Shown: one piece after another, positions 1-64,000 of the stretch
Numbering within the stretch: position 1 is the first letter of the stretch
How the letters are laid out: every line of letters starts with the position of its first letter
Assembly: GCA_037379345.1 (NCBI GenBank)
Contig: CM074511.1
Location: forward strand, 46,692,862 to 46,756,861
Length of the DNA stretch: 64,000 nucleotides
Origin: Perna viridis
Lineage: Eukaryota
Direction of reading: 5' to 3'
Translations under genes and position numbers: made by a program
Notes under the pieces: generated by a model
The model's input: the letters and a program-made list of their open reading frames with translations, nothing else
Database searches by the model: none
Told to the model about the DNA's origin: nothing

Positions 1-396
1 GATTAAAAGTAACCAATATAAAAACTTTTAAAAATTGGATATATGAATTATTAAAGACAATTTAACTTGACCACATGGCACCATTTCAACTAATTGGGAG
101 GGAGCTTCCTAGTGTCTGGTCAATCTTAATTTTCTAATATCAGTTTGAAATGATTTGGTTTCTGTATAATATAGAACACATGTTTAATTAACATAAGAAC
201 AGTTTTACCCTTGTAATATTATATAATAAATATATTGACTGAAATTACAGATGGGGTGTTATGTATAGAATCTCAATCTAGATACATGTACATGTAGCTG
301 ATGATGAGAGAAATCAATAAAGAAATCAATTATTCACACAATCTAACAGATGAAAAGAAAAAAATTATCTTGTTGAAAAAAGGATAGGCCCACTGG

Positions 397-457
397 GAAT
401 ATTATCAGTTTGTACCTAATATTAAGAATATTATCAGTTTGTACCTAATATTAAGAA
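397..457. repeat. Perfect 29-bp tandem duplication
   Basis: GAATATTATCAGTTTGTACCTAATATTAA x2. Confidence 0.9.
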
Positions 458-503
458 AACAGAAATCTATCAAAACAATTTCACTTTTACTGCTTTACTG
501 AAT

Positions 504-701
504 TACTGTGAAACTTGTCTAAACTGAACCCCTTTTAGACTTGAAAATTGGTTTGGTTTAGACAGGTGTTCAGTTTAGACAGGTTTTTGGTTTACCAAGG
601 TTCAAATTACATTTAAACTGATATGAAGGGACTATAAAATGTGTATGGTTAAGACAGGTTCTCAGATTATTCAGGGTTCATTCTCAGCATGTTTCATTAT
701 A
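504..701. mobile_element. Degenerate Tc1/mariner-type MITE
   Basis: Left end TACTGTGAAACTTGTCTAAACTGAACC, internal GTTTAGACAGG repeats, and a decayed inverted right end GGTTCA...GTTTCATTATA. TA flanks. Confidence 0.6.
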
Positions 702-1677
702 GTCAAGTTTAATGAAAGGCCATGTAAAACATAATGATTTGGTTTTGAAAGACACAATTAAACTAAATAATTATAATGCAGCTGAATTGATCTGAACAGA
801 AATATGCTAATAGCATCAATCACAAAACAAAGGCTCTTACTACCAATGATATGTCTTGGTTTCATCTAGAGCCCTTTATTTACCTCAACATGTAGACATG
901 GCCTTCAACAAACCATGTTCAATTGTTATTCTGCATGTACTGTTCCTAATTCTCTTTAGATTTTACTCTAGTCTTTCCCATTACTCAACTTCAAACCAAT
1001 ATGCCCAGATGGCCTTTGTTTTATTTCTAAAAGTGGCATTTTTCCACAGAATAATCCTTAAACAAATTTAAAATTCAAATTAGCTAAATTATTGGACAAT
1101 AAATTTTACAATAGGAGAAATTTATTTTGAATTTTATCCCAGCAGAATATTGCCTTAACTATAAATTTGACTTCCATTGGAACACAATATTATGGTTTAT
1201 AAATTTGCTCAGAAATCTAATTACAAATTTAAACCTTCTCAGAACAATCATTCAAGCAAAATTATGACAGATCTGAAAACAAAATTCAATCTTGACTTTC
1301 TCCAGCTGTGGACAAAATAAAGAAAAAAATCCAAATTAAAAATGATGGAATTTGCAAACTTAATTTGTCATTAGGCCCCTTGTTTGAAATTGGGGTTATC
1401 CTCATGATATGATTCCAAATGGCACTTTTTAAAAAAAAATTGTTTTAAACACTTCTAATGTTTGCATACCTACCACAAACAAACTCAACATCCATCTTTT
1501 TATCACAAAATGAATACAACAAAATCTATACTAATTCAATGTGGTCTCAATGTACCGTCAGTTTGGATAATCACTTTCCATCAGGACTTAGGGTTTTCAT
1601 ACCTGTCTGATAGAACATTTGTAAGTCATATGACCTACTGTTGAAGTGTTTTTATTTGAGAGCCATGAAATAAAATA

Positions 1678-1883
1678 TACTGTGAAAGTACTTTAATTCG
1701 TGGATACAAATTTTCGTGGATAAGGGAAGACAAGTTCGAGGATTCTTGAATTCATGGTTTTGAAGTTTTCAGTATACACATCAATGGGAATCTACTATTC
1801 GTTGGGTACCAAATTTCATGGTTTGGCCTACCCACGAAAACCACGAAACTTGGTACCCCACAAACAATAGTACATTCACAGTA
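1678..1883. mobile_element. MITE with TACTGTGAA...TTCACAGTA termini
   Basis: Terminal inverted repeats, internal inverted TTTTCGTGG / CCACGAAAA motifs, TA flanks, and locally retained CpG. Confidence 0.8.
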
Positions 1884-4800
1884 TAAAAGGACAAGCGTTA
1901 TGATTTGTTTAAATACCAATGGTAATTTCAGCTGATTACTTTTTAACATCAAATTTTAGTGCTGCACTGATCTTGTTCTGGTTTAGATGATTTTATTTAT
2001 TAAACAGATCTGATTTCAATCTGACCATCTTTCATCAGCTAACAGTACATCGCTTTAACATTAACTAATATTTCTTGTTCTTCTTTCATCAAAAGATTTT
2101 ACAACACAATTACTCATATGATGAATAGATATTTATTAAATCCTTCAAAAAACTAAATATTTCAAACAAATTTCAAAAAAGGTTTTTTATGTTTGAAGTA
2201 AAAATCAACCCCTGTGGTCATTAAAACTAAACATATTTTTGTTGTTTTATATAAATTTATCTCTCTGAAAATTTGCTTAAAATTCTTTTGAGGTTTAGAG
2301 ATAAGAGAAATGAGACTCTTTGCTACTTAAATCTGTTTGGTGAATTAATTTTGTTAGTCTTCTAAAAACCCTTTGAGATGTTAAATGCTAAATGTTGCAA
2401 AAAGAAAATGTATAAATGGACTTAAGAGAAAGTCAAACGAATATTTGTGTTAATTGAAAAAACATGAATCAATTTGTTTTTTGGAAGAATCCCCTTGCTA
2501 ACTGATCAGGAGATCTTCACCATTATAAAATGTAAATAAACTATTTCAACAAGGGCATGTAAATAATATCAGGATAACAAAGGCCATCTCAATTAGTACA
2601 GGTCATAACTACACCAGTCATTTAAATCATCCCTTCAATATAATAACCTATCATAATGCACAAGAGACTCCTTTGATATGGTGTGAACAAGTGTAACTTG
2701 AAAAGTCTGCATTAGGCAATATTTTTAATAATAGTATGGAATCATAAAAAAGAATAGAAACCATGTGTATAAAATATTTTTGTACAAAAAAAAACACCAC
2801 AAACTGATAAAACAAGAAGCATAACATGTTACCGTAGATAAAACAAACCAAAAACTAAAAATAGAAAAAAAAATGGATTTAATTGGTAAGGTGCACTGGA
2901 ATGGTATTCATGACTCAAAAGTTCAAATAGTGGTGGTCTGAGGTCCAGGACCTTCAATTACTGACAAAGGACCTAAGAACTTTGATCTATATGAATCCTA
3001 TACCTTCAACACCTTTGATCAACACTTCTGTGTTGGCTTTTGATTCTCCTCAAGTAAACCATTGATTTAAAAATTGGAAAAATCTGGGACCTTCAACTCA
3101 TCAAATTCAAATTTGAACTCCTGAAACATGCTTTTGATTTCATGATATGTACCAAAGCATTTTAAAGAGTACAGAATTATATTGATCTTTTGTGTATTTA
3201 CATATTTTTTTGCTGAACTTCAACTGTGCAAGACCAGTAAACTGAAGCAAGAAATGCAGGTCATGGTGACCTGTTATGTCCTAGATATAATAGTGTTGAG
3301 CAGTTATAGTATAGAAAACATGTATACTGTACATGTCATCACTATATCTACAGTATAGAGTTCAATCTATGTTCACCAGATGCATTATCATCTGACAATG
3401 AGCGCCTATCATCTTTACAATTAAAGTCTAATTCCAACATGTCTTCACTAGAAGGAGACAAAAATATGTGCAAACTATGTCAGTTATAATTGTTTCAAGG
3501 TGTATTGGAGAAGCATCTTTATCTGCAAAAATTAAACCCTTATGTGGTTTCTTGTTGTCATACTTGACCATTCATCAGGTACACAGCTGAAAATGTGTTT
3601 GAAACCCCAATTAATGATGCAGATTGAAAGATGAAATAGGTAAGATTTATTAAAAAAATTCTTGTTCATGTACCATAGTACGGACCAACAGAATCAACTA
3701 GCTTCAAATGTCAAAATATTAAAACATAAATTTGAAATCACTAAGTTATCCTTTTTTAAATCTCAAAGCCAGCTTCCCATCACTGTTAATAAAGGTTCCA
3801 CTCTAAAACATCACACAGTATAGTCCCAACAAATATTTTGTATGCAATATGCTAAGGGCAACAGTAAGTTCTATCATGGCATGATTTATTTGATATTTTC
3901 TGCCTTAAAACAAAAAGACTGGACATCAATAAAAACTTATTGTACTATGATATAGATATCTAATAAGGCAGCCTTTCTCATACAACATTCATTTACTAGA
4001 TCAAATTTTTTTTTCATACACACAGAAGGTAAACTTAATTTGGCAAAGTCTAGTCGTCTCATTATTTTTTCTCTGATACAATTTAGACTGTGGCCATTAA
4101 ATCTTAACACTAACTTCATAACTCAGTTTGTATCTCATCCCGTCTCTTTTTTTTCAACCACACTTGCTATTAGATATCCAAGTAGTTATCAATACAATGA
4201 AAAAGATATGTTTTCTATGCATGATTTAACTCTTTTATGTTTTTTCCATAAAATTGCACAGAATTTTGGCAGATCATCTTAATTTCATAATTGGCATGAT
4301 TCATATACTCAAATTTTTTCCAATGGCAGGACAAAAATGCCTTCATCTATGAACTAATTTTAATGGTAAATGCAGCATAATTATGGAAAACTGACATTTT
4401 GTAAAATTAATTATATTTGCTATAATTTCATAATTTTGTAAACAGATTGGATTAATTTATCTCTTCATTTGTTTCTGCATTAATGAGTGAGTCACGTTAA
4501 GTTTCTAATCACTGTAAACAGCTGTACATCTGTGACAATGCACTTGAATTTTGTCAAATTGCTTTTCTCAACTTTTAAGTATCATGTATAAATGAAAAAA
4601 AGTCATAACTTCTAAGAGTTTCATCCAACATTTATTAGACATGCATAAGCTTTTTACAACAACTTCAGAATGGTACAAGTGAGCTAAACTTTAGAAATAC
4701 TAAACAACAGAAAGTACCATTTATGAATTTGTCACCTAGTACAAAGTACTTGTAATTCCCTATGTTCTATAAATCTATTTTCAGAAATTGTGACTTCAAT

Positions 4801-6431
4801 GAATATGTGTCTTTTTTTCTCTTTCGTTTTTTGCAATTTTTTATCAACATTCATTCGAGAATTCAAAGGCTATCATACACTGTGGAATCCAAGACTAACT
4901 GATAGAAAAACTTCAGAAGAAAAATATAGGAATTTGGACTGAGAACAAAATCTTATAATCTATGCTTCACGAAGTTTGCAAAACAGATTACTGACCAATT
5001 AGACAAATAGTCCAAACAAGTTGCTTGACAGTCATTACTAATTTTGTTCAAATGTCATACTGACATTCTTAAACAGTTAATAAATTGCACAGCTTCATTA
5101 TAGCACAAATAAAGCTCTAAATTTGGCACTCAGAGAACTTTAAATTTGCAATTAGATATGAGAATTATCCCATCTATGCAAAGTTACTCTTTTTGGACTC
5201 CTTTTCCTAAACAGGAAGGGGCATAACTCTTTAAATTCATCACAACCTTCTTTGGTATGAAACCTTGTAATAAAATTCCATAGAGATCCATACACTTTTC
5301 CTAAAATTATTGCTCCGAAACCAGAAAATTTTGTTGTTTTGGCCCCTTGCAACCCTTATTTGATTATAATTACAGTCATAAATCCCAACTCATCCAAGTG
5401 TCCTTTGGTGGTATTGAATACAGTGGTATTCCATAGGGATCCATAGACTTAGAAAACCAAGTTTTATGAAATACTTGTTTTTTGGCTCCTTATTGGTCCC
5501 TTATCACTAGATAGTTGGGACCATATCTCTCAAAATCATAAATAACCTTTATCCTGTGGTATGTAACTGCAAAATTTGCATAATGGTATAACATTCAGTA
5601 GACAAGGTGGAAACACTACAAAACCACAATTTCTGTATTGTTTCAACTTTACCCTATACCATATTATCAACTTTAGGTTTAGGTGTAACAGACAGACAGA
5701 CTTCAGAATAAAGCAACAGCACAAATTCAATTTTAAAAGAGAAAAAAACAAAGCTTTAACAATTTGTTTTAATCATGTTTATAGGTATATAGTTTTGGTA
5801 TCAGCATGGAACTCTGTTTATCTTCATCTCCAATCATTCAATCCATTTTTATCTTTACAGCACAACTTAGAAATCATCATATTAATTGGCTTTAAATAAG
5901 TAGAATCTACATTTTAACAAATCTCATCCATTATTCAAACAGACATTTATCCTTCATCACTAACAGTTAAGACTGATTTCAACTTTTGATCTTTCACACC
6001 TTTCTGATGGGATATTGTAACTGTAATAAATACTTCTTTTTCTTACAATCTTTCTACATTTGAATCATAATTTACTGAAGTTTTCATATCAATCTGTATA
6101 GAATTCTTTATTTAAAATGAATGTGGCAATCAGCTGAGGTACATTCAAGTTTAAATTATCAAAGGTCAGGGTCAGAATGACCAATACCTCTACATTCGGT
6201 GCTATCTATTATAAACAGACTTTTAAACAATTAAAACAAGTCCATATGTAAAACAAGGAATGAGATCAGCGAGTTAATCTTCCTGCTTACAATATAGGTA
6301 GATTGCAAAACCCTACATTAGTAATATTGCTTCATTTCATTTAAATCCATTGTACTTACAAGGTAAATGAACAAATGGGTGGGTGGGGGAGGGGGAGGTA
6401 ACAAACAAGCATACTAATGTAACATAGTTAG

Positions 6432-6996
6432 GGTAGATCATACCTATTACATGGAGCATTCTTTTCTGTTATCTTGCAAAATCATACAGACCTATATATT
6501 TTCTATGTACTAATAGTGTTTGAAATTATGTAAAAATAATACATTTAAATTACTTCAAATAGATTTTTTACCAAAATATTAGAATGGTCAAATTAAAAAC
6601 ATTTTGTTTATAAAGCCTCTTTCAAAGATAGATAAAATGGCAGGATAATGTTCTATTGAAATGTATAGGGAATTAAAGATTTGTTTAATATTGCAAGAAA
6701 TAGTTCAGTGACCTCCAATTTTCATTTTGAAATATTTAAGAATGTCAGTTAAGCATTCTTTATATAAAGTTATAAGAAATTTTATCTACCTGTTTTTTAG
6801 AAGTTTGCAAAATGTTGAAAATTCCGTAAAGAATCCATATAAAATGTAGTAAAATATTGGCTTTAATAAGGCTAAATTATCTCAAAATCAAGTATTCTGA
6901 CCTGTTTTTTACATTAAAATTCATAAGTATATTCATTCAGGGTCATCTTTGAGAAAAACAAGGAAAATTTACTAGAAGTATTAAGTATGATCTACC
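6432..6996. mobile_element. Old TTAA-type (Kolobok-like) non-autonomous DNA transposon
   Basis: Inverted termini GGTAGATCATAC (6432-6443) / GTATGATCTACC (6985-6996), flanked by TTAG and TTCA (decayed TTAA). Confidence 0.6.
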
Positions 6997-9306
6997 TTCA
7001 CACTAATACATGTAATATCTATTACAACTGGCAGTCAAACTATTTTATAGACCCACTGAATCTAGTAATATTTGGAAAAACTCAGTAATAAAAAATGAGC
7101 AAAATGGACACTTCATAATCTGATACAACGAATTCAATTTAGGTAAAACAGTAGAGAAACAGATTCTAACACAATTTCTGGTGTACTATAACAATGATCC
7201 ACACTTCAATTTTAAATTTTGATTGACTACAGACAAGACCTGGATGAATCAATGGTCATTAATGCAGCAGCTATATATTTCCTAAAAGATCATGATTTGA
7301 GAGATAAATAAGTGCAGACTAGCCCTAAGGAAACTTTCAGAAACTTAATTCCTTCCACCTCAATAAACTCTTCATACAGTATGAATTCACAAGGCTTAAA
7401 GGATAAAAGGCCAAGTGAACTTAAAGGAAAAAAACAAGTCTTGACCATAATGATCTAAATTCTGAAAGGCAACAAATTATCTGGTCTTAATGAAAATGTC
7501 ATCACTTGTAAAAAAAAACAATTCTGAGATGATTGACTCCATCCTGGGCAGACAATGCTACAATCTTTATTTCATCTTGAATTTTTTTAATCTGAAAGTG
7601 ACAAGGAAGAAGTGGACACTACTTGACTTTTACAATGTGACAAAACTGCTGCACTGTTTAAGTCCAGTAATAAATCCTGTCCAATAATTATAAGTCACAG
7701 AAGATTCCATGCTATATTATTTTGAGGGTATTGCCAATAAACTTCACTTTACTAACTCAGAGAAAAAAATTGATTGTTACTGAAGGCCACTGGTCAGCTA
7801 GTGATTAAATTTGTTGTGCTTTATGATCACGCTAAATACGATGGTTTTCAATCATAATAAAACTGGAATTGATTTTTTTTTCCAAATTTGACATTAGTGG
7901 CTTCGGCCAAGCCATGAAAAAATTGAATCATTATTTCACATCATGGAGCTGTATATAATCAAGACTGACCATGTGAAAAAATGTAATTCAACTGAAAATT
8001 ACAGGCTGCAATGTTTGTTTCTAACATCTAATGGTCATTATTTTAACAACTGGCCATCATATACAAAACTGGCTGGACGTGATAATCGATTCATAGCTCC
8101 TTCCGTGAAAATAAAATATAATCTTGGATATATTTGGAACATTTTCCATTATTCCCTGGACTTAGTATTGAGCTACTGCCCTTGACAACTAGTCTTTCCT
8201 TACAAATTAACTGGCTAAACTGATGCTTGTTTTTCAAAGAGATGAATGAATATAATTAAAGAACAAGTGCATGAAGCTACAGAAAGTTTTAAAAACTTCA
8301 CTTTGTTGTCCATTTTAGCAAATTTTTACTGGACGACTTTACCAATAATATGAATGAAAATAGTGAATGCATGTGATGCTAACAAGTACTAAATCAGTTG
8401 AGTCCAGCTTTTAAAGATGAATTCTTTAGAAATACTGTTAAGATTAGTATCTTCTAATGATTTTTACAGTATTGATTGCATGACCAACTTACTGATAAAA
8501 ATGAAATTTTTCATCTTTTTATGGATATTGTAAAATATAATTCATGGTTGTAGCCAAACATTTTCTTCATTGTTACAGTATACCCTATCACCGAGGGAAT
8601 ACTTGTCTAGAACTTGAAATAAAAACTTGGTCTGATACATGCAAAATATTCCTTTCAAGCTTGAGGGAATCTAACAAAATCTAAAAAAAAATCATCAAAT
8701 TAAAACCAGAAATAATTTAGTGTTCAAAGTTCTCAGTTACAATTCAATTTCTAAATGAAAAAAATTCAATTATCAGCCGACACAAATGTCTGCAAGCCTT
8801 TGAAAAAAAAACTGACGGAAATTTAATTAAAACTACAAACAAAACTACAGTCCAGAAATTTCATATAAAATTTCAGAAATCAGCTGAAAGCACACCACAA
8901 AAAAATTGAACTTTCTTCTTCATCATAATATAAACCACCAAAAGATGGTTATTTGTACTGAAATATTGCCCCTTTTTTCTCCACTGGGAATTATACTGGC
9001 ATTAAATATTGAGGAGGAACATAGTTTTACAGTGCTGAAACTGATTGTTTGCATGTTAACTTGGTTTAATTAAATACAAAGCTAAAGATTTATTCATTAA
9101 TAACTTCATTTTTTTTAAAGTGTTCAAAACAGAGAATCTAACAGTAACCAAGTCATAGTAACAAAAAAAATTCATGTAATTCAGTCTCCATCTTTTATGG
9201 GACAGCAGCAAATAGTTAGAGGACATTTAACTTTGCCTACTAAAGAGGTCTTTTTTTACATGTATTCATTATCACTTAAAACATGGACATAACACCTTTC
9301 ATAAGA

Positions 9307-10901
9307 AACAAAAGGCTCCCAGGAGCCTGAATCGCTAACCTGGTGAATTTTGCCTTTCAAGGGCAATAAATTAAACAAGAAGTTGTCCAACAATTTTGAC
9401 CCAAGAAAACTTTGATAGGACTTATTATAAGGATCATTTCAGTAAATGAAAGTCTAAATCTATCATAGTTTTCAAGACATTGGCTGAAAATTGTAAAAAC
9501 AAACAAAAAAAAAACTGTCATTTTCCCCTGTCAAGGGCAATAACTCTTATAAGAAGGCCTCTGACAAATTTTATGCCTGAAGACTTTTGTAGTCCTAAAA
9601 ATAAGGATCATTTCAGCAATTGAAACAATTTGGCCACACCTAACAGTTTTGGAGATATATGCGAATAACTACTGTCCGGCCCCTATGTTCTATTTTTAGT
9701 AACAGTGGCCATGTTTTTCAACGGATAAAAAAAACCCACTTCAATTCTATGCAGGATACCCAAAGAACACTTATAACGAGTTTTGTTTCAATTGGTAAAG
9801 TAGTGTCAGAGGAAAAGATTTTTGAAAGAAAAAATATTAAAAATAGCAAAAAAATTTCAAAAAGGGCAATAACTCCAACATGGCTTAACAGATTAGGATG
9901 AAAATTTGACCACAGATAGATCTCATCATGCTGAACACTTTTACCCCTTTCAAAATGGGCAAACCTAACCATGCAGATATATGCGAAAAACTATTGTCTG
10001 ACTCCTATGTTCTATTTTAAGTAATGGCGGCCATGCTTTTCAACAGATCAGAAATCACTACATCAGTTCTATGCATGATACCCCCAAGGAACATTCATAC
10101 CAAGTTTGGTGTCAATTGGTCAAATAGTGTCAGAGGAGAAGATTTTTGAAAGAAATAACATTAAAAATAGCAAAAAAAAAGTCGAAAAAGGGCAATAACT
10201 CCAACATGGCAGAACAGATTAAAATGAAACTTTGACCACATATAAAAATCATCATGCTGAACACTGTTACCTGGTCAGAATTTGGATAAACCAAACCAAT
10301 TTGGAGATATATGCAAAAAACTCCTGTCCGACCCCTATGTTCTATTTTTAGTAACAGTGGCCATGTTTTCGATGGATCAAAAATCCCCACATCGGTTCTA
10401 TGCATGATACCCCCAAGGAACATTCATACCAAGTTTGGTTCCAATTGATCAAGTAGTGTCAGAGGAGAAGATTTTTGAAGAAATAACATTAAAAATAGCA
10501 AAAAACGTTGAAAAAGGGCAATAACTCCAACATGGCTAAATAGATTACAATGAAAATTTAATCGCAGATAGATCTCATCATGCTGAACACTGTTACCTGG
10601 TAAGAATTTGGCTAAACCTAACCGTTTTTGAGATAAATGCAAAAACTACTGTCTGACCCCTATGTTCTATTTTTAGTAACGGCAGCCATGCTTTCCAACG
10701 GATCAAAAATCCCCAATTTAGTTCCATGCAGGATACCCCAAGGAACATTCATTCCAAGTTTGGTTCCAATTGGTCAAGTTGTGTCAGAGGAGAAGAGTTT
10801 TGAAAAATTGTTAAGGACGATGACAGACAATGATGACAGATGATGATGAATGCCAAGTGATGGCAATATCTCACATGGCCTTTGGCCAGGTGAGCTAAAA
10901 A
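9307..10901 (-). mobile_element. Non-autonomous Helentron/HINE-like element with internal ~325-bp tandem array
   Basis: Minus-strand 5' end TTTTTAGCTCACCTGGCCAAAGGCCATGTGAG followed by a decayed GTC/ATC microsatellite. The other end has CAGGTTAGCGA plus the palindrome AGGCTCCTGGGAGCCT. Internal units start near 9653, 9976, 10305 and 10632. Confidence 0.8.
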
Positions 10902-11084
10902 TGAACATAATAACAACATCACTTTTTTTAAGTCACAAATATTGTTAGCAACTTTTTGCACTTGTAATTTCAATACTTTATATTTGCATATGATTCGCAT
11001 AATTATACATTACTATTCCACATTATGCTGCAGATCTGTGCCATGTTTACCACCATAGTGTAATAGTTCTAGCTTTGTATGAAG

Positions 11085-11560
11085 TATCATACACTTGTGT
11101 TCTTTGTGCGTTGCTTGCTTGTATGAGAGCAGGAAGTCTACATGAAATGATTGGCTAGCATTGAACATTACCCAGTACCAGATTCAGGCACGGGATCGTT
11201 ACAAGACTATATAGGTCATACACATTAGCACAGCCCCAATTATGAATATTCATTGCCAGTTGTTTAATCTAGTTCCAAATCTGGTTCCACGGTCAATATC
11301 ATAAGCGACCCAAAGATCGCTAGAACATACCTCGTTAAAAAATATCATACATACGTCTATGTGTGTTTTTTGTTTGTATGAGAACAGGAAGTTTAAATTA
11401 AAAGATGAAATGATCGGTTAGCCTTGAATTTTTGTAATATTACCCAGCTCCTAATTCAAACACAGGGACTCGTTACAATTGACTATAAATTCATAGACAT
11501 TATCAGGGCCCCAATATCTATATCAAGCCATTGCCAGTTGTTTCATCTGGTTCCTGGTAA
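11085..11560. repeat. Diverged ~257-bp tandem duplication
   Basis: TTGTATGAGA(G/A)CAGGAAGT, ATGAAATGAT, ATTACCCAG, TCGTTACA and CATTGCCAGTTGTTT each occur twice in the same order. Confidence 0.75.
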
Positions 11561-11989
11561 CCCATTGTCTTGATAGAAAACATTTGGGTCATCACAGTCA
11601 CGAAAGAATAATCATATCAAGGGAACCAAGATTCTAGCGGAAGTCACCTGATATTAGAGCAGATTGCATTTGTGCTATTTCGGATGTTGGAAGTAAGCCA
11701 AAATCAGTGGCAGAGACTATTTGACGTTTAGCGACTTTGAAGACTTCAGTCTTTGATTTTACCTTAGCTTTACATCTATTCCATTTCTTTGTTGGAGACC
11801 TGAAGATAAAGTCACAGAGCTTTATGAGCTCTCTTAACAATAAATTTGAATTACTAGACCTAACAATACCAAACATTTTTGGTGGGAGGCTGAAGTTTAT
11901 CATCAAAATTTCAGAATGTCACAGTTTGGCAATGTAATCAATGTGTTATCACGAAGCTTAGAACTTTGACATCAAAACCATTTCAAAGA

Positions 11990-12215
11990 ATAATCAAGGG
12001 AACCAAGGTTATAGCCGTAATCAAAAGAATGTAATCCTGGGACAAAGACCAGACATAGAAAACAGACATAAACAACAAAGAACATAAAGTAACTAAAATC
12101 ATACATACAAAGTAACAAAAGCATATGAGCAACTCAGACTCCACTAAAAACTGGGAGCATGGACCAGGTGCACCGGTAGGATAAGCATCCTCTGCTTTTC
12201 TAGAAACAACCACCA
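11990..12215 (-). mobile_element. Fragment of an abundant bivalve interspersed retro-repeat (possibly Penelope-related end)
   Basis: CCACTAAAAACTGGGAGCATGGACCAGGTGCACCGGTAGGATAAGCATCCTCTGCT preceded by an A/C-rich tract, resembling a repeat family I recognise from bivalve genomes. Classification is uncertain. Confidence 0.45.
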
Positions 12216-13049
12216 AGTTCCTCAAAACATTAATATCATTATGTACATGAACACCATTGTCATAAATGATGAAACTAATTTTATAACATGAATCTGAACT
12301 CAAGGCATGACAGAAAATACAACACACAAACACACAGACTATAATCTATGTATATGCCTAAAGTTTGCTTTTGAGTTTTTTCCAAAGCATTTTCTGAGAT
12401 GTAATACAAAGTAGAGTACAGTACCATATTAAAATCTTTCTAGGATTTCATCATAACAGACAATTTCAGACCTTTGAAGGTTGGAATTTAGCAATGTAAG
12501 AGTACTCATCAGAATAAAACATGTCATAAACAACTAACACTTTAAAAGGATAAATGATACAATAATTATCAAGCTCAATTCTGTATTTTTAACATTTTTT
12601 ATGTTTCATGAAACTCAAGGATAATTTTGTTTACTGACAGTTGACCAATTTTTTCTACAAATATCACAGACATATGAATCAACTTGATGATACACCAGAG
12701 GGGAAAATGAAAAATTTATGAGTTTTAAAATTAAATTGTTTTCAGAGTGAAATTCAATTATTGTAGAAAAAAATGTTTACCTATTTAAAACTACTGCTCC
12801 AGGCTCTTAGTGAAATGGCATAAAACATTAAAATATAAAATACCATCATAAAATTTGTCCTTTGTGGGATTTTGCTTTTTTTTCATTTGCTTAGCACAAT
12901 AAAATCAAATATTCTAAATACTATTAAATCAAAAATAGTGACTTAATCATTAAGTAAATTCAAAGAGTGATGGGATAGAAGAACACTAATTACATGCCTT
13001 TTTCTTACTTTTTTGCCTCTCAGATGTTTGAAGCACTATACTTCTTACA

Positions 13050-13380
13050 TGTTATCTTGCCTTCCTTATACTAAGCTAATTGCAATCTGCACATGTTGCC
13101 ACTTTTTATTTGCCTACATGTACCTTAAACGTTGCCTTTCTGTACATCTTACCACTATTGACTTGCCTTCTTTATACTTGTCTAATTGCAATCTGCACAT
13201 GTTGCCACTGTTAACTTGCCTACCTTTAACTTGACTTATTGCCTTTCCCTATATCTTGCCGCTGTTGACTTGCTTTTTTTATACTTGGCTCATTGCAATC
13301 TGCACATGTTGCCACTATTGACTTGCCTTCTTTATACTTGGTTCTTTGCCTTTCTGTTCTTGTTGCCATTATTTGACTTA
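13050..13380. repeat. Compound minisatellite, ~107-bp period
   Basis: ATTGCAATCTGCACATGTTGCCACT at ~13079, 13185 and 13292, with shorter (G)CCACTATTGACTTGCCTT-like subunits. Confidence 0.85.
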
Positions 13381-16300
13381 CTTAGTACCCAATTACCAAC
13401 CAATTGTACAAATTTTTATTATCCAAATATTTCATTCACCTTGCTTTGAGGTGGTCAGTCTGACTCTAGGTGTTCTAGGAATACAAATATCTCTGTAACT
13501 CCTACTTTCTTGTATCTATTGTACTGTAACCCACTGCTAAAGCTGTAATCTACAATGATATGTGGACAGAAGATAAATTTAAAATAATAATCCATTAAAT
13601 AAAGTATACACATAACAAAACATTGAATTTTATGGTAATAAAAGAATTCTTACTGAACAATAATAGATTTTATCATTTAGACAATAAAAACTTTGCAGAT
13701 ACAGAAATCTGATATCATTCTTACATTTTTATTTTTTATTCAAATATTAATTCAAAACAACAACAAAATTAGATTAAGTTCAACAAGCTAAAAATGTAGA
13801 GGGAAAATCGTCAAATTTCTCCATAATATGTATATGATATGATATGTTTTAGCAAAGAAAACTGTCCTCCTTGGTCAAGGAATGACAAATTCCATGTTTT
13901 GCACCAATAATGTTCATATTCAAAGCAAAGTTGGAGGTACACAATGGCATCAAAAACAAGTTCTACTGAAAGGCTTCAAATGAGTTAGGAATGGAAATAT
14001 CATCCCACTTTGTTGAAGAAATTTCAATCACCAAAATCAAATACAAAATAAGAGGATGTGATAAAGAATGTGAATTCATTGAATTGCAGTTGTTTCTGAA
14101 AAGGAGTTGCTGGTGGAAACTGGGGACAGATGGACAGCATAATCACCACATACTTCTCACTTTCAAAAATAGGGGAGGGGGGTTAATCAGGAAAAAAAGA
14201 AAAGGTCCAATTTATCTAATCAACTTTTGGACTTCATCTGTGCATAAATTTTTAGTAAAAACATAGCATCTTTTTTAGGACAGTATATTACAGACATACA
14301 GACTGAATGACACTTTAATTGCCCTGGTGATAACAGACAAGACATATGATTATGAAATTAAATGCATTGTTCTTATAGACTTGATAATGGTAACAATACA
14401 TGCTACTTTTAACAAGATTATGCAATCTTTACTTTGACAAGAATATTATGGAATTTACCAGCAAAAACTAAAGTTTGGATGTCTAGAACAATTATAAAAA
14501 TTACAGGGGCAAAAACTAAGAAAACAATAGAATGTAAATGTGTTAGAACCATTCTACACTGTGAACTAAAGCTTAGGAATCCATGCAGTTGATGCAGGCT
14601 TCTTTTAACTGACAACTTTATTTGCATTTCTTTGACAGCTCTTTGTTCGTAAATTGCGTGTTTTATGAGGAAATCAGAACAGATACTTCTCTTACCAAGA
14701 TCCTTCTATTCTAGATGGCAGTATTTACACTGATAAAGTAATTAAATAGCTTTCTAAACATACGCTCAACTTTTAAAATTTTACTAGCTGTTATATCTAA
14801 CATTTTCCCTATTGTATCTGTTAACACAGTCATTAAACAAAGAAATAAAGATGGAATTCTCATTCTATCCTTATATTTCTAAGATTAAATTGTTAAAATC
14901 ACCACTTTATAGATGTTTTATGAGTCTTGAAAGTAAAGAAATTCTCAACAGCCCTAAAGTGATAAAAAAAATTCAAATCCTGGCTCATGAAACTCTCTAC
15001 AAAAGGCTATATATGCATAAAAAACAATTACCAAGCAAAAAAAAAAACCATAGAATTGTAGTCTCTAACTTAATGGGGCTGATCATATATTACAATTATA
15101 TTCTTCTTAATGTCAACTTCTATCTAAGTTGCCATATAATTCCAAACTTTGATATAATTCTTCCATAATTGCATGAAAGTTAACCACTGCTTTACAACTG
15201 CATAATACTATAATTACAACAATTCAAATCCATATCACCAAGTACATTAATGGCCAAACTATGTCATTTTTATAAAAAAATCACCAAAATCTAAATATCT
15301 CTAAAACACCACTTTAATGCCCAATATATTTCATTTCCTTGGCATTTTGTCAGCCAAACCATTACAGATCTATAATCATTCTATAAAATAGCTGATATTA
15401 ACTTTTGGGGGAAAAACATGAAAAATCAACCTGAAATGTTTTGTTGTCTGTGTTTGATCAGTAAAATTGTTTGATTTAAAAGTTCATTAATTTTCTGTCA
15501 TAAACTCATTACAATTTAAGATCTTTTTAGTTGATTTCCATGGAAACTTATCATTAAGTTAAAATGCCAGACAATTTTGACATTTCTCAAATAAGTCAAG
15601 CCGATTGTTGACAAGTATCCCACTCATACATCTCGGCCTAAACTTTTTTCAATGCATTTTTAAACTCCAAAATATTGCTAGTAGAATGATCCCACGGAAA
15701 AACCTGAAACACACTGACTATAAGTATGGCATGAAAACCACTTATGGGTCTCTCAAGCAATAATAAAGTTTATTTCAATCAAAATTAAATTGTGTTTCAA
15801 TCAATCATATTATGAAATGTAGAAATGATTTTTTCGCCATCAAATCCTCTTTAACTGATAAACCCATTATTCCAAAACACAAAATCATTTCTTGGGGCCC
15901 TTGAGTCTTAAAAACCCTATCAAATCATACAAAAGAAGCTTTAAATCAAAAACACTTAAAATCATGGATCTATAAAAACAAAAGGATTTTAGGAACAATC
16001 ATCCCCATCGATAGAGCAGACTTAAAATTCCTGACCGGAATTGTAACGAAGTCATCAATGTGGCGGACACATAAAAAACCTTTCAATGACTGGGAATCAA
16101 AACGTTGTTGGAACAGATTTGTTATTTGAAGTATTTACCAGCAGACAAATCTCCAAACTGAGGCAGGAAATTCAAACATTGTGTCGTCTGCAACTAACAT
16201 TAAAACAACAAATATAAGTGACACAATCCACCATCATTTAATGTTTTGTCAAATACTTATGTTTTTTGGAATATATTCAAAATTTTGCATCTGGATTGCA

Positions 16301-17396
16301 CATTCTAATTTTCTTCACGAGCTTTTTTTTTATGCTGACAAGGAGACATGTAAACAGCAACAGTTTTTTTGATGTCTCAGCAATTATTTTGTAACAAAGA
16401 CACTTTAAACTTTATAATTAGAAAAGAGCTTTTGACACCCACATTTGCTCAACTGGCATCAGCCATGAAACAGAACATGTTCCACCACAGAGTGGTAAGA
16501 CCTAATTAATCCATATCCATGCATTTCTAGTGAATCAGTTTTGACTGTGTTATTGGTAAGGGTAGCTATATTATTCAATGGCTAATTTTGCCTAGATGTG
16601 GATAATCAAATTAGGAACAAGTTACCCATATGAATAAATTGAACATTAGCTACAGAATTTCAATGCCTATTTATCATATTACAATAAGGCTAATGCTAAA
16701 AATGGACTTCATCTAACAGCAGTCATATTCTTTTATTCAACAGGATCTATTTTTTTGCAACAAACTCTTGTCAATTTACATGGTGCTGGAGAAAACAGAG
16801 AGGACCAATATGAAGGAAGTGTATTTTTATATTTTAATCTATAAAATTGCATGTAGTAACTAAATGCACAGTATTCTCATTTTAGATCAGCTACAGGGTA
16901 ATTCTGCTTTTGATGAAAACTCCTTTAATATTTAAAATTCAAAAACTACTATTTCTAAGCTGAGTTTGCTGCAGTTTTCCCCAAGCAATGAATATGCATG
17001 ATAACAGTAGTCAAACTGTACAAAAACATTTTAATTAGGTCTATGTCAAGATTAAACCTCAAACAGGACATTAGGATTAGATTTATAAAAAATTGTGTAA
17101 GTTAAATTTATGAGTACAGTGGTCACATAACATTTCCTATCATGACATCATATCTCATGACCCATTTTACGCTTGGGACTGTACAGACCAATTTTTTCGC
17201 AGCATAAAAGTATGCAATACCTTTACGTTACAAAGGTACACCAACTTTAACCCAGAAATAGTGAACCAGCACATTTTCATTTATCAGCACCAAAGATTCG
17301 GGCCAACATAAATGCACATGGTACATTGTACTTTGACATGATCATTTAAATCCAGTGGTTTTACTAAATCTCCAAAGCTACAATAATGGGCACCTA

Positions 17397-17621
17397 ACAA
17401 CTAGAGATCCTGAATGGCTCACCTGGTCAATAACTACAGCCTGAATGGCTCACCTGGTCAATAACTACAGCCTGAATGGCTCCCCTGGTCAATAACTACA
17501 GCCTGAATGGCTCACCTGGCCAATAACTAGAGAGCCTGAATCACTCACCTGGTCAATAACTACAGCCTGAATGGCTCACCTGGTCAATAACAAGGGAGCA
17601 TGAATCACTCACCTAGTCAAA
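17397..17621. repeat. 31/33-bp minisatellite, 7 copies
   Basis: GCCTGAATGGCTCACCTGGTCAATAACTACA units with spacings 31,31,31,33,31,33. Confidence 0.95.
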
Positions 17622-20600
17622 AATAGTCTTTTTAGCCTTCTGAAGCTGGATCCTTGACCCTACTGTACTGCTGTCACAAGAATCATTTAATCTTTGTTAT
17701 CCACCCTGTTTTCATTTTATAAAATAAATCTCTCATATTCATTGTTTACTTTTCCGAAGCAAGAACTGCAACATTGATCAACAGATTTTAGCTATGAAGT
17801 AGTTCTTCCTTCCATTGAATTCAGTTTTGAGAAGTCAAGAATAGGAACTTAGTCACTATATTTGCTTGATTTATCTTTAACAGGGTATTTTTAATATATA
17901 ATACAAGTAGTCCTGTAAAAAAACATACAGGGACTTAACTTGATATAAGAAATGCAACAGCATTAGTAAATGATGACTTCTCCTAATACAAGCCTAAATG
18001 ATTGTGAATTTCGACCAGTTTTAAACAGCTAATATCTAAGTGACAGTTAATAAGTTCATATTTCCTTCCATTTATCCATTGCCTTGAAATCTGACAATGA
18101 AAAATTAAAGTCAAACACATGCACATCTGTCCGTAAACTTTATAAAAATCTGAAGAAACAGGATAATGGTTTCAGAAATCTTTTTTTTAAGTGCACTCAA
18201 GCATGCAACTTAAGACTTAAATCAATAAATATTTGGCTTTCTCGACATCATTGTCAACAGTTTAATGTCAATTATTCATTTTAATCCTTAAAGTCATTAA
18301 AACTTTATCACAATGTGAAATTGCATATGTCAAAATTTCAGAATTTTGATATTTTATCAAAAAATTATATTGAATTTTATTTCTTTGATCAGATTAGAAA
18401 ATCAAAGTTAAAATGAATTTTAAATTAATTTCAATTGAAATGATAAGGTCTCATTGACAATTTCAATTAGCATTTTCACTGAATCACAAACAAATTTATT
18501 GAATGTGCAGATCTATCAATAATACCGAGTGAAACTAATTTGGGTAACAACTGTTCTACAACATTTGGTGAAAACGTGCCCAAATTTAACTTTTAACAAT
18601 GTCCTTCAAAAGATCAATATGTAAGAAAGGCTGTTTTAACTATAGACCAATTTTCTAAACGTGATTGTCAATTTTTATTCCTTTATTTTCTTTAGATTTG
18701 AATAAGCAAAGTTTATACAACCTTAAAAGAATGCATAAAAAACTCTCATCGAATAAATATGTTTCAATTTTGCCCACAAGAAGGGTGAATTATTTGTAAA
18801 GGTGAAAACTTGTCAGGCTTATGGTCATTTTTTTCTTTCAAAGGAGTGACTTACGACTTTAAAAAACATATTTCTTGTTTAAAAGTTTCACAAGCTGAAA
18901 AAATCGTGGTGACATTTGTAGCCTCGGGAAATCCAATTTTGTTGACACTTGCAATATAATTTCTTTATTTTTGACAATTTTTTTCATGGCCAAGTTTTTA
19001 TTATGTTTTTTTTTGTGTTACTGTCATAAAATCAAGGTAAAAAACACGACAAGCTACTGCATAATCATGCAGTAAAACAAAACCGTGATTATTGACAGAA
19101 AAGGGCCGCTGTCCAGTGGTGGTCATTTATGACATATTATGGCCATTTGTTTTATGGAGTAAAAAAAAATTCAGGAGGGTCATTTGTCATAATGTAATGG
19201 ATTTTATTTGTGAAACATGACAAGCATGGAAACTTTATTTTCCTTTTACATTAGAAAATTTTCCATAGAAATAAAAATTGATCATTTTACTTAAGCTGTC
19301 ATTGCCAAGTTCTTCAATAGGAATTACCTTTACATAATACATGAGAGAAATACATTAAGTTTTAAATTACCAAGTTGACATGAATTTAAAATAATGCTTT
19401 GTCTCAAGCAAATGGAATAAAAACAGTTTTAAACTTTCTACAACTCTTTCTGTGACAAATAATAACACCTTAAAAAAGATCATATTATGAAGGTGCAAAT
19501 GCGGGCAAACCCTTTGTAAAGACAACAACAGGAACATCAAAATTAAACCATAAAGAACAACATGTACAAACAAAACAATCAATAAGTACACAGTGAAAAA
19601 CTAACAGGAACTCCTTTAAAACTGAGGGTAGAAGGTTCTAAATGGTTGACCATCAGAAAAACTTATTTTTTTCATAAAATCTTACATTCGACTCACAGGT
19701 GATTTGACCGATGAAAGGTCAGTGTCTTTAAAAAGGATGTTTTTGATATTTTACTAATTTTTTTGTGATTAAGTTATCATAAAGTGATGTACATTAGTTG
19801 TATATTCTAAACTGATTGAAACCCATCAGTATGTCAAATCTAAAGGGGTACATGTACATTTGGTTTATAACAAATTTGGCCCTGACAATAATCTTGGTAA
19901 AATGATTTTAATCAGTAAGTTTAGTACAAGGTGTGCTTAATTTGACAAAACCCTTTTTGCTCTTCATCTTTGCAAAACATGGAAACATAAGCGCAAAATG
20001 GAGCCCAAATATGTTAATTTTTCCAAATTGGGGAAAAAACACTTGATTTCACTGAATTTTTTCTTGCCACATCTATCCCAACTATTGAATCCTACTGTAT
20101 CAGGACAGTTTATGACAAAATATTTATTTTGTCCAGGCATGTGGGTAAATATAACTGGATAGAAAAACCCACCCACTAACATTCAAATTTTGTCAGCAAT
20201 TAATGGAAGTTACATAGAAACAATACTTTTTGACATCATTTTACAACAACTCATTTTTAGCCTGGGTTAATATGTCATCTGACACAAAATTCTGCCTTTA
20301 AGTCTTTCCAGTTGGACATCAAACATCTTCATTAAAGAACTGATCAGAAAGTGATATGTGTATGAACAAATGTAACTCTTTCTAGAAAATCTCATGAAAA
20401 TGTTGTTTACTAAACTAATTCAGGAAGGAAAGAACAAAATTACCAGAAGGTTTTAGTATTATAAATCACTGACCTCTGCAATCTTAAAATTCCTATCAAG
20501 TTTCCTGATCCAATTTTTGACCATTATGTCAATATCCAATACCTGTAACTTGTACATACTTTAGATATTGTTCTGATATTTCTCTAATTTTTAACATAAC

Positions 20601-21400
20601 CTGGGCTAGAATTTGATGTCATGAGTAAATATTTTGTATTTTTCATCTGAAGATGCAAGATTCAATAACAGTAAATTAAAAATTTATCATATTCTTAATC
20701 TTCCATGGCTCAAACATTCTGTTCCCTGACAACAGTCACCAATAAAATGTTTTGCAGGGTGCAGCATGATATGACTGTCAAACCCTGAGCAGTTGGGTAA
20801 ATATTGATATACCATTTAGGTTGATACATTTCTAAAAATTGACTGTGATTAAATATTTGACACCAGATGATAATTTGACTAGCACCAAAGTGTCCCTTTT
20901 CGGACTTTTATGCATAAATTGTTCCAGTCACAACCCAAGCCTTCCTTTGGGGTATGGCACTTTGTGGTAAAATATCATTAAGATCCATACACTCAAAATA
21001 AAGTTATGGTGACAAAAAAAGTCAAAGGATACCAATATCAATAGCATGATACCTTTCAACCAAAATTTTCAGCAAAAATAAATAAAAGTACCATGGATCC
21101 AAGGGATACACCTGGACCATGGAATCCTCTTAAATCCAATGGAGACACCAGGACATGGGATCCCCTTATTTCGCTTGATTATATAGGGAAAAACAGACTT
21201 CCACTACGGAGAATTTCTGGGTCCACAACTGCTGACAACAGGTAAAGGATATCACTTTTTCAGTAGTTCTGACTAAAGTGAACTTCTGTTATATACTGTA
21301 GACACAGGGAAAGTGAGATTTTCTGAAATAAGTAATACAAATGTACCAAAAACACCTCAATTAACTGGAGATTCAACATCTTTACACAGATAGGACTTAC

Positions 21401-21420
21401 CTGGTTTAAAGTGTTCATGT
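21401..21420 (-). other. Candidate 20-nt micro-exon of the divergent gene (possible start exon, MNTLNQ)
   Basis: Minus strand reads TCTCTCTAAC-TATTGTGTTACAG|ACATGAACACTTTAAACCAG|GTAAGT: CTAAC branch point, acceptor and a perfect donor. Confidence 0.5.
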
Positions 21421-22704
21421 CTGTAACACAATAGTTAGAGAGACAGCAGCTTTAGTGGGATCTATTGTTTAATCTAATTTTTGTCAAAAGCCTTTCTAGC
21501 TCTTGACTTCATTTTTATTTAACATGAAGTCTATTACAAACAGTACAACATTAAAACTAATTTGTGACAAGCAGAGTTTTCTAAAATGGCATCAAAACTC
21601 TTCAAATAAAAAATGTCAACAACTTCTGTCTATCCTACTTCAACAGAACTACAAGATTTTGCAATTTTAATAAGTGTACCATTAATCAGAACTATTAAAC
21701 ATTAAACCGCTTTCAAAACAGGAAATCATATCGATTTTAATTCTTGTATGTCCAAATTCATAAAAACAAAAGCCAAAATAACAAGTTGCCAAGAGCAACC
21801 GTCACTGACCAAGAGACAGAATTTTTCAAATAAACTAACTTACGATATTAAATAGAGAAATTAAATTTGACAGATAACTCAGAAAATTTGCTGCTAATCA
21901 ATATACAGTCCCCATGAAATTGACATCGTTCTTGTTTATTTCAAATGGAAATATGAAAATATGATATTTTGATTCCAGAAATAAATTTCATAGCCTAGAA
22001 GGTTAAGCAAAACAATGGGAAATAATGACAAAATTGCTATTGATTTTTTTCAACATAAAAACAGAGTTTATGACTTAAAATTAAAACACTTGTTCAGAAA
22101 ACCAATAGATCAAATTAGAAAATTTAAATAGCCTTAGCTTAATGTCTTTAATGAGAACTCAAAGAATTTCAGACTTTCACCAAGGGATATAAAACAGAAA
22201 GATCAGTAACTCAACACCAAGCTAAAAGGTGTATTACCATTACCTACAAGTTTAGAGAACTAAGCTTGCAGATGTAGTGGCTGTATTGTTAGTATCTTGG
22301 TACACTGACTGATTGTATATGAATGAAGCACCGATTTATCAACTACCTACAACCTTGCAATAAAGATTAGTGTGAAAGAAAATAGCACAAAGCAATGAGG
22401 TATTTACACTTTGAAACTGTAAATGGCACCCTAAGTTTTAAGTAAAGACCCTTTGAAGTTTTTGAATTTATTTATAAAGTGGGAGAGATATCAATGATCA
22501 TAACAGTCACAAAAGAATAGAGTTGGGTTTTTAAGGCATGTGTGGAAACTTATACCATGTTGAGGGTTCAACCTGTAAACTATTGTTTAATTTTAATTGC
22601 ATACTAAGTTTGTCCTGTTATAAAGCACATACATGTATTGTCAGGGGCTTAAATTTACATTCACAAGTGGCAGATCCTGGACTTTTTCAAGTCTGAAATA
22701 AATG

Positions 22705-23000
22705 TATATGTCAAAGAGACAAAAATCCCACCAGGATAAAAATGTCAGCCCAAGGCCACCCATTGGTCTTCAATGAATGATGAGGAATCCTCATACCACA
22801 GGGCAGGCTGCGGCTGGCCCCAAAACATCATTATACACAGGTAAAGTGAAAGAGTTACCCTTATATACTCAGTTAACATAAAAAAATAAACTAAAGGTGA
22901 AAACAAAGACATACAAAGACCAGAAGTTCCTGCCTTGCGACAGGTGCAAAAAAAGCTGCTGGGTTAAGGTACTTAGAAGTGATCACAACCCTCCTCCTTT
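22705..23000. mobile_element. Degenerate abundant interspersed (SINE-like) repeat
   Basis: Ordered blocks GAGACAA..., AGGCCACC...GGTCTTCAA, GCTGGCCCC, TCCTGCCTTGCGACAGG and GGGTTAA resemble a common mussel repeat. Locally higher GC. Confidence 0.45.
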
Positions 23001-26000
23001 AAAACCTGGCACATACTAATTGAGAACAGACAATAATGAATCGACTCATGACAGGGAGCAAAAACAGGCATTTTCCGATGGTCTAATTTTATTGATGTTA
23101 AATAATACAAAGGAATCTAAAACACCTCCTTAAAAGTTCAACATTCCAATCTATAAAGATGCAAGAGCTGGTCAACTCGCATTAGATCACTAGTGCAACT
23201 TGCCATTAGAACAAATTAATTTTAATGTAACATGGAGATGGAGGTATTGTCAATTTGGGTGCAAGGTAAATATGAAATTGTCAACTGGGCAATCTTTCTT
23301 TTTTTAACATTGCATTTCAAATTTTTAGTATGTACATTTTGTATCATGTGAATCTTTGTACATGTCTTATCATCCTAAACTTGAACAGGTACATGCAACA
23401 CTTAAACTGTGTGTTTGTGTTCATTGTAAAGGTAACATCTAGTCTAACCAATGCATTTTTAATGTTTCGCAATGCTTTTTATCTGTTTTTTCCCGAACAT
23501 CATGAATTGTGTGGCTTTCCTGTAATGTGAAAACCACTAATGTGCATTGTGAGGAACGTGAAAGTATCATGTGTCTTGTGCTCAGCATTGAAAGAAACTT
23601 TCCGGTTTCTTTGCCCTGATACTGCTATTTGTTATGTAGACTTTCATTTTAGACTATTGCTCTCGACTACTAGAGTTTATCAGTTAGGCAATTTTCAGAA
23701 GGTATATAAGAAATACTGTTTATTGAGTATTCAGCATTTTTTAGAGTCTGATCTTTGAAACTAAACTTATATAGATCAGCACTAGTCAGTGTTTTAAGAT
23801 TCCACTTACCCATCATCTGGGGCTAGTAAAATTTTGGTGAAGGTTTACTATGTACCACTTTCCCTTACACAAGTAGAAAACTTAAAATTTTGAAATGATT
23901 TGAAGTTTGTAAGCTAACTTTAAGTGTTGAAAAGTTAATCTTCATTAAGAGTTTTGCTGTGGAAACATTATATTCTAGAAAAATCCTAGACTAGTCTTTT
24001 AATGAGGATTAAAACTAGTTAAACTAAGATAAGGTAGCTCCTCAGCAGAGGTTACCTTGAGCTTTGGAATTTCACTGATGTAAATACTCTCCTCTAAACA
24101 AATTGCCTTCTAAAACATGTTAGCAGGTATCAGTTCAAAAATTCCAAAGATCACTTGAACTCAAGTAAATTATCCTTTGCCTTGTTTCTGAAGAATCTAT
24201 CAATTTCACACATACAGCTTTGATATTAAAAGATTCACTCACCTTAGTTTATCAATAAAACAAATTTGGGAACAAAAATAAATGAAAAAAGTAGTTCAAT
24301 TGAACATTAAAACATTAGGATGAACCTTCAAAGTACCTCATTAAAAGAGAAAGCTTTGATTTAACAACTTTTTATTTGAAGATTACATTTTGACCTCTGT
24401 GTAACAAATCAGTTGCAAAAAACATTCAACTTTCTGGCAGTTTCAAGAATTAAAATCTTAAGAAATTTAATCAAAAGATTCTTCTTTTAATTACAAATTT
24501 ATGAAGTTTCAAGTTAATAAAAGAAAATAAACTCTAAAACCATATGTCTATAATTATATGTAGATGAATTCAATTAATTTCTAGGGACATCAAAGAACAG
24601 AATGGATTTGATACTTATACGAAGGTGTTAATTTCATTTCAGAACATATGTTTTAATGTTTTACCAATTCCCTGAAAACGAAAATTAAAAATAAACATCA
24701 TTACAGGGATCCACTAAAAACAAATAACAAATTTTTCGTGAAATGAAGTTGGTGTTTTGACAACAGTGATCAAGGTATAAACAGGAGCTGGTGTTGATAA
24801 GGCAGTCTTTACAGTACACTTAAGAAATAACAACCCATTAGTTATAAGAATTCAATAGAACAATGCCTAAAGAGAACAACATATAACTTGAAGATAACAG
24901 TAAGAATTTTTATACATGTAAATGTACCTGTATGTGTCCACACTTCTTGTAGTTTTAAGTTAATGGCCACAGACTGGACTGAATCTAACAAAGTCTTAAC
25001 TTTTTTTTCAAGACACTATATTATATAAATGTGCCATAATCAAATGGACATTAATTCATCCCACTTATTTATTCATTTATCTTTTTAAGTTATTTAGAAT
25101 TCTGAAATAACACTTTCACATTTAATAACACCAATCAGATACTTTCTTTTCAATCATATTAATATGTACTGTACTTTAAAAGTAAGCATTTTCAACATGT
25201 AACTATACATGTCCTAATACATTTTTAGCACTAAAAAATCTGACCAAAGAACCATACCAAATTGTCAAATCTGAATTAGTTTTTTTTTTTATGAATTGTG
25301 TGATACTATGACAAGGGAAATGTGCACGACCAACAAACAATATTATGTATATACAGTGCACACATACATGTATATCTGTTAATTAAGACCTGTATTCTTT
25401 CTTTTATCAATCATGCAAAGACTTAGTTCAGTGGTCATTTGTTCCATCTAAGAGGTGTATATATATGTACATAACTTCTGAGAAGTACATGGACTTAACA
25501 CTACCTGTTTTACCCCATGCAGCACTAAATTTTTGAATATTTTCCCCTCGTCTTAAGCGACCAAAAAATAAATCAACAACAAATTACTATGAATTAGATG
25601 TATTATACATGTATATGAAACTTTTTGCATGAGTAACATGGATGTGTAAAAAAAATCAAGCAAATAAAGTTATACACTGAAGGCAAGGTTAACAAGAGAG
25701 TATTTTTCACTATAATATCCCTGTATCTATGCATATGCACATTTCATGCAAATGCATGTAATTACTACACCCTACTACATCTAATTATAAAGTGGATTTC
25801 TGAAGTTCTATAATGTTCTTCTTCCTTTAATGTTGTTAAATCTGCATCAATATAAACTAAATTACATTCAAATTCCAATTGATTCAGTTAACTTGTTTTG
25901 CATGAACAAGCATTCTAAAATAATTTTTCAATTACCATCTTGAGACTAATCAATAAAAAATAATAACATTAAAACTCCTGTACACCTTACAATTATCTTA

Positions 26001-26539
26001 TGAAATTTTTTCAACTGAAAGATAATCAATGCCTGAAATTCACGCTTCTGAAGTACATTAAAAACTGTAAATAAAGAGTGGCATACAATTTACAGTGAAA
26101 AGTCATAGCCAATGGGGTTCTATTTGCATTAAAACAACCATTTGTCAGCACACAAAATCAGTTACCATGGATATACAAAATGACTTATTTGGGTTTTACA
26201 ATGTCTTGAATTATGAAATGTAATTTTGAAAAATTATTAACAGAAAGTCCAACCCATTTAAACGGTAGTAGGCGTGAATTTGTGTTTATGACATATGTCA
26301 TGCTCCTGTGAATTATAATTCTATGGACAAAACAATGGGCGGTCAATTAAGAAAATCGTAACACGATTGTTTTTCTTTCTCTGTTTTTAGTTTTACGGTC
26401 TATCATTGATGTATACCGACTCGTGTTTAATCGACCATGTCAACTATCCATTGGACATAATTATTAATCTAATTACCAGTGGTCATATTACTGAGTCTGC
26501 TGAATTTTAATTTTGCATTTCATAGCGTATTGAACTCAC

Positions 26540-26605
26540 CATTACATCTAATTATATTTCACAACAAACCCAACGTGCTCTCTGTTTTGGTCGCCATTTT
26601 TGAAA
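26540..26605 (-). other. Putative first exon of an unidentified divergent minus-strand gene (5' boundary approximate)
   Basis: Minus strand reads AAAATGGCGACC...GTAATG|GTGAGT, with a consensus donor (GT at 26539-26538). The downstream (left) region is CpG-depleted like a gene body. Confidence 0.6.
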
Positions 26606-26624
26606 AGGATTCTGGGAATTTAAA

Positions 26625-26671
26625 AAACTTATAAGATGGCGATTTAGTGCAGAAGGAGTATCTTATTGAAG
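26625..26671 (+). other. Putative non-coding first exon of the zinc-finger gene (5' boundary approximate)
   Basis: YY1/TISU-like AAGATGGCG followed by donor GAAG|GTAAAT (GT at 26672-26673). Its ATG reads only Met-Ala-Ile-stop. Confidence 0.6.
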
Positions 26672-29600
26672 GTAAATGTTTTAAAGTTTTTTGTATGTTC
26701 GAAAAAAGAAGAGGGTTACAAAGTTTGTGTACATTGAGGAAATAAATAGTTTAAGTTTCAAAGGTTAATTAGAGGTAACGTGGTGCATTGATTGCAAAGA
26801 TACATTTAATTTTTTAAAGACAAGTGAAGAAGAATCGATAAAGCGATGTCCATTCGGCTTTATCGGACATTGGATTTTAAATTAAACTTCTGCAGCAGAT
26901 AACGATCAATTTTCTTGGAATCATCATTGTCTTGTGAATTTGAGTAGATTAGTGATTCTGGCATTGTAAAAATCAGTTAGCTACTTAACGGTACAGTAGA
27001 TCATCTTTACTACGATTTTCGCTTCATTTTGAAAAAAAGGTGAAAATGTCAAATTATGATAATTTTGTGTGTTCATTTATGATTTACCCTTGGGTCGTTT
27101 TCTTAATGTTTTTTAAACATATTATGACTAAACAATGATACATTAGACAAGGATTAAGCTTACTTGGGACACTTGCACAAGTTTAATAATAGGATGCTGA
27201 ATTGCGTAGATCTAGCAGACGAATTTCGGATCTTAAAGGTCTTTCGGGAGGGGTCAACATTTTTTATTTGTTTCGTTTTTGACAAATGATAATTAATGTT
27301 TTATTATCCTAATCTATGTAAAAACTAACACAGTAACGAGCGATGTAATTTCTTAAGTTATTAAACACACTGCATATCTGAAACGGAAAGATAAAATTGA
27401 ACTGTACAATTTCTTTTTATGAAATCAGAGAAGTTGCCCTATTGTTTAAATTGCTTGTTTAATCAAGGGCATTTGTTAGGCTCCAGATGGAATTTACAAT
27501 ATTACTGCATATGAAACTTAAGATCACTGGTTTAGATACAAAAACGTAAATAATGACAATGACCACAATGTATTGAGATTTAAATGTTTTCAAGTGCCAA
27601 TGTAATTAAAGTGACAACACTGTAGAAATTTAGTCATAAAAGTGGATTTTAGTCATTTAAGTGTGATCAACTTTTCTAAACTGATTTGATTTTAATTTTA
27701 ATACTTGACAGTTTAATTATGAAAATATGTTAGACTTTGAAATGGATACTGTAGAAAGTTGAATTAGAAAGGGTCAAATTTCTGGTGAAAATAGCTAAAA
27801 TTTCCAAGTATCCCATATGCTGATCAGTTTGACATATTAATGCCTCTTGTCTCCAGCCATTGATTGATCTCATGTAGAACCAACCTATCACAGAATTTTC
27901 TGATAGTTTTAAAATTGTCTTTACATGATAACAATACTTGGACCTTTTCATTGCATTATTTGAGTTATAAGCTGTCATTATGATAAGTTTGTGATTTAGC
28001 TTGGTAATCTATCAAAATTTTCTTGTTTTCAGTAATGAAATACTGACCAAAGGCAATAAACATGTAAACATAACATCAGTGTAGAAATAAAACCACTCCT
28101 TCAATTCCTTATATGGATAATTTAATGTTTAGTAGTGTTTCAAGGAGATCTGACTTTTTTATGTTTCTCTCAAACAGTTGGAATATGTCACCTTCTTGTC
28201 AAATAGCAATTTGAAATATCACTTCAAAGGAATTACTAATTTAAAGACTTTGTCTTAAAGTGATTTGGGAATTAAAACATAAAATACAAGGTAAAAATCA
28301 ATAATTTTCTTCACATTTCAATCTTTGATAAGAAAAATATGAAACTTCAAGCTCTTTATCAGCAAAATTCAGGCACATTTATTCTGTTTGCTAAATGAAT
28401 GAACGTACATGCTTTTTACTCAGTTAGCTATTAATTACCATCAGCAAACAATTGACAGCAAAAGTCTTTAAATCAATTTTGTAAAAAAAAAGATATAACT
28501 GAAGCCTAAGGAATATCAATAGTAGCTGATTTTTTCCCTTAATCTTTTGTTTGATTAGCAATAAAATATGCTGGTTCATATTTAAGATAATGCATCTTTC
28601 ATCAGGACCATTGTAAGTACAGGAGTTTTTAATGGCTCCCCATGTGTTAATAATTTCTCTTATCAAAATAGTATACTAGTTATATATATTAGTTTTGTTA
28701 CTTTGCAAGTATTTTTGTATAAGTTACTTGTAGAAGGAACATCCCCATCACATGTACATTTAATTTAACATCACAGTCAAGGATCACCCATACTGTAACT
28801 GTCATGAATTATAACCTCTACTTGCAGAAACAACAGAAATATGAATTAATTGTTTTGAGCTGCACCTTTGAGAAGTAAAAAGAAGCCATATTGGAATTTT
28901 GATGTTTTGCTTGCTGAAGAGAATTCCATGGTAAATATGAATTGCTTCACCATCCATGCATGCAACCCTAATGTGTCCCTGGGTTTGAAGTCTGGTTTGC
29001 CATTATTGATAATGTACTGTAGAACCTCAAATAATTAATTTCTGAAATTAAAACAAAAATCTTTCAATTTAATTTTTTTTAAATTTGATTTTAAAAATTT
29101 AAATTAATATTAGATTAATATTGATGTATTGTGAAAAGAGCAGTCTTACAACAAGCTGTTGAATTTGAATTAAATAATTGATTCTTTTTGCCATAAACCC
29201 AATTTTTCCAAAGTAAAATCTTTTTAAAGTTTTATGCATTTTGAAATAATACAGTAACAGATGTTTTGAATTAAAAATGTAAGAGGTATCTAAAGGATAG
29301 CTTTCATTGATTAAAGATAATTTCTTGTACAAATTAAGGCATTTGCATGTTTTTAAGCTTAAAATGTGTTAATTCCCTTCTTACATAATATCTTTGGGAG
29401 AGATGTACAGCATCATAGGGGTCCTCATGCAGGGGGGAAAACAATGACATTTGGTCTTAGTGAATGATGAGAATTTTGAATTACTACTTTCTTAAGGTCC
29501 ATTGGGGGTTGTATGAATATTAACTTTCTTTTATCTTTGGTTAATATGAAATATTAATGACACTGAAAAACTTGTATATCTTCAGTACTAGTATAATGTA

Positions 29601-32600
29601 ATATTATTGTAAACAGATGCTGGATAATTACTATAACCTTTTCAAATATGTAAAACTTTATCCCAAAGCTTGCTTCAGATATTGTCTAATAATACATCTG
29701 GGTAATTACTTTAATTCAAAGTTTGGATAACATGCTGATGATTATATGGGCAGTTAGGGGTTAAATATGACTATAATATTCCATCTCGGGCAATTGGCTG
29801 TTAGGGTTATTATGCTAATAGCTAATTTTCTAAGTTTAAAATAAATACATTGAATCTATGCATATCCACATTATTGTGATTAATAGAATTTAACCTTCAA
29901 TAAACCAATCTTAAACAAACAGTGATACCCATCCCTGGAAGTTTATTGCCAATTAAAACTTCTCCACATTTCTTCAAAACATATTTCAATCTGGCATTTT
30001 CTTTTGACATATCTAAAAGAAACATTAAAAAGAAATCAATTAGTTCAGTAACACATATATAAACAGTGGTGTCCATTTACCCAAGATTATTGAAATTGTG
30101 ACTTAGTTTAAGCAAAAATGTTTCAACTAATATTTTAATGATTTAAAAGTGGAGAGCTTGTAAAATTAGTTTGATTTAATATGGCATGTAGAGTATTAAT
30201 AATTTTGATACTGCTGGTAAAACCCCATCTCACTTATTATATTCATATGTTTGACATACTGTTTAATTACAGAGCATGCTGTTGTGTTAAATGCCACTTT
30301 TACTTAAGTACTAAATTGTCTGATATCCATCTCCCCCTCTACCTTCATTTTACATTGTATAAGACACCATAGAAAGCTTCTGATCAAAAGATGAGGATTA
30401 AGATGAATATCAAATCATTTGGAATGCTTTCAAAGTATCTGATTAATCCTTGATTGGATTTCATTCAGGATCTTTCAGGAATATTACTGTCCTGTTTAAT
30501 TAAGGGGTTAATATGGGTTAACTGAAAACAAAGGAATTTTATCATTACTCATATTTCGTCGAATTGTTGAAATTAACACCCTTGAAAGGTTCTCCAATTC
30601 CATTATTTCAATCAAATGAAATGGAAATAAAAAAAATCTTAAGTGAGACAAATCTTCATGTCATGATCTCAGAATTTAGTGTCAATTTGCAGTTATAAAA
30701 TTTCTAAGAAGATTGAATGTTCAGCTTCATGCTGGTAGCGATTTAAATTTAATGCCAGTCGTCATGTCATTAATTAGATGTTATTAAACATTTTGACATG
30801 GGTCAGTTGTATATTACTACAAAGATCAGTTCATTATAACATTATGTAACACTTACAGTGATTGATGAGCTTGTTATATAGGGATATTGTATCAGATTTA
30901 TGATGGAAAGACAAAGTAGTTCAGCTATTATGGTAGGCATCTACATGTAAATGATCATAAGTACATGTAGTAAGATCAGATTATAGTTGATCTTCTACAT
31001 GAATAGCTATAAGATATTTATAATGAATTTAATGAGATAAAAGGTGTGGATTTAAAAGATACATATACCACGTTATACTTTTATAGCACCTGAAGTGATG
31101 CACAAGTTATCATGATAGTCAAAATTTCACTGATAACAATCTTCAACTTGTAAATAAAAATCTTTTGAAAATGTTTGTTTATAACATGTAAATTACTGTT
31201 AGCAATGATTGATAAGAACAATAAAAATGTATAAATGATAATTACTCCATTTCAGATAGATTTATTTCTCTACCTAAACTTTCACCCTGTAGAGCACCCC
31301 TGCTCTTAGAATCTTGTTATATGTTTAATTAGATATCAAAGTTTTTGTATCAAACAGATAGATAATTTTAATTTCTTGCTGTATAGTTAGTATAAAACAT
31401 GCGTCAGTGTCGCTATAAATGGGCAATGAAATATGATCCTGCAATGTAAAGATTTACTGAGGGATATCTGGCCTAAATCTTTCTACTGACCATATGGTCA
31501 AGACTAAATTCCACATAAAACTCTAGATAATAGCTTTAGTCATCTCTTATTCCATCAATAATAATTAGCATATTTAAAATCTTCTGTAATGAGTTATTGA
31601 TTATGGAGTTTTTCAAGATTTGTCAGTTCCTCAAATCTGGATTCCATTTACCATGAAACTTATTTGATTCTGATATAAACAAAATGATGGACATCAGGTT
31701 TGAAAGATCAAAGTAAAATAGAGTATTTGGTTTAAGTGTTGTTGGCACCACTTAATATATTCTAACTATCATCATTTTTAAAGATGATAAAAATATGGCT
31801 CTTTGACCTTGGTCTTTTATCCCAATTTATGTTTCTTGAATTGGAAATACAGCTGTTGTTTGAAAAATTAAAATCTTTTTACAAAGATAATTGAAAAAAC
31901 ATATATACCAATTTAATAGAACTGAAGCAAATTAAGAGGAAGTATCTGAACATAATGTATATTCTGTACAGGGGATCAAAAGGGGTTCTTAAGTGACCAT
32001 TGTAAAAACAATTATCTTTTAATAAGATGAAAGCTTTTTAAAGAAATGAGGAACAGTTTTTTTATTTAAATACTGTGTGCAAACATTGATTGTTGTTTCT
32101 ACAGTTAACACTTACATTAGTTATCAAAGGTTTCTTTAATGGCAGATTTAACTCAAATTAAAATGATTCACATTTTGTTCTCTTGAAAACAGATTTATTT
32201 AAATAATTAAAGTTAAATCCTTTTTAAAAGATTATGTAAGACTTATAGCTCAGCTCAAACAGGATTAACACACTGAGAAATAGTAAATTTGATAAAAATT
32301 TCATTTTAAAAAAGAACATTTGAAGGATTATGTTACATTTAAAGTTAAGTGACTTAAAGCTGCCTGAAGAAGAAAGGTAATGTTCTTTATAGTAGAGTTT
32401 TTGCTCTTTCCTTAGAAATTCAAAAGTGACCTCTTGTAATTATTTTCCTATCACACTTGTGCCTGTTTTCCTGTGGAATATTCAAATCTGTTCTAAATGA
32501 GTCAGAAAGAGAAATGTGACATTTGTTTGATCAAGATCTTGCCAAATAAATTGTAAAATTTTAAATTGGATAATGATAGTTATTGATGATTTTATGATCT

Positions 32601-35600
32601 TTTTACTAAGCTACTGAGAAATGTTCCATGGGACTTATCATCAGAAACATGTGAAATTAATGGGGCATTCATTTACATTTTTTAAAGCTTTGATGATTGA
32701 AAGTTTAATCAATTTTGAAACTGAAAATTAATTTCACTTCAGTTGCATTAATTTTGAATTAACATGGGTAAAAGTTAGCATGGCATCAGGTATCCTGGGA
32801 ATAGGATTAACAGAAAAATATGTCCTCTGACATTAGTGCTAATTAAATGATGAGGAAAGAGAAATAATGCTAGGTATTGGATGAAATGGCAATTTAAAGA
32901 CAAAAAAGTCATTTCAGATTTTTAACAGTTAAGTTTTTATTGATAAAGTTGTTATTTATTATTAAATGGCATCAGAATAAAAAAAATTAAGACTTACAAT
33001 ATAACCTATCATTGGCAACAATAAAGTCGATCGTGGAAGTATGAAAACATAAACCAATAATTACCCTATATTGAATTTTTAATCAAAAGGTCAAAATACT
33101 AAATTCATGTTCCAAAAGTAACTGAGATCAATCATGTTATACGTGAGGTGTGTAATTTGGAATGATCTGCACTGGGAAATTAAGATATTCTTATATGTCT
33201 TAAGGTATCTAATCTATAAATGTTTTTTTGGTGAACTCCACTTTTACCATGTTCAAGTATTGGGAAGGTCAAGAAAATCAGTACTTGTGTTGTATAACAT
33301 TTTCACACTATTTGACACAAGTTAGGAAATTTAACACTGAATGATAAATTATTGGTTATGTAATATTACCAGATAAGTTGGTTAGTAGTTAAGGGTGGGG
33401 ATGTCTTAGCATGGGGGCAGGCCATGATGTTTGAACTCTTTGTTTTATCCCTTTCTGTTTAAATATAAACTTCCTTATCATCTATAATCTGCTAACATGC
33501 TGGCCAGCGAATGTTTATACTTTAATATGAAACATACTAAAAAATTTGTTTCTGAATTTATCAACCTGGGGGCATTTATCAATCAACACCATGTATCCAC
33601 TATCAACTTCAGGAAGTTAGAAGAGGATTTATTTAAAATAATTTAAACATTTATACCTCATCTGTAAATACTGCTATTAGGGATAAGGATGGAAAAAATG
33701 TTGTAGTAGACTTAATAAATGTAGAAAGGTATGTAAATTTTAGTGAAGTAGAATAAGTTTTATATGTAGCATTAGGTGACACATGTTTTTTTTAAAGAAT
33801 GAACTCTCTCCTGAATGGACAAATTATTGATTCCAACACCAAACTTTTCATTTCTCGTAAAAATGAAGTAAAAAGTTATATTTTCCTGAAAATTTCTAGT
33901 ATAATAAAATCATTCCATGGATTTTATAGACTTTTGATACTTTTAACATCTGCTGCATAAATTTTAATCAAGTTTTATGAACTTTAAGGTCCCATGATCG
34001 ATAAAAGTCTTTTCACAAAATGTCATTGTAGTCATTAACTTAGACTTAAAAAATAGAATAGGTGTTATTTAGCATGGGCCCAGTGATTCATATAACTCTG
34101 AAAAACAAACCCTAACTGCATTATTGATCATTAAAATATCCATTTTAAAATAAAACACAAAATGTAAAGAATTATTGTGTGATACTAAACCACAATGCAA
34201 GCTGCAGATTTTGAGTCATCTTATTGAGTTATTTCCCCTCAATCAAATTTTAAACTTTAATGCAATCTGCAGATTTTGCAATCATCTTATTGAGTTATTT
34301 CCCCTTAATCAAATTTTGAAATCTGATTCATGTATCAGCCTTGGAGACCTTTTTTTTTCTCTCTCAGCAAATTTAGTCATCTTTCAAAACATTTTTCTTA
34401 TAAAACTCATAAATAACATGTTTATTGTCACTTGTCATGACTTTTATTTTTCAAATTTCTGACATGTGTCAAAAAGGATGTGGCCATATAAACCCTCTCA
34501 GAATGAACAGCCTATCATTGCAGGATGGTGAACATGTTAAAAATTTGAAATTTCTTCATATTATTTAATTTGGTTATAATTCAAGGGTCACTAGGACAAG
34601 TCATCTCTTTCTGACTTGAGTGAAGACATTGTTTGAGAATTAAACAACCATTTAATGTGTAATTAATGACCAAATCTGAAATTTGTTGTGAGGGTGCCCC
34701 TGATTTATGGGTCATAGCCTTAATAAATAAAATTAATTGTCATCAGATGTTCTTTTGTTACAACTTTAACTTACTGGAATTCCAAAGTTTTCTTATGAAA
34801 GTATTTCATACATAATGTCTGTGAAAACTTCCACAATCATTTTAAAGCATTCTTAAAAGTGATTTAAATAATTAATGTGATAAACATAGCAAAATCAAGG
34901 TTTTATAGAAGTGCTAAAATTTCTTGCAGAGTTCTAATATTTGAAATATTACACCATATGCCTAATTTCAGCTTTCACACTTTAATTCAGACCATAATCA
35001 TGGTTTTTGCTAATGACAGAATAACTGTAAATTTAATGGTCATTTATTGAGCCTTTTGTAAAGCCCACCTGTCTATTTTAACAATACCAAATCATATTTC
35101 TATTTGGTTAAAAAAACCTCTCACCTGTTGTTATCAGATAATTTTCTTTTGTTAGATTTCAGTAATTTGGCCTGTAAATAAACATGTAGGTTGTTTATTA
35201 CATTTCATTTCATTTCCAAATTAATTATATATTATAGGTGTAATAGATGCTTCTAACATTACAGATCCAATTTTTTTTCAAAAGAGGCTGTTATCACTTT
35301 TAGAGTTGTTACATGCTATTGCAAGTAAAATGGACAATAGCAACCTCGGAAAATGAACATGTTGTGTTAATTAAGCCTGGACTAATAAATACTGTGAATT
35401 ATTGATGGTCTATGGAAAAATCTTTTGAATTTGACTTGTCAATTTCAATTAGAGGCTTCAACATGAACATATGTAAGAAACATATGTAGATAATTTTGCC
35501 ATAACACAAACTCATTTTGGAATTGTTGGATTTGATTGGAAATGTAAGTTTTTATGCTTCATTATATCTGTGTTTCAAATAGGAAGTTATTTAGGAAAAA

Positions 35601-37524
35601 AAAATTAAGAAGTTTTTGTAAGAATAATTTGTAGATAACAAAGTTTTTGTTAATTAAATCACACATGTGTATCTATAATTATACAAAGATCTCTTTAATA
35701 TTTGTATGTTAAATTTATGTATCATGTATTTTAAGTGGATGTTCCAAGTTAATTTATTGTGCAGATTTATTTTAGTGATGTTCAATGTTACACTACATCA
35801 TACATGTACATGTATGTCTAAATAGATTTCAATGAGAATCAAGAGATGAGTATTTTGATAAGTTCAATCAGTACACTGTCGGTAGTAGCTAAGGATGCAA
35901 TTGGCTTGGCAGTATATTTTTAGAAGCAAATAGATCAGAAAATGGAATTCATTGTTGTTGTTTTTGATGAGAGAAAATATCAATTATTAAAACATATCAT
36001 ACTAATAAAAACTTGGTAGGTTTCCATGACAACAAAATTGTGGAAAAAAAGTTTTAAAATGAGATCATAGATCAAGCATTTATTATCTTGTCAATTAAAA
36101 TGTCATTACTGAACAGAAAAGAAAATTGTTTTTGTCTCTTGATCTTGGATTTTTTAAAAGCTTTTAGTGCAAAATTATTTTTTAAGGGATATGACAAAAT
36201 ATAAATTTCATAATTGTCAAAATACATTAATGTACAGCCTCTTTAATTTTATAACAATTGCATGTTGTGTTGTCTTTATATTATTTTAAAAGCATTTATA
36301 ATGGATCAAAAGAAAGACAAATCATAAAAAGCAATTAAATGAAAAATGATACATGGTTGTTGAGCAGAATTTGTCTTCCATTTCTGATTTCCTTTAATCA
36401 TCTTTTATTTAGCATAATTTTTAAGGGGGTAAACTGAAAAGAGGAATTTAATTGATGCATTTTCCACATAATTAAATATTAAATGCATAAAGTACATGCA
36501 CACATGAACAGTTGAAGGAAATAACCTGTATGTAATTGGTTTTTTTTATTATCAGTTGTACATATGTTACTTCTTTTTTTTTCATGTACAAATCAGATTT
36601 AATAATTCTCAAGATATGATTAGACAAAAATATTCAATTTGTAAAAAAGTCGATAGACTATAAGACCTTGAGTCTACCTATACAAGTATTTGTCCAACCC
36701 TTTCCATTTTAACTTTATTGCCTAGCTTATGGAAGGTCATTAACAGAAAGCTTTATAACTCCCAATCTGTTGCTCTAATACCTTTATAACACATGCTAGC
36801 AATCTTTAAATTTAAAATGAAACATTCTGCTTTAAATTTCCACATCTTGTAACATCTGAGCTCATGTTTCAATACCTGCAGTTTTATATAAATGAAACTA
36901 AAGGATTCAATTTTCTAAGGATTTCATTTATTGTGTTGCAACAAGGAGGTAAGTTTCTAATAAAACAAGTGGAATATGTGATAATATATCATTCATGATT
37001 CCATTGTTTCTACTTTTTTTTCCCTGGAGAAGTCTTTATTTAGGATCATTCTATTCTAAGGTGTGTAATTACATATTTCTGGTGTCACATATACACACAT
37101 ATTTGTGCCCTATCTTGTACTTACTTTATGTGGCAGTCTTTAAACAACCTACATATTGATTGCATGGTCAGATATGGCTAGCTTTGATCAATATAGTTTT
37201 GAAACTTTGATCCAGATTTTGTAGTGCTGATAATCAGCAACCAAATATAGATATAATTCAAAATGGATGTGAAAGGTCATCTTTGTATGGTCTCAACATC
37301 ACCTTCTTTTATTTCTTAACATATCTGATACAAAAGTTTTTTATGGATTTTTGCAGGACAGTGGTATTTATTCTCAGTCATCTTGTAAGGAACTTGACAT
37401 TTTTACCATAAACATGGAAAATGTTAAAAATACCCTGCAGCAAAACTTTGATGTTTATTATTTATTAATATTTTATAAATATACATGTAGTTATGTATTT
37501 GACAATTTTTTTTTCTACTTACAG
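26672..37524 (+). other. Putative ~10.9-kb 5'-UTR intron of the zinc-finger gene (may contain further non-coding exons)
   Basis: Donor at 26672 and strong acceptor TTTTTTTTTCTACTTACAG| ending at 37524, 73 nt upstream of the ORF start. CpG-depleted throughout. Confidence 0.55.
34200..34322. repeat. ~65-bp tandem duplication
   Basis: TGCAGATTTTG...TCATCTTATTGAGTTATTTCCCCT.AATCAAATTTT at 34203 and 34268. Confidence 0.85.
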
Positions 37525-37597
37525 AATTTATGTAATGGTGGAATAGTACTTCAACAAAATCAATTAATAGAATAACGTAGAAGATTATATCATTTTA

Positions 37598-40500
37598 ATG
37601 GTTGTTCAAGACAACAACGAGCAGATGTTAGCCATGGATGTCTTAGCTTTTGACAAAATGAAGGGCAATCGCCGAAAACAAAGCAAACCCATAAGGGTGT
37701 CAAACAACCCTGATAGTGAAGGTATAGAACCAAACAAGTTTGTTGGACAGCCTGAGGCTGAGTTTCCAAACAATGGCAATGACATTGAGAACAGGAGTGA
37801 GTCTGAAGCTTATGATGTAAGATCTGAGAAGGAATCCGATATTAATGGCAGAGAAAATGACAATGCAACGACAGAAAATAACAATAAGCTAATGTCATCC
37901 TTCCAGGGAAGCAACCCAGAAAGTTATCCAACAAAATATCATCGCCTTGGAAGTGAGCTTTTCCAGCCAGCTTTCCCTACTAATGGGAATAGTCCTCCAG
38001 AAAGAAGGGAATCAGCACATATGAATGGAGAAGACAGATTAAATGATATGCTTGAAAAGAGCCCAAACTCAGATGAGGAGGGAAAGAAAGTTGATGGTGG
38101 AAATCGTATATTCCACCAAGATGCATACTGTGAAATCTGTGACAGAGAATTTTGCAATAAATACTTCCTGAAGACACATAGAGCCAATAAGCATGGCATT
38201 TTTGATAATTCCACTTCACCAGTCTCAACAATGGGCTCTGGCTTGTCTCTACCTCAAGACATCATCACAACTGCATCACCTGTACAACCACCAACATTGA
38301 CCACTTCATCTTCATTTAAAGTTATGGATTTCATTCAGAACCTTCCAGCAACTGAACCTAAAATTAAGAAACCAGAGACTCCTAAACCTTTGAAACCGGA
38401 ATCAAAGTCACCTCTTCTGCCAAATCCTCCATCAACACCAACAACACCTGTTGGTTCAAATGTTAGCAGTGGTGCTAACACCAATAACAGCAATAGCAAA
38501 CCTGTATCTAAAGATATGGAGGATTTCTGTGAGCTTTGCCAGAAACATTTCTGCAACAAATACTACCTCAAAAAGCACAAGAATGATGTCCATGGCATTG
38601 CTCCCCCAGATGGTTCATCTACTTCTAACAAACGTGGAAGACCAAAAGATCTACAGGCACAACTGGATGCTATTACTTCATCTACTATGTCACTTGGGAA
38701 TCCAACTTCCTCTTCATCTGCTCTGTCATCCTTCATGCCACCACATTCTTTGCCAAACATGCCAGGACTACCAAATATGCCTCCTGGTGTCATGGTTTTA
38801 AATCCATTTATGGCACCGATGCTTCTTCATGCTGGAGGACTCATGCCAAACCAAGGAGGACTACCAACTCCACCCATGATGTCACAACCTCCACCAACAT
38901 CCCCTACTCCACCTCCAATGCCATCAAGATCAACTGCCAATACTCCACCCCCATCTTCTGGTCCTAACTCTGGTGATCAGACCCCAACATCTAATGGTGC
39001 TTTGAATCAGGAAGCCTATTGTGATTTATGTCAAAAAGAGTTCTGCAACAAATATTTCTTGAAGATCCACAGAGCCAATAAACATGGTGTTTTCTTTGAT
39101 GATTTTCCATTTGGTCCACCAATACCACCATACAAGATGCCTCCAATGTTTCCAGAAAAGCCTACCTCTGAAAAACCTGAGTCTGCTAATGATGAAGAAA
39201 AGAAACAAGACAGCAGTCCAAAGGCAGGGACATCTCTTGTATCAAACCAGGATAACTCTGGTACATACTGTAACCTGTGTAACCAGGAGTTTGCTAGCAA
39301 GTACACATATCGTATTCATCGTATTCAGATTCATGGTATGCTGAATGAAGCCTATGAGGGTGCTCTGATGGAGGACATCATGAAAAACTCCATGAAAGAT
39401 AGAATTGAATCTCAGATGAAAATCTCTCCTAATTCTCTTGCCAAAATGGAAATGGATGACTATTTCAACAATAGAATGATGGAAAATGGAATGTCAACCA
39501 TGTTCAGTAATATGGTAGCTGCCAAACTTGCCGACCGTGTCACCTGTGATATCTGTAACAAGATACTCTGCAATAAATACTTTTTGAAAGTTCACAAACA
39601 GAAAGTTCATGGAGTAGAACCCAGTCCTGAACAAGATCTCAAACTAGATATCATTAAATCTCACCATAATGAACCTAGTCCTGCCAAATCCATGAAAATA
39701 GAACCGTCAGATCCAAGTCCAAAACTTCCTTCATCATTTGGACCAACATTTCCTATGTCATATCCAAAGACAAGTGATGCACCACTTAATATGTCTCCGA
39801 ACTCTGTCGAGAAGCCATCAAAAGAGGAGCTTGTCAAAATGGGCATTGATCCAGAGGCATATTGTGAAATTTGCAAGAAAGAATTCTGCAGCAAGTATTT
39901 TCTGCGTACCCATAAACTCAATATCCATGGAATAAGAAGTGACAAACCTGAAACACCAGAAACCGACAAAATGGCATTCTTGAACATGAATATGTCACTT
40001 AGTCAACCAACGATGGCAATGAATCCATGTAGCCTGTCAATGGCTATAAATCAAAACAATACACCGCTTAACCTTAGTCTGGGAGGCAACAAAAAAGGCA
40101 AAAATGGTTATGAGAAACACTCATGGAGATGGAAGGAACCAGTCAACTCTTCACGAGTCATCTGTGAGATCTGTAACAAAGAGGTCTGCAATAAGTACTT
40201 CCTAAGAACACATAAGCTAAACAAGCATGGAATCTTGCCAAGTGAAACATCACTTTCTCCAAGTCGAAACTCACCATATCAGTCAGAATTTGATACTCAG
40301 AGCAACTCCTCATTGCCAACTGATCTCAGCATGAAGGAGAGGAATAGTAGCAGTCCTATGGCTATGCATCTTGATGGCAACATGTCACGACCAAGTAGCA
40401 TATATGGACTTGAACACAAAAGAGATTCTGATGAAAATGAAAATTCAGAATACTCATACACTGAAATCTGTCAACTGTGTGATCAGAAATTTAAGAACTT

Positions 40501-41353
40501 AAAACATCTGAAGCAACATATAGTTAAAGATCATGGCATGCTTCCTGCAGCTCGTAAAGCACTGTATTCTGAGGACAATAGAATCTGTAGAATGTGTGAC
40601 GCTTCTTTCCCAAGCGAACTTGCCATGCACTTACACATGATTCAAGAGCACAATGCGCAGGTTAGTCTAAACACAAGTGAGAATGAACGTGAAAATATGC
40701 CACCAACACAGCATCGTAGAAAACTGAAATCAAGGTATGGACTAAATAAACTTTCTCTAATCACAAAACAGAAGTATTACAGTTGTTCCCAGTGTGACTT
40801 TAGAAGTAAATGGCTGAACAATCTAAGTGATCATGAACTCAAAGTACATAATATTGCTCCTCGTAATGGACAAATGCTTGGTAACATTGTGAACAATCCA
40901 TCAAAACTTGGAAAGTACAAGTGTACTAAGTGTAGCAGGAAATTTCCATCAGCTATTCTCTGTAACAGACATATAAGAGAAGAACATATACGCAAGAAGG
41001 ACTTTTCTGTAGTTAAGTCAAATACTCGTCACATGTGTGAAAAATGCAGCTTCTCAACCCGATTTGTAAAACAACTGAAACGTCATATTGAAAGAGTTCA
41101 TAGCAGAACACCAGAAAGTCAAATAAGAACAGAGAATGGAAAAGAGATATCAGGGAAAACAAACAGTTCAGAGCCATTGAATCTTCATTTACAAGCCATG
41201 AACAAATCAGACTGTGAGATGCAGGCTTTCAAGATCAAGGACTGTTCATCTGTTTACAGTGACTTTGTTACAACTGTTGTTCAGATGCCAGTGCGTCACC
41301 ATGTGAGTGCACCTATTACTGTGACCTTCCATTTAACCCCTATGGAACAATAG
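37598..41353 (+). CDS. Multi-C2H2 zinc-finger protein (12 dispersed fingers), putative transcriptional repressor with NuRD-type (RRKQSKP) and CtBP-type (PLNLS, PTDLS) motifs; single coding exon
   Basis: Uninterrupted 1251-codon ORF in otherwise ORF-poor DNA. Twelve C-x2-C-x12-H-x4-H units; six share C[NS]KY[FY]L..H....HG. Linkers are Pro/Ser/Met-rich. An in-frame TAG at 37568-37570 bounds the 5' end. Alternative starts are 37634 (GCCATGG) and 37658 (AAAATG). Confidence 0.95.
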   Translation: MVVQDNNEQMLAMDVLAFDKMKGNRRKQSKPIRVSNNPDSEGIEPNKFVGQPEAEFPNNGNDIENRSESEAYDVRSEKESDINGRENDNATTENNNKLMSSFQGSNPESYPTKYHRLGSELFQPAFPTNGNSPPERRESAHMNGEDRLNDMLEKSPNSDEEGKKVDGGNRIFHQDAYCEICDREFCNKYFLKTHRANKHGIFDNSTSPVSTMGSGLSLPQDIITTASPVQPPTLTTSSSFKVMDFIQNLPATEPKIKKPETPKPLKPESKSPLLPNPPSTPTTPVGSNVSSGANTNNSNSKPVSKDMEDFCELCQKHFCNKYYLKKHKNDVHGIAPPDGSSTSNKRGRPKDLQAQLDAITSSTMSLGNPTSSSSALSSFMPPHSLPNMPGLPNMPPGVMVLNPFMAPMLLHAGGLMPNQGGLPTPPMMSQPPPTSPTPPPMPSRSTANTPPPSSGPNSGDQTPTSNGALNQEAYCDLCQKEFCNKYFLKIHRANKHGVFFDDFPFGPPIPPYKMPPMFPEKPTSEKPESANDEEKKQDSSPKAGTSLVSNQDNSGTYCNLCNQEFASKYTYRIHRIQIHGMLNEAYEGALMEDIMKNSMKDRIESQMKISPNSLAKMEMDDYFNNRMMENGMSTMFSNMVAAKLADRVTCDICNKILCNKYFLKVHKQKVHGVEPSPEQDLKLDIIKSHHNEPSPAKSMKIEPSDPSPKLPSSFGPTFPMSYPKTSDAPLNMSPNSVEKPSKEELVKMGIDPEAYCEICKKEFCSKYFLRTHKLNIHGIRSDKPETPETDKMAFLNMNMSLSQPTMAMNPCSLSMAINQNNTPLNLSLGGNKKGKNGYEKHSWRWKEPVNSSRVICEICNKEVCNKYFLRTHKLNKHGILPSETSLSPSRNSPYQSEFDTQSNSSLPTDLSMKERNSSSPMAMHLDGNMSRPSSIYGLEHKRDSDENENSEYSYTEICQLCDQKFKNLKHLKQHIVKDHGMLPAARKALYSEDNRICRMCDASFPSELAMHLHMIQEHNAQVSLNTSENERENMPPTQHRRKLKSRYGLNKLSLITKQKYYSCSQCDFRSKWLNNLSDHELKVHNIAPRNGQMLGNIVNNPSKLGKYKCTKCSRKFPSAILCNRHIREEHIRKKDFSVVKSNTRHMCEKCSFSTRFVKQLKRHIERVHSRTPESQIRTENGKEISGKTNSSEPLNLHLQAMNKSDCEMQAFKIKDCSSVYSDFVTTVVQMPVRHHVSAPITVTFHLTPMEQ

Positions 41354-44310
41354 ACATGTGACTTATTTTTCCAGTGTTCGTGTAATGTGTTCATATTTTG
41401 AGGTTGCTTTTTATTTAAGGAGGTAGACCTAGGGTAAGGGACATAACTCATGAAATCAGTGATATGTTTGCATCATTCTCAATTTTACCAAAGCCTCTCA
41501 AGCTTTCATTTGAAGCAGAATAAAATGAATCCAAGTTAATTAGATGCTTACATAAGATTGTTGTAAAATGGTGAATACAAACATTCCAACGATTTTTAAG
41601 AGTTGTGTCCCTTACTCTAGGTCTACCTCCTTAATCTTTTTTGTTTTGTTGTGAAATTCCCGCATGATTTTTTTTACTGTTTTTAGAAATGGTTATTTTT
41701 GAGAATTTTTATATTGTGCAATATGCTAAACAACAATTAAGCAAAGCATTAAAGTGTGTAGTTCTAGAAATTGTGCTAAATAGATCACAATAAGGTTTTG
41801 CATTGGACAAGATTCAAAAGGTTGTAATTAGTTAAAAAAATAAGAAGTTGATGACAACCCAAATTCTTTTTGTTGTATTATCTATTTTGAGAGAATTACA
41901 TACGTATAAAAATCAAAAAGAAAAAAAGTTACTTCCAATATTTGTTTCTCGTTTGAAGGAGAAAAACTACGCATAGGTATTAGCTAAGTCAGTATTAGAA
42001 TCATTTATCTTCATTGGGGTACATTGTTGATGCAGAATTATCATTTTGCTTAGTAGGTCTGTGTCAAAGGATGAAGAGTGCTATTATTTTATTTATATTT
42101 ATGATAGGGAAGTTTATTCTTCTAATTGTTGGTAGAAAGATCTTAAGGGTGAAATATTTTCATCCATGGCTAGTCATTTCAGATTTATTGGAAACAAATT
42201 TCTCAGTTCCTTTACTGGAACTATTTACTTCAACTATTTAAAAATTATAACATGTAAACCTTGTATTAACCAGAGGCATTAACCAAAAATCATGTAAGGT
42301 GATGAAGAATTATTTAAAACCATGTAATTTTGTACCTTTATAGTTTACAAAAATTGCGGAAGATTTGTAAAATTTGATCTCTTAATTTTGAAATGACTAT
42401 GCCTTCATGTACAGATATTATTATTTATTTTGAAGTGTGCCATCCATAGTCACGCAACAAAATCGGCATGTAGATAGGCTATTATTACATAAGCGGTAGT
42501 TGTATAGGGTGTGCCACTGCTTAACGGCATGTATCTGTTTTGTTGATATATATATTGTTGAATTTTGTGTGTATTTAGTGTTTTTAAACAACAAACAATT
42601 CCATGGGCGAACCATAGCCAAAATGTTTGTATGATGTTTTTTTTAGCTATTTTTTGAAAACCTTGTTTTCATTGTTTTTAAACTGATGCCCTTACATATA
42701 TCATTGCCTGTACTTAGCCTAAAATTTCAATATAACAGCTTTTCAACCACAAACTCATACTATCAGGGATTTTTTGTCCTCTAAATTTTCACATCATTTT
42801 GCAGTTTTCAAGTAGTTAGGTTTCATTCATTTGTTCTCCATATTTTTTTCTTTCATTTCATGGTTCTGAGATTTGTTTGTCTTATTTTGTGGTTTTCCAG
42901 TGTGATTTTTTTCTATATAACTAATATATATATTTGGCAATATTGTGATCTAAATATAGAACAGTGTGTGTTGGGTGCGTGTGAGTTTTCAAACAGGATT
43001 GTTATATTTTTGGTATTATATATTATATATAATTGGTTGGTTTTTAATTTATTTTTCTTAAGTCACACATTATGCATTCTACACAATTCTAGTCCTGATT
43101 TTGTTGTTTGATTAATTCACAGTGGGTCACTTAGAAAGTAAACACATCTAGCACTGCAGTGGGTCATTCAGCCATTTTACATACTTGATATAATCAATTG
43201 AAATTTTTCAATACTTAAAATGTAAAGGTAAAGAAATGTCATATTATATATGTACTTTTCAATGATAAGTATAGTGTTACATAAAATCCATTTCTGAAGT
43301 GACCCATTTACAGTACACTTGTTGGGTTTCAAAAATGTCCATGAAGTTTATACATGTAGTGAGTTACATATGTAGCAGTACATAATTCTTTGGGTTGTAC
43401 TTACATGGCAATAAACTTGTTTAATCAAAATAGGTGGCTATCTTTGATGAATAAGCTATTGTTAAATTTCATGGCACTTTTGATTGGTTTTGTTGTTTGG
43501 ATTATCTGTAGCAGAACTTTTGGTTAGAAGTTTTTGTAGTAACTTATGTTTACACCATGTTTGTTTTGACTGTTGAATGCTTGTTATAATCTAGTCAAAA
43601 ATATTTAGTGTTCTAATATACAAACTTCAGGATGTGTTCAGTGGTTTCTGGTTAGAGGCTCTGTTTTAAAGCACTTCAAAACAGTTTCTAGTGTATTGTA
43701 TTTTTTTTTTTTTTTGGTACACATATTTTTGGAGACCAACAACATCACTTCGAAATATCAATGTTTTAACTCTGTTTTAGATTTAACTAGCCAAAATATA
43801 ATGAAAGGTGAAATATTATTTAAAAAAGGAGAAATGTTATAAAAAAGATGAGTATTTTCAGTGTTGTTGTGTCCTTCCTTGTGGTAAGAGCCTGCAGTAA
43901 GACCATTGTAATCAGGATCATTTGAAAAAAGTAGGTGAAATTTTCAATCAGAAATGGAGCACATCCTGGTGACTGAAAGAAAATTGTGTGTTCAGATTTT
44001 TGAAGACTTGTTGTATATTGGTTGGTTTTCTTTTGACTATAGGTAAAGCCTCTTCTTGATATGACTGAGCGAAGACATGTGAATGCAGTACTTAACATGT
44101 CTCTTATAAATAGGCACTTTAATCATTATGAAATGTGCTTTCTGATTTGATAATAAGATGCAATAGAAAATTTTAAAGGGCATTTTTTGTGGAAGTTTTG
44201 AGTGCAATAGAAAATCAAACAATTCAAGACCTTTTCCTAACATTATGCAATGTTTTCTGCCTACCTCAAGTGAATATTTGTGCAATAAAATTGTTTAATT
44301 TGATTGTTTT
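41354..44310 (+). other. Putative long 3' UTR of the zinc-finger gene
   Basis: T/GT-rich sense strand. AATAAA at 41519, 43410 and 44284; the last is followed by a T/G-rich tract. CpG depletion ends shortly after, at ~44420. Confidence 0.5.
41419..41630. mobile_element. Intact TTAA-flanked MITE (Kolobok-like) in the putative 3' UTR
   Basis: TTAA|GGAGGTAGACCTAGGGTAAGGGACATAACTC ... GAGTTGTGTCCCTTACTCTAGGTCTACCTCC|TTAA: 31-bp TIR with 2 mismatches. Purine-purine start fits Kolobok rather than piggyBac. Confidence 0.88.
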
Positions 44311-44391
44311 CTTTAATTATTGTGTTGTTAGTAAAGGTAAATCCTGAGTTTCAGGTTGGGGTGTGAATGGATTTAAATGCCAAACAAAACA

Positions 44392-44540
44392 CTTGTTTGG
44401 ACAGCCTATAGTCAACATACCTACCGTAAATTTCTTGTGTGGACACACTATTGTCAACATACCTACGCAGAAACCTTGCTTTGGCACACTGTAGTCAACA
44501 AACCAACCGCAGAACCCTTGTGTGGACACACTATAGTCAT
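44392..44540. repeat. ~42-bp minisatellite, ~3.5 copies
   Basis: CTTGTGTGGACACACTATAGTCAACATACCTACCGCAGAA-like units. Confidence 0.85.
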
Positions 44541-44823
44541 TTTGATGTACAATACCGCAACACCCAAGGGAAAGATTTACGATGCAAAATCAAATCGAAG
44601 AAAACTGATATAAAAATACTAATTAAACAGACTCATAACCCAAAACCACTATACTAAACTTAAGAAACATTCACGAATGCATGCGAAAAAGCTTTAAATA
44701 TAACTTCAACAGCAAGAATAAACTGTCAAGTAACTCTGACTTGCTGAAATCCCATTCTAAGCGTCTGTGCGCATACTTTATTAGTAAAAAATCCAATGAC
44801 AACGGAAACATGGAAAATGCTCA

Positions 44824-44982
44824 ATAGACCCTTTTGTGCTAACGTTGGGTTAGTCGATGAGCATGCGTAGAGCATGCTCAATATATACACTACCGCGAGG
44901 AAAATTCTTTTGTTCTACCCAAGCTATACCTCGCGGAAATGTATATTGAGCATGCTCACCAACTTACCACAAAAGGGTCTAT
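44824..44982. mobile_element. Small fold-back MITE
   Basis: ATAGACCCTTTTGTG / CACAAAAGGGTCTAT termini, plus inner arms GAGCATGCTCAATATA...CCGCGAGG / CCTCGCGG...TATATTGAGCATGCTC. Confidence 0.85.
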
Positions 44983-45318
44983 ATTGTAATTTTGACCTTT
45001 ACTTTCGACTTAATATTCCTTAATCAATAAGGTTCGGATCCTGAGTCATTGTTTTAAGAATTGTCTAAAATTTGCCCACCTGATATGTATCAATCATTTA
45101 CATTCGTAAACTATTTTGGCGACTGCGACGGCCGATAGGGGTTTCCTCCCTTGATAAAGAGAATGTTGTTTAAATTGTTAAAATTGTGTTTAACTTCAAC
45201 CTTATTAAAATTAAATCTTAATTACGCTACCCTCCATTGGCACATGCCAGATCGTGTATTTTAATCAGATTGGTTGTGGTCTGGAAACCAACCTTTTGCA
45301 AGGTTTTAAGGTTTATTA

Positions 45319-45446
45319 CAGGCGCGTAGCTGCCGTTAGGCAAAAAAGCTTTTTTTTTTGGGGGGGGGGGGCTTCGCCTTAAGCGGCCCCCAGACCCCCT
45401 GCCGTAATTTTGCCTACACTTCAATTTGGCCTCAGCTACGCGCCTA
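45319..45446. mobile_element. Short hAT-like MITE
   Basis: AGGCGCGTAGCTG / CAGCTACGCGCCT termini, inner TAGGCAAAA / TTTTGCCTA, and G-run/C-run interior. No clear 8-bp TSD. Confidence 0.7.
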
Positions 45447-47296
45447 TCACTATTTTTTTTATGTCTCACCGGGGACTTTTTCTAATATACACTTCATACT
45501 ATGACCTATGTGACCTAGACCTTCGACAGAATGAAACCTAATAGGGTCCGACATACCTGATATGTAACGTACAGTCATACGTTGAAGTTTCTCTAGAAAC
45601 GGATGTAATCTTTTCAAGTTATCGTCCGGGATCCCCTTGTTTGTGAAATCTTGTAACTTTTTTGGTGACAGTGCCCCTGAACTTTGGGATTATACCAAAA
45701 GTTTTGTTTGAATTCCATTTAAATTTTTTTTTTTTTTTTGGTTTTCTTTGAGAAAACACTTTTTGCAAGATTTTCAACCGTATTTTTGTGACTGTGACAT
45801 TGACCTTTGTCAGAATTACTCAAAATCCGGACAGTTTCTTCTTTGTGTTATATGTAAGTAGTATCCCTAATTTTCATTTTGAATCGGATATAAACTAAGT
45901 TGTCGTACGGAAGCCAGTCGTAGACAACCCGTCTGTCCCCCGCCATCACAAACTAATATCCAATTTTAACTAACACCACCGCAGAAACATTTAGTATTGT
46001 GGTTTCAGCACAACCAGAAGCATTCCACGGTTCTTTGAAGATCACAGAAGAGCACGACCAACTTTTCTTATCATGTTTATACCTAAAAAAAATCCCTTTT
46101 TTATTTCACTAAAAGGCTACCTGTGTTATGAGCGATAGTGAGCAAAGTGGGGTGGTTTGAAAGGTCATGGGTTGCCTATTCAACATCATATCAAGTAATC
46201 TCACGCTTAAATTACAACGAATTATAAACAAATTTAAATTTAAGGCTTGTCTAATTTTAAATTCAATATTTGCATAAATTAAATGAAATTATCGTGGCTC
46301 ATTATTCAAAGTCATGCTGTAGTTTGACCCTATTTAGGAGTAGATGCACTATTTTTATTTCTTATAGGACATAACATACTATAAAATAGTTTCTGGTATA
46401 ATTCATTTCAATTTCTCACCCTAAGTCATTTATTTACATTTTTAAGAAGTTTCTTTTACCAGGTGCACAAAATTTTGGGAAAAATTCGGGTCATAGCCTT
46501 AAACATTTTACAAATTAATGAATGTATGTAGTTTAGTACATTCTGAAATGCAAATGTGGAAAAACTATGCCGTGTCAAAAGGTTGAATTTAAAGTAAAAA
46601 TTTGATAAATGTTGAAATTTCAAGTGTGATTAATTTTGTGCTTGTGGGGATTTTTGGACACATGGTCCTTATATGCAAATGACCTCTCGGCGATATATTT
46701 ACAACATAAATACTGTTTTTACAGTTAGAACCTGAGGTCAAAATTGGCTAATTCTTCAAAACTGACCACCACTTTGACCGCTCGTACTTCTTTAAAGAGA
46801 TGAAACGTTTGCTCTCAAACTTTCATCTTTTTTTCTTGGATGCAACACAAGGTCATTTTCAGCTATGTGGATAATCTAAGATCACTGGGGTGGATTTAAT
46901 TTTAATGATATTCTAGAAAGAACGCCCGAATTTTATTACAAGGACAGATAAACAAAAAGACTGAGGGTGTTTTTATATAAAGATAAATATTTCAAATTCT
47001 GCATCATTAAATTTCAAGTAATTTGAGCGTAAAAATATAGTACACAAAGCGAGTAAAATATTTTGATTGTCATCATCTCAAATTCAATATTTTTATAAAA
47101 CATTCTAAATATTTTAAATAATGACATTTGTAGTCAGATTTACTTGTTAGGTCGTGAACACTTGTACAGAAAAATCTGTCTGAACCGACCCTTGAATACA
47201 GATTCAGATTCAATACTTTATTATAGTCTCATCACTTGTATGACATTACATATAATCCATGTTAAAAAAAAACAACAAAACCATAGTTATAATACA

Positions 47297-47556
47297 CAGG
47301 GGGGGATCTAGGATTTTAGATTGGGGGGGGGGGCGCAGAGTTAAAATTTCGCCTTGCGGAGTGAGGCGAAACAATATTTTAGGTTAATTTTTTGAAATAT
47401 TCTTCTAGATTGAGTGCAATGTAGATATCTTTTGTGGTAAAATTAGCGAGAAATTAAAGTTTAACATAAAACCGCCTAAATCTACCCCTGACTACCCATG
47501 CTTTGCAAATTTTAGGAAGGCACACGCCCGCCATGCCCCGCCTGAATCCGCCCCTG
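47297..47556. mobile_element. MITE with CAGGGG(C)GGAT...ATCCGCCCCTG termini
   Basis: Inverted GC-rich termini; ATACA is repeated directly on both flanks. Confidence 0.7.
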
Positions 47557-47619
47557 ATACAATTAGAATTATGAGAGACTTTTAAACATATAATACAACT
47601 ATACGCCATAAAAGACACA

Positions 47620-48170
47620 AAACCATACCATGAAGAATCAAAAAACATGTCTAAACCAAAGCATGAAGAATCCACAAACATATTTTAACCAAAGCATGAA
47701 GAATCCCAAAAACATATCTAAACTAAACCATGAAGAATCCAAAAACATGTCTAAACCAAAGCATGAAGAATCCCAAAAACATATCTTAACCACAGCATGA
47801 AGAATCCCAAAAATATATCTAAACCAAAGCATGAAGAATCCCAAAACATATCTAAACCAAACCATGAAGAAACCCAAAAACATATCTAAACCAAAGCATG
47901 AAGAATCCCAAAAACATATCTAAACCAAAGCATGAAGAATCCCAAAACATATCTAAACCAAAGCATGAAGAATCCCAAAAACATATCTTAACCACAGCAT
48001 GAAGAATCCTAAAAATATATCTAAACCAAAGCATGAAGAATCCCAAAACATATCTAAACCAAACCATGAAGAAACCCAAAAACATATCTAAACCAAAGCA
48101 TGAAGAATCCCAAAAACATATCTAAACCAAACCATGACGAATCCAAAAACATATCTAAACCAGACCATCA
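47620..48170. repeat. 33/34-bp minisatellite, ~16 copies
   Basis: AAACATATCTAAACCAAAGCATGAAGAATCCCA(A) units. Explains three spurious minus-strand ORFs. Confidence 0.97.
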
Positions 48171-48217
48171 ATAAACGTCCAAATCAAACCGGTATGACAG
48201 TTCTTGTATTCATATCT

Positions 48218-48280
48218 GAACCTGTGTTAACTGAAGAACTGGTTAAACTTAACAAAACGAGTTCGGCAGGTTTCACTGTA
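48218..48280. mobile_element. MITE remnant (right end), similar to the 504-701 family
   Basis: Ends in CAGGTTTCACTGTA, the inverted form of the TAC(A/T)GTGAAAC terminus. Confidence 0.4.
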
Positions 48281-51200
48281 GTCGATCCAGATGTGGGGTG
48301 TTAGGCGATGTATTGGACGGTGCGAGGAAACAGGCCATTTTTTATTCAGAAATCGTTAAAGGAGGAAATCTACGCTCGAGACTGACTATTCTTTACATTT
48401 CCAATTATGGAGCAACAGACGAACATAAATTTGTCAGTAAATATACTTTAAGTCGTCTTTACTAAATCATTATATGAATTTTAAGTCAAATTGCTATGAT
48501 AGAAAGTTTTGGTAAGGTTCAGACAGAAATTGATAAAGAGATGGGGAGCCTATATTGATTACTCATTTAGGTCTAGACGGTCTTTTTAATATTTTTTCTA
48601 CTCGCAATGAAACAATTTAATTGTCGTAAAGGCACGAAAGTTTCAGTAAAGGTTACAAAGCGTGTTAGTAAAATAAATGAATTGACTACAGAAATAAGAA
48701 AGAAAATGAAAACAGAGGGATATAAGAGATTGATGTATAATGGAGATAGTTAAGGATAGAGATGGCTATGTCAAACACAGATGCCTCCTGGAACTTGAAA
48801 TAAAGATTAACGGCTCTGTGTCTGCGGCCTCGTAAACATCATGGTAATAGTTGAAACAAATTGGCACGTTGTCGTTGAAGGCTCAGTGTCACAGGAACGG
48901 GAAAATCTGATTGGTCATAGATTCATGTACATCAGAATAATAGAACGCTGGAAGATCTTGTAACCCTCAGCCCCACCCCCCCCCCAAAAAAAAACCCCAA
49001 AAAATCAGAATATTATTGAATAAATCAGAGAAATTTTCTTCAAAGTGTATACATTAAGGCATAATTTATCAAAAATATCAAAATTGCACTATATGAGATC
49101 ATATACATGTATGTCAGCTTGGGTTGGGATAAACATTTAAAATTCGTTTACATTTTACATGCAATAGTGGTTGTAAATCGTATTGTAGATCATAGGGGAT
49201 AGGTATACCCAATTATACTGCACTTCTAACTTTGGTATAATATTTCTTAAAATAATTGCAAAACTTATCAGTCGACATAAGTGGGTACAAATCTCTAAAA
49301 CGACCTGTCCCATTTGTCTGACTGGGAGTTGTTAAAACTTAACCATGACAAATGTACAGTACATGTAAATTAATTATTAATACAGCAAGTTCTTTGATCA
49401 AACAAATAAAAAGTATAAAGGTACACCGAAATTTTCATTAAAGTTGACAAGTGGTCATCCAGACTGCCTTAAAGATAGATATTGTCCATAGTCGTGTTGA
49501 CCGACATCATTAATGTCTTGCATACATTCGCACAATTGTTGGTGGTCAAAAAGACAATTTATCATAAAAAAAATTGACAAGCATTACATGTACTTTTGTG
49601 TCCATAATGACAAAGTAGTATTTGTCATTTTATTGGTAAAACTACATGTTAAAACATAAGAAGCGCCTTCAAAGGTGGACAATGTGAAGGCTAATGATTG
49701 AGTTATGATATAAAATGAAAATAAAAATGTTAACATTTATTCAGTATGACTCATTATTAGGGGTCATTTTTTTACAATTATTTGTTAAAACCATCCATTT
49801 CATGTTCAGCTTTGATAATGTAGAGATGAATATTCAGAAGCAGGTGAACAGGACAGTATGAATATCCCATCAGAAACACCATATAATCGCCGAAAGACGA
49901 TACTTTAATAAAAACATATTACTACTAATGTGAACAATGAACGCAGAGATTTTATTGCAATATCCAAATATCAATATTTCATTACCTTCAGAAATAATCA
50001 TCAAAGTATTTGTAAAGTTTGCCTTTATAGTATATTGATAGGTCAAATTCAGTTGAAATGCACTATAGAAAAATATGGGTAGGGATTCCCGCACTTTTTC
50101 CCTCTATAAGCAGTCAAAAAGTATCTACGTTACAAATGCATCTGGATAAATTCAAATAGCTTTCCGGTTGTTTTCTTTAGGTCTTGAATACATTTTAGAC
50201 CAAATTGACATACACGATGTGCCACTGATTCTTGCACAGAACGGTACTTAAACCACTTATCTTGAAAGCAAAATGACTATATACATGACTAAGTGTCTTA
50301 CAGATAAGGCCACTCAAAACATAGTTTTCGATGTAGTACTTTGTCGTAAGAAATTAATGAAACAAAGCACGACCTCCAGTCGATTTCAATTCAAAGGCAT
50401 GCATGTCATATATAAGTGTGTAAAACAAGGGACAAGGGAATACAAATTATTTTTAATCTCCCACATATCACATCTGAAGGAAAATAGCACTGAATATACC
50501 CACTATCATAAAAGAAACCTTTTTTCACCATGGCTGGTGTTAATTCGAAATATGTCGATTGTTTGTATCATTTTTATTGCTGATTTATACATGTCAAATG
50601 GTTCTTGTAGATGTCCTAAAACCTCCTGGCTCGGTGTTTTGAGTTGTATAAGGACTATTATAAGTATTTATTTCCATCAATTCAGTGTAGATCTTTAGTA
50701 AAGAAACGAAAGAAATGTGTGCACCAAACTCAAAGAGTAGCTAGTCATTTTTAGCTTTGAATGCAAAGGGTTTCCAGTCTAGGTGGCATTACAAGTATTG
50801 TGTTAACTTCTATAATATTGCAAAGTTAAAACAACCAACATTTCCATGTTGAATAAGAACAGTTCTAAATGATTTAAAAAAAACAAACATCGATTTAACA
50901 AAAGTATATTGTTTCAAACTGAGAAAATCTAAGATGGTTCCATTTCCCCCTTTAATGTTTTAGCGTGTTTAAATTCTGGTGTAAACATTAAAATTATTGT
51001 AAAACAAATTAAGCCATCTGGTACAATTACCTCTTAATTCAATTTAATTACCCCCAATTCACATATTTGAAAATCAATAATTCCCACGATGAAATAAACA
51101 CGCATTCTATTGTGGCAAAAATATCAACAAAGATTTAATTACAAAGGAAACGACCGACAAACTTAAAAATTTAACAGTTTTGTGATATTTTGTCTTTGTT

Positions 51201-51809
51201 TAGGAAACCGTGATTATTTTGTTATCAGATTAACACTGCTTCCACCTGTTCACGGCTTTCTAGAAATCACTACTTCAAAATTATGTTAAAATCTCACTTT
51301 AACTTTTTCTAATTAATAAACATGAAACATAATTAATTGAAAATGCTTGATGTAAGTATCCTAAAAAAGTAATTAGAATGAAAATACACAGATAGGAAAC
51401 TCAATTTAAATATTCAATACCCGTTTCAACGTTTGGTCTTGAAATCGACAAGCAGCAGAAAGACCAAAATTTCTGTATGACACAATGACACAATGACATA
51501 CTTCAAATTCTTCAAAGGGCATACTTTTCATTTCATTCATATAAATTTACGATTCATTAATGCCAACACCAGTATGCATGTACCTGTGTGGAATGGTACA
51601 TACTTTGAGACTCACTAAAACGGGAAGCTACATATACATGTATATAGCTTCAAATAATATCATCAAAAGTTCGTCTTCTTTGGTTGAAATTGAAAACAAG
51701 GAGTAGCCACAATCTTCGGCTTTTACCCGCTTTTGTCAGATTAAATTTTGTTATAGTTTTATTATATTGAATATCAACCATAAAAGTACACAACAGTGGG
51801 TCTAGTTTC

Positions 51810-52060
51810 TAGTAACAAGGAAACAAAAGATCATGATAACGATGCAAATCCAAGGTAACAAGACAGGTCTTAAAAATTGGAAGAGATGCCAATATAAATA
51901 ACCAAATACAATTCTTACAGTACCGAACACCACCGAGACTTTACGGTGGACTCCGCGTATAAAGAGAGAAAACCTAACAAGCCAAAAACAGTATGGTGAA
52001 GGACAGTAGTAGCAAACTTAAAAACGGTCGGCTCTCATGAAGAGAGGCATAAAAATTGAA
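51810..52060 (+). pseudogene. Decayed 3' end of an RTE-clade LINE ORF
   Basis: Translation across one frameshift gives TETLRWTP / RKPNKPKTVW*RTVVANLKTVG. This resembles the RTE C-terminal ALxWxPxGKRxRGRPKxTWRRTVExEL pattern; the stop is a plausible CGA>TGA change. Confidence 0.5.
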
Positions 52061-55000
52061 AAAAAAAACATACCTTTAAGTGGAGTGAAAAAATGCACCC
52101 GTATGTCTTACTGAAGACGAAAGGGACTATTTTAATAAGTAAGAAGGGTTGTTGGTGTGTAATTGCTTATTTCCGTGATTATTTGATCGCAATTTGCGAG
52201 TGACATAACACTGAATTGCACTTTTCTGTCGCTTTGTGGTCACATGTGATTGTGCAATCTAATGGGAATTGTTTAATGTAATTTTTGGCATATTCACTGT
52301 CACCACAGATTTTTAACGTAAATCATAAGTTTTCTGTGTATATTTGTTAATTTTAACATTTAGCAGAGGATGCTTTCTTTGAAAAACAAGTATTGAAAAA
52401 AAATAAATGCTAATTTTTATCAGATTTTAATTACTGAATTTTCATCTTTCTCCAAAAGTTAAACAGAATGATACATTGGTATGCCAAGTCAATTACGGAT
52501 CTTAGTAATGTTCTGTAATTGCTCGCAATACTGACAATTTTTCGAATGAAAATCTAGAAACTACTTTCCCTTTACGACACTTGGAAAAAGATCCATTACT
52601 GATCTTAGCATGCCCCTTTTTGTTAAGCATTTAGTTAAAGACACCTTTTATTATTTTCATAATTTACCTATATTCCTATTAGAATACTAAATTTGGAAAA
52701 TTTCCTCGTCAACGAAAAGTAAAAATATACAACTGTCGACAGTAGAAATGAATATTGCACACAACTATTTAGTACCAGGAATACAACAAGTAATTAGAAA
52801 GATAAGTATGGAGTTGAGTTACATATCGTTTTTACCATCTAATGTTCATGTTTGTATATGTGATACAGCATGAGTTTCAACAACTTTAAAAGTAGCACTG
52901 TCGATTACGTGAAGATTTCAACTTCAAATCAGTGTACTTAAGAAACAAATCACGGAAACTCCATTTTATCATTGTTTTACCACGGGCTGGCCATTTATGT
53001 AGCATTGTTTTACCCCGAACGATAGCGAGTTTTGAAGCACGCCATATTAGGACGAGCAATAATCACTTCCAAATATTGTATAAATATTTGGAAATCATAT
53101 TTGATGTTCAAATGTTATCAACTTTACTATCATTTAAAACTGTAAACTCTAACAGGAAGCTATAATGAATTCTACAACTTAAAACATCCAAGTCGCAAAC
53201 GTATTCTGCCAAGCTCAAGGCTATAAAGTCACATGAATTCAACCAAAATGCAGGATAGAATGACATAAAAATGGTCAAACATATAAGGTTATAAAATCCC
53301 CAAAAATTGTCAGGATGTTTTAGATTTATATAGAATTTGTCAATCTATCATACTAGTATGGTTTGGAGGCAAAACAGAATTAAATTTAGAATAAAGCAAG
53401 GAAGTTTTATAATTTGTGAATACTATAGTAATTTGTAGACACCCTTTTGGACTTGTAAGGCTCGGTATCCTTCTTAAATTGTAACTTGACATTTTTGTTT
53501 CAATAATGCATTATCATGTGTTAGTGTAACACTTATCGCACGACTTCTCAGTTTTGCGTTTTCAACATTTCATTTGTCTTGTTTTGTTTTGTTTTCCTTT
53601 CTTCTACCGAGGCAAAAACATTAAATAACACCAAAATTGACAAGCAATGAAATAAAACAAGGAAAACAAATAAACAACTGAGAACAATGATTAAAACCAA
53701 CAGAAAAGACAATGTAATAATTTGATTACAAAATTTCATTTATTACAATTCACGCGCCTTTGATTGTCGATATACAAAAAGGGGATTTGTCACACATGCA
53801 CTTTGTTCACCTTAAGTCTTTTTTGCAATGACACGGAAGTTATAAAGTTCCATTATTAATATGGGCAGCTTCAAGAAATCTACCGTCTCAGTTCACGAAA
53901 TGTACATGTAAAACGACAAAAAAAGAAAAATATATGTAACAAATCGATCATGTTTGTCTCCTGAAGGTTTCTGAACATGGTTGGTACGTAGTTATATCCG
54001 AAAAAAGTGAAATCTATTTATTTTCGGGTAGAGCCATAATAAGAAATGAAGGAATTAAAAATTAAGGTGCAAAAGTTCTGTTTGTCACGAGATACAACCC
54101 GAAAGAATAATGAAGTGCGCTTCCTCGAAATCAGACCAAACAGACGATATTGGTTACGATCAACAAACATGTATACAAAATGTACACTAAGAAAAGTAAT
54201 GATACTGACAGAACATTTAAAATCGAAAAAAATAATTCGAACAAGAAAATATTTAATAAGAATAAACGAAAAAAAATAGTAATAATAATTAATAATGTAA
54301 AAAAAATAAAAATTAGAGAAACCAAAAACTTAATTTAATCGTAACAGCACGTAAACTACATCAAGTGAACTTTTATTTGATAAAACCGGGCAACTGTATA
54401 AATATATAACAACTGCATTCTTAAAAATTCGTCGCTACAATTTGTCATGAAATTTAACTAGTAAATAAACGACCTTTTTGATTTATTTTAGTGTCAAATG
54501 TTAATGTCCACTGAAAAAATGTCGGCCGCAGGTATAAAATGACAGAATCAAGTTAAATTAGTGAATATTTTTCTGCCCTTGTTTCAAGCTATATATTTAT
54601 TTATATGTTTTAACTTTATAAACCAAAAAACTTACTTTTGTTGGCAATCCATCAAAAACGGTAAAAACTGATGATCTCCTAACAATAGTAAATGGAAAGG
54701 GGAAAATAAAATGAAATAACTTAAAGGTCACAGAAAACAGTATCTATAGATCGCCTGGGCCAAAATAAAACAGACTCTCATATTTGCGCGTTTTGTTAGG
54801 ACATTTGCTCTCTTAAAAACACATGCATGCGCTTTGTAATAGGACAATGAATCTTCTAACGCACTGAAATCAATCTCTTCCACAGACCCATAACCGCTTC
54901 CGGATTCACTATGTATCACTCCGCTAGCTTATTGGCTCTGCTATATTAGACGAGAAAAACATCACTATTCATTACAAATCTGCAAAGCTGTTTCCGGGGT

Positions 55001-56852
55001 ACTATGTAGTAATTTTCATATAGGGATGGATTCAACACTAAGTGAAGCTTTGAAATAGCAAATATAATTAATTGCTTGAATGTTAAATACGCAGTATATC
55101 ATTTTAAAGTCCCATATCACGAAGTATCGCAATCAGTTTGATAAGGTCGAAACCCGTTTTTCCGGAAACCTTCAAATGTTTAGACAAAAAATATGAATAA
55201 AAATGATTTGAAAAAAAAAAGACAAATGAACGCGCTTAAATGAATTTTATTTACCCCATTGCTAATCTTTAAAGTTAAGATGATCCGTGTATATGTTCTC
55301 ATAAAGCCATTTGTGTATTCACATTAATGTAATATATGAAAATGCTAAAAAGTTTGTTCAAATAGCGTTAGGTCTTACGGTAATGCACACTGTATAAAGT
55401 ACATAACAGGTGAAAACAGCGCTATTTTTCTTGTATGTAGAAATTAGAAGTGCAGGTGGATGTTTGTGTTAAAAGAGCGAATGTTCCTTTAAAAAAGCGC
55501 AAACTATCTTAGCTGAGTCTGAAGTCGAAATGGAGACATTGTTAAGGTTCCTTAAAAGTGCAGTATGAAAATTTATTAGTTCAAGTATTCTTTATTCACA
55601 TCATGTTGTTTTGGTGATCATTTCCCCTAAACTACTTTAGAGCAAATTTTATTCTTAATTTTGCACAGTTTGGTATGGTTTTGTTATCGTATGGGTAACT
55701 GTATAACGTAAAACGAGAGGAAAATACATGCTTTTAAGAATATATGGTTGATGAATATATCAAACGTAAAATACTTTTGATTCTTCAAAATAATATTGAA
55801 AAGAAAATACAGAAAAATAAGTTTAAAAACAACAACCAATATCTGATATCCTTATTTTGAAGCATTATTAGTCCAGAAAGGTTTTTACATACTTAATGGT
55901 CAGGAAAGCATTAGCAAGACAGATGAATATTTTACATCAGGATGTCTACAAGACTTCCCTAGCATGTCACAGGAATTCTAAAGAATTCTTTACATAAAAA
56001 GTAATCAAAATGCAAAAACGCACATGGCATTCGTCAGCAAGATATTGCCTTCAACTAACTACCTGAGCGTTCACACATTATCATAATTACACTTTTTAAA
56101 ACTGTGGCAAGGAAACTAAACCCAAACGGCGGTTTCAAATTTAGTGTTTTTATGTTTTAAAAATCTATAATGCAGAGAGAACAAAGCGGAACAATAAACC
56201 TTATTAGAATGTAAATTACCAAGAAAATTGCTTCAGGATTCCTATAATAAAGATCGTCGACCATTTCCAGTACTCATGTAAATGAAAGCAAATTCTATTA
56301 CAAATTCTGTAATTATGCATATCATTTCGAATATTTCTTTGAAGTCGATTTCCAAACTTAAACCATATGCTTTAAATTGTCATTTAATATAATAGTGAAG
56401 TACGCAAATAAATGAAAAACAACAGTTTTCGACTTGGCAAGGTTTCTATTTGATTATAGTACCACAAAGATGGAATTTGAAATGTATTCAAATAATTATG
56501 CGATAAAGTGAGATACGACTCTTTGAACAAATTGTGACACTATAATTATGACTTTTCAAAAATACCATCTTCAAACTGGATTTTAACGACTTACGATAAA
56601 ACGGTGCAATGTCTTTGAAGCCACTACACAGAGTTCTGCGAATGCAAAGTACGTTATGTTATACAGACAAATCTGCTGTTGAAAAAAAATAGTTGCCACA
56701 TTTCGTCAAAATGTTTTGAACTTATCTTCGTGTTGCTACTTAAAGGGAGATAATCAGCATGCTGTGAAACATGACAACACGTGTCTATCTAATAATAATG
56801 ATCTTCATTGGCCTTCAGTGTAGTCTTAAACATGACACGCGAAATTAACCAA

Positions 56853-56986
56853 AATTCCCGTTATCTATGGGTTCATGGACTGTTATCTATGGGTTAACAG
56901 ACCGTAACTCGCTAACCCATAGGTAACGCTCGATTATCGATCACAGGTGATATTGTAACTGTCCGTGAACCCATAGATAACGGAAT
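56853..56986. mobile_element. Small fold-back element / MITE
   Basis: AATTCCCGTTATCTATGGGTTCATGGAC / GTCCGTGAACCCATAGATAACGGAATT inverted ends, with a second nested GTTATCTATGGGTTA / TAACCCATAGGTAAC pair. Confidence 0.75.
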
Positions 56987-58475
56987 TAGTCAAAGGAAAA
57001 ATAAACAAACAGAACATAAACTTAAAGTGAAAATAAAAGTGAAACCTATTCTGAAGATGAAAACGAACTTTGCTGTAGTAGTAATTTGACGCCTAACACA
57101 CTGATGAAAAGGTGATGATGATGTTTTGTTAACGACATTGAAACCTTTATCGGGTCTCGCAAGGGTCCGGGTGCGTTTCCTATCTCACTATCTCGGAGGT
57201 ACGCTGACCGAAAAATGGCATAAGATGACTGCTACGGTTGTAACTATTTACAGTTTTTTTGGAAATTATTGTACTGTTGTACAAATGTACATATTGCATT
57301 GAATAATAGGGCCGATTATGCCGAAGTCATTAATACATGTATACTAGTGATTAACATTATATTCTCAACACTAACTGTCTCGGATTTTTTTAATGTCGTT
57401 GACAACTCTTTCGGGTCTCGTACGGACAGAATCTCAACACCGACAATACGTTTTTCCAACTATAAACGAGTCAGCTTTCCCTCTGAGATCCTACTCCAGG
57501 AGGCGTTAGTAGATTTATGCAGTCTTTACCCGATTATTGTATTAAGCTAAGCAAAACAAGCGAATAACATCAGTGCCGTGTTAGGCCGATATCTCAAGAC
57601 ATGATTTCTTAACTTAATGAATTTGACAACGTAATTGTCTTCGACATGACTGTTTTCAGTTTCACTGACATTTTGTTGTATATAAAATACTTTCAGAAAA
57701 AACACAATTACAGGCCTAATTCATTGATTGAATTTATTTTCATTATATATTATTCATCTGAGAGAATTTCTGTCTGACCAAAATCGATGGAAACTAGAAA
57801 TTTTGACACATTCGTATTTTATCGCGTGGTTATAAAGAGATTTTGGGTTTACAAAAATCACCTGTAAATCGATCCGGTCCCATTAGGGGTTAATTATTTA
57901 AGAATTATGAAAAAGTACTAACTTGTACCGTAATATAATTAAATTTTAAAACCAATTTCAATCGTGCCGTACGGTATGGCGATTTAAAAGTTTTATCAAG
58001 AAGATTGAGAAATTTCTTCTTAGCACCAGATTGCATCTTGACTATTTATTGCGTTTAAATGATGTTTTTAAAAAGACGTTGATAATACCATATAAGTTCT
58101 TAATCCCTCAAGACATCGCTTGATTAATGGATGGAGAAATAATGCAAGTTAAAAGACATGCATTTGTTTGCATTGATCAATCAACTTATTTTATCGCTAG
58201 AAGTATCTTACAAAGCGTTAAGAAATTGGATTTTGTTAAAGGGAATCTAGTGGTTTTGTATTTTTGTGTTTGAAATGTAAAACGAGGAATTAGACTTAAA
58301 GATTTAACAAAGAATGTACTTGGCTTTAAACTTTATCTAAAAAGGGGCTTTGAAATTCTTAGAGTTAAGACAGTAAACTGTTTCAAGTATAAAACATATG
58401 AAGCACCGAGTGTTTACATAATGGTTCAATTGCTGGATGGCAACACCGTGTAGTAAGATCTAAACGATTCTAAAG

Positions 58476-58509
58476 AAGGTTACTCCAGAGAAGGTTACTC
58501 CAGAGAAGG
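58476..58509. repeat. 15-bp tandem duplication
   Basis: AAGGTTACTCCAGAG x2 plus AAGG. Confidence 0.85.
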
Positions 58510-60145
58510 CATATGCTACTATGATTATTCCACTCATTCATTCGCTCAAAAAAAAAGACCGTAATACCTCATCCTCATCACTCGGTCATCATTTTGATTC
58601 TATTTTTAGATATTCATTTTGCATCCTCTTGAATAAACTTCTGCAATTTTGCTGCTAAGTTTCTTTAATACGTGTCTTTCTACATGTCTTCCCAGCGCGA
58701 AAGTATTTCTTTTCGAGCATTTGTTCTGTTGTTATAGTATATAATCCCGACCTACACCTGAAATATAGTTTTCTTCCTTATTTTCCTGTTATTTGAGTAG
58801 CTGAATCCAAACATGCTGAGTTTTTTTCAGAAAGGAAAAATTGCTCACTGAAATTTCACCGCACTTTCATCTCTAAATTCGAAAATTTATAGTTCCCCTG
58901 ACAGATATCTTCTAAAATATAATATTTTGTGTGAAATGTACCTTGTGATTTTTTTAATTCGCTTTTAAAAAAAAACCTCTGGAATTTAAATGTTTGATTA
59001 AATTATTTTAACATTTTCAAGTTCAGTAACCTATACCACTTTCGATTATAATAAAAAAAAAGCAATAAGTGCCATAACTTACTCAGACCTGATAAGTGTA
59101 CTTAATAGGGAAAGAGTACTTCTGCCATGTATTTTATGACCTAATCGAATGGACAGATTTTATACCGAAATCACCATATTTGGTTTATTTGACAATTAAT
59201 AGAAAAATATGTCTCCGCCAGTGATAAAAATAATACGTCTGTAGTAAAATAAATTAATTTTGTTTTAAAAAAGTAACAAAAAATTCCTAAAATGAAAAAT
59301 CAAATTTGACGTGAAATCAATTTAGTTTAGACGGAGACTAGATGGGTTTTTATCAAATTTTAGCAAGTTTTTGTCTATATTGTTCATCAAATATTCATAC
59401 GCCATGTCTAACCGTCAAGTAGAACCTAATAAAGAGACTGGACAAAATAGAATTTATGGACAAGCTTCCTGACAATTACGCCGTTGTTTTAAGTTTTAAT
59501 ACACATAACTTTAACAAATTGCATTTTTATATCTTTTGTCTGGGAAAATCATAAAAGTAGTCGTTGAGTATAACGTGTAAATTGATGGTACAATTCCCTT
59601 CACCAGGCCGATTCTAAAACTTCCATTAAAATCAAACTATTTCTATATTTCTTTATCTGACAGGCACTTTAAAAGGTAAATTGTTGCGTGTTGATTGAAG
59701 TCAGGCCAGTATCTGCCAGATATATCATTCAAAGCGTAAAAAATGTTCTTTAGAACAATTATAACATTGTTTACCGAATGATCCTAAATACGGTAAGTGG
59801 CTATTTCATGAGAATTAGTCTGGACTGTGTAGAGATGAGCTGAAATAAAAACTTCTGCTCACTCCCCCAGTAACAATAAACCTTTCTATCAAATGGTTAC
59901 TGTTTAAGATTTTCATTTAAGACATGTTCATGTTTATGTCTTGGTTTAGTACTGACCAAATCTCTGTTTTAACACTGTCCTATATAACTTCTTCTTTGTA
60001 CCCAGCTTGTACTTTAAAGTGACCCAGGTAGACATCTATATTTTGCATGCAGCGGTCAGTTCCTCAATTGCGATCTGAGTCTTTACCTTGTAATCTTCAT
60101 CAGTGGTTATAAAAAAGCCTAAAACAAAACAAAAAAAAGCAAAAG

Positions 60146-60190
60146 AACACAACACACACACGCACACACACACACACACACACGACACAA
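60146..60190. repeat. (CA)n microsatellite in an A-rich tract
   Basis: Imperfect ACACAC run; the source of the THTHTH pseudo-ORF. Confidence 0.9.
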
Positions 60191-63100
60191 ACCCCTACAG
60201 AAACCAACAAAGAACAAAACCAAAAAAAAAATATAACACCACCAACAACAGCGTTATCTTAGTGCACAAAGCAACGAGTTTTTTTTTAACTATGTTGGAT
60301 GAATTAATGTTGTCTAATACTATAATGTCCCTTATCCTAGTTTTAGTTAAAATCATTCCAGTGGGAATTGGCAATGTTGTCGCCAGTGAAGTGTTAAAAG
60401 CCTCGAGGTACTCTAACTAGGATTGTTTTGCATGCCCTTCGGAATTAACTCTCAGAGAGATAAGCGCTATTAATCGTAAGCAAACCCAAACCTGCATTCC
60501 AACTTAATCAAGAATTTAAAATTCAAATGGAAAAGATAAGGCTTTATACAGAATATAAAAATCATCACAGATGCCATATTCTCATATCGGGCAATCTGTA
60601 CCGACTTAATACAGACGTTATTTAACAACTTAAATGGTTGTATATTGATTTAATTTACTAGCATTCTGATTTTCTTGACGACCTTAAATTATATTTCAGT
60701 TTTATTGCCGATTATCTTTATAATTATGTTTGGTCGCCAAGGGAACGGCTATGAGTAATGTCAATTTCACATGAAATTTTATAAACAAGAGTTGATGGCT
60801 ATTTTGAATATCTCATCCTTGGCTTTAGCGGTCGGAACATAGTTCCTTGAAGTGACCGATCGATTCTTTGGTTTTATAAAATTTCTATGGTCAATTTCAA
60901 GTCGATGAAGCCATCTATGCAACGTCTGAGAAAGCTTAATCTGATAGAAGTTGGTTTCAGCGCGTAAGGCTTAAAAGTCCAGAAAATTCAATTTACTAGA
61001 CGAGTAAAATACATACTGACACTGCTGTCACTGCCATAGTGGACAAGAAAAAGACAGGTTCTGATGATGCGAGATATTAATGTAACAATGTCTGAGACAG
61101 AGGAATGGTCACGACCGAAGGTATTGGTGTTGATAGATAAATATTTTTTCTGCAGGGCTGGCCATCTCTAACAATCCGGTTAGTTAGAGATTTAAATAAA
61201 TATCGTAAACTTACCAATTCTTACATGAGGAATTTACAGCTGTTGACAGTACCACCACAAAATATTCATTCATCTTAATGGTAAGAGAGGAGACATTACA
61301 CAATGGATACAGATTTAATTAAGACATTTTAATTTTTATATGATACACATCTACAATTTCTTCAAGACCTACAACTTGTTGGCAGCGAGAGAGAATCATA
61401 CTGATGCTTAGTTATATCCCATAACAGTTATATTCCTATCATCCAAAAGTTCACGGAGATCGTAAAGACATGTGAAAGAGCTGCCCTTAGTGGCTTGAAT
61501 GTTTTAGTCTACGGTGAAGTTATTAAGTTGCTTGTTGTGTAGTTTGCACTTTTTCAATTGTTTGTCGTGATATCGCAGCATTTGTCCGAATCGTTGTTTC
61601 GACTTCAATGATTTTCAAAGGTTTTTTTTGCTTCGTCCTTTCTTAAAGTTATCATAATTCTATCAACAAAATTTCTAACACAAAAATTTCAATCATAAGA
61701 CTAATGCAAAATTTGGTAGGCCATGCACGCGTTCCAAGGAATTATAATAAACTCTCATCAGCAGCAACAGAACCACATATTAAGGTAGTTCAAGATCCAA
61801 AAATAAAGTATACACTAGCATAATCCAACATTCTACCTATGTATGTCAAAGGATCTAAATGTGTGTCACATTTTTCTTTTACCATTATCCCTAATTCCAC
61901 TCTTTAGCGGTTTCTATTTTAGTTCTCTCTTAATCTGCTTTACTTGGTTTTTCTTTCTTTATTAATGTTACCCTTCGATACCTGCTTCTTATAGTCAGCG
62001 ATTTTCAGTCTAAACATGTTTTACATTTTTCATTCTTTATTAGGGTACCCTTTATTACCTTATTCGTATAGTCTATGATATGCTACAGACTAGTTTTTCA
62101 TTTATTGAACGGGTGTTCCTAGACAAGCAGGGGTATATATGCGAATTATTTTGGTTATTTTCACGTATCTATTTTCTTGGTATAATCGTTATCTCTGGGT
62201 TATGCCTTTTTCATTACCGTTTTATTCCAGGTTCTCTCGTTTTCCTTCCAACGATTTCCGTAAATTGTTCATTTCCCCTCAAATCCTTATGATTTAATTT
62301 ATACATTCATGAATAGTATCCCTCTCAACGAAGTTTTTGAGGAAATGGGTATACCTGAGTGCGGTAGACAGTTCACATATTTTACAGTAAACAAAACATC
62401 CTCTTCATCTCTGATTTTGCAAAATGTCTAGCCTTAAGTTTTATCAGCTAATCTCGTCTCTTTCTCTCACCAAAACGACGTTAAAACGTTAGTCGATGTG
62501 TCTTTAGTATCGTTGTATATTACAACCAGAAGACGGCTTTCGACATTTCTACTTCTTGCTTTAAAGAAACTATACTTTACTATAATTCTAGGTTCATTTT
62601 TTGATGGCTATAATATTGTTTTTGTATTATTTCACCAAGCTAGGCGTTGTCAACCTGCTGACAATTGTATAAATGTTGCTGTAAACATTACTTCTCAGAG
62701 CGATATACATTGTACACGATAGAAATGACTATGGAAGGGATTATTCTTGAAATGATTGAGAGTGAATCAAAGGTTATCATGACATTGTATAAATGGCTTT
62801 TTTTAAGACATTTTTTTTTCAAATACAGAAATATCTTCATCTACTTTATAAATCAACTAAACATGAATTCCAATTGAACTTTGTGATAAGGAAAAATGAA
62901 GGATGGAGCTCAAGTCAAAGAGGTCGAAATAATTGGAGAAATTTGAACAGTCTTAAATCTTCAAACGCTCTTATCTACCCTGAGAATCTAAAAACCGGAA
63001 CCAAATCAATACAAAAAAGTTGAGTTAAAACACAGTTTTTGATTGTATTGACCGTCCTATTTAAAGTAAATACAGTTTAAAATCGAAAATTAATAAAATC

Positions 63101-64000
63101 AGATTGAAGGTTTCTGCCTTGTTTCATCCGATGACTGAATATTTCAATCAATATAAACCTATAAAGAAGGTTTGTTCAAAGGAAATTAATTACGTCGTTA
63201 ATTTTTGAACGGAGTTTGAAGTTTATTTAGTCATGTATTTTGAACAAAACAAAGTAATTGAATATCAAAACTACTAAAAGACGGAACCAGAATATCTCAT
63301 AGATCTAAAACTTGTCAAATAAAAATTATTTGGCTGCTTATTTCAACCATTTCCCAAAGGAAACCTCTTAAACTAAAATTAATGAAAATTATGGACTTGA
63401 CGAACTATTGATAAAGTTTACAGTTATTGTATGAATTAAAAAGTTATTAAAATTGCTTGGATAGGACTCTCAGATTTATTTCCATAAGTGTTTTACGACT
63501 GAATTAGTCTCTATTGATTGTTTAAACGCCATACAAGATGTTACATTTTAATTTTGAAATTATACATCGAAAACAAATTGGAATAAACAGAGGCTTTAAA
63601 AGTTATGTGAAAAAACATTTATTATGGGTAAGGTTGCTACAGGAAAGATTTAATGCTTTATTACTGCTTACGTATCCTCGTATAGTAAGCAGTTAAGCGT
63701 CTTCATATGTTGAACTGGGGTTTCATTTTAATTGGACAACGTGAAAGTAGCTTAAAATATTGGAGTGTTGGAAGGCCCTGACAGCAGCGTGATTTCTGGT
63801 AGGAGGAAGACTTCCTTAACGGGGTGGTAAAATTATATTTAACGAGGTTCCTCGCCCTAATGGTTAACAACCTGTGGGATCAATACGGACCAAGTAACCC
63901 CGTATGAACTTCATGGGCTAAATGTGATTAAACAGTTTTAGAATCAACGATTCTTAATTTCGGTGACATATTCTCTACTCGTATTCCCTACAAACAACTT

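Follow-up and report, generated by a model that had tools for sequence, protein, structure and literature searches.

The window analysed here is a 64,000-nucleotide stretch of Perna viridis DNA (assembly GCA_037379345.1, contig CM074511.1, positions 46,692,862-46,756,861 of the forward strand; all positions below are window coordinates). The only long open reading frame within it (37571-41353, 1260 codons) belongs to a gene that is spliced into transcript-like contigs and has a single coding exon. The gene and the features of its zinc-finger product are:

26637-26671, plus strand: non-coding leader exon, whose 5' end is merely the start of the contig (GT donor at 26672)
28828-28930, plus strand: second non-coding leader exon (joint 28929 -> 37524)
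37525-41440, plus strand: last exon with the entire coding sequence, its 3' end lying at or past 41440
37598-41353, plus strand: ORF of 1251 aa counted from the first ATG, a C2H2 protein of the DIE-1/CG18265 family
37670-37696, plus strand: RRKQSKPIR, which fits both RRKQxxP and the internal form RKxxxPx[KR]; predicted RBBP4 ligand
38129-40228, plus strand: fingers 1-7, widely spaced, six of the family-signature type and one degenerate
40064-40078, plus strand: PLNLS, a possible CtBP-type motif (weak lead)
40316-40330, plus strand: PTDLS, a possible CtBP-binding PxDLS motif (lead)
40469-41101, plus strand: fingers 8-12, less conserved C2H2
41198-41350, plus strand: C-terminal beta-rich tail, conserved

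The joint 28929 -> 37524, a GT..AG intron with 8594 bases skipped, was present in contigs of all four runs, and the joint 26669 -> 28826 (GT..AG, cut +2) in contigs of runs X2 and X3 (2 of 4 runs); contigs of X1 and X2 were gapless over 37524-41440. These contigs came from guessed-RNA or unlabelled runs, none of the listed runs being recorded as RNA, and the joints are canonical. As an in-frame stop (37568) lies inside the last exon, this splice form has no upstream coding extension, and its protein begins at one of the four ATGs named in the preliminary description (37598, 37625, 37634 and 37658), all of which are in frame within 37571-41353.

The spliced leader (26637-26671, 28828-28930 and 37525-37597) holds only short uORFs of 1-17 codons, one of which crosses the last splice junction; such uORFs could tune translation and start-site choice. 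Two YY1-like sites lie at 26592 and 26633, at the first leader exon, which suggests a promoter there, ~11 kb upstream of the ORF. At the other end of the gene, ~60 bases past the stop codon, is a 220-base element (41415-41634) with 41-base terminal inverted repeats that are 90% complementary. Contig depth over this element rises to thousands; it is likely a high-copy MITE in the 3' UTR, and a related end may lie near 32019.

The protein carries 12 dispersed C2H2 fingers, with neighbours 16-142 residues apart. As the preliminary description had held, this layout is unlike those of FOG, SALL, BCL11 and ZNF423/521: CCHC fingers and TGEKP linkers are absent, and the shortest gap is 16 residues. 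Six fingers, at 38129, 38528, 39020, 39545, 39863 and 40163, follow the signature CxxCxKxxC[NS]KY[FY]LxxHxxxxHG, and the degenerate finger among fingers 1-7 is at 39269. The signature fingers have an extra invariant cysteine (C[NS]KY) and near-identical helix residues in six widely spaced copies, a design that is odd for sequence reading and possibly points to a shared protein ligand or a repeat ligand. For the whole protein, only generic finger families and zf-CRD scored above the Pfam cut-off, with no CCHC_ZFPM, and a PDB sequence search returned five weak generic finger matches (best E 0.19). PxDL[ST] motifs occur in 48 of 120 relatives, as against 7% of shuffles, and their location varies across phyla. 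The ~50-residue tail is a conserved element of the family, shared by members from molluscs to flies: an HMM of our own, built from 60 of the 356 relatives, matched 295 of these 356, fly CG18265 included. Searched against Pfam, the tail gave no family above the cut-off, and its structural model (pLDDT 82.5, pTM 0.58) gave no Foldseek match at E <= 0.001 (best VIA Z 2.2). Such a lack of a fold match is no proof of a new fold; our guess is that the tail serves as an interaction or dimerisation module.

Ahead of all fingers, the translation of 37658-37699 reads MKGNRRKQSKPIRV, as the preliminary description had given it, and the RRKQSKP core occupies 37670-37690. The motif starts at residue 25, 16, 13 or 5 when counted from ATG 37598, 37625, 37634 or 37658, respectively. 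The AAAATG context noted earlier for the Met at 37658 is indeed there (the surroundings read GACAAA-ATG-A), and the context of ATG 37634 is GCC-ATG-G. Moreover the segment preceding 37658 is conserved as MLAM[DE]xxA[FY][DE]KM in 13 of the 13 top matches. Given the GCC-ATG-G at 37634 and these conserved residues, we infer that translation starts at or before 37634, so that the motif would lie at residue 13-25 instead of 5, and regard 37658 as an improbable start codon. The extreme N-terminal placement that is a FOG-type trait (MSRRKQ, residue 3) was not found, residue 5 being the best case. How terminal the motif is, which the preliminary description had made depend on the choice of ATG, matters less than had been thought, because the motif is internal in most members of the family and fits the internal motif of ZNF512B.

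To whom the protein is related was addressed by sequence searches. The first search found 714 relatives. Among the matches listed, the named sequence nearest to the query came from Mytilus trossulus (77% identity); behind it ranked other molluscs, annelids, a brachiopod, nemerteans and arthropods, and almost all of them carry the label 'uncharacterized'. A second search, run without a word index, found 559 relatives, of which the best 150 were taken. Further named relatives came from flies, a rotifer, acanthocephalans, a fluke, a leech and a nematode. Every named row among the matches listed is a protostome and many rows are unnamed, so that absence from deuterostomes does not follow from these best-row listings. 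Within the own genome, all six finger matches and the one tail match fell inside this ORF, i.e., one copy was found.

The Drosophila melanogaster member is CG18265 (Q9VVH2, 1322 aa), reached through a Drosophila nasuta match; CG16779, considered earlier as the fly member, proved wrong. CG18265 resembles the bivalve protein in having a single RRKQxxP before all fingers (RRKQHNPSR at residue 144), signature fingers, a first finger region that is 72% identical over 43 columns, and the same C-terminal tail; it differs in its fingers (10, with a middle set unlike that of the bivalve) and in placing the motif far deeper inside the chain. In a FastTree tree, 27 members group largely in line with animal phylogeny, and the nematode forms a long branch beside the arthropods (support 0.86). 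Single copy, shared tail and species-like tree thus all speak for CG18265 as an orthologue.

The tie to the worm is narrower. The fragment of C. elegans DIE-1 (C18D1.1) used on protein-binding microarrays carries a signature finger and has an experimental DNA motif (PMC4434323), and the string 'CNKYFL' occurs once in that paper's construct table. In a comparison by eye, 20 of 24 positions agree between the finger in this construct and window finger 7, and the nematode match P0333 closely resembles the DIE-1 fragment. In WormBase, die-1 is described as homologous to CG18265. A literature search for 'CNKYFL' gave no match. DIE-1 being seen as a fragment only, its orthology to the bivalve gene rests on one finger type plus the long branch in the tree; judged by sequence, the gene described here is best read as the single bivalve gene of the protostome DIE-1/CG18265 family. 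What had been proposed as a 'separate, possibly uncharacterised family' is therefore separate and does share the motif, but it is not uncharacterised throughout, as it has an orthologue in CG18265 and a DIE-1-type finger, and DIE-1 is genetically well studied.

Left/right identity of the ASE and AWC neurons is under the control of DIE-1; the protein also has a role in the embryonic hypodermis, and by genetic evidence it represses fozi-1 and maintains its own expression (PMC3894411). In Pristionchus, the homologue of DIE-1 acts as a repressor of ASER fate (PMC12919926). Mutants of MYST acetyltransferase show the same ASE defect as loss of DIE-1. Together, DIE-1 autoactivation and the MYST phenotype argue that the family is not a pure repressor. 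In the fly, over-expression of CG18265, a putative miR-317 target, in somatic testis cells leads to germ-cell tumours (PMC11482908).

Conservation of the motif in orthologues, a check proposed in the preliminary description, was borne out from molluscs to flies. RRKQxxP was present in i) 104 of 120 sequences of the first search (best 120 of 714, the window protein included); ii) 67 of 105 further representatives from the second search; iii) 101 of 106 further matches of a fly-centred search. Among pooled sequences with the signature finger, 294 of 356 carry RRKQxxP (289 of 322 when the N-terminus is plausibly complete), each once and each upstream of all C2H2 fingers, although these pooled counts are not independent, since the pool is rich in dipterans and cluster mates. 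Across 35 named taxa the motif was found in 31. Shuffling the 120 first-search proteins produced RRKQxxP in 42 of 60,000 shuffles, and 0.0005 occurrences would be expected for the window protein; the motif is no chance match. A genome-wide search with a degenerate DNA pattern for the motif was uninformative (484 matches).

The motif lies at a median position of residue 77, at or before residue 3 in only 3 of the 294 carriers and by residue 5 in 18. Motif-less sequences number 62 of 356, 28 of which look 5'-truncated; those not obviously truncated include one sequence each from a fluke, a leech and an acanthocephalan, among others. The sole nematode sequence in the pool (P0333) has neither motif nor tail, and worm DIE-1, the best-studied member, may have lost the motif.

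The strongest argument came from a position that was not part of the search pattern: the second residue after the proline is R in 275 carriers and K in 19, i.e., basic in 294 of 294. The consensus published for the internal NuRD motif of the ZNF512B type is RK(x)xxPx[KR], with a basic last position. The internal RRKQKTPKK of ZNF512B has been crystallised on RBBP4 (PDB 8TX8), and its K429 at this position lies on RBBP4 E41 and is essential, K429R still binding (PMC11602157). Thus the unselected position is basic throughout and matches essential K429, and RKQSKPIR meets the ZNF512B-type internal consensus as well as RRKQxxP, so that with its basic residue at proline+2 the bivalve peptide fits both published forms.

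The receptor is conserved too. An RBBP4 gene is present in the own genome (G000:C6, minus strand), and its exons keep 12 of the 12 residues known from FOG-1 contacts or mutagenesis (residue list from PMC3020727). Complex modelling with RBBP4, which the preliminary description had also proposed, placed the peptide in the FOG-1 pocket: residues 13-44 scored 0.82-0.83 in three runs, as against 0.02 for the best control, at least 90% of contacts were common to the runs, and partner pLDDT was 57-58. The threshold applied to such models was passed by 51 of 78 microbial pairs with a solved complex and by 2 of 108 mismatched ones; for eukaryotes the figures were 71 of 105 (solved) and 2 of 126 (unrelated). 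The receptor in the model was slug RBBP4 (P0359), not that of the own genome, and the runs used no alignments made in this analysis. Confident contacts cover residues 25-28 (RRKQ) and 30-35 (KPIRVS) despite the 12 residues preceding the motif; in human numbering of the receptor, R33 is modelled on E41 and P31 on H71/P43. The score is probably aided by memory of the solved RBBP4 complexes with FOG-1, BCL11A and ZNF512B. As like complexes have been solved and the tool is uncalibrated on peptides and disordered chains, the pass shows likeness and not binding.

Some invertebrate RBBP4 records (P0171, P0352, P0353 and P0364) have an insertion of 5-16 residues right after the H71-T72 loop that lines the pocket. 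This is possibly an alternative splice form that alters motif binding.

Taken together, the best reading, from sequence and model, is that a known NuRD docking motif has here a protostome carrier not recognised before, with binding predicted. We consider it quite probable that the RRKQSKPIR of this DIE-1/CG18265-family protein docks in the RBBP4 pocket, recruits NuRD and mostly represses finger-bound genes. In the proposed mechanism, the first residues, RRKQ, would sit in the acidic top pocket of RBBP4 (E126/N128/Y181/E319/K376/E395), the proline would pack on H71/P43, and the arginine two residues further on would meet E41 as K429 of ZNF512B does; a free N-terminus would not be needed for binding. 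The complex so recruited would be the NuRD deacetylase/remodeller rather than another RBBP4 complex. The fingers would contact DNA, in line with the microarray binding of the DIE-1 fragment, and NuRD brought to finger-bound genes would mostly repress them; PTDLS may add CtBP.

Other explanations have to be weighed against this reading. The basic cluster may be mainly a nuclear localisation signal whose likeness to the NuRD motif is incidental. KK directly precedes the motif in 191 of the 294 carriers, making a nuclear-import-like KKRRK, and basic clusters like this one are classical importin-alpha signals. Such a signal, however, needs no Q, P and basic residue at fixed spacing, whereas proline+2 is basic in every carrier; in many members from molluscs and other spiralians, RRKQ is preceded by SS, SN or GG; and further basic clusters occur in the window protein at residues 345, 832 and 1040. 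We consider this account quite unlikely as a replacement for RBBP4 docking, while the two functions could coexist. That the protein belongs, in diverged form, to one of the families known to carry the motif (ZNF423/521, BCL11, SALL, FOG or ZNF512B) is very improbable. A few relatives are auto-named 'zinc finger protein 423-like', 'zinc finger protein 516', 'B-cell lymphoma/leukemia 11A' or 'PR domain zinc finger protein 15', and searches of the Atlas led to nothing but generic, automatically named C2H2 clusters, the nearest being 'putative zinc finger protein 219'. But these names conflict with one another, the protein has no CCHC finger, TGEKP linker or tandem array, its best match to a solved structure had that E of 0.19, and its signature finger matches DIE-1; moreover the fly member is CG18265, whereas fly FOG is Ush and fly ZNF423 is OAZ. 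Finger layout, CG18265 and the DIE-1 finger thus largely refute a hidden member of a known carrier family.

A further alternative keeps the docking and changes its outcome: the peptide would bind RBBP4 or MTA, but instead of NuRD repression this would engage a different RBBP4 complex, tune or activate genes, or compete with histone H3 for the pocket. The model covers RBBP4 only, the FOG-1 motif acts in activation as well as in repression and makes contact with MTA1 too (PMC3020727), and DIE-1 autoactivates and shares a phenotype with the MYST complex. On the other hand, motif carriers pulled down NuRD and not PRC2 (PMC11602157), and from fly extract a FOG-1 peptide recovered dNuRD but none of Pc, E(z) and LSD1 (PMC7891773). 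We regard this outcome as unlikely, and prefer NuRD recruitment with mostly repression.

Extending the preferred reading from this gene to its relatives, we lean towards the view that the DIE-1/CG18265 family comprises ancient, protostome-wide, unrecognised NuRD-recruiting transcription factors with a ZNF512B-like internal motif and an undescribed C-terminal beta module of their own. In flies, CG18265 would then join Ush and OAZ as the third carrier, overlooked because the motif does not sit at its N-terminus, and some nematodes and parasitic flatworms may have lost the motif. There is protostome precedent: fly Ush-B binds dNuRD through the motif, and the 2021 paper names Ush as the first fly carrier and OAZ, with an N-terminal motif, as the second (PMC7891773). 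Of human RRKQxxP proteins, 19 of 23 have prior evidence of NuRD interaction (bioRxiv 10.1101/2025.06.23.660971).

The preliminary description had allowed that orthology to a characterised family would take away the novelty. This is partly the case, given CG18265 and DIE-1, but in the open-access literature we found no paper tying either of them, or the family, to NuRD or to RRKQxxP, although such an interaction may have been published. Supplements of three NuRD papers, partial and holding no clear interactome table, had no row for CG18265 or DIE-1 as NuRD interactors, and the literature searched yielded no binding experiment for any family member. The docking motif and its mechanism are already known and only the carrier family is new; it is not a new kind of system. 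Still, a barely understood family gains a testable mode of action, and the motif in CG18265 allows a four-residue mutation test in flies. Both CG18265 and the bivalve gene become tied to worm DIE-1, with its roles in epithelial intercalation and left/right neuron identity. Internal RRKQxxPx[RK] motifs would also be worth scanning for in invertebrate proteomes.

Among the closest known systems is the internal motif of ZNF512B: both proteins have an internal RRKQxxP that also fits RKxxxPx[KR], and R33 of the bivalve protein is modelled on E41 like K429. They differ in that ZNF512B has C2HC/C2H2 finger pairs and its motif in mid-protein, whereas the bivalve motif lies in an N-terminal leader. FOG-1/Ush, SALL, BCL11, ZNF423/521 and ZNF827 share the same seven-residue core, and the bivalve peptide is predicted to use the same RBBP4 pocket, but their motif is N-terminal (MSRRKQxxP) and their finger layout is unrelated.
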